Of a DNA stretch of 64,000 nt, positions 1-64,000 are shown piece after piece (positions within the stretch are counted from its first letter, which is position 1; every line of letters begins with the position of its first letter). The DNA is from the human T2T-CHM13v2.0 reference genome, Homo sapiens. The translations under genes and the position numbers were made by a program. The DNA lies in assembly GCF_009914755.1 (NCBI RefSeq), contig NC_060944.1; one strand, given 5' to 3'. The notes beneath the pieces were generated by a model. The model was not told where the DNA came from. It ran no database searches and worked only from the letters and a program-made list of their open reading frames with translations.

Positions 1-1437
1 GCCTGTGAGTATTTCCCACCAAAGCTACCATCAAACATGGGGACAGTTGTCTTCAGAGACCCACAGTCTCCCAGAGGAACTTGGGGCATGGGCTGCATGG
101 GAGACCAGCTGCCTGGGAAAGACAGGCTTCCTAGGAATGGGAACTTGGCTTTTTATGTGTGTGAGAAATGTCAAATGTTTCCAAAACCAAATAGCTGTCA
201 ATATGGATATTTTCCCTAAACACATTGCTAGACAGACTGTAAACTTGGTGTCAGCAAAACCAACACTGGAATGGAAAATAAATGCATTGAAATTTAACAA
301 CTTGTATTGCTGTAACATTTGCAATAATGTCAATGCCAGTGCTAATGATGCTATGAAGACTCAGAACCAAGGGATTTTCAAGGTTTATTAATCCAACGGG
401 TTAGACTCCCCTTTCCAAAGTATCTTACCTCACCTATTCCCTTATTAACCTCTGATAATGCAGAAGTGATGTCTTTTATCACACTCCATTTCACCAGACG
501 CACTATACTTAATTTTCCATCGTTAGGTTTAATGAAAACCCAATTTCACAACTCACTTCTCTCAGGAACCTACAAGTAATGCTACGTTTTTATCAGGCCC
601 AATTAAAAGACGTTATGATGTTCCTGTTCAAGAGGGAGCCTTAAAACTAATGTGCGATTCTGCTGCTAATTCAACAAGGGCACTGGAATTCACACGCTGC
701 TCATAAAATGTAACTCACACCAGCTGGCCCAGGGACAGAGGATTTTTCATTTTTTCTCCTCACCAGCCCCTTAATTCTCATGCCTTCTTCTGATTTATGG
801 GTTTGGTATGTTTATTTATCGTGCAATAATATTTTGGATTTCTTTCACACTTTTTATATAGCTGTTACCTAACCCTGTGAATTCCCCTGCAGTAACTCTT
901 GTTACTGCCCGCGAGGAGCTTGTGGGATGGGCAGAAGGATTTTGGTGCTGTGTATGAGATTTTGGGTTACTGTCTCACTGATTTCCTCTTTGCTGTCTTC
1001 CTGCTCTCTCCTCCTCTTCCTTGGGATCCTAGATTCATCACCGCTGCTGCCCACCCTTATCCCCTGCCCCACTGCTACCAGCCATATAGATCTCCCTCTA
1101 CCTTTAGTCACATATTTCCATCACTTACTGGGAATTGCCACTCCAACTGGTTAAGAAATATTTAATGAGTACCTATACTGTACAATGCACGTTAGATATT
1201 GTGTTCATACAGCAGGGAGGTATGTTCAGGGAGAAATAAGCAGGCCACAGCCCTTGAAGGAGGGGAGAAGAAAATATAAGGTGTGCGTGAATAAGCCTAA
1301 GATAGGAAGAGACAGGCCCCTAAGAGATGGAAGAAGGATGTGCCATGGGGTTTGGCAATCTGGAAACATTCTCCAAGCATTAGGCATTCATGATCCACCT
1401 CTGTGTCTCTTGCCATAGTTGTGTACCATCTATGTGA

Positions 1438-1644
1438 CAGCTGTCCAATAGAACTTTCCACAACAATGGAAGTGTTCTACATCTATGCTCTGCAATTTGG
1501 TGGCCACTAATCACATGTGGCTACTGAGCGTCTGAAATGTGGCTGATGAGACAGAGGAGCTGAATTTTAAATTTTGTTTAATTTTAATTAATTCAAATAG
1601 AAATATTTACAGGTGGCTTATGTCTACTATATTGGGCAGTGCAG
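1438..1644 (+). mobile_element. MER3 (hAT-Charlie MITE)
   Basis: CTGTCCAATAGAACTTTC...CACATGTGGCTACTGAGC...ATTGGGCAGTGCAG. Confidence 0.85.
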
Positions 1645-1712
1645 ATATACAGAAAGAGATAGGGAAAGAAAGAGAGTTCTAGAGTCACACAGTGGGGCAA
1701 AGAGGTCTAGAA

Positions 1713-2031
1713 TAGCACTGGCCAGTGGAAATATATTGCAAGCCATGTATGTAATTTAAGATGGTCTTGTGGCAACATTAAATAAGGCGAAAAAGAACAC
1801 ATGAAAGTAATTTCAATAATACATTTTACCTAACCCCATATGTCTGAAATAATATTTCAACATATAATCACAAAAATTATTAATGCTATATTTTTACATT
1901 CTTTATTCACACAAAAGCTTTGAAATCCAACGTGTATTTTACACTTACAGCACATTTCAATTCAGACTGGCCATATTTCCAGGATTCAACAGACACTGGT
2001 AAATGGTAGGCTAATGTATGGGACAATGCAG
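1713..2031 (+). mobile_element. MER33 (hAT-Charlie MITE)
   Basis: GAAATATATTGCAAGCCA...GTGTATTTTACACTTACAGCACATTTCAATTCAGAC. Confidence 0.85.
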
Positions 2032-2140
2032 GTGCACACAGACTTATCCAGAGCCAGATCAAGTTCTAAAGAGAGGTAATTTAGAGCTGGAGTAAATGCT
2101 AAATAAAAAGACACTGATCCAGTGTAAAACAGCTCTCACC

Positions 2141-2345
2141 CAGCACTATCCAAAAGAACCTTACACATTGACACCAATGTTCTATATTTGCACTGTTCAA
2201 TATGGTAGTCACTGGCCATCTGTGGCTATTGAGCACTTTGAAATGTGCCTACTGGTGCTGAGGAAATGAATGTTTAATTTAATTTTGATTTATTTCAATT
2301 TAAATAGCCACAGGTGGCCAGTGGCTACTGTATTGAACAATGCAG
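2141..2345 (+). mobile_element. MER3 (second copy)
   Basis: CAGCACTATCCAAAAGAAC...AAATAGCCACAGGTGGCCAGTGGCTACTGTATTGAACAATGCAG. Confidence 0.85.
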
Positions 2346-2513
2346 ATCTACACAATTACATCTTCAAAACTTTTCTTCAGATAAACTCTCAACTATTTTT
2401 TTTAACTTTGCCTCATTATGAATGATAGTGCAACATAAAATCATGAATGTGATGTGCTAATTTTGTTTTAGTGCTCACTAAAATGTTTACATAACTATTT
2501 GAGAAGAAGTCGG

Positions 2514-2812
<299 letters not shown>

Positions 2813-2869
2813 GGGGGGTCTGTTCATGTTGCATGAGGGGAACTCAATCTGCACCCTGAGAAATGTTGA

Positions 2870-3055
2870 GTCTGGGTCCCAGAATCAGATAGAATGGGGT
2901 TTGGATCATTCCTTGGCCAAGTGACAAATCTTTCTGCATCTCAGTTTCTTTATCTATAATACAGAGAAAACACATGTTGTAAGGATTCAAAGAGATAGTG
3001 CATGCTGAGTGCTCAGTACAGTGTCTGGTATCCAGGAAGCAGTAAAAACCAGTAT
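2870..3055 (+). mobile_element. MIR
   Basis: CCTTGGCCAAGT...TCTCAGTTTCTTTATCTATAA...GTAAGGATT. Confidence 0.65.
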
Positions 3056-3713
3056 TTGTTCTGATGAATTTGTGCATAATGTCATATTGGACATATGAGA
3101 ATCCACACACTAGAGATGGCATCTAGGGAGTCATTTAGGGCTTCTTTCGCCTTTCCTTGTCTCCTCTCTGCTTTCCTTTATGACACACCCCAAAGCCATC
3201 TATTTTACTCCATTCCTGCTGCTATTGCCCTCATTCAGGTCTTCATGACAGGACTACTCCATCAGTTTCCTGATGGCCCTTCCTTCTTTCACAGTTCCCT
3301 TTACAGAGCTTTGATCAAGTCATTTTTCTTAGCAAAAGTCTTCAGGGAGTCAAGACAAAATTTCTTAACTAGCTAATCAAATTCCTGTAGTTCCTTACCA
3401 GTATCAATGTATTTCTTCTATCACTATTCATCCTAGCTCCATGTGCTCTTTAGGGCAGGAGAGTATGAAGAGTGATGTGTAAGTAGCTAGCGACTGCTCA
3501 TTGAGAGGAGAGAGTCTGGAAGAGGAGAGAAGTTTTGAGGTGAAGAGGAGGCTGGGTCACCTGCACAGAGTGGGGATGCAACTGGAACCAACACTGTGGG
3601 GACTGTGGCAACAGCAGGTATCAGAGTCAAAGCACAGACTCACTCTGAAGATAAAACATTGGATTCAAATGTGATCTTCACAGATTTCTAGCTATAGGAC
3701 CTCAAATAAGTTA

Positions 3714-4169
3714 CAGCTGACCCTTGAATAACATGGAGGTTAGGGGAACCAACCCTCTGTGGAGTTGAAAATCCATGTATAACTTATGACGCCCTCAAAA
3801 CTTAACTACTAATAGCCTACTGTTGAGCAGAAGCCTTATTGATAACATAAACAGCTGATTAACACACATGTTGTATGTTATATGTGTTATATATTGTATT
3901 CCTACAGTAAAGTAAGCTAGAGAAAAGAAAATGTTATTGAGAAAATCATAAGGAAGAGAAAATATATTTACTATTTATTAAGTGGAAGTGGATCATCATA
4001 CAGTTCTTCATCCTCATTGTCTACACATTGAGTAGACTGAGGAGGAGGAGGAGGAGGAGGAGGAAGAAGAAAGGTTGGTCTTGCTGTCTCAGGAGTGACA
4101 GAGTCAGAAGAAAATTCATATATTAAGTAGAGCTGTGCAGTTCAAACCCATGTTGTTCAAGGGTAACCA
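3714..4169. mobile_element. Tigger2a (MER28), inserted at a TA within a MIR (~3625-4280)
   Basis: TIRs CAGCTGACCCTTGAATAACA / TGTTGTTCAAGGGTAAC with flanking TA. MIR core AAGTTA|CTTTGAGCC is split by it. Confidence 0.88.
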
Positions 4170-5617
4170 TACTTTGAGCCTAAGGTCTTTATTTGTAATT
4201 GCTGATGGTGATGACAATGATCATGATTGATCATCATCATCTTCTTCTGAGAAGGTTGTTGCAAGGGTTAAATGTGATTCCACTGGAAGAAATCTCAAGG
4301 TGGAACCTGGCTGGCAGTCAGTGCCTCCCCTCTTCTCCCTCACAAAATACTAGAAAAGGCTCAAGATAATAAACTTGTAACAGCTCTGAAATCTAAGTCT
4401 ATCCACTAACCTATTGCCAGAATCTGGGAAGAAAACTTGTTTATTATTGCAGCAGCACACATCCCATGTGCAGGAAGATATATATTTCAACTGCTAAAAA
4501 TTTCTCGAAAATCCCTCTCTCAATTGATTCAACATAATCTCTCAATTGATTCAACCACAGGTAGTTTCCCCTCCAACGCTGGAAGTGATTACATTTCCTT
4601 GTTGAAGCATAAGATGAAGCAGTTGGCTTGTGCTTAGGAGTCATGTTGTAAGAATGCTCTGTTCTGTGTTTCTGAATTCTAGACTTGCACTAGCATAGGT
4701 GTATGAGATTTGTGACCCCTGAGGAACAGTAGATTCACATCCTCTTACTCAATGTAACAACAGATGGATTTACCTTTTCCCATCTTTCTTATGTCTGACC
4801 AAACACATAGTAGGGTTGAACTTGTAGAACTAATAGTAATAGAATGCCACTCCACTGTGCCATTTTCTATGGAGCTGAAACAAACATGATACAATTGACT
4901 TTGATAGACTTTGTTACTTGGGATAAAGCAAACCCAATGGCCTGAAGAACAGAAAAGAAATGCTTCCAATTTTCTCATTTTAATTCCTGAGCTCAGAGAA
5001 TCAAAGACTGTATCAACCATATAGCAGGGTTGGGGCATTTCCAAGCTCTTTCTCCTCCTAAACCTCCATCACTGGGGTCTTTGACATGGTAAAGACAAAA
5101 GATGGTATCTTTGTTTCCGAGACGCAGATTCAGTGTTAGGAAGCAATTGTGATGGGAACAGTCATGGGAAAATGCTTCTAGGATTCATTTACTGTTTCTG
5201 ATAAAGAGATCAATCCTCCTGCTTGTGGGGGAGAGTATGAATTCCTTCTTTCACAGCACTCACACCAGATGGAAGGATGGTGTTAGACACTCTATGTAGG
5301 GATGGGGGCTATAAACATCCATTGCTCCTCTTGCTTAAACCACTGCCAGAATTTGGGAGGAATATTGATGAATTATAGCAGCATCACACATGCCAGGATG
5401 GTATGGAATAAAAGGATTCCAACAATAACTAGTTGGACAGTGAGGCAACGATGAGGATCTACCTCCTCTATTTACTGGCAAGCAACAGGTCTGGAGAGAC
5501 TTCTCTTCCTTTAAAGTTAAATAAACAGAAACAAGATAATATGAGGTCTTAGAAGAAAATCCACCATGTTAACAGTAAGGAAAGTGATAGCCTGGATACC
5601 GTGAAAAGTACAATTTT

Positions 5618-5620
<3 letters not shown>

Positions 5621-5672
<52 letters not shown>
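5621..5672. repeat. (AC)26 microsatellite
   Basis: Direct reading. Confidence 0.98.
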
Positions 5673-5674
<2 letters not shown>

Positions 5675-5679
5675 CAGTC

Positions 5680-6217
5680 AGTATTGACTGTTGACCCAAG
5701 AGCCATCCCCTGTCTTGTTATTTTCTGGCTAAGTTCACCGTATGACTTGGTGGGGGCGGGGGCAGGGAATGACCCTACTCCCAAAACAAGGGACAAATTC
5801 TGATGTCCCTACGCCATCAAGGTGTTCCGATACCTTTTGCAAGTTAAATAAAAATCTTTTATATGATATGGGAGGGAAGTTCCATTAGAAGGCTTCTAGG
5901 AAAGGTTCTCTTATCTCTAAGAAGGACAATCCAGTGGCCCGTCTCTGCCACCAGACAGTACCATGTCTGTGTGTGATGCCTGGAACTGCTGAAACAATCT
6001 TGCATCCATGAGGGGAGCTGGGCTGAGGTTGCCCTCATGCCAAGATAAGAGGATGAAGAGGAGAGCTTGAAAGAATGTGGGTCCTCAATGACATTCATGG
6101 GCATCTCATTCAACCAACTCTAACACTTGACTTCCTGTTCTAGAAGATAATACATTAACTTGCTGCTTAAGCCATTTTTATTCATTTTTTTTCTGTTACT
6201 GGTATCTTAATCTAAAC
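5680..6217 (+). mobile_element. MLT1J/K-like MaLR LTR
   Basis: TGTGATGCCTGGAACTGCTG..ATCTTGC..CCATGAGGGG and TTAAGCCA..TTTCTGTTACT. Confidence 0.65.
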
Positions 6218-6219
6218 AA

Positions 6220-8250
6220 CAGAAAGTAGAAGTGCATTTTAGGTTCCTTGAAGTTTATTGAAAACGAAATGCGAGAAAAGATAGAAGAATAAAGGAAATT
6301 AAAGGTGAAATAATAAGACTAAGACAACAGACTTTTCCCAAAATAGATCAAGTTAAGAAGTAGCTAGAAAAAATATTTACTGGGTGAGGTAAGAAACAAT
6401 TGTAAAGAAACCAAAATGCAATACCAGAATTAAAATGGGCACTGGAATCTGTAATGAGAATAAGCAACAGGCTTGTGGAGAATTAATTTGAAAAACTTGG
6501 AAATTAAAACGCAAGGAAAGCAGAACAATACAATGTATATTTCCTTTGTATATATCATCTGCTCATGTGTGTTCATGTGTGAAGGGAACAAAAAGACATT
6601 TTTAGAGAAAAGAAAACAAACATATAAAAGACATAATTGCTGTTACAGAAGAACAGAATAAATGGAACAGAAGCACATTATGTGTCCTTTCTTATCAGGA
6701 CACAATATTAAAACAACTCATTGGCAAAATAAAAACTTAAATCTTCACGTGTAAAGAGTTCTCCACCTACAACTTAAAAATAGAGCCTATATTCTGATAC
6801 AATTGTTTAAATATTATTGATGTAGAAATACTCAGATAAACATCTAGGCTGGAAAATGGCTATGTATAAAAAATCAGAAACTACGTTACTCATACATTTT
6901 CTTGCCCAAATTTAAATTCCAGAAAACAATGAAACAAAATTTTTCAAGTAAAAATGATGTGGCTAAAAAATTATACAGTAAATAGTTTTTCATTTGCGAA
7001 GCTACAGAAAGGCATTCCCTGACACATAAAGAATAAGAAGTTATGTTGGCTCTGATTCTTTTCCAGAGGGTTGGGTAGCTGATAAAGCTAGTCAAGGATG
7101 TGAGTCCAGAAATAGAGAAAAAAACATCCACAAGAATGGAAGAAGTCTTGTTATAAAAAAAGTTGATTTGGTAAACACAGATATGAGTGTAAAAATCACA
7201 ATAAATGTGAATCAAAACAGAATGAACTATAAGAGGTAATGCTTAAAGAGAAATCAGATTTAAAAATCTAATATAAAAATTCTTGGCTAAAATTTCCAAT
7301 TGTATTAACAAAAACCAGGAAGTGGGTGACTGATACATCACTAGGAATAAAAGTATATTATCTTCTTCACCTTTCATAATGGATATTCAATGTGTACTAT
7401 TTCAATCCTGACACTCTTAATTGAAGAACACAATTTTAAGCGAATGTGTATGTACTGTACAGGGTACTGTAGAGGTGTGCATGTGTGCGTGTGTGTGTTT
7501 AAGGCATCAACTACTAGCATAACAAGAAGAATGAACAGGATTCAAATAGAGATAAAAAAACAAAACAAAAGAAAACCCTGACTTCTAGTACAAGTGCATC
7601 TGGCATCCAAATTTTGTTACTTGTTTGATAGAAGCACCTGCCAACATAGAAATCAACATTAAAAAAACTGTGTAATACCACTGAAAACTACACTGTCCTG
7701 ACAAGCAAATGAGAAATCATCCTGTAGAGGTATTTTCATAATCCAAGGCACATTAATTCCCACAGAACAAAACTGCCTCCACTAAAGACGAACTCATAGT
7801 AAAAAATAAATTATAAAGAATGACAAGAGCCTTGTAAGGAATCTTATCCCCATAGGAGAGAGTCAGAAGTCATCATACACAGAAAAATACACCTCTCAAG
7901 AATTGAAAATAATAAAACAATCAAAGAGACTATTAAGTAAATACATTTAGATTGATTAAAGAGAAAAAAGAAGGAATATGAACCATTGCAATAATGCACA
8001 CATGACAGAAAAAGGATAGGTGGGTTTGAAAAATATACATTCAACTTCTTGAGATAAAAAAACATAGTCATTGAAAATAGAAAGAAAGTAAATATGTATA
8101 TAAGAACAGACATGGAACATAACACAAGTTAAAGATACAGCAGAGGAGCTGAAAAAAAACAGCAAAAGCTGGCTCTTTCCTTTGAAAACACCAACAAATT
8201 AGACAAACCTCTGCCAAAAAATGATTAAGGAAAAAAGACACAAATAAGCC
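6220..8250 (+). mobile_element. Highly decayed L1M/HAL1-like ORF1-region fragments
   Basis: Strong A skew with weak resemblance to old L1 5'/ORF1 sequence. Boundaries are uncertain. Confidence 0.45.
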
Positions 8251-8404
8251 ACTTCACAGTTGTTAGAGACTGACAGAACATTTTTAGCCCAGGCTTAGAC
8301 TGGAGAATGATTAATGACCAGAGAAGCCCTGAGACACATCTCAAGACTCTGATGGACGTGGTCAGGGTCAGCTGGTAAACACCAGCCCATCACCTGGGTG
8401 CTAG

Positions 8405-8708
8405 CTTTTTAAAAAAGAAGTCATATTTTGAGATCATTACAGATTCACATGCAATCGTAAGAAATAACATAAACGGGTCTTAAATACCCTTCACCCAGTT
8501 TTCCCCAATGTTAACACTTGTGTAACTATAGTACAATATTATAACCAGAAAATTGACATATATGTTACTGATCTTATTCAGATTTCATTAGTTTTACATG
8601 CGCTTGTGTGTATGTTTAATTTATGCAATTTTATCCCATGTGTAGACCTGTGTGACCACCATCACAGTCAAGATGCAGAAATGGTTACATCACAAGGACC
8701 TCTCATGC
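8405..8708 (-). mobile_element. L1MC1/2-like 3' end
   Basis: AGATTCACATGCA..GTAAGAAATAA..CCCTTCACCCAGTTTTCCCCAATG..TAACTATAGTACAAT. Confidence 0.75.
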
Positions 8709-10781
8709 AATGGAACACTAGCGCTGAGTTTCTTCTTTCTACACTAAGACCTGGTTACTAGATTCTGGGAGACTGCAGCAATAATGAAAAGAATTGTCTC
8801 TCAGTGAAATGCCAAACTCCGCTAGGGATCGACAAACTGGGATCCCATCTTTCCTGATGCTCCTTTAATCCAGGCTTCCACAGGACCACAATATGTGGCT
8901 GGTCATACATGCTGTGCACTGTTCAATTTTAGAGGGTGTCATTCCTTTGACGGCCTTGCTCTTGTGATCTACAAGGGCCATCAATCTTGACTTGTTCCAG
9001 TGACTAGCGGTTATTATTTTCATTTTGAGTAAATCAAGTGGAAAGTTTCACCCATCTGGTCTAGAGAGGAAGCAATAAGCAAAGCATCAGTCTATGGACT
9101 TAGTTCCCTAAGAGCTGAGGCAGAGTTAGGAAAGGAGACCTCTGTTCAGAGATTCTTCTATGTGTCTGGAGTGAACTGGGCCACAATAAAGGGTTTTGTG
9201 CATGTCATGTGTGTGGGGAGTGTGTGTATCCTGGCAAGCATGTGAGTTTTCCCTTACCTCTTCTCCAACCAGATATAAATGGCTTTTTATCTGTTTTAGA
9301 AAATAAACATCTAGGTATAATTTTGTTCAAAAAAGGGTTTCACTATTTTTTAAAAAACTTTCAAAATAATTTTTTTCTTTTTGTCAAAATTCTATCAAAA
9401 TCAGTGAGGAAAGAGGCAGCAAAAATGCTGATACCAGTGTTCCACAGCATAGGTTGTATAAACAATACATTTGGAAAAAAAATGAAAGGTCGTTGAGTTT
9501 GCCAGAGCAACAGATGTTTAGTAGTGATAGGGATTCTCTGTGGCTGGCCTTAACCACTTAGTGATCAAACTAGGAAGTGAGGGAATAAAGCTGAGGGGCG
9601 TGCATGGAATCCTGGAAGTATTTTGTTGCACCACAAAGAAGAAGGGATATAATTATGGACTTTTTAAGTCTTTTAACTCACTGGAAATATAAGCCCTTTT
9701 TGGTAACATGTAGGTTGATTATTTAATTCTTGCATATTCACCATCCATTTATACTTTCAGAGACACTTGTTGTTGAAAATAATGGCCTTAAAAAATGCTG
9801 AACTTTGACCGGTAGAAGAATAACCCATAAATAGACATTGAAATATACGCCTAAAGAATTTTATAAACTGATGATAAAGTAGAGTACAAATATTGGTTGG
9901 CAAAGAATGGATTCCCAGAGAGTGTATTATTTTTCAGAAGAGAATGAAGTATATTAAAGTAGATGAAACTGTAAGGTGGCTTAGTGTTAGAAAGATTAAT
10001 ATTATTGGAAAGTTACTTCATGCTTTCAGTAAGAAGTTCTGCATGTGACTATGGCTTGTTAAGATAAATAGCATATGCAAAAGAACTTAGAAGAACATGT
10101 CTTGGTCAGTAAGTTACTCAAAGCATAAATAATAAAGAAAGGTAAATCACACAGTTTTAATATTCTTGCAAGCATGAAGGGAGTGATAAGGGTGTGGCAT
10201 TTGAGAGGAGTTTATATGGAAGGAAAGACTGGGATTAAATGAGGAAGGATCTGAGTTATAGATAAAGGGATTGATTGAGGCAGCAAGCACAAGAAATGGA
10301 AAGCGACTCTGCATGTCAGTTCTGTGTTTCACAGAGCCACTACCAGCATAAATAAAACCCGGTATTGATAGATCCATGTGGACTCACCTGCCCCTATTCT
10401 CAAACCATCACTTAAAGGAAAACTTGGGCAGGTGAACTTATCCTCAAAGTGGGGCCCTGTGTTGACAGGGACTGCCAGCAACTCGGACAGTCTTCTGCCT
10501 TGAAAATTCTAGAGTGTTTGAAGAATCTGATATATTGAGGAAAACGGCAAGTCCAATAGGAAAGACTGAGAGGCTCACACAATACTCTCTGAAGACAGGG
10601 TAGTGGTCTAACACGTACAGACTTTGGACATGAATAGGGCTGAGTGAGAACCCTGACACCATCACCTACTGCCTGTGTGATTTTGGGCAAGTTACTCAAT
10701 CTCTCTGAACCAGTTTCTGCAAAGCCTTTATGGCTAGTATCTCTGAAAACTGGAGATAGAAAGAGAAAATCAAGCACTGAT

Positions 10782-10845
10782 TTATAATTGTTAGAAGCTC
10801 AACACATCAGAGGTTATAATTGTTAGAAGTTCAACACATCAGAGG
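10782..10845. repeat. 32-bp tandem duplication
   Basis: TTATAATTGTTAGAAG(C/T)TCAACACATCAGAGG occurs twice with one mismatch. Confidence 0.95.
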
Positions 10846-11379
10846 TTAATACAACAGAAGAAGAGATAGTCATTTCTCTCCATGGCCAGGATCCTCAAAT
10901 CTGCTGCCCCTCTCTTTCCCTATCCATAGTGGCTGAAACAACATCCTTACAACTCCTTGAATCCCCTCTTCCTTCTCCATGTTCTTTTCTCCAAAATAAG
11001 GCATGAGAACTTTTTCAAAGGCCAAAGCTGAGCATGTCACCTCCCTGCTCAAACTTTTTATTGGATGCCCACTGTCCTTTGGCTATGTTCCAGATTTAAG
11101 ATATTTAATATGGCTTCAAGGCTATGATTGGTCTAGCTCTCACCAATCTCATTTGCCTCATCTTGTGTCTCTCTGTCCTTTCCCCTCTAGGCTGCAGCCA
11201 CACTGTCTCCTCACTGAATTCTCGCCCACCTGAGAATCTGTACAGGACGTGCTATTCTCCTGGAGTGTTTATAACTTTTCCCCCAAACTTCCAAGGCCAC
11301 GTGGACTCCTATTCATCCTTCAGCACTCAGCTCAAGTCAATTCCTCCTCTAGAATAAACAAACCCATCTGTGGTATGAA

Positions 11380-11790
11380 TGAATGGTGGTTACCAATTGG
11401 GTTGAGTAGGGGCAGGGGATGGCTGGGAATGGGCATGAGGGATCTTCCTGGCAAGTCTGTATATTACTAGGGGGCTGGGTTGCAAAGTGTATGCAATTGT
11501 TGAACTCATAAAATGGAAAACCTAAGATTTCTGTGTTTTTTTGCAAGTAAATTTTATCTCAAAGGAAAAAACCAGACTCTTGAGTCGGCATTAATGATGT
11601 GTACAGTTAAATATTGGGAGGAAAGGGAAGTGTAGTGATGTCTAAAATTTCCTTTGATATGCATAAAAATTAAGATGGATTGAAGGATGGATAGATGGGA
11701 AGATAGGTAATAAAATAAATATAGTAAAATGTTAATAGTAGAATCTAGGGGATGACTGGTCACTAAAAGTATTTTAACTTTTCTGAATGA
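11380..11790 (+). mobile_element. Old L1 (L1MC/ME) 3' end
   Basis: GTGGTTACC...GGGCATGAGGGA..TTCCTGG and AAAATGTTAATAGTAGAATCTAGG. Confidence 0.6.
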
Positions 11791-12993
11791 AGATATCAAG
11801 GAAGACATCTCTGTCTGCCTCCATCCCCATCTGAGGGTCCCATGTTATATCCTAACAGTATCATTTTCATGAATTACAATATATGTATATTCCTGAACAT
11901 ACATCGTCTTCATGAATTACTATAGTTATTGAATAATAGTGAGATTAGTATCTTATCCTTCACCGGACTGTAAGCTCCATGAAGACAGGTATCATATCTG
12001 TGTTGTTTACTCGTGTATCTCCAGAATCTAGTGCCTACTCTGGAAACACTCATTTGTTAGGTACACCTTGCTCTCTGAAATCCACCCTCCACCTTGTTGA
12101 TAAATACAATGTTTGTTTATCTTCAAGGTTCATCTGTCATGTCTTCTAATTCTTTTGGTGAGGATATCATGATCTCTATTTCCTGCCTCAGTTCCATTTG
12201 CCTTGGTGAGTGTGGGGAGGTTGATAAGCCACATTTACTCAAAATGCATATCTTCTCCTGATGGGCTTCTGGTGATTTTAACTACACTCAGATCCGAAGC
12301 TCTTCTCTCAGAGTGAAAATGTTCAGCTTCACTGTGGCTCCAGGGGACTGGACATGATTTGGAGTTTCTCATTGGCTCCAGGGTTGTATGTGCACTGAAA
12401 ACAACTGGCCCAGAATTTTGTATTATGTATATATCACCAAACTCCATAACCTGCACACTTATGGGAAGATGTGTGATAGAAGGAAAAGACTAAGTAATGC
12501 CTCACACTGAAAATACAGACTGCTCCTATTTTCTATCTCTCATTCATAAAAATTATAATAAGACTAAGGAATGCAAAATAGTTGCAGAGTAATACTTAGC
12601 TAAACTAGAAAAACTCAATTTTGACAGGTTTTTACAATCTTCAGCCTGACAGGTGACTTTGTCTTTTGTTGATGTGCAAGAAAGAGAAAATGAAATAATT
12701 AAACTTGTCTGAAAGATGAAATTTAAATGTGCAACAGATGTTTGAAAGAGTTTGCCATTGTTGTGGGTGGATAAAAGCTTCCTTTCTCCATTTCAAACTA
12801 TGCCCTGGATATTTAGGCTGAGTTTGTGGATATTATGAACTACAAAGACAACGGGACATTAAGACAATGGAAAGAACACAGTTTGGGAGTTACAAGACCT
12901 GAGTTTTCATCCTGGTGTTACCACTAAATTATCTTGCACAATTACCTTCACCTTTGTGGACCTTAATTTTAAAACCAGGCAGCTGAATTAGAC

Positions 12994-13149
12994 CAATGCT
13001 TCTCAAGGTGTAATGTACATATCTAGAGATCTTCTATAGGCAGATTCTAATACAGTGGGCTGAAGTGTGGCCTGAGAGCCTGCATTTGTAACAAGCTCTC
13101 AGGTGATGCTGATGATGCTGGTCCATGGACCACACCTTGAGTAGTGAGG
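12994..13149. mobile_element. MER5A1, inserted in a MIR
   Basis: CAATGCTTCTCAA...GGTCCATGGACCACACCTTGAGTAGTGAGG. Confidence 0.8.
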
Positions 13150-13635
13150 GATTAGGTGGTCTCTAAGGGAGCTTCCAGTTAAAAGATACAATGTGTTCTT
13201 TAAAGGTCCTGGAATTTCTCTTAAAAAAGCAAACATTATTCTTTCTGCTCTTACTGAATGAATGAAGTAGTACAGCTTAGTATTGTTCAAAACCAACCAA
13301 AAAATGCAACTAATTAAATCTGATGGCCTTAACCCTGGAAAGAACAGATACCTAACACTCTCATAAGAATGAATAAAGCAGTGTGTCCCCATCAAGGTTC
13401 AGCCTGGCTGATCCTCAGGTGCTGAATTATAGAGGCTGATCACTGAAATGCCAAACTACTTTGTTTTATATAGTAGATTCCAAATGCTAGTACCGTACAA
13501 GAGTCATTCAAAGAACATACTAAATATAGATTCCTTTGCTCCATATTCTAGACATAAGGATTTAGTGGCTTTAGTTTGGGGCCAGTCATGTTTTGGGAAC
13601 TACTGTTATAACCATTTTATGGGGGGGCAGGATAG

Positions 13636-14151
<516 letters not shown>

Positions 14152-14416
14152 TGAAGAATCCTAGTGATTCTCATAGTAATAAAGGTGTGCAAGTCATAAG
14201 GGAGTCAATGTTACAGGGAAACAGTCCCTGAATAGTTGCCCTTATGGGATGTCAAAGCTTTGAGGATCCCTGGCAGCTGCAATGAGAGGTCTGGACTGTA
14301 ATTCCTATCTTCTTGTCTATTGAAATGCATCAGAAGAACCAGGGTTAAATCCTGGCTCTACTACTTATTAGTCAAAGGCTTTGGGCAAATTAATTAACAT
14401 CTCACATGTTAAGCCA

Positions 14417-14993
14417 TGTATTAGTTATCCACTGCTACTTGACAAACTACCCCCAACCACAGCAGCTTAAAATAACAAACATATACGATCTCAGTTTCTG
14501 CAGATAGAAATCTGGTTGCAGCCTAGATGTGTATCTCTGGCTCAAGGTCTTTTGTGAGGTTGCACTCAAGCTGACCGCTGTGGTAATGATCTCATCTGAA
14601 GACTCAGCTGGGAGAGAATTCAAGTTAACTGATTTCATAATCACTGACATGATACTGACAGATTCATTTTTTCATGGGCTACTGCAGTATGGGACTCAGT
14701 TCCTTGCTGGCTGTTGGCTGGGCATCTCCCTCGATTTCTTGCCAATAGGTCAACTTACAATATAGTAGCTAGCTTCCCAAGGAACAGACAAGTGGGAGTG
14801 AGAGAGAGCACCCAAGATAAAAGCCACAGTCTTCTTAAAGACAAATCTTGAAAGGGACATCTCATCACTTTATCATATCCTATTCATTGGAAGCCAGTCA
14901 CTAGATCTTGGCTGCAATGAGGAAGGGCGTTATATAAGAATGTGGCATAGGAGGCAGGGATCATTGGGGCCATCTTAAAGTTTGCCAACCACA
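14417..14993 (-). mobile_element. MLT1F-like MaLR LTR, splitting a MIR
   Basis: TGTATTAGTTATC..CTCTGGCTCAAGGTCT..CATTGGGGCCATCTTA..CCACA. Confidence 0.75.
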
Positions 14994-16164
14994 AATCCTA
15001 ATATCATTCTGCAATGTTTTTGTGAGAACCAAAAGAGGTAATGTCGATGAAAGAACATTTAAATATACACATATGAGAGTATATTATAATAATTCATTCC
15101 AAGGAGTCCAGTCAAAATCTTCCAGCTGACTTTGCTTAGCTTTGCCAAGTATTCCAAGGCATTCACTTAATAAAAGTTTTTTAATTCATGAAAGCTTCTA
15201 AAGTACCCTCTTTACACTTTTCCAAAGAGTTTTCCAAGATCTGATTTTTCAAGGAAAGTAAATGGTTTAATTTTCCTTATCACATGAATTGCCATTGACA
15301 ACAATCTTTAATCGTTAAAGAGTTAACAATGTACTTTCAATTGCTTTACGCAGATAAAAAATCCATTCCCTAAGACAATGAATTAGCCACATAATTGACA
15401 GCCAATTCCAGTAATAAAACGCTAATTAAGTGATAATGCTAAGTAAAAAATATAATGTGATGAATTTGCTAAACAATGGCCTAACTAATAAATTTTCATG
15501 CTAAATAAATGATTTGGAATGGTGACTAAACCCTCACCACATTTAGGGTCAGTTGAAAAAGCAATGATGCTTTCAGAAAACAATGACAGAAGTGACTGTG
15601 CCAGCTAACATCCTTAACAGTATTACACTGGGCTCTTTGCCAAGCAGGGCCAAGGGACTAAGTCTGAATGGGGTAGGTGTACCGGAATCTGGGGGGCTGG
15701 AGCAATCACCATGATGATAGTATGGGTGACTAGCCTAAAGAAAGGCATGGAATAGCCAAGTATAGCCAGCTGTAGTAATAGCAGAACCCAGCAATGGGCA
15801 AGAAGATGCAGAAATCAATGCTAGATCATCTTGAGCTAAAGAAGATCAGGGTCAGCACCAAGGACAGATCCTGGATGCGGTGGCTCCGGGAAGATTCCTG
15901 CAGATAGACGTGTTTTGTCATAAACAAGGAAGTCAAAGATTACAGAGTTTTCTCCTTACCCCAGAAGGCTAGGCTAGTGGTGAGACTCAGCTCTCATAGG
16001 CACAAGGGTCTTCACTATTTTTTGGAAGCACCATGGTTTCAACCCATTTAATTTACAATGGTACCTTCTGAAAGGATCTAAATTTAGAGGAGAAGTCCAT
16101 ATTTCTTATGGGTTCCACTGGTTTTGACTGACCTTTACAGCTGGAACAGGGTTCTAGCTTCCAC

Positions 16165-16555
16165 ATATCAGGCACATGCTTGCCTTGGGAGCCTCTAATA
16201 GAGACACTCTTTCCTGACATGGCTCACATCTGTTACCTTTTTAAAGTCTTTAGTCAGATGTCATCTTCTATAAAACTGCAATCCTCCTCCACTTATGACT
16301 CCTGATCCCATTCAGCATGTTCTATTGTTTCAGTGCACCCTCACTTGTTATTATGTCATATCATATAATGTACTTATCTTTTGCTGTCCATTGCTTATTT
16401 CCTGTCTCTCTTTCCACTTCCTACCATCAATGGAATGTAAGCTCTAGAAAGACAGGGAATTTTTAATTTCTGTATTCTTCACTGATGTATATTAAAAGTG
16501 CATAATATGTCAGGCACATAGTAGGTGCTCAACAAACCTTGTTGAATAAATGAGT
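16165..16555 (+). mobile_element. L2a 3' end
   Basis: GAATGTAAGCTCTAGAAAGACAGGGA...GGCACATAGTAGGTGCTCAACAAA..GTTGAATAAATGA. Confidence 0.75.
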
Positions 16556-16729
16556 GGCAGCATGTTCAGAAGCTTGTTACACTCTAACCTCTGAAGAGAG
16601 TAGTGCAATCTTAGAAATCAGTGGAGTAAACAAGAGCCTATATCCTCTGATTTTAAGACACCACTGTCCCAGTATGCCATCCTCTTACTTAGTGGCTTCA
16701 GAGGTGTCCGCATATTTCTCACTATTTGG

Positions 16730-16985
16730 GAGGGAGTACATTATAGTAGTAGGATCATATGCAAGAGAAAGATTAAGTTTAAATCCTAGCTCTACTACTA
16801 ATAGCTATGTGACCTTGAGCAAGTTATTTAATCTCCCTGAACCTCAATCTCCACATGTGTGAAAGAAGCCTAGTACCAACAATAATCATCAACTCATAGG
16901 TTTTAAGGATTAAATGATATAACGTATGCACAGCATCTAGCATAGTCCTTGGCACACAGTTAGGGCTCAATAAATATTAGTTTCT
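16730..16985 (+). mobile_element. MIR (near full length)
   Basis: GCTATGTGACCTTGAGCAAGTTATTTAATCTCCCTGAACCTCA...CTCAATAAATATTAG. Confidence 0.85.
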
Positions 16986-17561
16986 TGTACTTTCCCATTT
17001 AAATACAATATGATACATCCCTTAATACATAAGAGTAAATTGACTTTTCAGATTATGCCAGATATTGGGAAGGCTCACAAGGGCATGAAATTGGAGAAGA
17101 GTAAGCTGTGACTGGGGAAGTGTAAAAGGCTAGAAGCCTAGAGCCCTCTGGAGGAGAGAGGGGAGATCACAAGGGTAGGGGCAGTAGGGGACACAAAGTG
17201 GGTCTGAAGAGTGTTCCCTCTGTTTTCCAGGGCTACACTGAGTGGTAGAGAGTCCAAGGAAGCCAGTATTTGGTGATGGGGCCTTTAGAACTGATGACTA
17301 GGACAAAGATACAAGGATTAGGACTTTCTAAGAAATGGAGGTGCAAAGTGCACCATATATCTCTCCCAGACTAGTGCAATGGTCCCCTCCCTTGTCCTCC
17401 TCCCTCAACCTTCCTCTATGGGATTAAAATCTAAGAGTAACCCTAGTCATCGCTATGTCTGCAGGTCCTCATTGTCCCAGCAATGCATAAGATCAGTTGA
17501 CTGAATACTGAATAGTGAAAGTGAACCATTGTGATCTATCCTGACTTAAAATTAGCATAAT

Positions 17562-18170
17562 GATTCATTCAACAAATACCACTCAATCGTATTCATAGGC
17601 CAAGCACCATACTAGTCTCCAGGGATATAGTAGAAGCCCGGACAGAAGTTGTCTATGCAATCATGGTTTAAAAGTCTGGTGAAGATGACAGACATTAGCC
17701 AAAAAATTATTAAATGAATAAACATTTGCATACAAGAAATTTCTGACACATGCTAAGAGGGACTAGAATGTAGTAAAATTAAAAAAAAACAACAAGTGGC
17801 CACTGTTTAGATAGACAATTTAGGGAATCCCTCAAAAGAAGACATTTAATCATAGACCTGAAGGATAAAAAGTGGCTAAACAGTGAAATATAGAGTGGAA
17901 GACTGTTCTGGAAAGAGCAAACAGAATTGTGAAAGCCATATTTTGGGAAATGCTTAGTGTTTTCAAAGAATAGGAAGGAGGTCAATATGACTGGAGTATA
18001 TTGAGCAAGACAGAGAGTAGCCAGAGATGAGACTAAAGATGCTGACAGAAGTCATGTCATTCTGAGCCTTGTAGGCCACGAGGTTAATTTTTACTTCATC
18101 TGGAGGGCAATGGGAAGCCAATAACGGATTTTTGGTTGAGCAGTGGCATTGTGAGTTTGTTTTTTAAAAT
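17562..18170 (-). mobile_element. L2 3' portion
   Basis: TCATTCAACAAATA...GAGCCTTGTAGGCCAC..GGCAATGGGAAGCCA. Confidence 0.7.
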
Positions 18171-18786
18171 TGAAGAACACGCTAGGCAAATGGCTATTTC
18201 ATAAATAAAGCATAACAAAGATAGTGAGTTATTGGTATACTTCTGCTGATGGATCAATATGAAAGGAGAATGATGGGATAGAATAAGAAGGGTTACAGAG
18301 AGGGTGACAGGGACCAGATTTGCAAGTGTGTGTATTTGCTAGAACACAGCTGGCTGAAGATTCACTGGATGACCATTTGGGTCTCCACTGCAGAAGAGAC
18401 AGAAGTGACTGTTAGTTTGGAATGACTCCTATGTTCTGAGCCTCTGTCATGTCTGTACATCAGTGGGAATTTCATCTAACCTAGATCAAAGATCCTGAAG
18501 ATAAAAGGTTTCACCTTGGAAAAACTCAACTGGTCCCATGAGACATTAACTGAATAAGAACACTCATTTCAAAGTCAAACATGTCCAAAAATTTCCAGGT
18601 ATCACACCCTCAAAATACTGACTAATCAATACAATATGGAGCAAGCAGGGAGATCTAGTCAATACACTCGGCTTAAAAATGGTTTCAAGAATGGAATGCC
18701 GTAGAACACCTTCTCTCTACCATTGCTTCATTACAGAGAGTTGGCCATACCCGTTGGGTTGTAGTGACTGTTAATCCTACAAGCAG

Positions 18787-18788
<2 letters not shown>

Positions 18789-18830
<42 letters not shown>
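18789..18830. repeat. (GT)21 microsatellite
   Basis: Direct reading. Confidence 0.98.
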
Positions 18831-18833
<3 letters not shown>

Positions 18834-19542
18834 CAGATTTCCATGTGCACCAGCATTTTGTGCTGTCACTTTCCTTGAAGTCTGATATAGGCAGAAACAA
18901 TACTTACTTAAAGCTTTATCCACTCCCACTCTCCAAAACTTTTACCTCACTATCACCAAGATGATCTTTCTAAAACCGACTCAATCCTTCCTTTCTACTT
19001 CTTAAAATCTATGTTAGCTCCTTGCAGAAACATAATACATTTCAAACTCCCTAGTATTCGAGACCCCAGTTCCTGCTTACCTCTTCAGGTTCATCTTTTA
19101 CCACTTAATCCTATGGTTCTAATATTTCAAGTACTACAGAGAAGCCAATCCACTTATAATTTTAAGTGCAACATAAGGAAGGGTCTTCCTGGGAACCTAA
19201 CAGCAAGGAAGACCAACACCATGGACAGAGACGCTAACACCGTCCCCTGCCCTTCACCCTGTCTTTCAGGATATAGGAAGAAGTTAACATTACTGATGTC
19301 TTTTGGACTCTGGATGTTAGGGAATACATTTATACTCACAAGGAATTGTACAAGAGAGCAAAAGCTATAGATTTGTAAAATGTGCAGAGACCACAAAACT
19401 ACTTGCTTGTAATAGCAGAATTATCACGCTAATCCAAGTGGAAAATGGAGGTTTTGAAAATATTCCTATTATTGACTATATTAGCCAAGTAGACTTTCCC
19501 ACCTCTATGCCCCTGTATATGTATTCTTTTATTTTAGAATAA

Positions 19543-20167
19543 TGTCATAGCTTGTTACCAGGATGACCACAATTGATTCCTTCTCTTCCTATATGCATAT
19601 GCCATTTTTCCTATAGAAGGGTTGAGTCTGCTCCTCTACTCCCTTAAATTTAGGCTAATATGTGACTGCTTTTAATAATGATACACAGCAGAAGTGAAGC
19701 TGGCTAGTTCTGAGCCTAGTTTTTAGGAGGACTAGCATTTCTCCTGGCTTTCTCAAACACTTGCTCTGGGGGAAGACAGCTATCATGCAAGAAGTACAAT
19801 TACCATGAGTCTGTCCTGTTGCTAGGAAGCCTAAGGTAGATGTATAGGGAGAGAGTGATTCCAGCCTACCCTAGATGTTACAGTCATTTTAGCATAGGGG
19901 TTGAATATGCAAATGAGGGAGGCATTTGGGCCTTCCATCCCTGACAGATGCCACCTAAGGAAGAACTGAGGTCCCAGACATGTTGTCCTACAAGAGCTGT
20001 CACAGTCATCTCCAGCCATTCAAGTCATCCCAGCTGAGGCTCCCCATTTTCAAGCAGACACAAGCTATCCCTGTTGTAACCTATCCAAACTCCTGGCCCA
20101 AAGAATTAGAAGCCAAATACAATGGTTGTTGTTTTACACTGTTAAGTTGTGATATGGTGTGTTACAC
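19543..20167 (+). mobile_element. MLT1G-like MaLR LTR
   Basis: CAGCAGAAGTGA..TTCTGAGCCTAG..TTGCTCTGGGGGAAG..CCCAGCTGAGGC..TGTTGTTTTA. Confidence 0.7.
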
Positions 20168-20295
20168 CATGTCACTTATTTCTTCTTTTCTGCATTGACT
20201 AATTCTGACCACACAGTGTTTAAGATTCAACTTCTCTATGATGTTTTCTTTGATCACCTTGAAGTACCTTAAGGATTCTATTTCCTGCTGGTATT

Positions 20296-20480
20296 TCTTT
20301 CCTTTCCTTTCCTTTGCTTTCCCTCCCTCCCTTCCTTCTTCCCTCCCCTCCCCACTCCTTCCTTTCTTCCCTCCTTCCTCCCCCCTTCCTCCTCCTCCTC
20401 CTCCTTCTTCTTCTTCTTCCTCTTCCTCTTCTTCTTCTTCTTCTTCTTCTTCTTCTTCTTCTTCTTCTTCTTCTTCTTCT

Positions 20481-20515
<35 letters not shown>

Positions 20516-20556
20516 TTCTTCTTCTCCTCCTTCTTCTCCTTCTCTCTCTCTCTCTC
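20296..20556 (-). repeat. Polypurine/polypyrimidine Alu tail with uninterrupted (GAA)25 (20428-20503)
   Basis: About 260 bp of C/T-only sequence on the plus strand, inside TSD TTCCTGCTGGTATT (20282-20295 and 20848-20861). Confidence 0.95.
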
Positions 20557-20845
<289 letters not shown>

Positions 20846-22063
20846 CATTCCTGCTGGTATTAAACTCATCCTGGCTGCTTCTCACCTAGAAGAATTTGAT
20901 ATCCTATCAACTCATCGTGGCTTCCTCTCACCTAGAAAACCAGCATGGTCCAAATATCTTCCTTTTTACCTCACAGTTTTTACTTCGGAGTTTCAATAAC
21001 TAGAGAAACATCTTGGCTGCCAGGACAAGTGGTGTGGAAAAGCCAGGTATCCATGACCACATAGATTAAACCCATGTAACAGGTGCCCATCATCTCCCAG
21101 AACCTCCTCAGAATACTGTTGTCCCCATGGCTACCTGTAGGGTCATCCATCCAATCAAGAATCACATCTGTTGTTATATATGCTTCTTTCCTTTACTATT
21201 TTTCTTGGTTCTTCCATCGGGAGGGCCATATAGTAGCCTATCTGAATCTCTGCCTATATTTGTATGTGGTCTGAAGATCACCAGCTGATTTCTCTTCCTA
21301 TTCCTATGATTGAAGGACTAATTGTATCAGATTCCCAGATCCAAATGGTTGACTTCTTGAGGATATTTTGAGCAGCAGCTTCTGGTTTTGTAGGAACCAT
21401 AAAAAGGGCTTTGTAAAATTCCCTTCAGTGTTGGCTACAGTGGGTGATGGCAGGAGTGGGAGAGAGGCTAAGATCCAGATAGCATCTGACTGGCAAAGCA
21501 TCATCCCTTGATTTCTTTATCCACCTTTATTCAATTCTGAACGCTGAAAACAGGACAATAGTGTGTGATGTCAGTTGTACTGAGCTTTCTAAATATTCCT
21601 TTTAGTTTTCTCTGAGTATATAGGATTTATATACCTAAGTCTTGTCTGTTTATCCAACTATTCATCTACCCATCTGTCAACAAGAGTTTCAGGTATTCAT
21701 TCTGTGCCACATGCTGTGCCACATGTTGAGGATACAGTAATAAGCAGAAAATAAATGGTCCTTCCCTCTCGAGCTTGCCATCTAACAGAGGGGTCAGGCA
21801 CTCTGCTGAGGATACAGTAGTAAACAAAAACATGGTCCTCCTTTCTTCAGCTTCCCATCTAGTAGAGGGGTCAAGTCTTAAACACATTTGCAAACCGCAG
21901 TTGTTGCTGAGAAAAAAGGTGGAATACAATTCTGTCATAGCACCTAACAAAAGAAATCCAATCTGGTGAAGGGAGAAGGGGGTCAGGAAAGGAAGAAATG
22001 TAAGAATGGAGGTCTAAAGGAATCAATTAGGAGAAAAGCATGGGTATAGCCAGTGATCTAGAT

Positions 22064-22268
22064 GAGGAGTTGGAAAACATTTCTGTCAAAGACCAGAGAG
22101 TAAATATTTTAGGCTTTGTGGGCTAGGTGGTCTCTGTGGCAACTACTCAACTCTACCATTGTAGTACAAAAGCAACCATAGGAAATGCATGAACAAATAA
22201 GCATGGTTGTGTTCTAATAAAGCTTTATTCTAATAAAGACAGAGTGCACTGGATTTGGCCTATGGGCC
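22064..22268. mobile_element. MER58A (3' terminus missing)
   Basis: GTAAATATTTTAGGCTTTGTGGGC..GTCTCTGTGGCAACTACTCAACTCT..GGATTTGGCC. Confidence 0.85.
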
Positions 22269-22317
22269 TCCCATCCCACGCTCCTTCTACCACATTCCTT
22301 CTACCACACTTCCACCC

Positions 22318-22405
22318 CACATTCCTTCTACCACAGGACCTTTGACCATGCCATTGCTCTGTCTAGCAATAGCACAGTCAAAGGTCCTGTGGTAGAAGGA
22401 GTGTG
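22318..22405. repeat. 41-bp-arm inverted repeat, 6-nt loop
   Basis: 37 of 41 positions are Watson-Crick complementary. Confidence 0.95.
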
Positions 22406-24289
22406 ACAAAGTTTAAGTACTGTGAGAAGATTATGGTGTCACGGAGCTCACAGAGAAAGGGGAAGTGAGATGAGAGAGCCTGGGGAAGGTCAGAAGGACA
22501 AGACCTGTATGTGAAGTCAGGATGGGGACTTTGATCTTTAGCTTATAAACAATCAGAAGCAAAAGAATTGTTTTAACCCAGGGATGAGTGGTACAACGTG
22601 TTTAGATTTGCCTTGAAAAGGTCTCCCTGGCTCCTATGAAAAAATAGACTACAGAATGACACGGATGGATATGAGGATTATTTAGGAGTTGTGGATCTTA
22701 TTCAGGTAAGAGATGATGATGACTTGGACAAGGATGGAGGTAGTGGATATAGAGGAAAATAGATGGATTCTAGATATATCGAAGATGTAGACTCATCAAA
22801 ACTTGGTGTTGAACTCGATGTGGGAGGTGAGAGAGAGGAACGTGTCAAGATTAATCTATGTTACATCTCTCCTGAATGTATCCTTGCTATTAAGGGGAAT
22901 TGAAGTTTTATTTCATTTTCAGCCCCATATAATTAGGATATCAACTCATATGATTGGTAAGGTGAAAAGTAAATCATCTGAACAGAGATGAATCACAGGT
23001 TAATGGATCACGACAGCTCCCCCACCCTCACTGGACAACATTCTCTTGGCAGCTTCTACACACACCTCTACTGGGCATACCAAGTCATATAACTATTATC
23101 TGTGTTCCCTATTTCATGGGCTTTTTGAGAGTAGAAATGCCATTTCTTATGCTACTAATGGTTATTATTTTGGTTAGTGGAATCTTGTGCTCACTTAACA
23201 TCTGTCTATTCTACAGGTGAGTGTAGATTTGAGATGTGTTTGATGTCTGGTGGGGTGGGCAGTTCTTTCCACCTAGTTAAGAGCATCTCACTAAAAGTCA
23301 ACCGGTGCTGAGTAACTAAACATCATGGAACCCTTTTCAAAATTATGTAGGAAGCAACCCAGAGAATTATGGAAATGGTGATGCACTGAGCATAGGGGCT
23401 TTGCCCATCCTTGGCCCTTTGCTATTTCCTTCTACTACCTCACATGCAGCTTTTCAATCTTTGTGATAGTCCGCCCTATGGCTCTTCCATTGACTTTCCT
23501 AGATCCACTCCCAACCATTAATACATAAACCAGACCTCAGGTTCTTGCCGTAAACTTCTACTTTGAATGTAGAGATCCTATCACAATCCAGCTGAGTAGA
23601 TATTGATGGGGTCTTCTAATCCATCAGCTCCTTCACACATTCTGAGTTCCATCCCAGGATCCAGGTGATTTCCAGAATGCTCTGCACTTGGACCACATTT
23701 ACACAGCCCCATTTATAGCCCACTGTTTTGATGTTATACCCTGAGCTTTAACTGATGGCTTTTCTATAGGTCCTCCTATATGTAAGTCTTGGCTCAAAGT
23801 TCTGGTTCTTCCATTAACTTGCTGAGTGATCCTAGGCAATGAGTTTCACCTCTGTGGGCCGCAGTTTCCCTATTCATGGCAAAGTCTCCAATCACATTGT
23901 ATACAAAATGCAGTGAACATTTATATCCCCAGGCCAGGCTCCTCTGTTGAGCTCCAGGCCCCAGAGTCCACTGCCAACCTGGCATCTCTTCCATGACTCA
24001 ATAACACCTCAAATCGATTGGCCTAGATGTAAATGTCCCCCTCTTCTGCTTCAAATCTGGCCCCTTCCTGTGCTATCTCATTTGGCATCATCACCACCTA
24101 CCTAGAGTGAGTATGAGCAGAAAGGAAGAGCTTCAGGGCTAAGGCCGGGGACACTTCAATGATTAGAGGTTGGGAGCAAGTACAGAACCAGTAAAGAAGA
24201 ATGAGAAGAAATGGCTGGGGAGGAAGGCAAAACACAAGGAGAGCAAAAGTCAAGCAAAGAAAATGTTTCCAGAAGGAGGGGCTGCGTGA

Positions 24290-24490
24290 TAGGTCCATCA
24301 TGTGAAACTAGGTTCAAGCCCTGGGCTTGGTTTCTCGGTAGCTATGTGACCTTGAGCAAGTTACTTAAGTTCTCTGAGCCTCAGTTTCCATAACATGCCT
24401 CATAGCATTGTTGAGAATATTAAATGAAATGAGGCATAGAAAGTGCTTTGTCCAGCAATTACTCACAAAATGTTAGCTAGTAGAATTATT
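24290..24490 (+). mobile_element. MIR
   Basis: GCTATGTGACCTTGAGCAAGTTACTTAAGTTCTCTGAGCCTCAGTTTCC. Confidence 0.85.
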
Positions 24491-26486
24491 ATCTATGTTT
24501 TCAACTCATCAAGTCTGTAGCTTTGAGCAGAGGGGGGGAAATTGGTCTCTAAGCTCAGTTTATTCTGCTACCTAGCAACTATATATTTACATCGTCAACA
24601 TCACTTCTTTATCCCTGATTACTTTAACAAGCACTTTTTAAGTGCTCTGTTATAATTCAAGACCACCTGTGAGGTGTAGAGAACAATTCTATTTTCTTCT
24701 CAAGATGTAGTGGCCTAGGATAAATTGTCAAAAAGCAACTTCAGCCTTGTAACTTTACTGAGGTCTCTTTGAAAGTGTATTGAGGAATGCTTGGGCCAGC
24801 TGACAATGACAGTGAAGGTCTGTAACTGATAAAATGCACTCTGCTTATCTACAATAGAAAGCTGGATCTATACAACTCAAAGAGCATATGAAGCTGGGTT
24901 CCAAAATCACACAAGGACAGCTGACACTGGGATCACTCCAATTCCCAAGCAGGTTACCCTTCCTGGAAAGTGAATTTAAATGGGACACAAATGTGAAGTC
25001 CTTTCCAAGGAGGCTCCAGCTACCATTCCAGCTTCGTCTCTGGCCATACATTCTTGACACAGAGTATCTTGGACTTCAAACCCACTTCTCTGAGTCCACC
25101 AGACCTCACACCTCATATTTCCAAGCTTTTGCCCCTTCCACCTGGGTCAATCTGTTCTCTTGCACTATTTTCAAATCAAAATCCATCTCCTTACATCGTA
25201 TTTTCCAAATCACTTAGCCAGAATTAATCACTTGCTGGGTGTCTGATCAGTGTTTCTGGGACACTATACACACCTTTTCTCTATCATTTATCACATTTAT
25301 TGAAACTAATCCACTTACAACTCTCCTCTTAGAGGACAGTAATATCATTGGAGGCAGAGACCATGTCTTATTTATCTTTACAATCCCTAAAATGCTTGGC
25401 ATAGAGTCGGCATTCATTGAATATTTAAAGGAACACCTCAGCTACTCCCATAACCAGGAGATGAAAAGTATAATTCAATTTGAGAAGGTTCTATTTATGC
25501 AGAAATCAGATTAGGAGTCTACAGAAAATATTACATAGAAGACAAACCATTGTTGACTGTACTTCATTCCTTTGAAGGGTACCGTGGGACAAAACTAGAA
25601 CGGTCGTGTCCCTAATTAAAGGCCACGGGCCCAATTCTAGCTGGTTCTACTTGTGACTCATTGAGTGATCTTGGGAAAACTCTCTGCAACTCAAATGTTC
25701 ATTTTTAAGATGAGAAGTTTGGATCAATAACATCTAAGGTAATTTTTAGTTTTAGTTTGATTATGTATAACTATTATATCTTTTTTGAGTCTAATATTCT
25801 TCTCTAAAACTTGTCTTAATTTAACTCCTTAGTGTTTGTGATGGAAAATTGGTCAACTTTCTCAAGGCTGCCTAAATTTCCATTTTGTAACTGCTAAGGA
25901 ATAAACAATTCCATTCAACTTTGGGTTGCCAGGAACTTAATAAGTGTGTCCTTTAATCTGTCAGCTAAGTGGATGATTGCAAAATATTCAATAATTCCTG
26001 TAAGATATTCAATAAAACTGGAGGGGGCAAGCTTGTAACATTCAATTCTTCTCCCAGATTCAATTTAATCTTGGAGCAACCTGAAAATATAATTGTTCCT
26101 GCAAACAGGATTTTTGCATCTTTGAGTTCTTTTTCACAATGCTCTGTTGAGCTCTCGATTTCAGTGTGTGACTCATCATTGCTTTTCCTTGTAAATTTCC
26201 ACTCCTTCCATCCTGACTCTTAGATTGTTCACTGTTCAGACAAAAGGAGACAAAATCAAAGATACGGTTGAGATTCCCAGATTCGGGGACCCTCATAACT
26301 ATTAATGGGCTTTAGCACCCTTCAGGTCCAGTACTCCTATGGCAATAACCTCTTAGTTCATCTACCCAGGGAGGTGAGCTAGAGCCTTCCTCTCCCAGAG
26401 AGGCCATAATTCTACTATCATGAAAGACAGCTTTGCAAATAAAGAAGAAGGGCTTGAGTCTGACAGTCCTGGGCATTACTTTGAGC

Positions 26487-26655
26487 TAGTGATTCTCTGA
26501 ATCACCTGGAAGGCTTGTTAAAAACTGATTGCTTGGCCCTAACCCTAGAGTTTTGGGTTCAGTAGGTCTGAGGTAGGGCCTGAGAATTTGCTTGTAACAA
26601 GTTCCCAGGAGATGCTGATGCTGCTGTTCTGGAGATCATGCTTCAAGAACCACTG
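26487..26655. mobile_element. MER5A with perfect 8-bp TSD, inserted in a MIR
   Basis: TSD CTTTGAGC at 26479-26486 and 26656-26663; ends GAACCACTG. Confidence 0.9.
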
Positions 26656-26724
26656 CTTTGAGCAGATGACTCAGTGTCTGTGGCCTTAAGTTTCCTTGTC
26701 TATGAAATGGGAATAATAACATCT

Positions 26725-26990
26725 ACAGAAGGCAGCATGGAGGAGTAGTCTTGGACTAAGGGCCTCGGGGTGTCAGGCTGACCTAGGTTTGAGTTCCAGC
26801 TCTGCCATTTAAAGCTACAAAGCCTTAGGCAAATTCCTTACTATTTTAAAGCCTGTTTCCTCACCTTTAAATTATCAGGTATAATCATAACACTTACTTA
26901 ATTTTCCCACCATACCAATGAGATAAGAATGCTTATACAATATAAAACACTCAGCACGTAAATGGGCATATAATTAATGCTCTGTATATA
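26725..26990 (+). mobile_element. MIR
   Basis: ACCTAGGTTTGAGTTCCAGCTCTGCCA..CCTTAGGCAAATT..GCCTGTTTCCTCA. Confidence 0.75.
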
Positions 26991-27049
26991 ATAACTAGGA
27001 TCATAAATATTAACAATGTAGTAATTCCTACATTTCAAGGCCCCAGACT

Positions 27050-27480
27050 AGGAGGATTAAGTGATTGGCTGACACAACCAGAAATAAAAAAAAAAAAAAT
27101 AGCCCTGTAGGCTTGGCAAGCAGGGTCAAACCTAACAAGAAACAGAACAGACAAAATGTAAAATCTTTGATTTGGGCCCCAAAAGTCATCTTCATCTGGG
27201 CTGACTGAGGCAGCCCTAGCTGGAAGCCATGATTTCTACATTAGGCAGTCACGTGATGAATATTTAGAGGTTAATTAAAACATGAGTGATATATTTTAAA
27301 CCCAGGTTTAGGATCAGAGTGAGGGTGATGGTAGCTCTCTGAACTCCCAGTGACTCAGCCCAATGTAGAGGGTCATGGTTGTCTTGGAAACCACACATTC
27401 CGTGGGCATGGACCAAATGGAGACAGAAGGGTCAAAAGAGATTTTGAGCAGACTGAAAAACAGAAATTTATTCCGAGGAG
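27050..27480 (+). mobile_element. CR1/L3-like relic
   Basis: ACAAAATGTAAAATCTT..TTTGGGCCCCAAAA and GAGGGTGATGGTAGCTCTCT..GACCAAATGGAG. Very diverged. Confidence 0.4.
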
Positions 27481-28989
27481 GGCTGATGGCTGATGCAGTG
27501 ACTGTTTAGCCTGAGGGAAGGACCTGGGCACAGAGGTAGCTGCAGTCAAATAGCTGGGGAGGGTGTGGGTGCTGCAGGAAGAGAAGCACTGATTCCATTA
27601 CCCTGTGTGACACCAGAGGGCAGACAAAGGCCAGCACGTGGTTGCTGACTAATACATGGTTGTGTACAAAAGCAGGAATGAATGAAGTTACAGAGGACAG
27701 ATTTTGGCTTAATTGAAGAGAGAATATATTATGAGAAAAGATGGAACCAGGTCTGGGCTTGGAACTAGATCTGAGTGTGAATTCCAGCTCCATCATTCAT
27801 TCATTCATATATTCAAACAAGTACTCAATGAGTATCTGATGGGCCAGAGAGTTGGGCAACTGTCATTATGTACTGATCAACAACAATGAGGGGTGGGGGA
27901 TTTAGGATGCAGTGTTTAATACAGCTCTTAGCTTGGGGTCATCAATTATGCCATTTATGAAATCAAGATAATGATTCCTAACTGGTTGCATTGTTTTGAG
28001 GATCAGAGACAATATGTGAACAGCACCTAGCAAAATGACTGACCCAGAGAGAGTCCCAAGCAAATGTAGCAATCCTTGACATCACACACCATCAAGTCAA
28101 GAGTTTTTGCCAGAGAAGATCAGGGTCAGGCCAGTTTTCCCAGAGACCCATTTCCCAGCCAGCTGGCCATTTTCCTGAAAGGGTTAAGGAATCTTTACAA
28201 AGAGTTTACCACCACCCCAGCCAGCCTCTATTGTTTTAAAAGCCATGATCCGTCTTCCCTATTTGAATTGCTTTAGTTATATAACATGTTCCTAAAATAA
28301 TCTGGCTAAAATTTTGCCTGGTACTTCCTTCTGCCTGCCTCATCTCTACTGAACCATCCCAAGGGAGTACCAAGCCTGAACATTCTCTGAACTGCCCACA
28401 AAGAAACCCTTTTATGAGGTCTGTGTGGTAAAGAACAGGAAGAATATCAGGTTTCAGGGTCCACCCTCCTCTTTGGCAGAAAATACCTCTTAAGGTGACT
28501 GTGTGCTGGCTGCCTGGTATATTTTGGTCATGTTGGGAGGTACAAAGTCAGGGAAAGGGTCCTGTGGCTCTTCGTGTAGGCTTCCATTGCACAAAGTCCT
28601 GTAACAAAGGTTCTCTTTCTTGAACCATTTGTCTCCACTGCCAGGCTGCAAGCTCTCTGTTAGGCAGGGGCCATTCTTTGCTCCTCTCTCTCTATAACTA
28701 CCCAGGGATTGGTCTAGCTTTGGGATGCGTAAGGATGGGACTACTGGTCTGCAGTCCCACTTTCCTAAGAGGGTCCTAGTAGGATGATTCCGGCAGAACC
28801 TGTCTGTGCGTACATCCACTTGGCAGCTGCCTTCCTGAGGCAGGAGTTTCAGGGAATAGAGGAACCAGTAAGAAGCACTGTTCTCCCAGCCAGAAAGTCT
28901 ATTTCACCTTGATTTCCTGTCTCTCCTTCACTCGCCTTCATGGTAGAGAGACCGCTAAAGGTCAAAGGAAAGACAAAGTTGCTTGGTTT

Positions 28990-30075
28990 TGAAAGTAGAA
29001 TATCTGCTCTGGGGTCCAGGGCCCATTATCTATTTGTCATATGACTTCAAGAAGATCTTTTAATATCTGAGAGCATCAGTTTCCTCAACTGCAAAATGAA
29101 TTCGATAATAATCATATGGACTATACAGGGTTACTGAGAGAATGACTAAGACTCCATATTTGAGCATGCTTATCATAGTACCTGGCACCTTGTGGGAATC
29201 TGCTAGGCTCCATGCCAGTACCTGGCCCCAGGCCTCTGTTCAGAAAACAGCTGTGGCAGCAGCTTCTGCCCACATGGTAGAAAAGCCAGCTGACCTATCA
29301 GTAAGGAAGTGAAGTTCTCCCTTTCTCCCGGCTGTCAGTGACCTTCCTCTGTGAGACTGGTGAATGTTGGGCTACCATCCACAGTAGAGGAGAAGGAACA
29401 CTGATTTAGGAGTCAGAGAGCCTTATTTGCTTCTAATTCTATCCCTACTCTTTCTTCATTGTGTGACTTTGGGCTTATTTACTTCAGTTCTCTGAAGCTC
29501 AATTTTCTCATTCACAAAATAGGAATAATATCTAATGATAGGGTTCCTTGGGAGCTTCAGAGTGGAATTTATATAAAGCATAAGTTTTAGCACATAGTAG
29601 GTGCCCAATAAAAGTTATCTTCTTCTTTGGGCATTTTCTACTAGAAATCCCAGAGCCAAAGTGGAATTTAAAATTATCAGAGCGCATATTTTAGATTACA
29701 TTTTAATGTAATATAGTTATATTTCAATATATCCTGGTCCTGACCTTCACATTTTCCTGATACTGATTATTTTTCTCACTATTTTTTAAATTGTAGGTTC
29801 TTTTATTGGATATATCCCCAAATTCTTTGCAGAATGAGATGGATAGACTCTAACTGAAATCAGGAGAGATGTATTCTCATTACGACTCTGCAATATATGT
29901 ATGATTTGGGCCATGAAAGCTCTCTGAACCTCAGTTTCCTCATCTGTAGAATGGGAATAATTAAAAACCTACTAGCTACCTTATTCCTACAGGAATAAGG
30001 AACTATTGCTGCAGTGGAGCGTTTTGCAGAAAGACTTCGTAAACTATGAAAGGCTTACAAGTAGAACCATGTATT
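28990..30075 (+). mobile_element. Three consecutive MIR copies (~28990-29195, ~29390-29620, ~29850-30075)
   Basis: Each has the core CTCTGA..CTCAGTTTCCTCA..TG.AAAAT. Confidence 0.7.
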
Positions 30076-30819
30076 ATTTGTGATATAATACCTCATTTTA
30101 TTCATCTTTGAAACTACCTCTCTCCCCAGACCGTGCCACATGGCTTACAGCACAGGGGTAGGCATGTACTGAGAAAAAGTCCATTAAATCCCAGCTCCAA
30201 GGTGACACTTAGCAGAGAGCTAGATGGCCCAGTGTCTGTCTGATGACCCTTAGAGAAGGACTGCCTTTACCTTCCAGACATGGAATAATTCAATAGAGGG
30301 AAAGCATAAAAATCAGGACGGAGTTAACTCATGGTACCCAGTAGGCAAGTTAATCTGTCAAATGCCATTATGGGAAGAGCAGACTACCAAGTCCCCATAT
30401 CACAGGAATTCAAAAGGAATTTATTTTGAAGCATTTTTGTTTGGACTGAAAATGAACAAGAAGATGACATGTGAACAAAAGAGATAAAGAAGAAGATTTA
30501 AGCACCAGAAGAAAGACCCAGAAAATGATCCCAGTGAGCAAAAGATCGCAGAGAAAAATAACAAGTACACAGGGCAGTAAGATCAAAATCAGATTACTTA
30601 ATAAAAGCTAGCATTTCTCTAAATGGAAAACAATGCACGTTGTTTGTCCTTGAAATGTGACACGTACTCCTTTTTCAAGAATACCAAGGCACTCCAAAGC
30701 AATGGCCCATATCTGACAAAGCCCCATCACCCTAGAGCCCTGGAGGTCATTGTTCCTATACAATATTAGAAGGTTTGATTGAATAGATGTCACAGAACTT
30801 AGCAGTCACTTGAAATAGA

Positions 30820-31085
30820 AAAATCAAACACCGCATGTTCTCACTCATAGGTGGAAATTGAATAGTGAGAACACATGGACACAGGAAGGGAAACATCACA
30901 CACCGGGGCCTGTTGTGGGGTGGGGGATGGGGGAGGGATAGCATTTGGAGATACACCTAATGTTAAATGACGAGTTACTGGGTGCAGCACACCAACATGG
31001 TACATGTATACATATGTAACTAACCTGCACGTTGTGCACATGTACCCTAAAACTTAAAGCATAATAAAAAAAAGAAAAAAGAAAA
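30820..31085 (+). mobile_element. 5'-truncated L1PA (about PA4/5) 3' end
   Basis: CACCGCATGTTCTCACTCATAGGTGG...GTACCCTAAAACTTAAAG followed by an A-rich tail. No clear TSD. Confidence 0.9.
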
Positions 31086-32230
31086 CCCCAGAAAATAAAC
31101 CTATGCAGGGACAGGTAGAATTTGAATTAGGCTAGGGCCTACCTGGTCAATAATGAAATAATTGCTCAAGGCACGTTCTTCTGTAATCTTTTGCAATGTA
31201 ACAACTATTCTGTGCCCTACCTCTCAATGCTGCCTCAACATTTGTACATAATCTCAGGGCCTCCTAAAGACACCGATTCAGAGGCCAGACAGTCACTTCC
31301 CTAATGCCACAAAAATAGATTCAATTCTACATACATCAGGGTGATTTCAGAAGCAATTTCTCATCTCCAGTGTAAGCATTACTTACATTTTTCCCCCTCA
31401 AATCTCATCCCAGTGGTTCCACAGGGCATTTTAAAGGTACCTGATGCATTCTAGGGCAGTCAAAAGATCCTGAGAGTGTTTTTGTAGCTGTAGCCTGAGG
31501 ACGTCAGATGCATAGAGAGTCCTAACGTATTCAGTGATTCAGACTAATGCAGAATTTTCTAATAATTGAGTATAATAAGTCAATCATTATTTAAATATTT
31601 TAGAAAGCAATATTGTTATGATGAATGCATATATACAGTCATATATGTATATTTGTGTATATATGACTGTGTAGGTTTATACCTCTCTCTGTATATTTAC
31701 GTGTCTGTGTAAATATAAAACACATATGCACACACATACATACACACCTTAATCATTTGAAAAGTTTGTCCCTGGCCTTTAAAACATCTAATTAGATTTC
31801 ACTGGATATTTCTCCTCTTCCTTTATGGCAAGTTAAACTATTTCAGTCTTGGGTGTTTTCATCTTAAGGGTCTAAGTTTTGGCCCATAGCGAACAGTGAC
31901 AATGTTATCCTTTGAAACATAAGAAATCAGTATTACCCAGGTTTGCATTTGAGATCAGAAAGATTGAGAACCAATATCTAAAATTTCAGGGTCACAATGA
32001 TTGTCAAGAAGTTTTGGCCATAATCATTTTGCTTTTAAGAGTCCTCCCAGGGTACTTTTACAAATGGAAAAAAGTGCACAAGAGGCTGGACTGGACAGAA
32101 AAGGATGAATTGGTATTACTTGACCAGTATTTTCAATCAGATGAACTTGCAAATGAACTTCTCTGCCCCAGAGCCGAAAGCAGGGGATCCAGTGACAACT
32201 TAGCATAGCCAGAGACTCAGTGAGCTCCTG

Positions 32231-32551
32231 ATGAGCCTTTCTCTTTTTTTCTATTATTATTAATTGACACTAATTATATACATATTTATGGGGTATAGTG
32301 TGATACATGTATATAATGTATAATAATCAGGGTAATTAATATATTAATCACCTCTAAATTTATCATTCCTTTGTGTTAGAAACATTCAAAATCCACTGCT
32401 TTAGCTATTTGAAAATATACAATAAACTGTTATTAATTATAGTCACCCTACAGTACAATAGAACATTAGAACTTATTCCTCCTAGCTACCTGTAATTTTG
32501 CAACAGAGGTTGGTTTACAGATGCAAAATTATAGCTAGGATGTTCCTTTCT
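32231..32551 (-). mobile_element. L1MA-type 3' end with short 5' inversion
   Basis: T-rich tail, then minus L1MA 3'UTR (to ~32500), then a plus-orientation L1MA piece (32503-32540). Degenerate TSD ATGAGCCTTTCT / ATGTTCCTTTCT. Confidence 0.75.
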
Positions 32552-32809
32552 TTTAAGGAAAAATCAAGCCCATTTTCTTGTCAACCCTGGTCTATGTCAA
32601 CAACCAATTTCCCTGCTTCTAGGAAATGTATGAGTCTCAGTGATTTATCTGGATTGAAAATGGGAAAAAAAGGACTGGCTTCATGGTTAGGCAAACCGCA
32701 AATTTGCTCTGATCCCTAAGAAAAACAGATGTTAAATATTTGCTCATAATCAGTATGTGCCATTAGACTTTGTCTTTAAAAGCCATTATCTAACCTTAAG
32801 AAGAACTCA

Positions 32810-33790
<981 letters not shown>

Positions 33791-35144
33791 TAATCTCTCT
33801 TCCCAAAGACAGTACATCAGTATCTAAGCATAGCTATTGCCTCTGTCCAAGTGCTGTATTCTAAATCTGGGTGCCTATGAGAACTCTCTGAATGACTTAC
33901 AAAATCCATATCCCTCAGTTGGGCCCCACCTCTCATCCCCCAGGAGATTTTGATTCAGGAGATAAGGTGTGGGGTCCAGATATGGATGTGTTGAAAACCT
34001 CCCCAGGTAGGTTCTGTGCTACACTGGAGCTTAGGAATCATGGGCCTGAGTTACTCTCAGATCTGGATCCATTAAAAACAAGCTGTGTGGCTCTGAGATG
34101 GCTGGCCAAACACACTTAGCATTGCATAGCTTACCTATAAAATGGGAACAATAATACTAAGGATCTTACAGGACTATGGTGAGGATGAGAGACAGTGTCT
34201 ACATTATAGAAGGGGATAAATTTTTTCTTTCTTTCTTTATCCTCTCATAGATCCCCATCATCCCAAACTGATCATCTCTTGAGTGATTTTTTACAAAATG
34301 GAGGTTCTTCCATTTGTAGCTTACATGGTATGTGGAGGACATCTGTGTTATGCACAGATTCTTTGAGACTTCTTGCATTACCCAATTTGGGGAAGAGGCT
34401 GGGAAATCTAGTCTGTTAACTGTCTGATAGAATGGCTGTAAGAACAGAAGCAAGTCTGTCCACAAGGAAGCCTTAGATGTTGGCAGTCTTGGAGTTCTTC
34501 TTAGGATAAGGGTTAACCCTGATATCTTAACCACCCAAATCTTGGGATCCTTTATTAACACTGCACAAGGACTCAGGTGCCCTTGACCAATGCTACTTGG
34601 AACACTGGCTGTGGTGGAACTGGCAAATGTTTGAGGGATGAGGCTTCCAATCTAAATATGTAACTCATCAGCCATTGTATTTTAGATAAGTTGCTTCTCT
34701 GAGCCTCAGTTTCCTAACCACTCAGAGTGGAGACAGTCATAATCTGTGACTCACCTACCTTATGTGGTGTATATGAAACACAGATTTGAAAATCTTAAGC
34801 CACTCAATTCAGTGTGGCATATTTTTCTCCTTAAGGACATAACCATCCTCCTCCTCTTTCTTTTTTACTGCTATTATTTTTAACCTGTCTCTATTTATGT
34901 CCACAAGCAGTTAGGATGACTTGCTCCCATTTCCATCTGATTTGGGGAAGATTTTTTAAATATTCCTTTTCATCTTAGGATGAACTGCCCCAAGTCTTTG
35001 TCAGGGAGAACCTTCATCCCAGTCCATATCAGGCAAGCATCCATACCCTATGCCTGGCAGCACCTGATCAATGTGTGGGGTTCACAGCAGAAGTACTAGG
35101 GCTGAGCTGGACCACGGATGTCCCCTTCCCCTTTGTTGGCTCTA

Positions 35145-35384
<240 letters not shown>

Positions 35385-35834
35385 TCATCCTCAACCCCCA
35401 AATCTGGTTCATTCTCCAGAAAAAGAATCAAGGCAGAACAAACCATGAATGGTTTCCATTTACTCAGAAATATGAGACTCACGCTGCTGCCTCACCCCCG
35501 ACAATGCATGTGTTCTATGTTTGAGCCTAAAATGGGAAATCAATGAGACTTGTACAATGCTTCCCCCACTCTCCTTTCAGAGGAAATCAACAAGATTTGT
35601 ATTCCTTTCCCTAAGTCTCCTTTCAGAGGGAGGAAGTGGCTAGACTGGCCTTTCTGTTTCTGTGGCTCTGAATGAGATTAAAAATGGAGGCTTGTCTTTC
35701 TCAGGAACTGAGCTCATCAAAAACCTACCAAATAATAGTAGAGTGAAGCAGGGGCTGGTGGTTGGAAATGGATGAGTGTGCGGGTTAGTTTCACAGCTCA
35801 AAAGAAGGAAATTTAGAGCTGAATTGATGCAACC

Positions 35835-35852
35835 TTATTCCCATGGGAATAA
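35835..35852. promoter_or_regulatory. Perfect 18-bp palindrome containing EBF/COE consensus ATTCCCNNGGGAAT
   Basis: TTATTCCCATGGGAATAA in non-repeat DNA. Motif match only. Confidence 0.45.
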
Positions 35853-35915
35853 AAGACCCTCAGAACCAGACGGATATTATCATAATATAACTATTATGAT
35901 AATAATAGTGTAGAG

Positions 35916-36077
35916 CAGTGCTTCTCAAACTTTGGTGTAAATTTGAATCACCTGAAGAGTCACAAAAAAATACACACACACACACACACACAGAGGCTCA
36001 GGATCATTGAAGTAGGACAGGACCTAGAATTCTACATGGCCATCAAGTTCCCCAAGTTATTCTGACACCAGCCACTG
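35916..36077. mobile_element. MER5-family MITE with internal (CA)n
   Basis: CAGTGCTTCTCAAACTTT..GAATCACCTG..AAGTTCCCC. Confidence 0.7.
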
Positions 36078-36084
36078 GAGGTTA

Positions 36085-36325
36085 AAAATATCAGCTTTGG
36101 TGTCAGACAGACTCAGGTTCATAGCTTACCTCTGCTGCCTGCCAACTAGCTGCAAGACCCAGGGCAAATTTCTTACTCTAAATCCTGAACTATTCTTCTG
36201 TATACTGTGGCAGATGACAGGACCAACCTTATAGGGTTGTGAGGATTAAATGAGACAATGCATAAAATACACAGAGCACAGTGCCTCGCACATAGTGGAC
36301 ACTAGACACCTAGCAGTTGCTATTC
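36085..36325 (+). mobile_element. MIR
   Basis: GCTTTGGTGTCAGACAGAC..ATAGGGTTGTGAGGATTAAATGAGACAATGCAT. Confidence 0.8.
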
Positions 36326-36942
36326 TTGTTTTTTCTACTATTGCCAGTGGATCCAACTATATTCTAATGTTGGAATTCCCTCCCCAACAGCCCCACTGTG
36401 GGATCCCATCTCTCCCTGAATTCTTTCAAATGATGTGGACTTTGACCTCACTGAGGAACTAAAAAGTTAAAAAGTTCTTTTCTATGGATTTAAAATCTAT
36501 GTCCTTTAAATTTTAACTGGATAGGTCTCAGATATATCATTAGAGATACAAAAATATGACTAACTCCTCTTGCATATAAGAGTTATTCAAATATTTCGAA
36601 AAAGCGAACATGGTCCCTCTTTTTCCAACATATATGCATCGAAATATAGCTGTTATAGTCTTATCACATGAAAGGCTATAGGTTAAACATCAGATATCTT
36701 GAGAGTAAATTTCTCCAAGTCTCTTACTCCATCCTTCACAACAGTAGGCTTCAAATTCAATTTTGGTCATTCCTGTCCTGTCTCAACACACAAAAAGGGC
36801 TGTCCCAGAGAGGTCAAATCCAGTGCAATACAGGGAATAATTTTCCAAGGTTGAGCCCCACTGATCATGAAACAGATAGTTTCAAGAGGTAACAATCTCC
36901 CTGCCAGAGGAAGTATAAAAGGAAAGGATAAACCTCAACTTA

Positions 36943-37246
36943 GGCTGGGAACAGTGGCTCATGCCTGTAATCCCAGCACGCTGGGAGGCTGAGCTGGGCA
37001 GATCACTTGAGCCCAGGAATTGAGACCAGCTTGGGCAACATGGTGAAACCCCATCTCTACAAAAATTAGCCAGGTGTGGTGGTGCACACCTGTGCTACTC
37101 AGCAGGCTGAGGTGGGAAGATCACTTGAGAGCCCAAGAGGTGGAGGCTGCAGTGAGCCGAGATCACGCCTCTGCACTCCAGTCTGGGTGACAGAGTGAGA
37201 CCCCATCAAACAAACAAACAAACAAAAAACAGAAAAGAAAAGAAAG
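36943..37246 (+). mobile_element. AluJ
   Basis: GATCACTTGAGCCCAGGA and GGAGGCTGCAGTGAG; TSD AAACCTCA(A/G)CTTAG. Confidence 0.9.
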
Positions 37247-37343
37247 ACCCAAACCTCAGCTTAGAAGTGTTTTAGAGGAGTTCACATAGGACAAATTCCA
37301 GTTTGATAGCATCCTCCTTGAAACATGAATCTCATGCTCTAGG

Positions 37344-38234
<891 letters not shown>

Positions 38235-40367
38235 TAAAATGGAATTCTTTATTCACTAATTTTTTTAAGTTGGCTCGGGGAAAGAAAGGCACTCAGGAAG
38301 AGGAATGCATCTTTTCATTATAATGCTTTGGCCACAGGCACACTGTTCTACCAGTAAAATGATTCCAGGCAGATATACAACAAGAAATGAAGCATTGGAT
38401 TGGTCAGACAATTAGACAGGGGCGGGGGAATGCCAACGAAAGAAAAATGAGCAATTCTGCTTCTGATGACATTTTGAAATTTTATTCTTCATTTATTATC
38501 AAAAAGGAGTGTGTTTAAAAATGTATATGTGACCTTCTTAATCATAAATTTGAAAAGAAATATAGCAGATTCTTTGCTTCTATCTGAGCTCTGCTCACAT
38601 TGCCCCAGCAGGAAATAAAAGGAAATCTGATAAGAGAGTTAACTTAAAACTATAAATGAGTATGTTTCGGAGGCTTTGATATTTCCTTAGGGGCAGAACT
38701 CTCAACCAATCTCATTCCATTCAGGGTAAAGTAATATGGAAAGGGTTGTCTTAGGCACAGATCATTGGTTTTCAAAGGAATCATAATAATAATGAAAGCC
38801 TTGCTGCTTTTATGAAAAATGGTACTTTATAGAAATGTTTGGGTAGCTCTGAACACCTGTATTAAAAAAAGAAAAACTAAGCATCCCCAAAACACATATT
38901 TAAAAATTGGAAAGCTAACTGAATTGTAAAAATATCAGATATATTACATCCTTAGTATTTAAAGCTGATGGCTGACTCTGTATTTTCATGGTGATAATAA
39001 TGTTATATAATCATTTTAATGTATGGATAGATGTTATGGCAATTGGCAAAGACAGCTACAAGGTGGAAATGGAGGGGGTATTTGTGGAAGGAAATAAAAC
39101 ACAAAACCACAGTTTGGGGATCTATATCTATTCTTTCAGAATTCTGAATTTAAGTGTTAAAAAGACCTCTCAGTAACACAGAAAAATTGACATTCATCTC
39201 CATAGCCAAATAATTTAATTTACTACCTCATTATTTTTCTCTCTCAACGAAAGAGAAACCCAAATCTGTGAATAGGGCAAACAAGACCCTTAAACTAAGG
39301 ACTGGGCTTCAACTCAGTCTTATTCTCTGCACATAACCTTATCCTCCCCTTTCAGAAAACATCAACTACCTCCTCCCACCACACTATTTCTCAATACTCC
39401 ATATTCCTTGATGTGTCCCTCTTCTTCTCCACTGGTCACCTCCTCTTTGTCCTCCAAGGCTCAATGTAAGTGTCACATCTCCTCTGAGGCTTCTCCCTGC
39501 TCTTCTACATAGAATTATAATTTTCTCCTCTTGCTTGACTCATCCATTGAACATGTACATGTATGAGTCTCTGCTAAATACTAGAAGATCATGTCTTCTT
39601 GACCTTAATCCACATGGAACATGAAGACTAATGGCAAAGACGGGCATTAAACAGATAAATACAGAGACAAAAATCACAAAGACGATGAACACCAAGAAGA
39701 AATACCTGTTGCTATGTAAGAGCTAGAACCTGGTTTGAACCCTGGCAGCAGATCAGGGAGGGTTTTGGTGCCATGTTAGCTACGTACTTGTTGAGTCAAA
39801 TTGCAGTGATTCAACTCTTTCACCTACTACGACAAGAACTTCTTGGGAAAGGGCTTTTGACTCTTTGCACCTACTCCAATTTCTTGCTGAGTGTCTGGCA
39901 CATGGCTCAATAAACTTGTTGCACGAATTTATACTTAAAAGTCTGCAATTTGGAGTCTAGAAAAGATAGTCCTCTTACTCTGAACACAAATTACAACCAC
40001 TTTAAAAGTAGATACGTGCAAAGAAAGAGAAGGAAACGCCTGCACAAAATTAGCTGGTGACCTGGAATATTCGTAACTAGAAATATTTTGGGCGGTAACT
40101 TAGCATTTCCTTCTTGGAATGTTTGCAGAATTAACAAAATATTCATGGGAGTCAGAGATTTCCCCCGCAGAGCCCACAAAATAGCTGCAGCTATAGCATG
40201 TTGAAGAAGAAAAAAAAAATCTCATGCAATAGTCATATGACTCATGGGATGATCATATAATTCATGGAATTCTCAGAGCCTTCAAAACTCAAGTACTTAT
40301 GACTTTCTGAACTGAGGATTTTTTTCTGTAGTTGCTTTGAGATTTTTGCCAACTGGGTCACACAATT

Positions 40368-40386
40368 TCGCCAGCAGGGGGTACCA
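40368..40386 (+). promoter_or_regulatory. CTCF-like motif
   Basis: TCGCCAGCAGGGGGTACCA against consensus TGGCCASCAGRGGGCRCYA. Motif match only. Confidence 0.4.
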
Positions 40387-40868
40387 AAAGCTGATAAAAA
40401 GAGAGTATGCATAAGTCTGTTTATTCCTTTGCAGGAACATTTCCAAAGCTGAAGACTGTTTTAAGACACAGCAATCCAAAGTTTACTGCTTCTGACAGGT
40501 GAGGACGAGGTGACGCGGCCATAGCTCTTGGCATTTTCCTTCTAACGGATCACTTTGAGCTCTCTCTGACCTTCGCTTGTTAGCTGAGGGAGGGGTAGGT
40601 GGCAGGGGATGGGCCCAGGATGGACCATGAGTCCTGTGATTTGTTCTGAGTGCCACTCTTTACAAGGGATACTGGCAGGTAGAATGGCTCACGGGAGAGG
40701 AATGAAGGGCTGTTAAAAGTGTGGAAATCATGCTACGAGAGGAGGAGTGCGTGAAACATCCAGGGACATTTCTCACGGAGAGGGAATACAAAGTAACGTT
40801 CTCTTCATGCATCTGATGGTTGGGTCTCTATGGTCCCAGGGGCAGAATGAGGACCAGGTTGGCTTGAT

Positions 40869-41082
40869 ACAACGAAGGAATTTCTTTTTTTTTTTTTATT
40901 ATACTTTTAGTTTTAGGGTACATGTGCACAACGTGCAGGTTTGTTACATATGTATACATGTGCCATGTTGGTCTGTGGTGGGGTGGGGGGAGGGGGGAGG
41001 GATAGCATTAGGAGATATACCTAATGTTAAATGACGAGTTAATGGGTGCAGCACACCAACATGGCACAACGAAGGAATTTCT
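40869..41082 (-). mobile_element. Tiny 5'-inverted (twin-primed) L1PA4/5-type 3'UTR insertion
   Basis: TSD ACAACGAAGGAATTTCT at 40869-40885 and 41066-41082. Poly(T) plus L1 3' end is on minus (40886-40972), then L1 3'UTR is on plus (40973-41068). Confidence 0.92.
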
Positions 41083-42179
41083 AGCAAAGTAGAACTGCTT
41101 AGGTCTCTTTTGGAAGCACCTAACGCCTGAATTCCCCTCCCCAATTTTTCTGGTTTAGCAACCTTCTCTTCACCTTTTAAGGCCCAACTCAAATGTCCCC
41201 TACTCTTAGAAGTCTTTGCCTCCTTCCCAAAGTTAGAAGTTCCCTCCTCTTTGCTCATTAATTTGTTGGACAAATAGTTAATGAGCAAGTACGTTGAATC
41301 TGTGGCTGTTAGAAGGAAGGAGATGATGATATGAAAAACAAGACAGGAATCCTGCCCTGTTTGGCTTTTGCAAGTACTCAGCTCCCTGCTATTGGAGAAG
41401 TTCAAGTAGAGACTGGGAAACCACTTAGAAAAGAGGTGGTGGAGGATCCCAGGATTTGGACTCTGCAAAACCCTTGACTCTCTTCTGGGCTAGGAACAGG
41501 ACCATCCAGCCAACTGGTGGGGGCAGGAGTCTACAGGGTTCCACCTAGAGTTTTTCCCTGAATGTGGGAGCCATGCCCACTCTCCTGGGGAGACACTGAT
41601 CAGGCACTCTTCCTCTTCCCCATAGGGCTCCTCCTCTGGGCCATCCTCCATTGCAATCTCCAGATAAACTTTCCTGGAAACCATGAAGATTGAAATCCTG
41701 GAGTCAGAGATCTCAGCCATAGGAAGTGGACCAAAAAAAAAATTCACAAGTGAGGCCCTGCTTCTACTAAAAGCTGGCACTGTCCTCTTTGAATCCAGGA
41801 TGCTCTGCTGGCATGACTAGATCTCAGCTTAAAGTTACACATCGCAACTGTAAGGGAACTATAGCATCTTCTCATTTCATAGACAAGACACTGAGGCCTG
41901 GACAGAGTAGTCCCTTAGCTAAGATGCACAGCATGTAGGATGCAAGCCCTGCTTTCTGCCTGCCAGTTCAGGAATGTGGACACCTGCTCCACATTCCTCC
42001 ATGCTTCTTCTAGGGATTTGCCCTTCCAGATTAGAAGGGCAAATTCAGTCTGTGGTACACATGATTCCAGTGTCTTACAAATGCAGCAAAACTTTATTCA
42101 TCTATGCCCCCACTGACTCAGAATTACTGTAATTGAGGCAAAGGCTGAGCTACATCACATAAGAATCAATAGTGTAGCA

Positions 42180-43094
42180 GGGGGAGGAGCCAAGATGGCC
42201 GAATAGGAACAGCTCTGGTCTACAGCTCCCAGCGTGAGCGACGCAGAAGACGGTGATTTCTGCATTTCCATCTGAGGTACCGGGTTCATCTCACTAGGGA
42301 GTGCCAGACAGTGGGCGCAGGTCAGTGGGTGCGCGCACCATGCGCGAGCCGAAGCAGGGCGAGGCATTGCCTCACTTGGGAAGCGCAAGGGGTCAGGGAG
42401 TTCCCTTTCCGAGTCAAAGAAAGGGGTGACGGACGGCACCTGGAAAATCGGGTCACTCCCACCCGAATACTGCGCATTTCCGACGGGCTTAAAAAACGGC
42501 GAACCACGAGATTATATCCCACACCTGGCTTGGAGGGTCCTACGCCCACGGAGTCTCGCTGATTGCTAGCACAGCAGTCTGAGATCAAACTGCAAGGTGG
42601 CAGCGAGGCTGGGGGAGGGGCACCCGCCATTGCCCAGGCTTGCTTAGATAAACAAAGCAGCCCGGAAGCTCGAACTGGGTGAACTGGGCGGAGCCCACCA
42701 CAGCACAAGGAGGCCTGCCTGCCTCTGTAGGCTCCACCTCTGGGGGCAGGGCACAGACAAACAAAAAGACAGCAGTAACCTCTGCAGACTTAAATGTCCC
42801 TGTCTGACAGCTTTGAAGAGAGCAGTGGTTCTGCCAGCACGCAGCTGGAGATCTGAGAACCTGCAGACTGCCTCCTCAAGTGGGTCCCTGACCCCTGACC
42901 CCCGAGCAGCCTAACTGGGAGGCACCCCCCAGCAGGGGCACACTGACACCTCACAAGGCAGGGTATTCCAACAGACCTGCAGCTGAGGGTCCTATCTGTT
43001 AGAAGGAAAACTAACAAACAGAAAGGACATCCACACCGAAAACCCATCTGTACATCACCATCATCAAAGACCAAAAGTAGATAAAACCACAAAG
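42180..43094 (+). promoter_or_regulatory. L1 5'UTR: CpG-rich internal sense promoter plus antisense promoter (ASP) pointing in PTPRT sense
   Basis: The YY1 site CAAGATGGCC (42191-42200) is intact and many CpGs are retained. There is a small 9-bp duplication GAACTGGGY at 42672-42689. The ASP location is established knowledge for L1PA 5'UTRs. Confidence 0.85.
42322..42630 (-). CDS. L1 ORF0 (antisense ORF), open, 102 aa here, with splice donors SD1 (42525/42524) and SD2 (42440/42439)
   Basis: MAGAPPPASLPPCSLISDCCASNQRDSVGVGPSKPGVGYNLVVRRFLSPSEMRSIRVGVTRFSR... lies inside ORF-track entry 42322..42708. Donors CCAG|GTGTGG and CCAG|GTGCCG fall after ORF nt 106 and 191. Confidence 0.85.
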   Translation of the reverse strand: MAGAPPPASLPPCSLISDCCASNQRDSVGVGPSKPGVGYNLVVRRFLSPSEMRSIRVGVTRFSRCRPSPLSLTRKGNSLTPCASQVRQCLALLRLAHGARTH

Positions 43095-44111
43095 ATGGGG
43101 AAAAAACAGAACAGAAAAACTGGAAATTCTAAAACGCAGAGCGCCTCTCCTCCTCCAAAGGAACACAGTTCGTCACCAGCAACGGAACAAAGCTGGATGG
43201 AGAATGACTTTGACGAGCTGAGAGAAGAAGGCTTCAGACGATCAAATTACTCTGAGCTACAGGAGGACATTCAAACCAAAGGCAAAGAAGTTGAAAACTT
43301 TGAAAAAAATTTAGAAGAATGTATAACTAGAATAACCAATACAGAGAAGTGCTTAAAGGAGCTGATGGAGCTGAAAACCAAGGCTCGAGAACTACGTGAA
43401 GAATGCAGAAGCCTCAGGAGCCGATGCGATCAACTGGAAGAAAGGGTATCAGCAATGGAAGATGAAATGAATGAAATGAAGCGAGAAGGGAAGTTTAGAG
43501 AAAAAAGAATAAAAAGAAATGAGCAAAGCCTCCAAGAAATATGGGACTATGTGAAAAGACCAAATCTACGTCTGATTGGTGTACCTGAAAGTGATGGGGA
43601 GAATGGAACCAAGTTGGAAAACACTCTGCAGGGTATTATCCAGGAGAACTTCCCCAATCTAGCAAGGCAGGCCAACGTTCAGATTCAGGAAATACAGAGA
43701 ACGCCACAAAGATACTCCTCGAGAAGAGCAACTCCAAGACACATAATTGTCAGATTCACCAAAGTTGAAATGAAGGAAAAAATGTTAAGGGCAGCCAGAG
43801 AGAAAGGTCGGGTTACCCTCAAAGGGAAGCCCATCAGACTAACAGCGGATCTCTCGGCAGAAACCCTACAAGCCAGAAGAGAGTGGGGGCCAATATTCAA
43901 CATTCTTAAAGAAAAGAATTTTCAACCCAGAATTTCATATCCAGCCAAACTCAGCTTCATAAGTGAAGGAGAAATAAAATACTTTACAGACAAGCAAATG
44001 CTGAGAGATTTTGTCACCACCAGGCCTGCCCTAAAAGAGCTCCTGAAGGAAGCGCTAAACATGGAAAGGAGCAACCGGTACCAGCCGCTGCAAAATCATG
44101 CCAAAATGTAA
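43095..44111 (+). CDS. L1 ORF1p (RNA-binding chaperone), intact 338 aa
   Basis: MGKKQNRKTGNSK...NHAKM at full length, with REKG, ARR and YPAKLS motifs retained. Confidence 0.96.
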   Translation: MGKKQNRKTGNSKTQSASPPPKEHSSSPATEQSWMENDFDELREEGFRRSNYSELQEDIQTKGKEVENFEKNLEECITRITNTEKCLKELMELKTKARELREECRSLRSRCDQLEERVSAMEDEMNEMKREGKFREKRIKRNEQSLQEIWDYVKRPNLRLIGVPESDGENGTKLENTLQGIIQENFPNLARQANVQIQEIQRTPQRYSSRRATPRHIIVRFTKVEMKEKMLRAAREKGRVTLKGKPIRLTADLSAETLQARREWGPIFNILKEKNFQPRISYPAKLSFISEGEIKYFTDKQMLRDFVTTRPALKELLKEALNMERSNRYQPLQNHAKM

Positions 44112-44174
44112 AGACCATCGAGACTAGGAAGAAACTGCATCAACTAACGAGCAAAATCACCAGCTAACGTCATA

Positions 44175-48002
<3,828 letters not shown>

Positions 48003-48242
48003 ACAATGAGATCACATGGACACAGGAAGGGGAATATCACACTCTGGGAACTGTTGTGGGGTGGGGGGAGGGGGGAGGGATAGCATTGGGAGATATACCT
48101 AATGCTAGATGACGAGTTAGTGGGTGCAGTGCACCAGCATGGCACATGTATACATATGTAACATGTAACTAACCTGCACAATGTGCACATGTACCCTAAA
48201 ACTTAAAGTATAAAAAAAAAAAAAAGACAAAAAAAAAAAAAA

Positions 48243-48346
48243 GAGTTCAATGTGTTGGGAAGTCACAAAGTATAAGTACCATGCTAGTGCTAGGAAAATA
48301 AAGATGACCCAATTAGTCTTTTTTCTCAAAAAAAAAAAAAAAAAAA
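48243..48346 (+). other. L1 3' transduction (85 bp) plus second poly(A)
   Basis: Non-L1 sequence 48243-48327 sits between two poly(A) tracts and inside the TSD pair. AATAAA is at 48297-48302. Confidence 0.92.
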
Positions 48347-48419
48347 AAGAATCAATAGTGTAAATAGGGATATGGATGTGTGCAGCATTTAAAGGAGAAT
48401 GCACTGTTTTCCCTCGTAT

Positions 48420-48680
48420 CAGGAGGCAGGACTGCATAGCAGTTAATATACTGGCTTTGGTGCCAGACAGCCTGGCATCAAAATCTGGCTCCATGTCAGA
48501 CTAGCTGTGCAAGCTCTTGCAAGTTACTGAGCCCTCTGCATGCCAGTTTCCTCCTGCCTGTAAAACACGGATTAGAGTAGTACTTCCCCCGTCAGACTGT
48601 TGGGAGGATTGAATGGTATGTTGCTGGTAAACCACTTTGCCCAGGGTATGCACACAGTAAGCACTCAATAAATGCTCTCT
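48420..48680 (+). mobile_element. MIR
   Basis: GGCTTTGGTGCCAGACAGCCTGG..GCAAGTTACT..CAGTAAGCACTCAATAAATG. Confidence 0.85.
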
Positions 48681-48816
48681 GGTATGATCATATTTTAAAT
48701 ACAAAAAAATCCATGTTAGTTTAAATAACCTCATTATTTATTAAATATGAATACTTTGAAGTGGATGCCCTGGATAATGACTTTTCTTTAAAAACCTCCA
48801 TTGATGCAGTCTAGAG

Positions 48817-48972
48817 CCATGCTTTTCAGCTTTGGCTGAGCACATCATTTGGGGAGCTTTAAAAATTACCAGTGAGATTCTAATTTAATTGGTCTGGGGT
48901 GCAGCCTGGGCATCTGGGCATTCAGAAGCTTTCCAGGTGATTATAGTGTGCCACTAAGCTTGAGCACCACCG
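48817..48972. mobile_element. MER5B
   Basis: GGGGAGCTTTAAAAAT..GATTCTAATTTAATTGGTCTGGGGT..CCAGGTGATT. Confidence 0.8.
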
Positions 48973-48980
48973 ATGCGGAA

Positions 48981-49150
48981 CAGCTGTTCTCCAAGTGTGG
49001 TTTCCCTGGACCAGCAGCATCCGCTTCACCTGGGGATGTATTAGCAACGCAAGTTCACCGGCCCTGCCCTGACCTACTGAATCAGAAACTCTAGGTGATC
49101 AATAAGCCCTCCAAGCAATTCTACTGCATGCCAAAGTTTGAGAACCACCG
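48981..49150. mobile_element. MER5A
   Basis: GGACCAGCAGCATC..GACCTACTGAATCAGAAACTCT..AAGTTTGAGAACCAC. Confidence 0.85.
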
Positions 49151-49173
49151 AAGTAGGTGGGCCCACTCTTCAG

Positions 49174-49236
49174 CAGTTTCACATCATTAAAAGTTGTAGA
49201 ATCTTGGATTCTCTGGCTGGAAAGGCCCTCCCAGTC
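49174..49236 (+). repeat. 63-bp exact direct copy of 51651-51713
   Basis: CAGTTTCACATCATTAAAAGTTGTAGAATCTTGGATTCTCTGGCTGGAAAGGCCCTCCCAGTC is identical at both sites. Confidence 0.97.
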
Positions 49237-49426
49237 TGAATTAGTAAAGTTTCATTCTTGAAAATGGAACACTAGAAGGTAAGAGACCCGGGTGCCGGGT
49301 CCAGATCTCCAGATATCTCATTGAGTTGCCGTGAACACTCCCTTTCCCCTCTCTGTGTATTGATTTCACTATAGTGGGGGAGTTGGCATCTAAGAATCAT
49401 GGCAACAACTGATGCTTTTAAAATGA

Positions 49427-49891
49427 TTGTTATGGATTGAACTGTGTTCCACTCACCCACTCTCTGGCCGCAAAAGATATGTTGAAGTCCTAATCCATAG
49501 TACCTGTCAATGTTACCTTATTTGGAAATAGGGTCTTTGCAGACGTAACGAAGTTAAAATGAGGTCACTAGGGTGGCTCTGATTCCCAGATGACTGATGT
49601 CCTTACAAGGAGAGGGAAATTTGGACAGAAGTGCACTGGAAGAATGCCACATGACAACAAAGGTGGCGATGGGAGTGATGAGCCATAAGCCAAGGAGCAC
49701 GGAGGACTGGTGGGCACCACCAGCTGCCAGGAAGAGGCATGGCACCATTCTATTTAGAGTCTCAGAGGGAGCCTGACCCCTCCAACACCTTGATTTTGGA
49801 TTTATAGCTTCTAAAATTATGAGAGGACAAATTTTGGTTAAGTCATCTAGTTTGTGAGACATTGGTACAGTAGCCTGAGGAAACTAATAAA
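49427..49891 (+). mobile_element. MLT1C-like solo LTR
   Basis: TGTTATGGATTGAACTGTG..TATTTGGAAATAGGGTCTTTGCAGA..GGAAACTAATA; near-TSD ATGAT/ATGAC. Confidence 0.85.
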
Positions 49892-49929
49892 ATGACCATA
49901 ATTCCTAAATTGATGTTATTTGTTTAATA

Positions 49930-50150
49930 AACATTATAGAGTACTTATTGAATACCAGCCACTATTCAAGGCCTTTATAAACAGGGTATTAAGTTCCTTA
50001 ATTCTGCTACAACACCGTGAGGCCAGGAGTATTATTAGTTCCATTTTACAGATAAAAGAATTGAGGCAGAGAGAGTTGAAGTAACCCATGGAAAGCCACC
50101 CAGGCTTTCAGAGGCAGAGCTAGGATTCAAACCCTCCAGTCAGGCTTCTA
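49930..50150 (-). mobile_element. MIR
   Basis: CCATTTTACAGATAAAAGAATTGAGGCAGAGAGAGTTGAAGTAAC..GGATTCAAACCC. Confidence 0.8.
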
Positions 50151-50809
50151 AATGTTCTCTAAGATTCCCTGTTATGTCACGCTTAGGCAAAAAGCCATCA
50201 CATATCTCCCCTTGTCCTAAAGCTTTCTCAGCTGTCTCCCTTTCTCCCCAGGCAAACACACACTCACACATATGCACATACATGCATAGACAGCTGCGGC
50301 CAGAAAACTCACTCACAACCACTCATGTCCTGCAGGCAATGAGCATCCTGTCTGCTCACTGCCTCTGTTGGGTACCAATTCTGGGGCATAGCTGGTGGGT
50401 CCTTTCCCTCCTGCCCCATCACCCTCATCTAGGGCTTGTGAATCCCCCAGCATGGCAAAGTTACAGAAGCAACAGCAGCAGCAACAGCAGCAGCAACAGA
50501 CGTCATGACAATTTGAAAGGCCAAAGGACTTGGTCTTCTACTTCCATTGCTTTGCTATCTTGCTGTCCATATCTGTGCCTCTATCTGTCTATCTCTGCTT
50601 CTTTATTCTGCCTGTGACTACCTCTCTGGCCTGGATGGGCTCTCCTACCAATCACACTCTTTCCACTTAGGCAATAGTCAGACCCTGTTGGACCATTCTC
50701 TGCACCCAGCAGTGAAATCAGAGCAGCAGAAAGCCCGAAACACAGGTGAGGCCCTCCTCCCTCTGGGTACATGGCCATACTGGCCCCTGGGCCCTAAAGC
50801 AGAGCCTAG

Positions 50810-51060
50810 GAATAGCACTGACTTTGGAGCCACACTGCCTAGACTGAAATCCTGGCTCCATGATTTATTAGATGTATAGTCTTGGGCAATTGCTAAACCT
50901 CCCTATAACTCAGTTTTCTCTTCTGTCAAATAGGGATAATTATAATGAATTCTCTTAGCAATGCTTTGAGGTAGATACTAACTTATAATTATGAAAGTAC
51001 TTAACTGGGATCTGTCACCTACCAAATAAGCTCTACATAAGCATTTGTTACATAATAGGT
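50810..51060 (+). mobile_element. MIR
   Basis: ACTTTGGAGCCACACTGCCT..CTTGGGCAA..CTCAGTTTTCTC. Confidence 0.75.
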
Positions 51061-52804
51061 GATAAGAAAGAAAAAAGTGCTTCAAAGCAGAGTGTGACCA
51101 GAATTCATGGTTCAGACAATGGGAGCTTCCCTGAATGAATGCTGTCTGAGCTCTGAACCCCTGGGTTGGGGAGATGGCCCCTCTGTTCTTGGTGTTGCAG
51201 AAATACCATGGGCTCTGGCCCTGGACTGACTTGGCTCCTAACAGTGGTGTAATCATGATCAGGTCTCCATTTCTGTGACTCTGTGAGACTCAATTTCCTC
51301 GTCTATAGAATAGAATTTAATATACCCTAATTTGCAGAGTTACTGTGATGATGAGAAATGATAAATGATGACAGTTCCCTAGCATGGTCTTTGGCATATA
51401 AAGATATGCAACAAATGCTAGTTCTTTTTTATCCTCCTTCCTTGCCCCAGCAATCCGCATGACTTTTTCCTTGCTTTCATTTTTAATTTTATGTTTGATC
51501 TGCTTCCCAAGATGAGCACTCTAGGGAACCAAGGTGACTAATCTTTCCTCCCTGTAGTTTCATCTTGCTCTATCCATATCCTGCTCATACGACCCGAAAC
51601 CAAACCAGCCAGTGGGGCAGATGCTCTTCCCCTATTCATGCGTTGACCTTCAGTTTCACATCATTAAAAGTTGTAGAATCTTGGATTCTCTGGCTGGAAA
51701 GGCCCTCCCAGTCATTTTCCCACCCTAGCTAGGAGACTCCTTGCAGCATCCCCAGCCAGTGGGTATCCAGCCCCCGACTGCTGAATTCCAGCAACCCAAA
51801 CTCATCACCTCTGTGGGCAGCTCTTTAACAGACTGCAGCTCCCTATATAGGGCCATTCCTTGCTGAGCTGAGGCTGAGCTGAACTCTGTCTCCTGAAGGC
51901 CTCACCCTTTAGATGCTCCTCCTCGGTCTGTCTGCTATATCCCAACAAAGCCTGTATGTGGATAGATGATGACCATGAATTCTTCAAGCTTTATCCCAAG
52001 CAACCGCTTCCAAGCAGCGTCTCCTGGTTGCTGAGGCTTTATGGCTATTTCCCTACAGCTGAGTGAACCTCCTTCTCCGTTCCACACTCACATGCCCACA
52101 TCTCTTCTCAGATCTCAAACCAGGACTCCAGGGTGATCTCCCTCTCACCAGCTCACAACTGCCTCCTCTCACCCTGACCCCATCTTAGACCTTCAGTTGC
52201 CAACTAGAAACATCATCTCCTTCTTGCTGAATGGCTAACTTACAGGGCTATTGCCCTGCTAGACTATAACCACAAGGACAACAACCTTTTTGGCCTTGTT
52301 CACTACCAATTCCCCAGGGCCTTACATAGATTTTGGAACAAGCGGGTATCCTGTAAAGACCTGTTGAATTAACATATTAAGAGATGATCACAAGTCCTTC
52401 AAATCCCATTCAAATCATCACTTCTTTCAGGAAGCCTTTTCTGATCTCTTCGTGATAGGGTAGGCCTTGCTTCTGTTTTGTATCCCAGTCATTTGCCTAT
52501 CTTCTCTCATCACTTTTCATTATAATCAAGGTACAAAATATACATATTTGCGTATTGTATTTGTATTTCCTTTAGCACATAGTTTAGCACTTCCCACAAT
52601 GTTGTAAAAGCTTTAAACATGTTTATGGAATGAATGAATAAATTGAGTGACACTTTCCATTCCTTTATTGTTGCATCGTCCCATATTTGAGCTTCCCCGT
52701 GTCTACGACTTGACCCTTTTCATCAATTTCTGCACCAAATTTCTGTATTTAAGCAGGGTCCTACTTACTATTCTACAAGTTGGCTTTCTTCTGCAGGTAG
52801 TGCA

Positions 52805-52968
52805 TGGCAATGATTCTCAGACTTGAGTGTGCATCAGAATCACCTTGTTAAGCAGGCATTGTTGGTCTCCATCACCAGTTTCTGATTTGGTAAATCAGGG
52901 GTGAGTGCAAAAACTTTTCATTTCCGAGTTCCTAGGAGACGCTAGGTTCTATATTTTGAGAACTACTG
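52805..52968. mobile_element. MER5A-like
   Basis: GATTCTCAGACTTGAGTGTGCATCAGAATCACCT..TTTGAGAACTACTG. Confidence 0.75.
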
Positions 52969-53059
52969 GTCTATGGAATGCCATCTTCTGCCCCAGAGGG
53001 GATCACATACCATTTATCTTCCAACTTTTCTTCATCAGTCACCTCAAACATTACATCCA

Positions 53060-53340
53060 GGCCAGGCGCAGTGGCTCATGCCTGTAATCCCAGCATTTTA
53101 GGAGGCTGAGGCAGGTGGATCACCTGAGGACAGGAGTTCGAGACCAGCCTGGCCAACATGGCGAAATCCCGTCTCTACTAAAATACAAAAATTAGCCCGG
53201 TGTGGTGACACACGCCTGAAGTCCCAGCTACTGGGGAGGCTGAGGCAGGAGAATCACTTGAACCTGAGAGGCGGGGAGGTTGGAGTGAGCCGAGATCACA
53301 CCAATGCACTCCAGCCTGGGGGATAGAGTGAGACTCTCAA

Positions 53341-53395
<55 letters not shown>
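53060..53395 (+). mobile_element. AluS with (CA)n tail
   Basis: Dimer 53060-53340, (CA)n to 53395, TSD AACATTAC(A/G)TCCA. Confidence 0.94.
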
Positions 53396-53398
<3 letters not shown>

Positions 53399-53566
53399 CA
53401 TTACGTCCATCCCCCACTCCACCCCAAAACTGTAGATGGGCATAAGACCATCTATCCTTTAATCCACAATTCCCATTTTTCTAGAATTTTATCCTAAGGA
53501 AATAATAAGAAGGAAAATATACATGTATCATGTAGGTACCACTGGAAACACAGCTTCCTCTATGCC

Positions 53567-53793
53567 AGGATTTCTCAACCTCAGCACTGTTGGTATTTTG
53601 GGCCAGATAATTATTTGCTACGTATGTGTTGGGGAGTTACCTAGTGCACTGCGGGATGCTTAGTAGCATCCTCCTTGGTTTCCACCCTCTAGATGCCAGT
53701 AGTTCCCCCTACTCCCAGGCATGTCAATAAAAATGTCTCTAGACATTGCAAAATGGTTTTCTTTTTGGGTAGGCAGAATTGCCCCTACTACTG
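53567..53793. mobile_element. MER20
   Basis: TTTCTCAACCTCAGCACT..TTTTGGGCCAGATAATT..CTAGATGCCAGTAG..AAAAATGTCTCTAGACATTGC. Confidence 0.88.
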
Positions 53794-54044
53794 GCATAGT
53801 TAGGTAAATGTAACAGTTTAACATTTAGCAGATACTACCATGTGCTTAGTATTTTAAACATAGCTCCGATTTTCACAACACTAACAAGGTAGTGATTATT
53901 TCTTTTGTTTTATAGGTGAGGAATTCAGGGCCCAGAAAGGTTAATCCTAAACTCGTAAAACAGGTAAAGGGAACAGGTGGGATTTGAGCCTAGCTCTTCA
54001 GCCTGCTGAGAGCATGCTCTCCTCCTCACCCAACTTGGCTGCCT

Positions 54045-54370
54045 TTCTTTAATAGCAAATGATCGGTTAAAGCCTCGTAAATGTCTAACAATAGGGAACT
54101 GGTTCAGTAAATTATAGTGCATCCCCTGGATGGAATATTATGCAGCCATTAAAATGATGGAGGGCCATTAAAAATGAAAACCATGTAACGACATGGAAAA
54201 ATGCTAACTGGATTACATTAAGTTAAAAAAACTAGAAAATAAAAATGTGTCTACATTGTGATTACAACGATGAAGAAGTATATCTATGTGCGGATGGCTC
54301 ATGTGTTGGATTGAGGATATTAAGGATAATTTTCCTTTCTTCTTTGATATCCATTATTGTTATCAGAGTG
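54045..54370 (+). mobile_element. L1ME-like 3' fragment
   Basis: AAATGTCTAACAATAGGGAACTGGTT...GGAATATTATGCAGCCATTAAAA. Confidence 0.65.
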
Positions 54371-56084
54371 TCTTCATGATCCTAATTTCTAAGTAGTAGC
54401 AGAGTAATGATAAGATTCAAGATGTTAGGTTTGCCCTAGGCCCTTCTTCCACCTGAATTAGAATGAAGACTTCTCTAAACTCTGACTATAGCAAGGGGTT
54501 GATTTACCCTTACTTTCCCTCCTATTAGCACTGTTGCATGTATGTTTGTGACCCCAGGCCCCTCTCCTTGCACTGACCAGCTTCTCCCAAGCACAGAAAG
54601 CTGGAAGCATAGAAGAAAACAACTCTGAAGGCATTGGTGTGAATCACTCTGGGAGCCAGGGCTATTAGGAACATACAGTCTTAGAGTAGCAGATGGCATC
54701 TGTCTGTCACAGGGTACTGAGCGGTGCACTGTCTCATGCATTATGCATCAAGAGTGGCCTAGCACCCTGGCCCGGCTGTGTGGGACAAGTCTTGCAAAAG
54801 AAACATCTGATGAACTGATCGGGATGTCAAAATGTCATTAAGGATAAATTAATGGATGTGTTACTTTGGCTGTAAGAGGCAGTGCCAGCAAGACAACAGA
54901 CAGCCGGTGGGCTGTTCTCCAGCCCAAGACAGACGGCGTTTGCAATGGAGATTCATGGTCTTTATGCAACGTGAGGTGCTTTGCAGGGAGAAGAATAAAC
55001 AGAAATGCTCCAGCACTTAAGCGCCATAAAATCACAAGCATGAGATTAATTAATTAGTGTACACTAGGAAGGCGGCTGGTCTGTCTGCGCTCCTGGGGAA
55101 AGCTAGAATGGATGGCACTGGGTTAGAGATGACGGGTCCCTGCACCAGCCTCCTAAAGAAAAGCAATTGAATTTAATGTGCAATCATAAACTGCCGCTGA
55201 TGGAAAGATAAGTCTGGTCGGTGTTTGTTTTTTCAGGGATACTATTTCTGCCTACTGCTTCAAACACTTTGTGTCTGTGGGTCAAGTATCTGAGAGGACT
55301 GGGGAGACCTGGAAACTAGTTCTGCTTATAACGCCATGTGGGCTATGAAGGGTGTTATAATCTCAACACATAGAGCAACTCTCAGGGAAGCCTGACTCCC
55401 CCTGCGCCTTTCTAGATAGGGGGTTGTCCATTCTTCTGTGATAGGAGGCTCACCACTTCCCTTTCAACCTGACCCAGTGTTAGATAAGCATTGTTAGAGA
55501 GTTCTTCCTTAGACTTCCCTAGCCTCTTCCTCCTTATAACTTAACAACAACAAAGACAAGAAGGAGAATAGCTAATGCTTACTGAGTGCTTGCTGGGTGC
55601 CAGGCACTGGGCTCTGGTCAAGTTACAATGTTATCATGTATTATCTCCATTTTGCAGTGTAGGAAAAAGAAGACCAGAGGGTGTGAAAGACATGCTGAAG
55701 ATCGCACAGCTAGTATATGGTAGGGCCAAGATCCAAACCCGGGGCTGCCTGAGGCCAGGGCTTGACAGCTTAACTATCACATGGTTCTAAGTCCTGTAAC
55801 TACCATTAATTGGATGGAGCCTGGCTTTTAGAGCAATACAGAATATGACAAGGCAAGACAGATGAGAACTCACATGTAGCACATATTGGGCACTGCTAAG
55901 CACCTGGCCTGGGTCAGCCTAACACATCGTTCATGCAGTAGCCTTTTTTGAGTAACGAAATTATTTCCCCATCTGAGATATCTATTTTCTTATCTTTTTA
56001 AAAAAGTTATATATATATATATTTTTCAACATATAAAAATCGGTTTCACTTCTGTGTATTTATAATGAACAATTAGAATCTGAA

Positions 56085-56355
56085 TTTTCATAAATAGTAC
56101 AATTTACAGTAGCACCCAAAAAAGAAACATTCAGATATAAATCCACCAAAATACACATGGGACCTACATGACAAAAACTATAAAATGGTGATGAAAGAAA
56201 TCAAAGAAGATCGAATCAAACAAAGAGACATACATGTTCCTAAGCTGGAAGACTCAGTATTGTTAAGAGGTCATTTCTCACCAAATTGATCTACAGATTC
56301 AATGCAAACCCAGTCGAAACTCAGCAGGATATTAACAAGCTTGCGGATATCAACA
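56085..56355 (+). mobile_element. Old L1M ORF2 fragment
   Basis: AACTATAAAA..TGATGAAAGAAATCAAAGAAGA..GGAAGACTCA.TATTGTTAAG..AAATTGATCTACAGATTCAATGCAA. Confidence 0.75.
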
Positions 56356-56399
56356 AGCTAAAATGCCATTGTACATTTATTTCCAAAAAAGAACAGGGA

Positions 56400-56540
56400 G
56401 GCAGGTCGTGATGGGTCATGCCTGTAATCCCAGCACTTTGGGAAGCTGAGGCAGGACTGTTTGAAGCCAGGAGTTCAAGACCAGCCTGGGCAACATAGTG
56501 ACACCCTCTCTACAAAAAAATAAAATAATAAAAATAAAAC
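56400..56540 (+). mobile_element. FLAM / Alu left monomer
   Basis: Single monomer ending in an (AAAAT)n tail. Confidence 0.8.
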
Positions 56541-56964
56541 ACATTAATAAAAAGAAAGAATGGGGAAAAAGCCTCTAAACCGCACATGTCCAGAAAATAT
56601 AACATGAAACATTGTTATGTATAAATATCATAATCACTTAGGTACATTGTTTAAATAAAGTTTTTTATGTATGTCTGCTATAACTAAATTGGAATAAAAT
56701 TCTCTCCAAGGTACAACCCTTTTTATAGGATACTATAAACAAAAACGTTAAGAGACAAAAATTTACTCAATGAAGTTTAAGCAGGACTCAAGAGGCCAAT
56801 TTAAAAAACAATGAACGTGACCCCAACCGTATCCTCTCTTTAATCTTGGTCCTATTTCTCCAATGTAGATGATAAATTTCATACCAATTGTGAAACAACG
56901 AATGATCTTGCTCCTGTTTTAGGGACAGTGAGTATATTTAAAGAAATGATACAGTTGGTAGAGT

Positions 56965-57969
<1,005 letters not shown>

Positions 57970-58295
57970 GTTGGTTTTCATCTTTTCTATTGTAATTTAG
58001 AGCAAAGGGTAAGGGCTAGCTTTGGACCCTTTCATTGCATCTTTCCCCTGCACTCAGACCTGTAAAGTGCTTCTCTCTGGGGCAGGGGCTGTAATACTTA
58101 CCAGCCTCTTTCAGAATCCCTGCCACAGCCACCCTCAATTCATGATGAGAACACAGCACTAGTAATTAGCACATCTTTGTTCCACGGGTTTCTTCCTTCA
58201 TATGACCTGTGCCCCTGCTCAGTGTGGTGAGACTTCATTTCCTTACATTTAAAATATTTCCTCATTGGAGTGACTCAAAGATTTCATGAGATACC

Positions 58296-59106
58296 TGTGG
58301 TGTCATGCAATATATAGATTGGATTTGTCCACTCTGCCTGGTTTATAACTCCCATATTCCTTGTTACAGTCTTTTGCTATAATGTTGGGTGTGTTAGGGC
58401 CCAGGGGAAGGCCTCAGGTGATACACCCTCTCTCCTTCCTTCCTTTCACTTGCCCCAAGGCAGGACTCTCATCTTCCCCTGTCTTTCTGATTGTGGGTCT
58501 TAAGACCTTCCTCTGAGAGGGTCCCACCTCATACCCAGGGGGAGGAATGCTGATTTTATGAAGCTCCCCTAAGAACCTATGAGGGCTGCGTTTGGAGAGA
58601 GAGCTTCCAGATAGCTGAACGCGTGGAGGTTCCTGGATGGTGGTGCCCCGGGGAGGTTATGGAAGCTCCATACCTCTTCCCCCAAACCCCACCCTATGTG
58701 TCTCTTCATCAGTATTATTTGTAATATGCTTTATAATAGACCATTAAACATGTTTCCCCGAGTTCTGTGAGCTGCTCTAGCAGCTCTAGCAAATTAGTTG
58801 AACCCAAAGAAGGGGTTGTGGGAACCCCAACTTGAAGCCTGTTGGACAGAAATTTCAGAGGCCCAGGCTTGTGACTGGTGTCTTGGGGAATGGGGAACAG
58901 TCATGGGGACTGAGCCCCTAACCTGTGGGATCTGACACTATCTCCAGGTAGGAACTGAATTGTAGGACACCCAGCTGGTGTCCGCTGCTTGATGTGTGGG
59001 GAAAACATCCCATACATTTGGTCACAGAAATTCTCTTCCATGTTGATGACTGTGGTAGTGTGAGAGTAGAGAAAAAATGCAGTGTGAGAGAGTTTTTCTT
59101 GACACA
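58296..59106. mobile_element. MER21-family LTR
   Basis: GAGCTTCCAGATAGCTGAAC..GAGTTCTGTGAGCTGCTCTAGC..GGGACTGAGCCC..ACCTGTGGGATCTGACACTATCTCCAGGTAG. Confidence 0.85.
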
Positions 59107-59174
59107 ACACTTACGTGAAAGTACTTGGTAAACTGCAAAACAGCAGTAGACAGAGTAATATAAAACATAAAATA

Positions 59175-59420
59175 TACTAATAATAACTACAAGGTACTGA
59201 GCACCTACTACGCGCCAGATATAAAAACCAGATGTCGTATATGCATTCAATTATCTTATGCTGTCCTGGTAAATCCCCACAGCAACAGCCCACATTTGGT
59301 GTTATTGTCCCCAATTTACAGATGAGAGAACAGAGGCTCAGAGAATTTAAGTTAGTAAGCGGCAAAGTCCAGGATTCAAACCCCAACCCAGTCCATGCTC
59401 TTTTCGCTACAATGCTGCTT
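59175..59420 (-). mobile_element. MIR
   Basis: CCCCAATTTACAGATGAGAGAACAGAGGCTCAGAGA..GGATTCAAACCC. Confidence 0.8.
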
Positions 59421-61627
59421 CCAGGTGTTGCTTATTGTTTTCCTCACCATTCAGAGCTAAGGCAAAAGCACTGTTTAACGCCCTTAAGGAATGAAAGATG
59501 AGATTACAGAAGTACAATTTTTGAGCAAATTGCCCCTTGCCTACATGGCTGGAAAACACATCACAGTAAAACAGTCAATGTGTATACTTCAAATCAGCCA
59601 CAGATCTGGAAAAACCTTAGATCCCACAATTTCATGGTAGCTCTGCTATATAAAGCAAAGATAAGAAAAAATAATAATATGAAATCCCGTACCAACCAGA
59701 TATGAGCTTAGATTTTTCACCAAAAATTCTCATCTGGTAGATTCCCAAATCAAAATTGGTATGGGGAAGGAAGAATGAAATGAAGTATGAAGACTTAGCT
59801 TTTCTCCACTTCTGAAAAAGTCCATTGTTGCTAAGCTGTTTTCCCAAACAGAATAAGCCTTCTTTAGTCTCGAGGCTCAATTTGGTCTACAACATTAATA
59901 AAACGATATTTACAATCTTTACAAAAATCAAGTCTTTCATTAAAAACAGGGTTTTGACCACACTAATCTTTCCATTCTTCCACTTAAAAAACATGGGTGG
60001 TTGTAATATACCCACCAATTCCCACCCTCTTAGAATGTTCTGCACTGTGGTTCAAAGCCCTTAGAATAAAAAACTGCTCCAGAAAGCAACTCAGCCAATG
60101 TTCTTTTATTCTGTTAAGAAAGAGATTTCATCAGCAGAAGCATTGAGTCCCTTGAGGCTTCAGGGATAGAGGCTTCTGAACACACATTTCTGAGGAGATA
60201 ATCATGGTGGAGGTGACTTTACTCCTCATAATGCCTCCAAAACCATCATGAGTAGTGATTGTTGCAAGAAACTAAATACTATTTCAAACGTATGTGCTCA
60301 GGGCATTTTTGCCCTTTATTAAATGACCTCTGTACATTTATGAACAGTCTAAGGATTGTCTACCTCAATACCTAAAAAAGGAAATGATGCCACCAAATAG
60401 CATCTTGACTTCTACAGATTTTACTTTCCAAACTCAAGTTCCATCATCATACTCAAACTCATGTTTATCTGATGATTGTATGGGACCAAATTCTCAACTA
60501 AGGTTCTGGGCCAAATGGCCAGGCTAATGCTTCACGATGCTCTTTCAAATGCCTTTATTTGATAGCCCTGGATTCTCAAGCCCTTCCAGATGGGTGGTTC
60601 TCAACTACGGTTTCAGATTAGAATAACCTGGGGAACTTTAAAATGTCTAGGCACTACCCCTGACCAGTTAAGTCAGTTCTCCAACCTCTCTTTATAGACT
60701 GTGGCTTGGGGTCTTCTCCCTAGCTGAGTGCCCTCCCGCAAATACACCAACTCCTCTAAGCTCTGTTCCCAGAAAGGCAACATTTCTAATGGCATTGTTC
60801 AGAATATGGTGGCCTCTCTCGAATTCTGACAACCTTGCCTTTTTAAAGGAAGGTGTTGCCAGCCACATCTCAATAAACAAGCCTGTCCCCCAGCCCTTAT
60901 ATTTGGAAATGGCCATGGTAGTGCACTCTCCCGACCCCATTCAACCCCAGCTCTTTCTCTGCCCACCGGTCTACAGAGTCTTCTTGTATAAAAATGACAT
61001 TGTCTTCCTTTGTAGTTCTAGCCAAAATCATTAGTTATCTCTTTTCTTTCTTGTTGATATCACCACGGGTGGATGCCAGGAGGAGGGTTGTCTTACCCAA
61101 TTGCTTGGAGGGGAAAAATCTGTGAAGTTTAAGGAACACCATCTAAAATCCTCCTACTTCATTCTATTTTCAAATTCTTCTTCTACTTAACCTATATCTG
61201 CTAGTTACAATTGATCTCTCCTCTCTCCTCTCTCTCTCTCTCCCTCCCTCCAATATATCAAACCACTGCTTTGTTCTAGCCTAGCTCTATAATTTCATAA
61301 ATGACAATAATTCCCCTGGCAAGTACACTGTATTAATTTCTTAAGATAATCCCATGAATTGAACACTACCATTCCCATTTTACAGATGAGAAAACTGAAC
61401 CTCAGAGGGTTTAGGATTCACAGCTACTAAGTAGTATAAATAGGATTCAAACTTTCTCCCTACCCCTTTCTTTCCCTCTCTATAGCATTCCTTTCTTCCA
61501 CTTCTTTGCCTTTTTAAGTTTTTTTCCTAGCATGCTATCAAATTAAGTTATGAAAAAAAGTGTGTTTCTGTGTGTGTGTGTTTCAATGTTATGAGGCCGA
61601 GGAGAAAAGTGAATGAATGTGTCATTT

Positions 61628-61926
61628 TTTATTTATTTATTTTAGACAAAATCTCACTCTTTGTCGCCCAGGCTGGAGCGCAGCTGCACGATCTTGGCTC
61701 ACTACAAACCCCGCCTCCCGGCTTCAAGCGATTCCTCTGCCTCGGCCTCCTGAGTATCTGGGACTGGAGGTGTGCACCACCCCACCAGGCTAATTTTTAT
61801 ATTTTTAGTAGAGATGGGGTCTCGCCATGTTGGTCAGGCTGGTCTTGAATTTCTGACCTCAAGTGATCAGCCTGCCCTGGCCTGCCAAAGTGCTGGGATT
61901 AGAGGTGTGAGCCACCGCACCAGGCC
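61628..61926 (-). mobile_element. AluS
   Basis: Reverse dimer; TSD AATGTGTCATTT. Confidence 0.93.
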
Positions 61927-62874
61927 AAATGTGTCATTTCTTTAAGGAAACATCTGGCATCTACTTTATACCAAAAACTTTACTGGGCCCGTTAACCCAT
62001 GGTATCTTTCCTCAAAATAGAATCAGTGACTTCCTTGCCTTTGTTATGTCTTCACTGCTCCTCTTTTCATGCACTTGTAACATTATTTTGTAACGTTTTA
62101 TTAACACGTTCAAGTTCCTTTTAAGCTGCAAGCTCCTTGAGAGGGTATTTCTTACTAAAGACTCAACAATTTTCTCTCCTTAGCACAAGGGAATTGCTCA
62201 GCAAATGCTTATGAATGAAATAATATGTCATTTAAACATCAGAGCTATTGTAAAATGTAAGTGGTATGACTCCCATTTTACAGATGAGAAACTGAAGTTG
62301 AGATGGAATTAAGTGAGTTATCTAAAACTGTGGAGCCAGGAAGCTCAGGGCTTTTTCCTGCTTGGCACAGTCATCTATCTAATAATGACTTCCGAAATAC
62401 CTCCAAGCTTAACTAGACAACTAGGTAATAAGTGGGAAAGCACTTTGGAAGAGATAAATCCCTAAAAACAAACAAAATGCAATCATTAGCATCATCATCA
62501 ACATTGAGGGGCTTAACTAAAGCATTTCCTTCCATTAAAAGCACTATTTTGAAACACTTAGAAAGGCATTTTCCAGTTTGTGCATCTCAGGATCCCATCT
62601 TTGCTACAGCTCTAGCTGTAAGAGTCCTTCCCATTTGGGGGATGCTTGCTGAAGGTAGTGCTTTCGGAAGTAAACCCAATCCTGCCTTGGAGACATATTG
62701 CTAAGTGGGCACTGTGGCTGGGCACTTCTGACCCTGGTTCTCTCCTCTGGCTGGATCAGCAAAAGGGTATTGCTACGGTCTTCTCTGTGATACATCTTCA
62801 GCTCCCCCAAGCAGGAGCTATGTGTGAAGATCTCTGTGGCTCTCAGGTCCAGCACAAGCACAGGTGAACAGCAA

Positions 62875-63944
<1,070 letters not shown>

Positions 63945-64000
63945 TAACCACACTGCAGTAGGGTACTCCTTTCTGTTAGCAGAGAATCTCCATACTCTCA

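What the first reader, a model, noticed from the sequence alone, without database searches (positions are those of the whole stretch)
48201..48362. 85-bp 3' transduction with a visible cause: the L1's own AATAAA is missing
Seen: the order is L1, poly(A), 85 bp of unique DNA with AATAAA (48297-48302), a second poly(A) 25 nt later, then the 16-bp TSD. The L1 ends AAAGTATAAAAA rather than the usual AGTATAATAAAA. Inference: the source element read through and used a downstream signal. The tag identifies the parent locus and any sibling copies.
Basis: partly seen in the sequence, partly recalled or inferred. Interest (0 to 1): 0.7.

Follow-up and report, generated by a model that had tools for sequence, protein, structure and literature searches.

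The report
LINE-1 copy tagged by vanished parent
A broken LINE-1 jumping-gene copy on chromosome 20 carries 85 extra bases whose only other match lies at a LINE-1-free spot on chromosome 1, likely the seat of a since-lost parent that likely read past its missing stop signal; this is an ordinary, well-known kind of event.

Summary
The order is full-length L1PA2, A14-GAC-A14, 85 bp, AATAAA, a second A-tail 25 nt later, all inside an exact 16-bp TSD. The tag has one other match in CHM13, chr1:158,455,677-763 (95%). That site already holds the AATAAA, the match ends at a CA, and no young L1 sits upstream. The tag starts at an endonuclease-like site. So this is a 3' transduction from a donor that CHM13 lacks (0.85).

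The AATAAA loss was probably inherited (about 0.75). The one other copy with this element's 7-bp 3'UTR duplication (chrX) has the same ending, while 12 of 12 readable wider relatives keep a signal.

"Visible cause" overstates it. 488 L1 ends lack AATAAA in this way, 9 of 12 TSD-resolved ones have no tag, and the chrX and chr2 relatives have none. I put the loss as a contributing cause at about 0.55.

Both the mechanism (a source without its signal gives transductions) and absent donors are already published. No sibling with the tag was found, and ape genomes could not be checked. New member of a known kind; interest 0.2.

The parts
42161..42176 (+). 5' target-site duplication, 16 bp
42177..42179 (+). 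three extra bases (GCA) between TSD and L1 start; untemplated, or cap-G plus 2 nt of donor flank (unresolved)
   Evidence: extra bases are also seen at 4 of 5 other L1PA2 5' junctions
42180..48211 (+). full-length L1PA2, antisense to PTPRT; 1.36% non-CpG difference from the column majority of 9 aligned copies
   Evidence: PTPRT strand from the hub annotation
42672..42689 (+). 9-bp tandem duplication in the 5'UTR, private to this copy
43095..44111 (+). ORF1, open, 338 aa
44371..48002 (+). ORF2, broken into at least three pieces (44371-44847 endonuclease part, 44973-46394 RT part, 46434-48002)
48114..48116 (+). GAG at the 3'UTR diagnostic position (L1PA2 or older, not L1HS)
   Evidence: PMC7026601 and PMC5210629 passages
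48156..48169 (+). 7-bp tandem duplication in the 3'UTR, shared with one L1PA2 copy on chrX
48209..48214 (+). L1 end without AATAAA; only the variant hexamer TATAAA remains
   Evidence: its weakness as a signal is recalled
48212..48242 (+). first A-tail (A14-GAC-A14), inferred to be the donor's own tail
48243..48327 (+). 85-bp transduced tag; matches chr1:158,455,677-158,455,763 at 95% (3 substitutions, 1 indel)
48297..48302 (+). AATAAA in the tag, also present at the chr1 site (158,455,731)
48328..48346 (+). second A-tail; begins where the chr1 sequence has a CA dinucleotide
48347..48362 (+). 3' target-site duplication, 16 bp

Best explanation
This is a full-length L1PA2 with an 85-bp tag that matches one L1-free site on chr1, likely a 3' transduction from a parent L1 that once sat there, likely already lacked its AATAAA, and was later lost from this lineage. 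Steps: (1, inferred) an L1PA2 inserted at chr1:158,455,674/675; (2, inferred, about 0.75) it carried the AATAAA-less end seen in the chr20 and chrX copies; (3, inferred) Pol II read through its A-tail, used the flanking AATAAA 54 nt into the tag and the RNA was cut at CA about 26 nt later; (4, shown by anatomy) that RNA was copied whole into a PTPRT intron on chr20 with a 16-bp TSD; (5, inferred) the chr1 allele never fixed or was lost. The missing AATAAA likely raised the odds of read-through (about 0.55) but did not force it.
For: One TSD pair encloses L1, both tails and the tag. The only other copy of the tag is at chr1, same strand sense, with AATAAA in place and the match ending at CA. 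No L1 above 73% identity lies in the 8.6 kb upstream of the chr1 site. The tag starts at TTCTTC/AAGAG; four pyrimidines before AA plus two purines occur at 4% of AA starts in the 18 kb fetched, two pyrimidines at 11%; the endonuclease consensus is 5'-TTTTT/AA and variants (PMC7026601 passage). Tag divergence of 3 substitutions in 86 fits L1PA2 age (P 0.14-0.48). Inheritance: the chrX copy shares the 7-bp duplication, 42705A, 46460C, 47053G, 47929A and the same AATAAA-less end; a chr2 copy with 47053G and 47929A also lacks AATAAA; 12 of 12 readable copies (of 14 fetched) that match only at 47053G keep AATAAA (11) or ATTAAA (1). Precedent: a source without the signal gave 83 of 83 transduced offspring in one tumour (bioRxiv 2024.08.27.596794).
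Against: The donor itself is not seen; no ape or pangenome sequence could be searched. No sibling carries the tag. The loss is common: 488 ends versus 3802 with AATAAA. 9 of 12 TSD-resolved AATAAA-less copies have no tag, and neither do the chrX and chr2 relatives. The chr2 ending (one extra AT) differs from the chr20/chrX ending and may be an independent loss. The chrX copy keeps 6 older non-CpG states in ORF1, so it is not a clean sibling. A tree of 18 3' ends gave chr20+chrX only 80/56 support and no clustering of the loss (4 changes, shuffled mean 3.8; no well-supported branch).
Confidence: 0.85

Rival explanations
1. Same transduction, but the AATAAA loss is incidental: it arose in the chr20 copy during or after insertion by slippage in the A-run, or it was inherited and made no difference because the L1 signal is weak anyway. 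This rival concerns the cause step only.
For: 488 of 4290 counted L1 ends have this lesion; it does not cluster on a weak tree; spacers between two A-runs were seen in 3 of 12 resolved AATAAA-less and 3 of 11 resolved AATAAA-bearing copies; sources with a canonical signal often transduce (PMC13009371 section 9).
Against: The chrX relative has the identical end, expected by chance about 1 time in 9; 12 of 12 readable wider relatives keep a signal; tags over 30 nt were 2 of 12 versus 0 of 11 (not significant); published source without the signal gave mostly transductions.
Confidence: 0.45
2. No L1 ever sat at chr1. Reverse transcription began on a polyadenylated host RNA ending at the chr1 signal, copied 85 nt and jumped onto the poly(A) tail of an L1 RNA, giving a chimera.
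For: The donor is absent in CHM13; the junction has AA microhomology with poly(A); L1 chimeras with host RNAs by template switching are described (PMC13174262 passages).
Against: The junction falls on an endonuclease-like site found at only 4-11% of AA starts; no call showed a transcript ending there; in the U6 chimeras described in the passages seen, the foreign RNA lies 5' of the L1 part.
Confidence: 0.07
3. Two insertions: the L1 came first, and a short 5'-truncated retrocopy of a chr1 RNA later landed in its A-tail with an invisible all-A target duplication.
For: A-runs flank the tag on both sides, so an all-A duplication cannot be excluded.
Against: It still needs an RNA that ends at the chr1 signal and is truncated exactly at the endonuclease-like site; tag divergence fits the age of the L1.
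Confidence: 0.05
4. The 85 bp belong to the chr20 site and the TSD is a chance match.
For: None found.
Against: Exact 16-bp TSD, chance about 2e-6; 95% match on chr1 confined to the tag, with no flank similarity.
Confidence: 0.01

Closest known systems
L1-mediated partnered 3' transduction (PMC9311842 passages; PMC13009371 passages and sections 9-10; Hoyt et al. bioRxiv 2021.07.12.451456 passages)
   Same: L1, A-tail, unique tag, AATAAA 10-30 nt before a second A-tail, one TSD pair; 85 bp is near the reported median of 63 for polymorphic L1 tags; interchromosomal.
   Different: Nothing structural. It is an old L1PA2 event rather than a polymorphic or somatic L1HS one.
L1HS source at 2q24.1 without the canonical signal (bioRxiv 2024.08.27.596794, section 5 and passages)
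   Same: Missing canonical signal, offspring ending at a downstream signal; even that source had 105 of 355 solo offspring across the cohort, as the chrX relative here would be.
   Different: There the source exists and many offspring were counted; here there is one tagged offspring and the donor is inferred.
Transductions with absent donors: class 1 source loci (PMC4862182 section 14) and proxy elements (PMC13009371 section 10)
   Same: The tag maps to a locus with no donor L1 in the reference.
   Different: Those concern polymorphic or somatic events with donors still segregating; an L1PA2 donor is more likely lost long ago.
L1 chimeras with host RNAs (PMC13174262 passages)
   Same: Non-L1 sequence in sense orientation inside one TSD pair; that paper also invokes a lost ancestral L1 allele for one case.
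   Different: In the cases seen the foreign part is 5' of the L1; here it is 3', behind an internal A-tail.

Membership tests
L1 3' transduction | One TSD pair enclosing L1 and tag | tested here: met
   16 bp exact
L1 3' transduction | Two A-tails with non-L1 sequence between | tested here: met
L1 3' transduction | Poly(A) signal 10-30 nt before the second tail, present at the source locus | tested here: met
   25-26 nt; AATAAA at chr1:158,455,731
L1 3' transduction | Tag maps uniquely to another locus | tested here: met
   2 matches in the genome: itself and chr1; the search skips very common words
L1 3' transduction | Donor L1 directly upstream of the tag at the source | tested here: inconclusive
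   Absent in CHM13; an endonuclease-like empty site marks the junction; absent donors are a described class; other genomes not searchable
L1 3' transduction | Orthologous empty chr20 site lacks the tag | not testable with these tools
   No ape or second human genome held (no relatives)
L1PA2 | GAG at the 3'UTR diagnostic position | tested here: met
   48114-48116; means L1PA2 or older
L1PA2 | Closer to young copies than to older L1PA | tested here: met
   2.5-3.4% from 7 young copies versus 4.9% from an older chr1 copy; groups with the young set
L1PA2 | Best match to the curated L1PA2 consensus | not testable with these tools
   No repeat library held; the L1PA2-versus-L1PA3 motifs used are recalled
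Retrotransposition-competent L1 | Both ORFs open | tested here: not met
   ORF1 open, ORF2 in at least three pieces

The most novel reading that the evidence does not exclude
The chr20, chrX (103.10 Mb) and chr2 (40.24 Mb) copies are the fossils of a small L1PA2 lineage that lost its AATAAA stepwise and kept jumping for at least two generations without it. One of its masters sat at chr1:158,455,675, was lost from humans by lineage sorting and survives in an ape, where its AATAAA-less end and predicted TSD can be read directly. That would be a germline, evolutionary-time case of signal loss driving transduction.
Probability: 0.25. Interest if true: 0.4.

Novelty: new member of a known kind. Interest (0 to 1): 0.2.

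Why it matters
It matters modestly. It pins the address of an extinct or absent L1PA2 donor to a base and links two or three surviving copies into a micro-lineage, which gives one sharp test in ape and pangenome assemblies. It also suggests a cheap genome-wide test of whether old L1s without AATAAA carry more transductions. It adds no new mechanism: 3' transduction, absent donors and the effect of signal strength are all in print. The chr20 element is dead and the tag's AATAAA is on the strand opposite PTPRT, so no effect of the tag on the gene is expected.

Tried and rejected
Siblings by tag: none.

Siblings by the 9-bp 5'UTR duplication: none.

The chr7 hit to the 7-bp duplication pattern is a short, rearranged, older fragment (91% over 67 bp) and was dropped.

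The L1 5 kb downstream of the chr1 site as donor: rejected. It lies 3' of the tag and is only 94.8% identical.

47053G as a private marker: rejected, 14 other copies match at 100%. This weakens the P of 0.007 computed earlier for four shared substitutions.

A possible 190-nt tag behind the chr2 relative: rejected, the stretch has no second copy; its TSD is imperfect and most likely lies directly after the tail.

Reading the donor TSD length from 5' extra bases: GCA here would imply 9 bp, TTG in the chrX copy 17 bp; they conflict and both are within chance.

A tree test for one origin of the AATAAA loss was uninformative.

A proxy for transductions without 5' ends gave false positives and was not scaled up.

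An L1PA2-only count of the two endings was not obtained; the only guide is 13 of 30 versus 7 of 30 L1PA2-like copies among the first chr1 matches.

Literature: searches for this locus and for lost L1PA2 donors showed no description of this event. Szak et al. 2003 was seen only as a reference entry, and the CHM13 transduction table of Hoyt et al. (Table S13) could not be seen; either may list it.

Full report
Observation. The described order is in the sequence at the stated places. An exact 16-bp TSD at 42161-42176 and 48347-48362 encloses three extra bases, a full-length L1 (42180-48211), A14-GAC-A14 (48212-48242), 85 bp (48243-48327) with AATAAA at 48297-48302, and an A21 run starting 25 nt after the hexamer. 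The chance of such a 16-mer is about 2e-6. The L1 end has no AATAAA; a variant TATAAA is left at 48209-48214.

The element. It has GAG at the 3'UTR diagnostic position, which marks L1PA2 or older (PMC7026601 and PMC5210629, passages). It differs by 2.5-3.4% from seven young copies and 4.9% from an older one. ORF1 is open; ORF2 is in at least three pieces, so it is dead. It lies in a PTPRT intron, on the opposite strand (hub annotation).

Source of the tag. A genome search with the tag gave 2 matches: itself and chr1:158,455,677-158,455,763 at 95%. The reciprocal search with 341 bp of chr1 gave the same 2, and the match was confined to the tag. The chr1 site already has the AATAAA (158,455,731), and the shared sequence stops at a CA, the usual cleavage dinucleotide (recalled). 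In the 8.6 kb upstream there are only old L1 fragments of 69-72% identity; the one younger L1 (94.8%) starts 5 kb downstream and cannot be the donor. The tag starts at TTCTTC/AAGAG. Four pyrimidines before AA plus two purines occur at 4% of AA starts in the 18 kb fetched, two pyrimidines at 11%. This fits an empty endonuclease site (consensus in PMC7026601). An olfactory receptor ORF lies 4 kb upstream on the minus strand (the name OR10J3 is recalled). Three substitutions in 86 bases are compatible with the L1's age (P 0.14-0.48).

Did the donor lack AATAAA? A second one, 7 bp at 48156-48169, is shared exactly with one other copy, on chrX at 103.10 Mb (a third, 1-mismatch hit on chr7 is a short older fragment; none of the other 38 of 40 scored matches has it). 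The chrX copy is full-length and has the same AATAAA-less end. Among nine aligned copies it alone shared four non-CpG substitutions with the window. One of these, 47053G, proved to mark a wider group of 14 other copies. Of those 14, 12 had readable ends, and all 12 keep AATAAA (11) or ATTAAA (1). A chr2 copy at 40.24 Mb has both 47053G and 47929A and also lacks AATAAA, though with a slightly different ending. Two copies with 47929A only (chr9, chr7) end one with and one without AATAAA. The simplest reading is one inherited loss before the chr20 and chrX copies split (about 0.75). Against it: the chrX copy keeps six older non-CpG states in ORF1 that neither the window nor the chr2 copy has, so it is a mosaic; and a tree of 18 3' ends gave the pair only 80/56 support, with no well-supported branch.

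Was the loss the cause? It is not sufficient. The chrX copy has its 13-bp TSD right after the tail, and the chr2 copy has no duplicated flank. Genome-wide, 488 L1 ends read like this one and 3802 keep AATAAA directly (L1PA2 and older pooled, other endings not counted). I took the first 30 of each, all on chr1, so not a random sample. Among the AATAAA-less 30, 12 had a resolvable TSD: 9 had no tag and 3 had one (about 950, 330 and 10 nt). Among the AATAAA-bearing 30, 11 were resolved (one duplicated pair counted once, two low-complexity calls dropped): 3 had short spacers of 9-19 nt and none a unique tag over 30 nt. Donors of these tags were not traced. The difference is not significant. Published work shows both sides. 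A source without the canonical signal gave 83 of 83 transduced offspring in one tumour, yet 105 of 355 solos across the cohort (bioRxiv 2024.08.27.596794, section 5 and passages). Sources with a canonical signal often transduce too (PMC13009371 section 9). I put a causal contribution at about 0.55.

How it most likely worked. An L1PA2 inserted at chr1:158,455,674/675 (inferred). Its transcript ran through the A-tail, used the flank's AATAAA and was cut at CA (inferred from the exact end point). The whole RNA was copied into chr20 (shown by the TSD). The chr1 allele was then lost or never fixed (inferred; L1PA2 is thought to predate the human-chimpanzee split and to be rarely polymorphic, PMC7026601 passage). 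The rivals without a donor (template jump, 0.07; second insertion into the tail, 0.05) must explain the endonuclease-like junction by chance.

Comparison with what is known. 3' transduction is common and catalogued: 183 top-confidence L1 events in CHM13 (bioRxiv 2021.07.12.451456, passages), median tag 63 nt among polymorphic events (PMC9311842, passages), about 15% of insertions (PMC10883270, passage). Absent donors are described (PMC4862182 section 14; PMC13009371 section 10). Searches for this locus found nothing relevant, nor did those for lost L1PA2 donors (PMC13174262 passages, give a parallel case). Szak et al. 2003 was seen only as a reference entry, and the supplement of Hoyt et al. 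could not be seen; either may list this event.

Verdict. Real and well supported, a new member of a known kind. The added facts are the donor's empty address and two related copies without AATAAA. Interest 0.2.

Noticed in passing
L069 (G000:C23:103102800-103110000, minus strand): Full-length L1PA2 relative whose ORF1 region (window-equivalent 43071-43865) keeps six older non-CpG states absent from five other young copies: likely gene conversion or a recombinant.
   Followed up: partly
L102 (G000:C2:40240700-40247900, minus strand): Full-length L1PA2 with 47053G and 47929A; its end has one extra AT compared with the window, a possible intermediate in stepwise loss of AATAAA.
   Followed up: partly
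L011 and L070 (G000:C1 near 20.658 Mb): AATAAA-less, 5'-inverted L1PA2 with what looks like a two-step 3' transduction: A-runs at about +70 and +325, TSD after the last. Donors not traced.
   Followed up: partly
L012 (G000:C1 near 27.766 Mb) and L018 (near 65.436 Mb): Further AATAAA-less copies with TSD-enclosed tags of about 950 nt and 10 nt.
   Followed up: no
window 41850-42482: The RefSeq enhancer overlaps the L1 5'UTR. The L1 is antisense to PTPRT, so its antisense promoter (recalled) would point along PTPRT towards the exon at 35150-35298, about 7 kb away.
   Followed up: no
window 42322-42630 minus strand: A 102-aa antisense ORF in the L1 5'UTR, resembling primate L1 ORF0 (recalled, not tested).
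   Followed up: no
L072 and L075 (G000:C1 near 30.29 and 40.24 Mb): Two L1PA2 copies with internal 5'UTR deletions (about 126-400 and 100-797 of the element), like spliced integrated elements (label recalled).
   Followed up: no
L003:3702-4691 minus strand (chr1:158,450,701-158,451,690): 329-aa olfactory receptor ORF 4 kb from the donor site, with Pfam 7tm_4 covering only positions 2-224 of 280; name OR10J3 recalled.
   Followed up: partly
window about 30808-31093: A second, short L1 3' end in the window that keeps its AATAAA.
   Followed up: no
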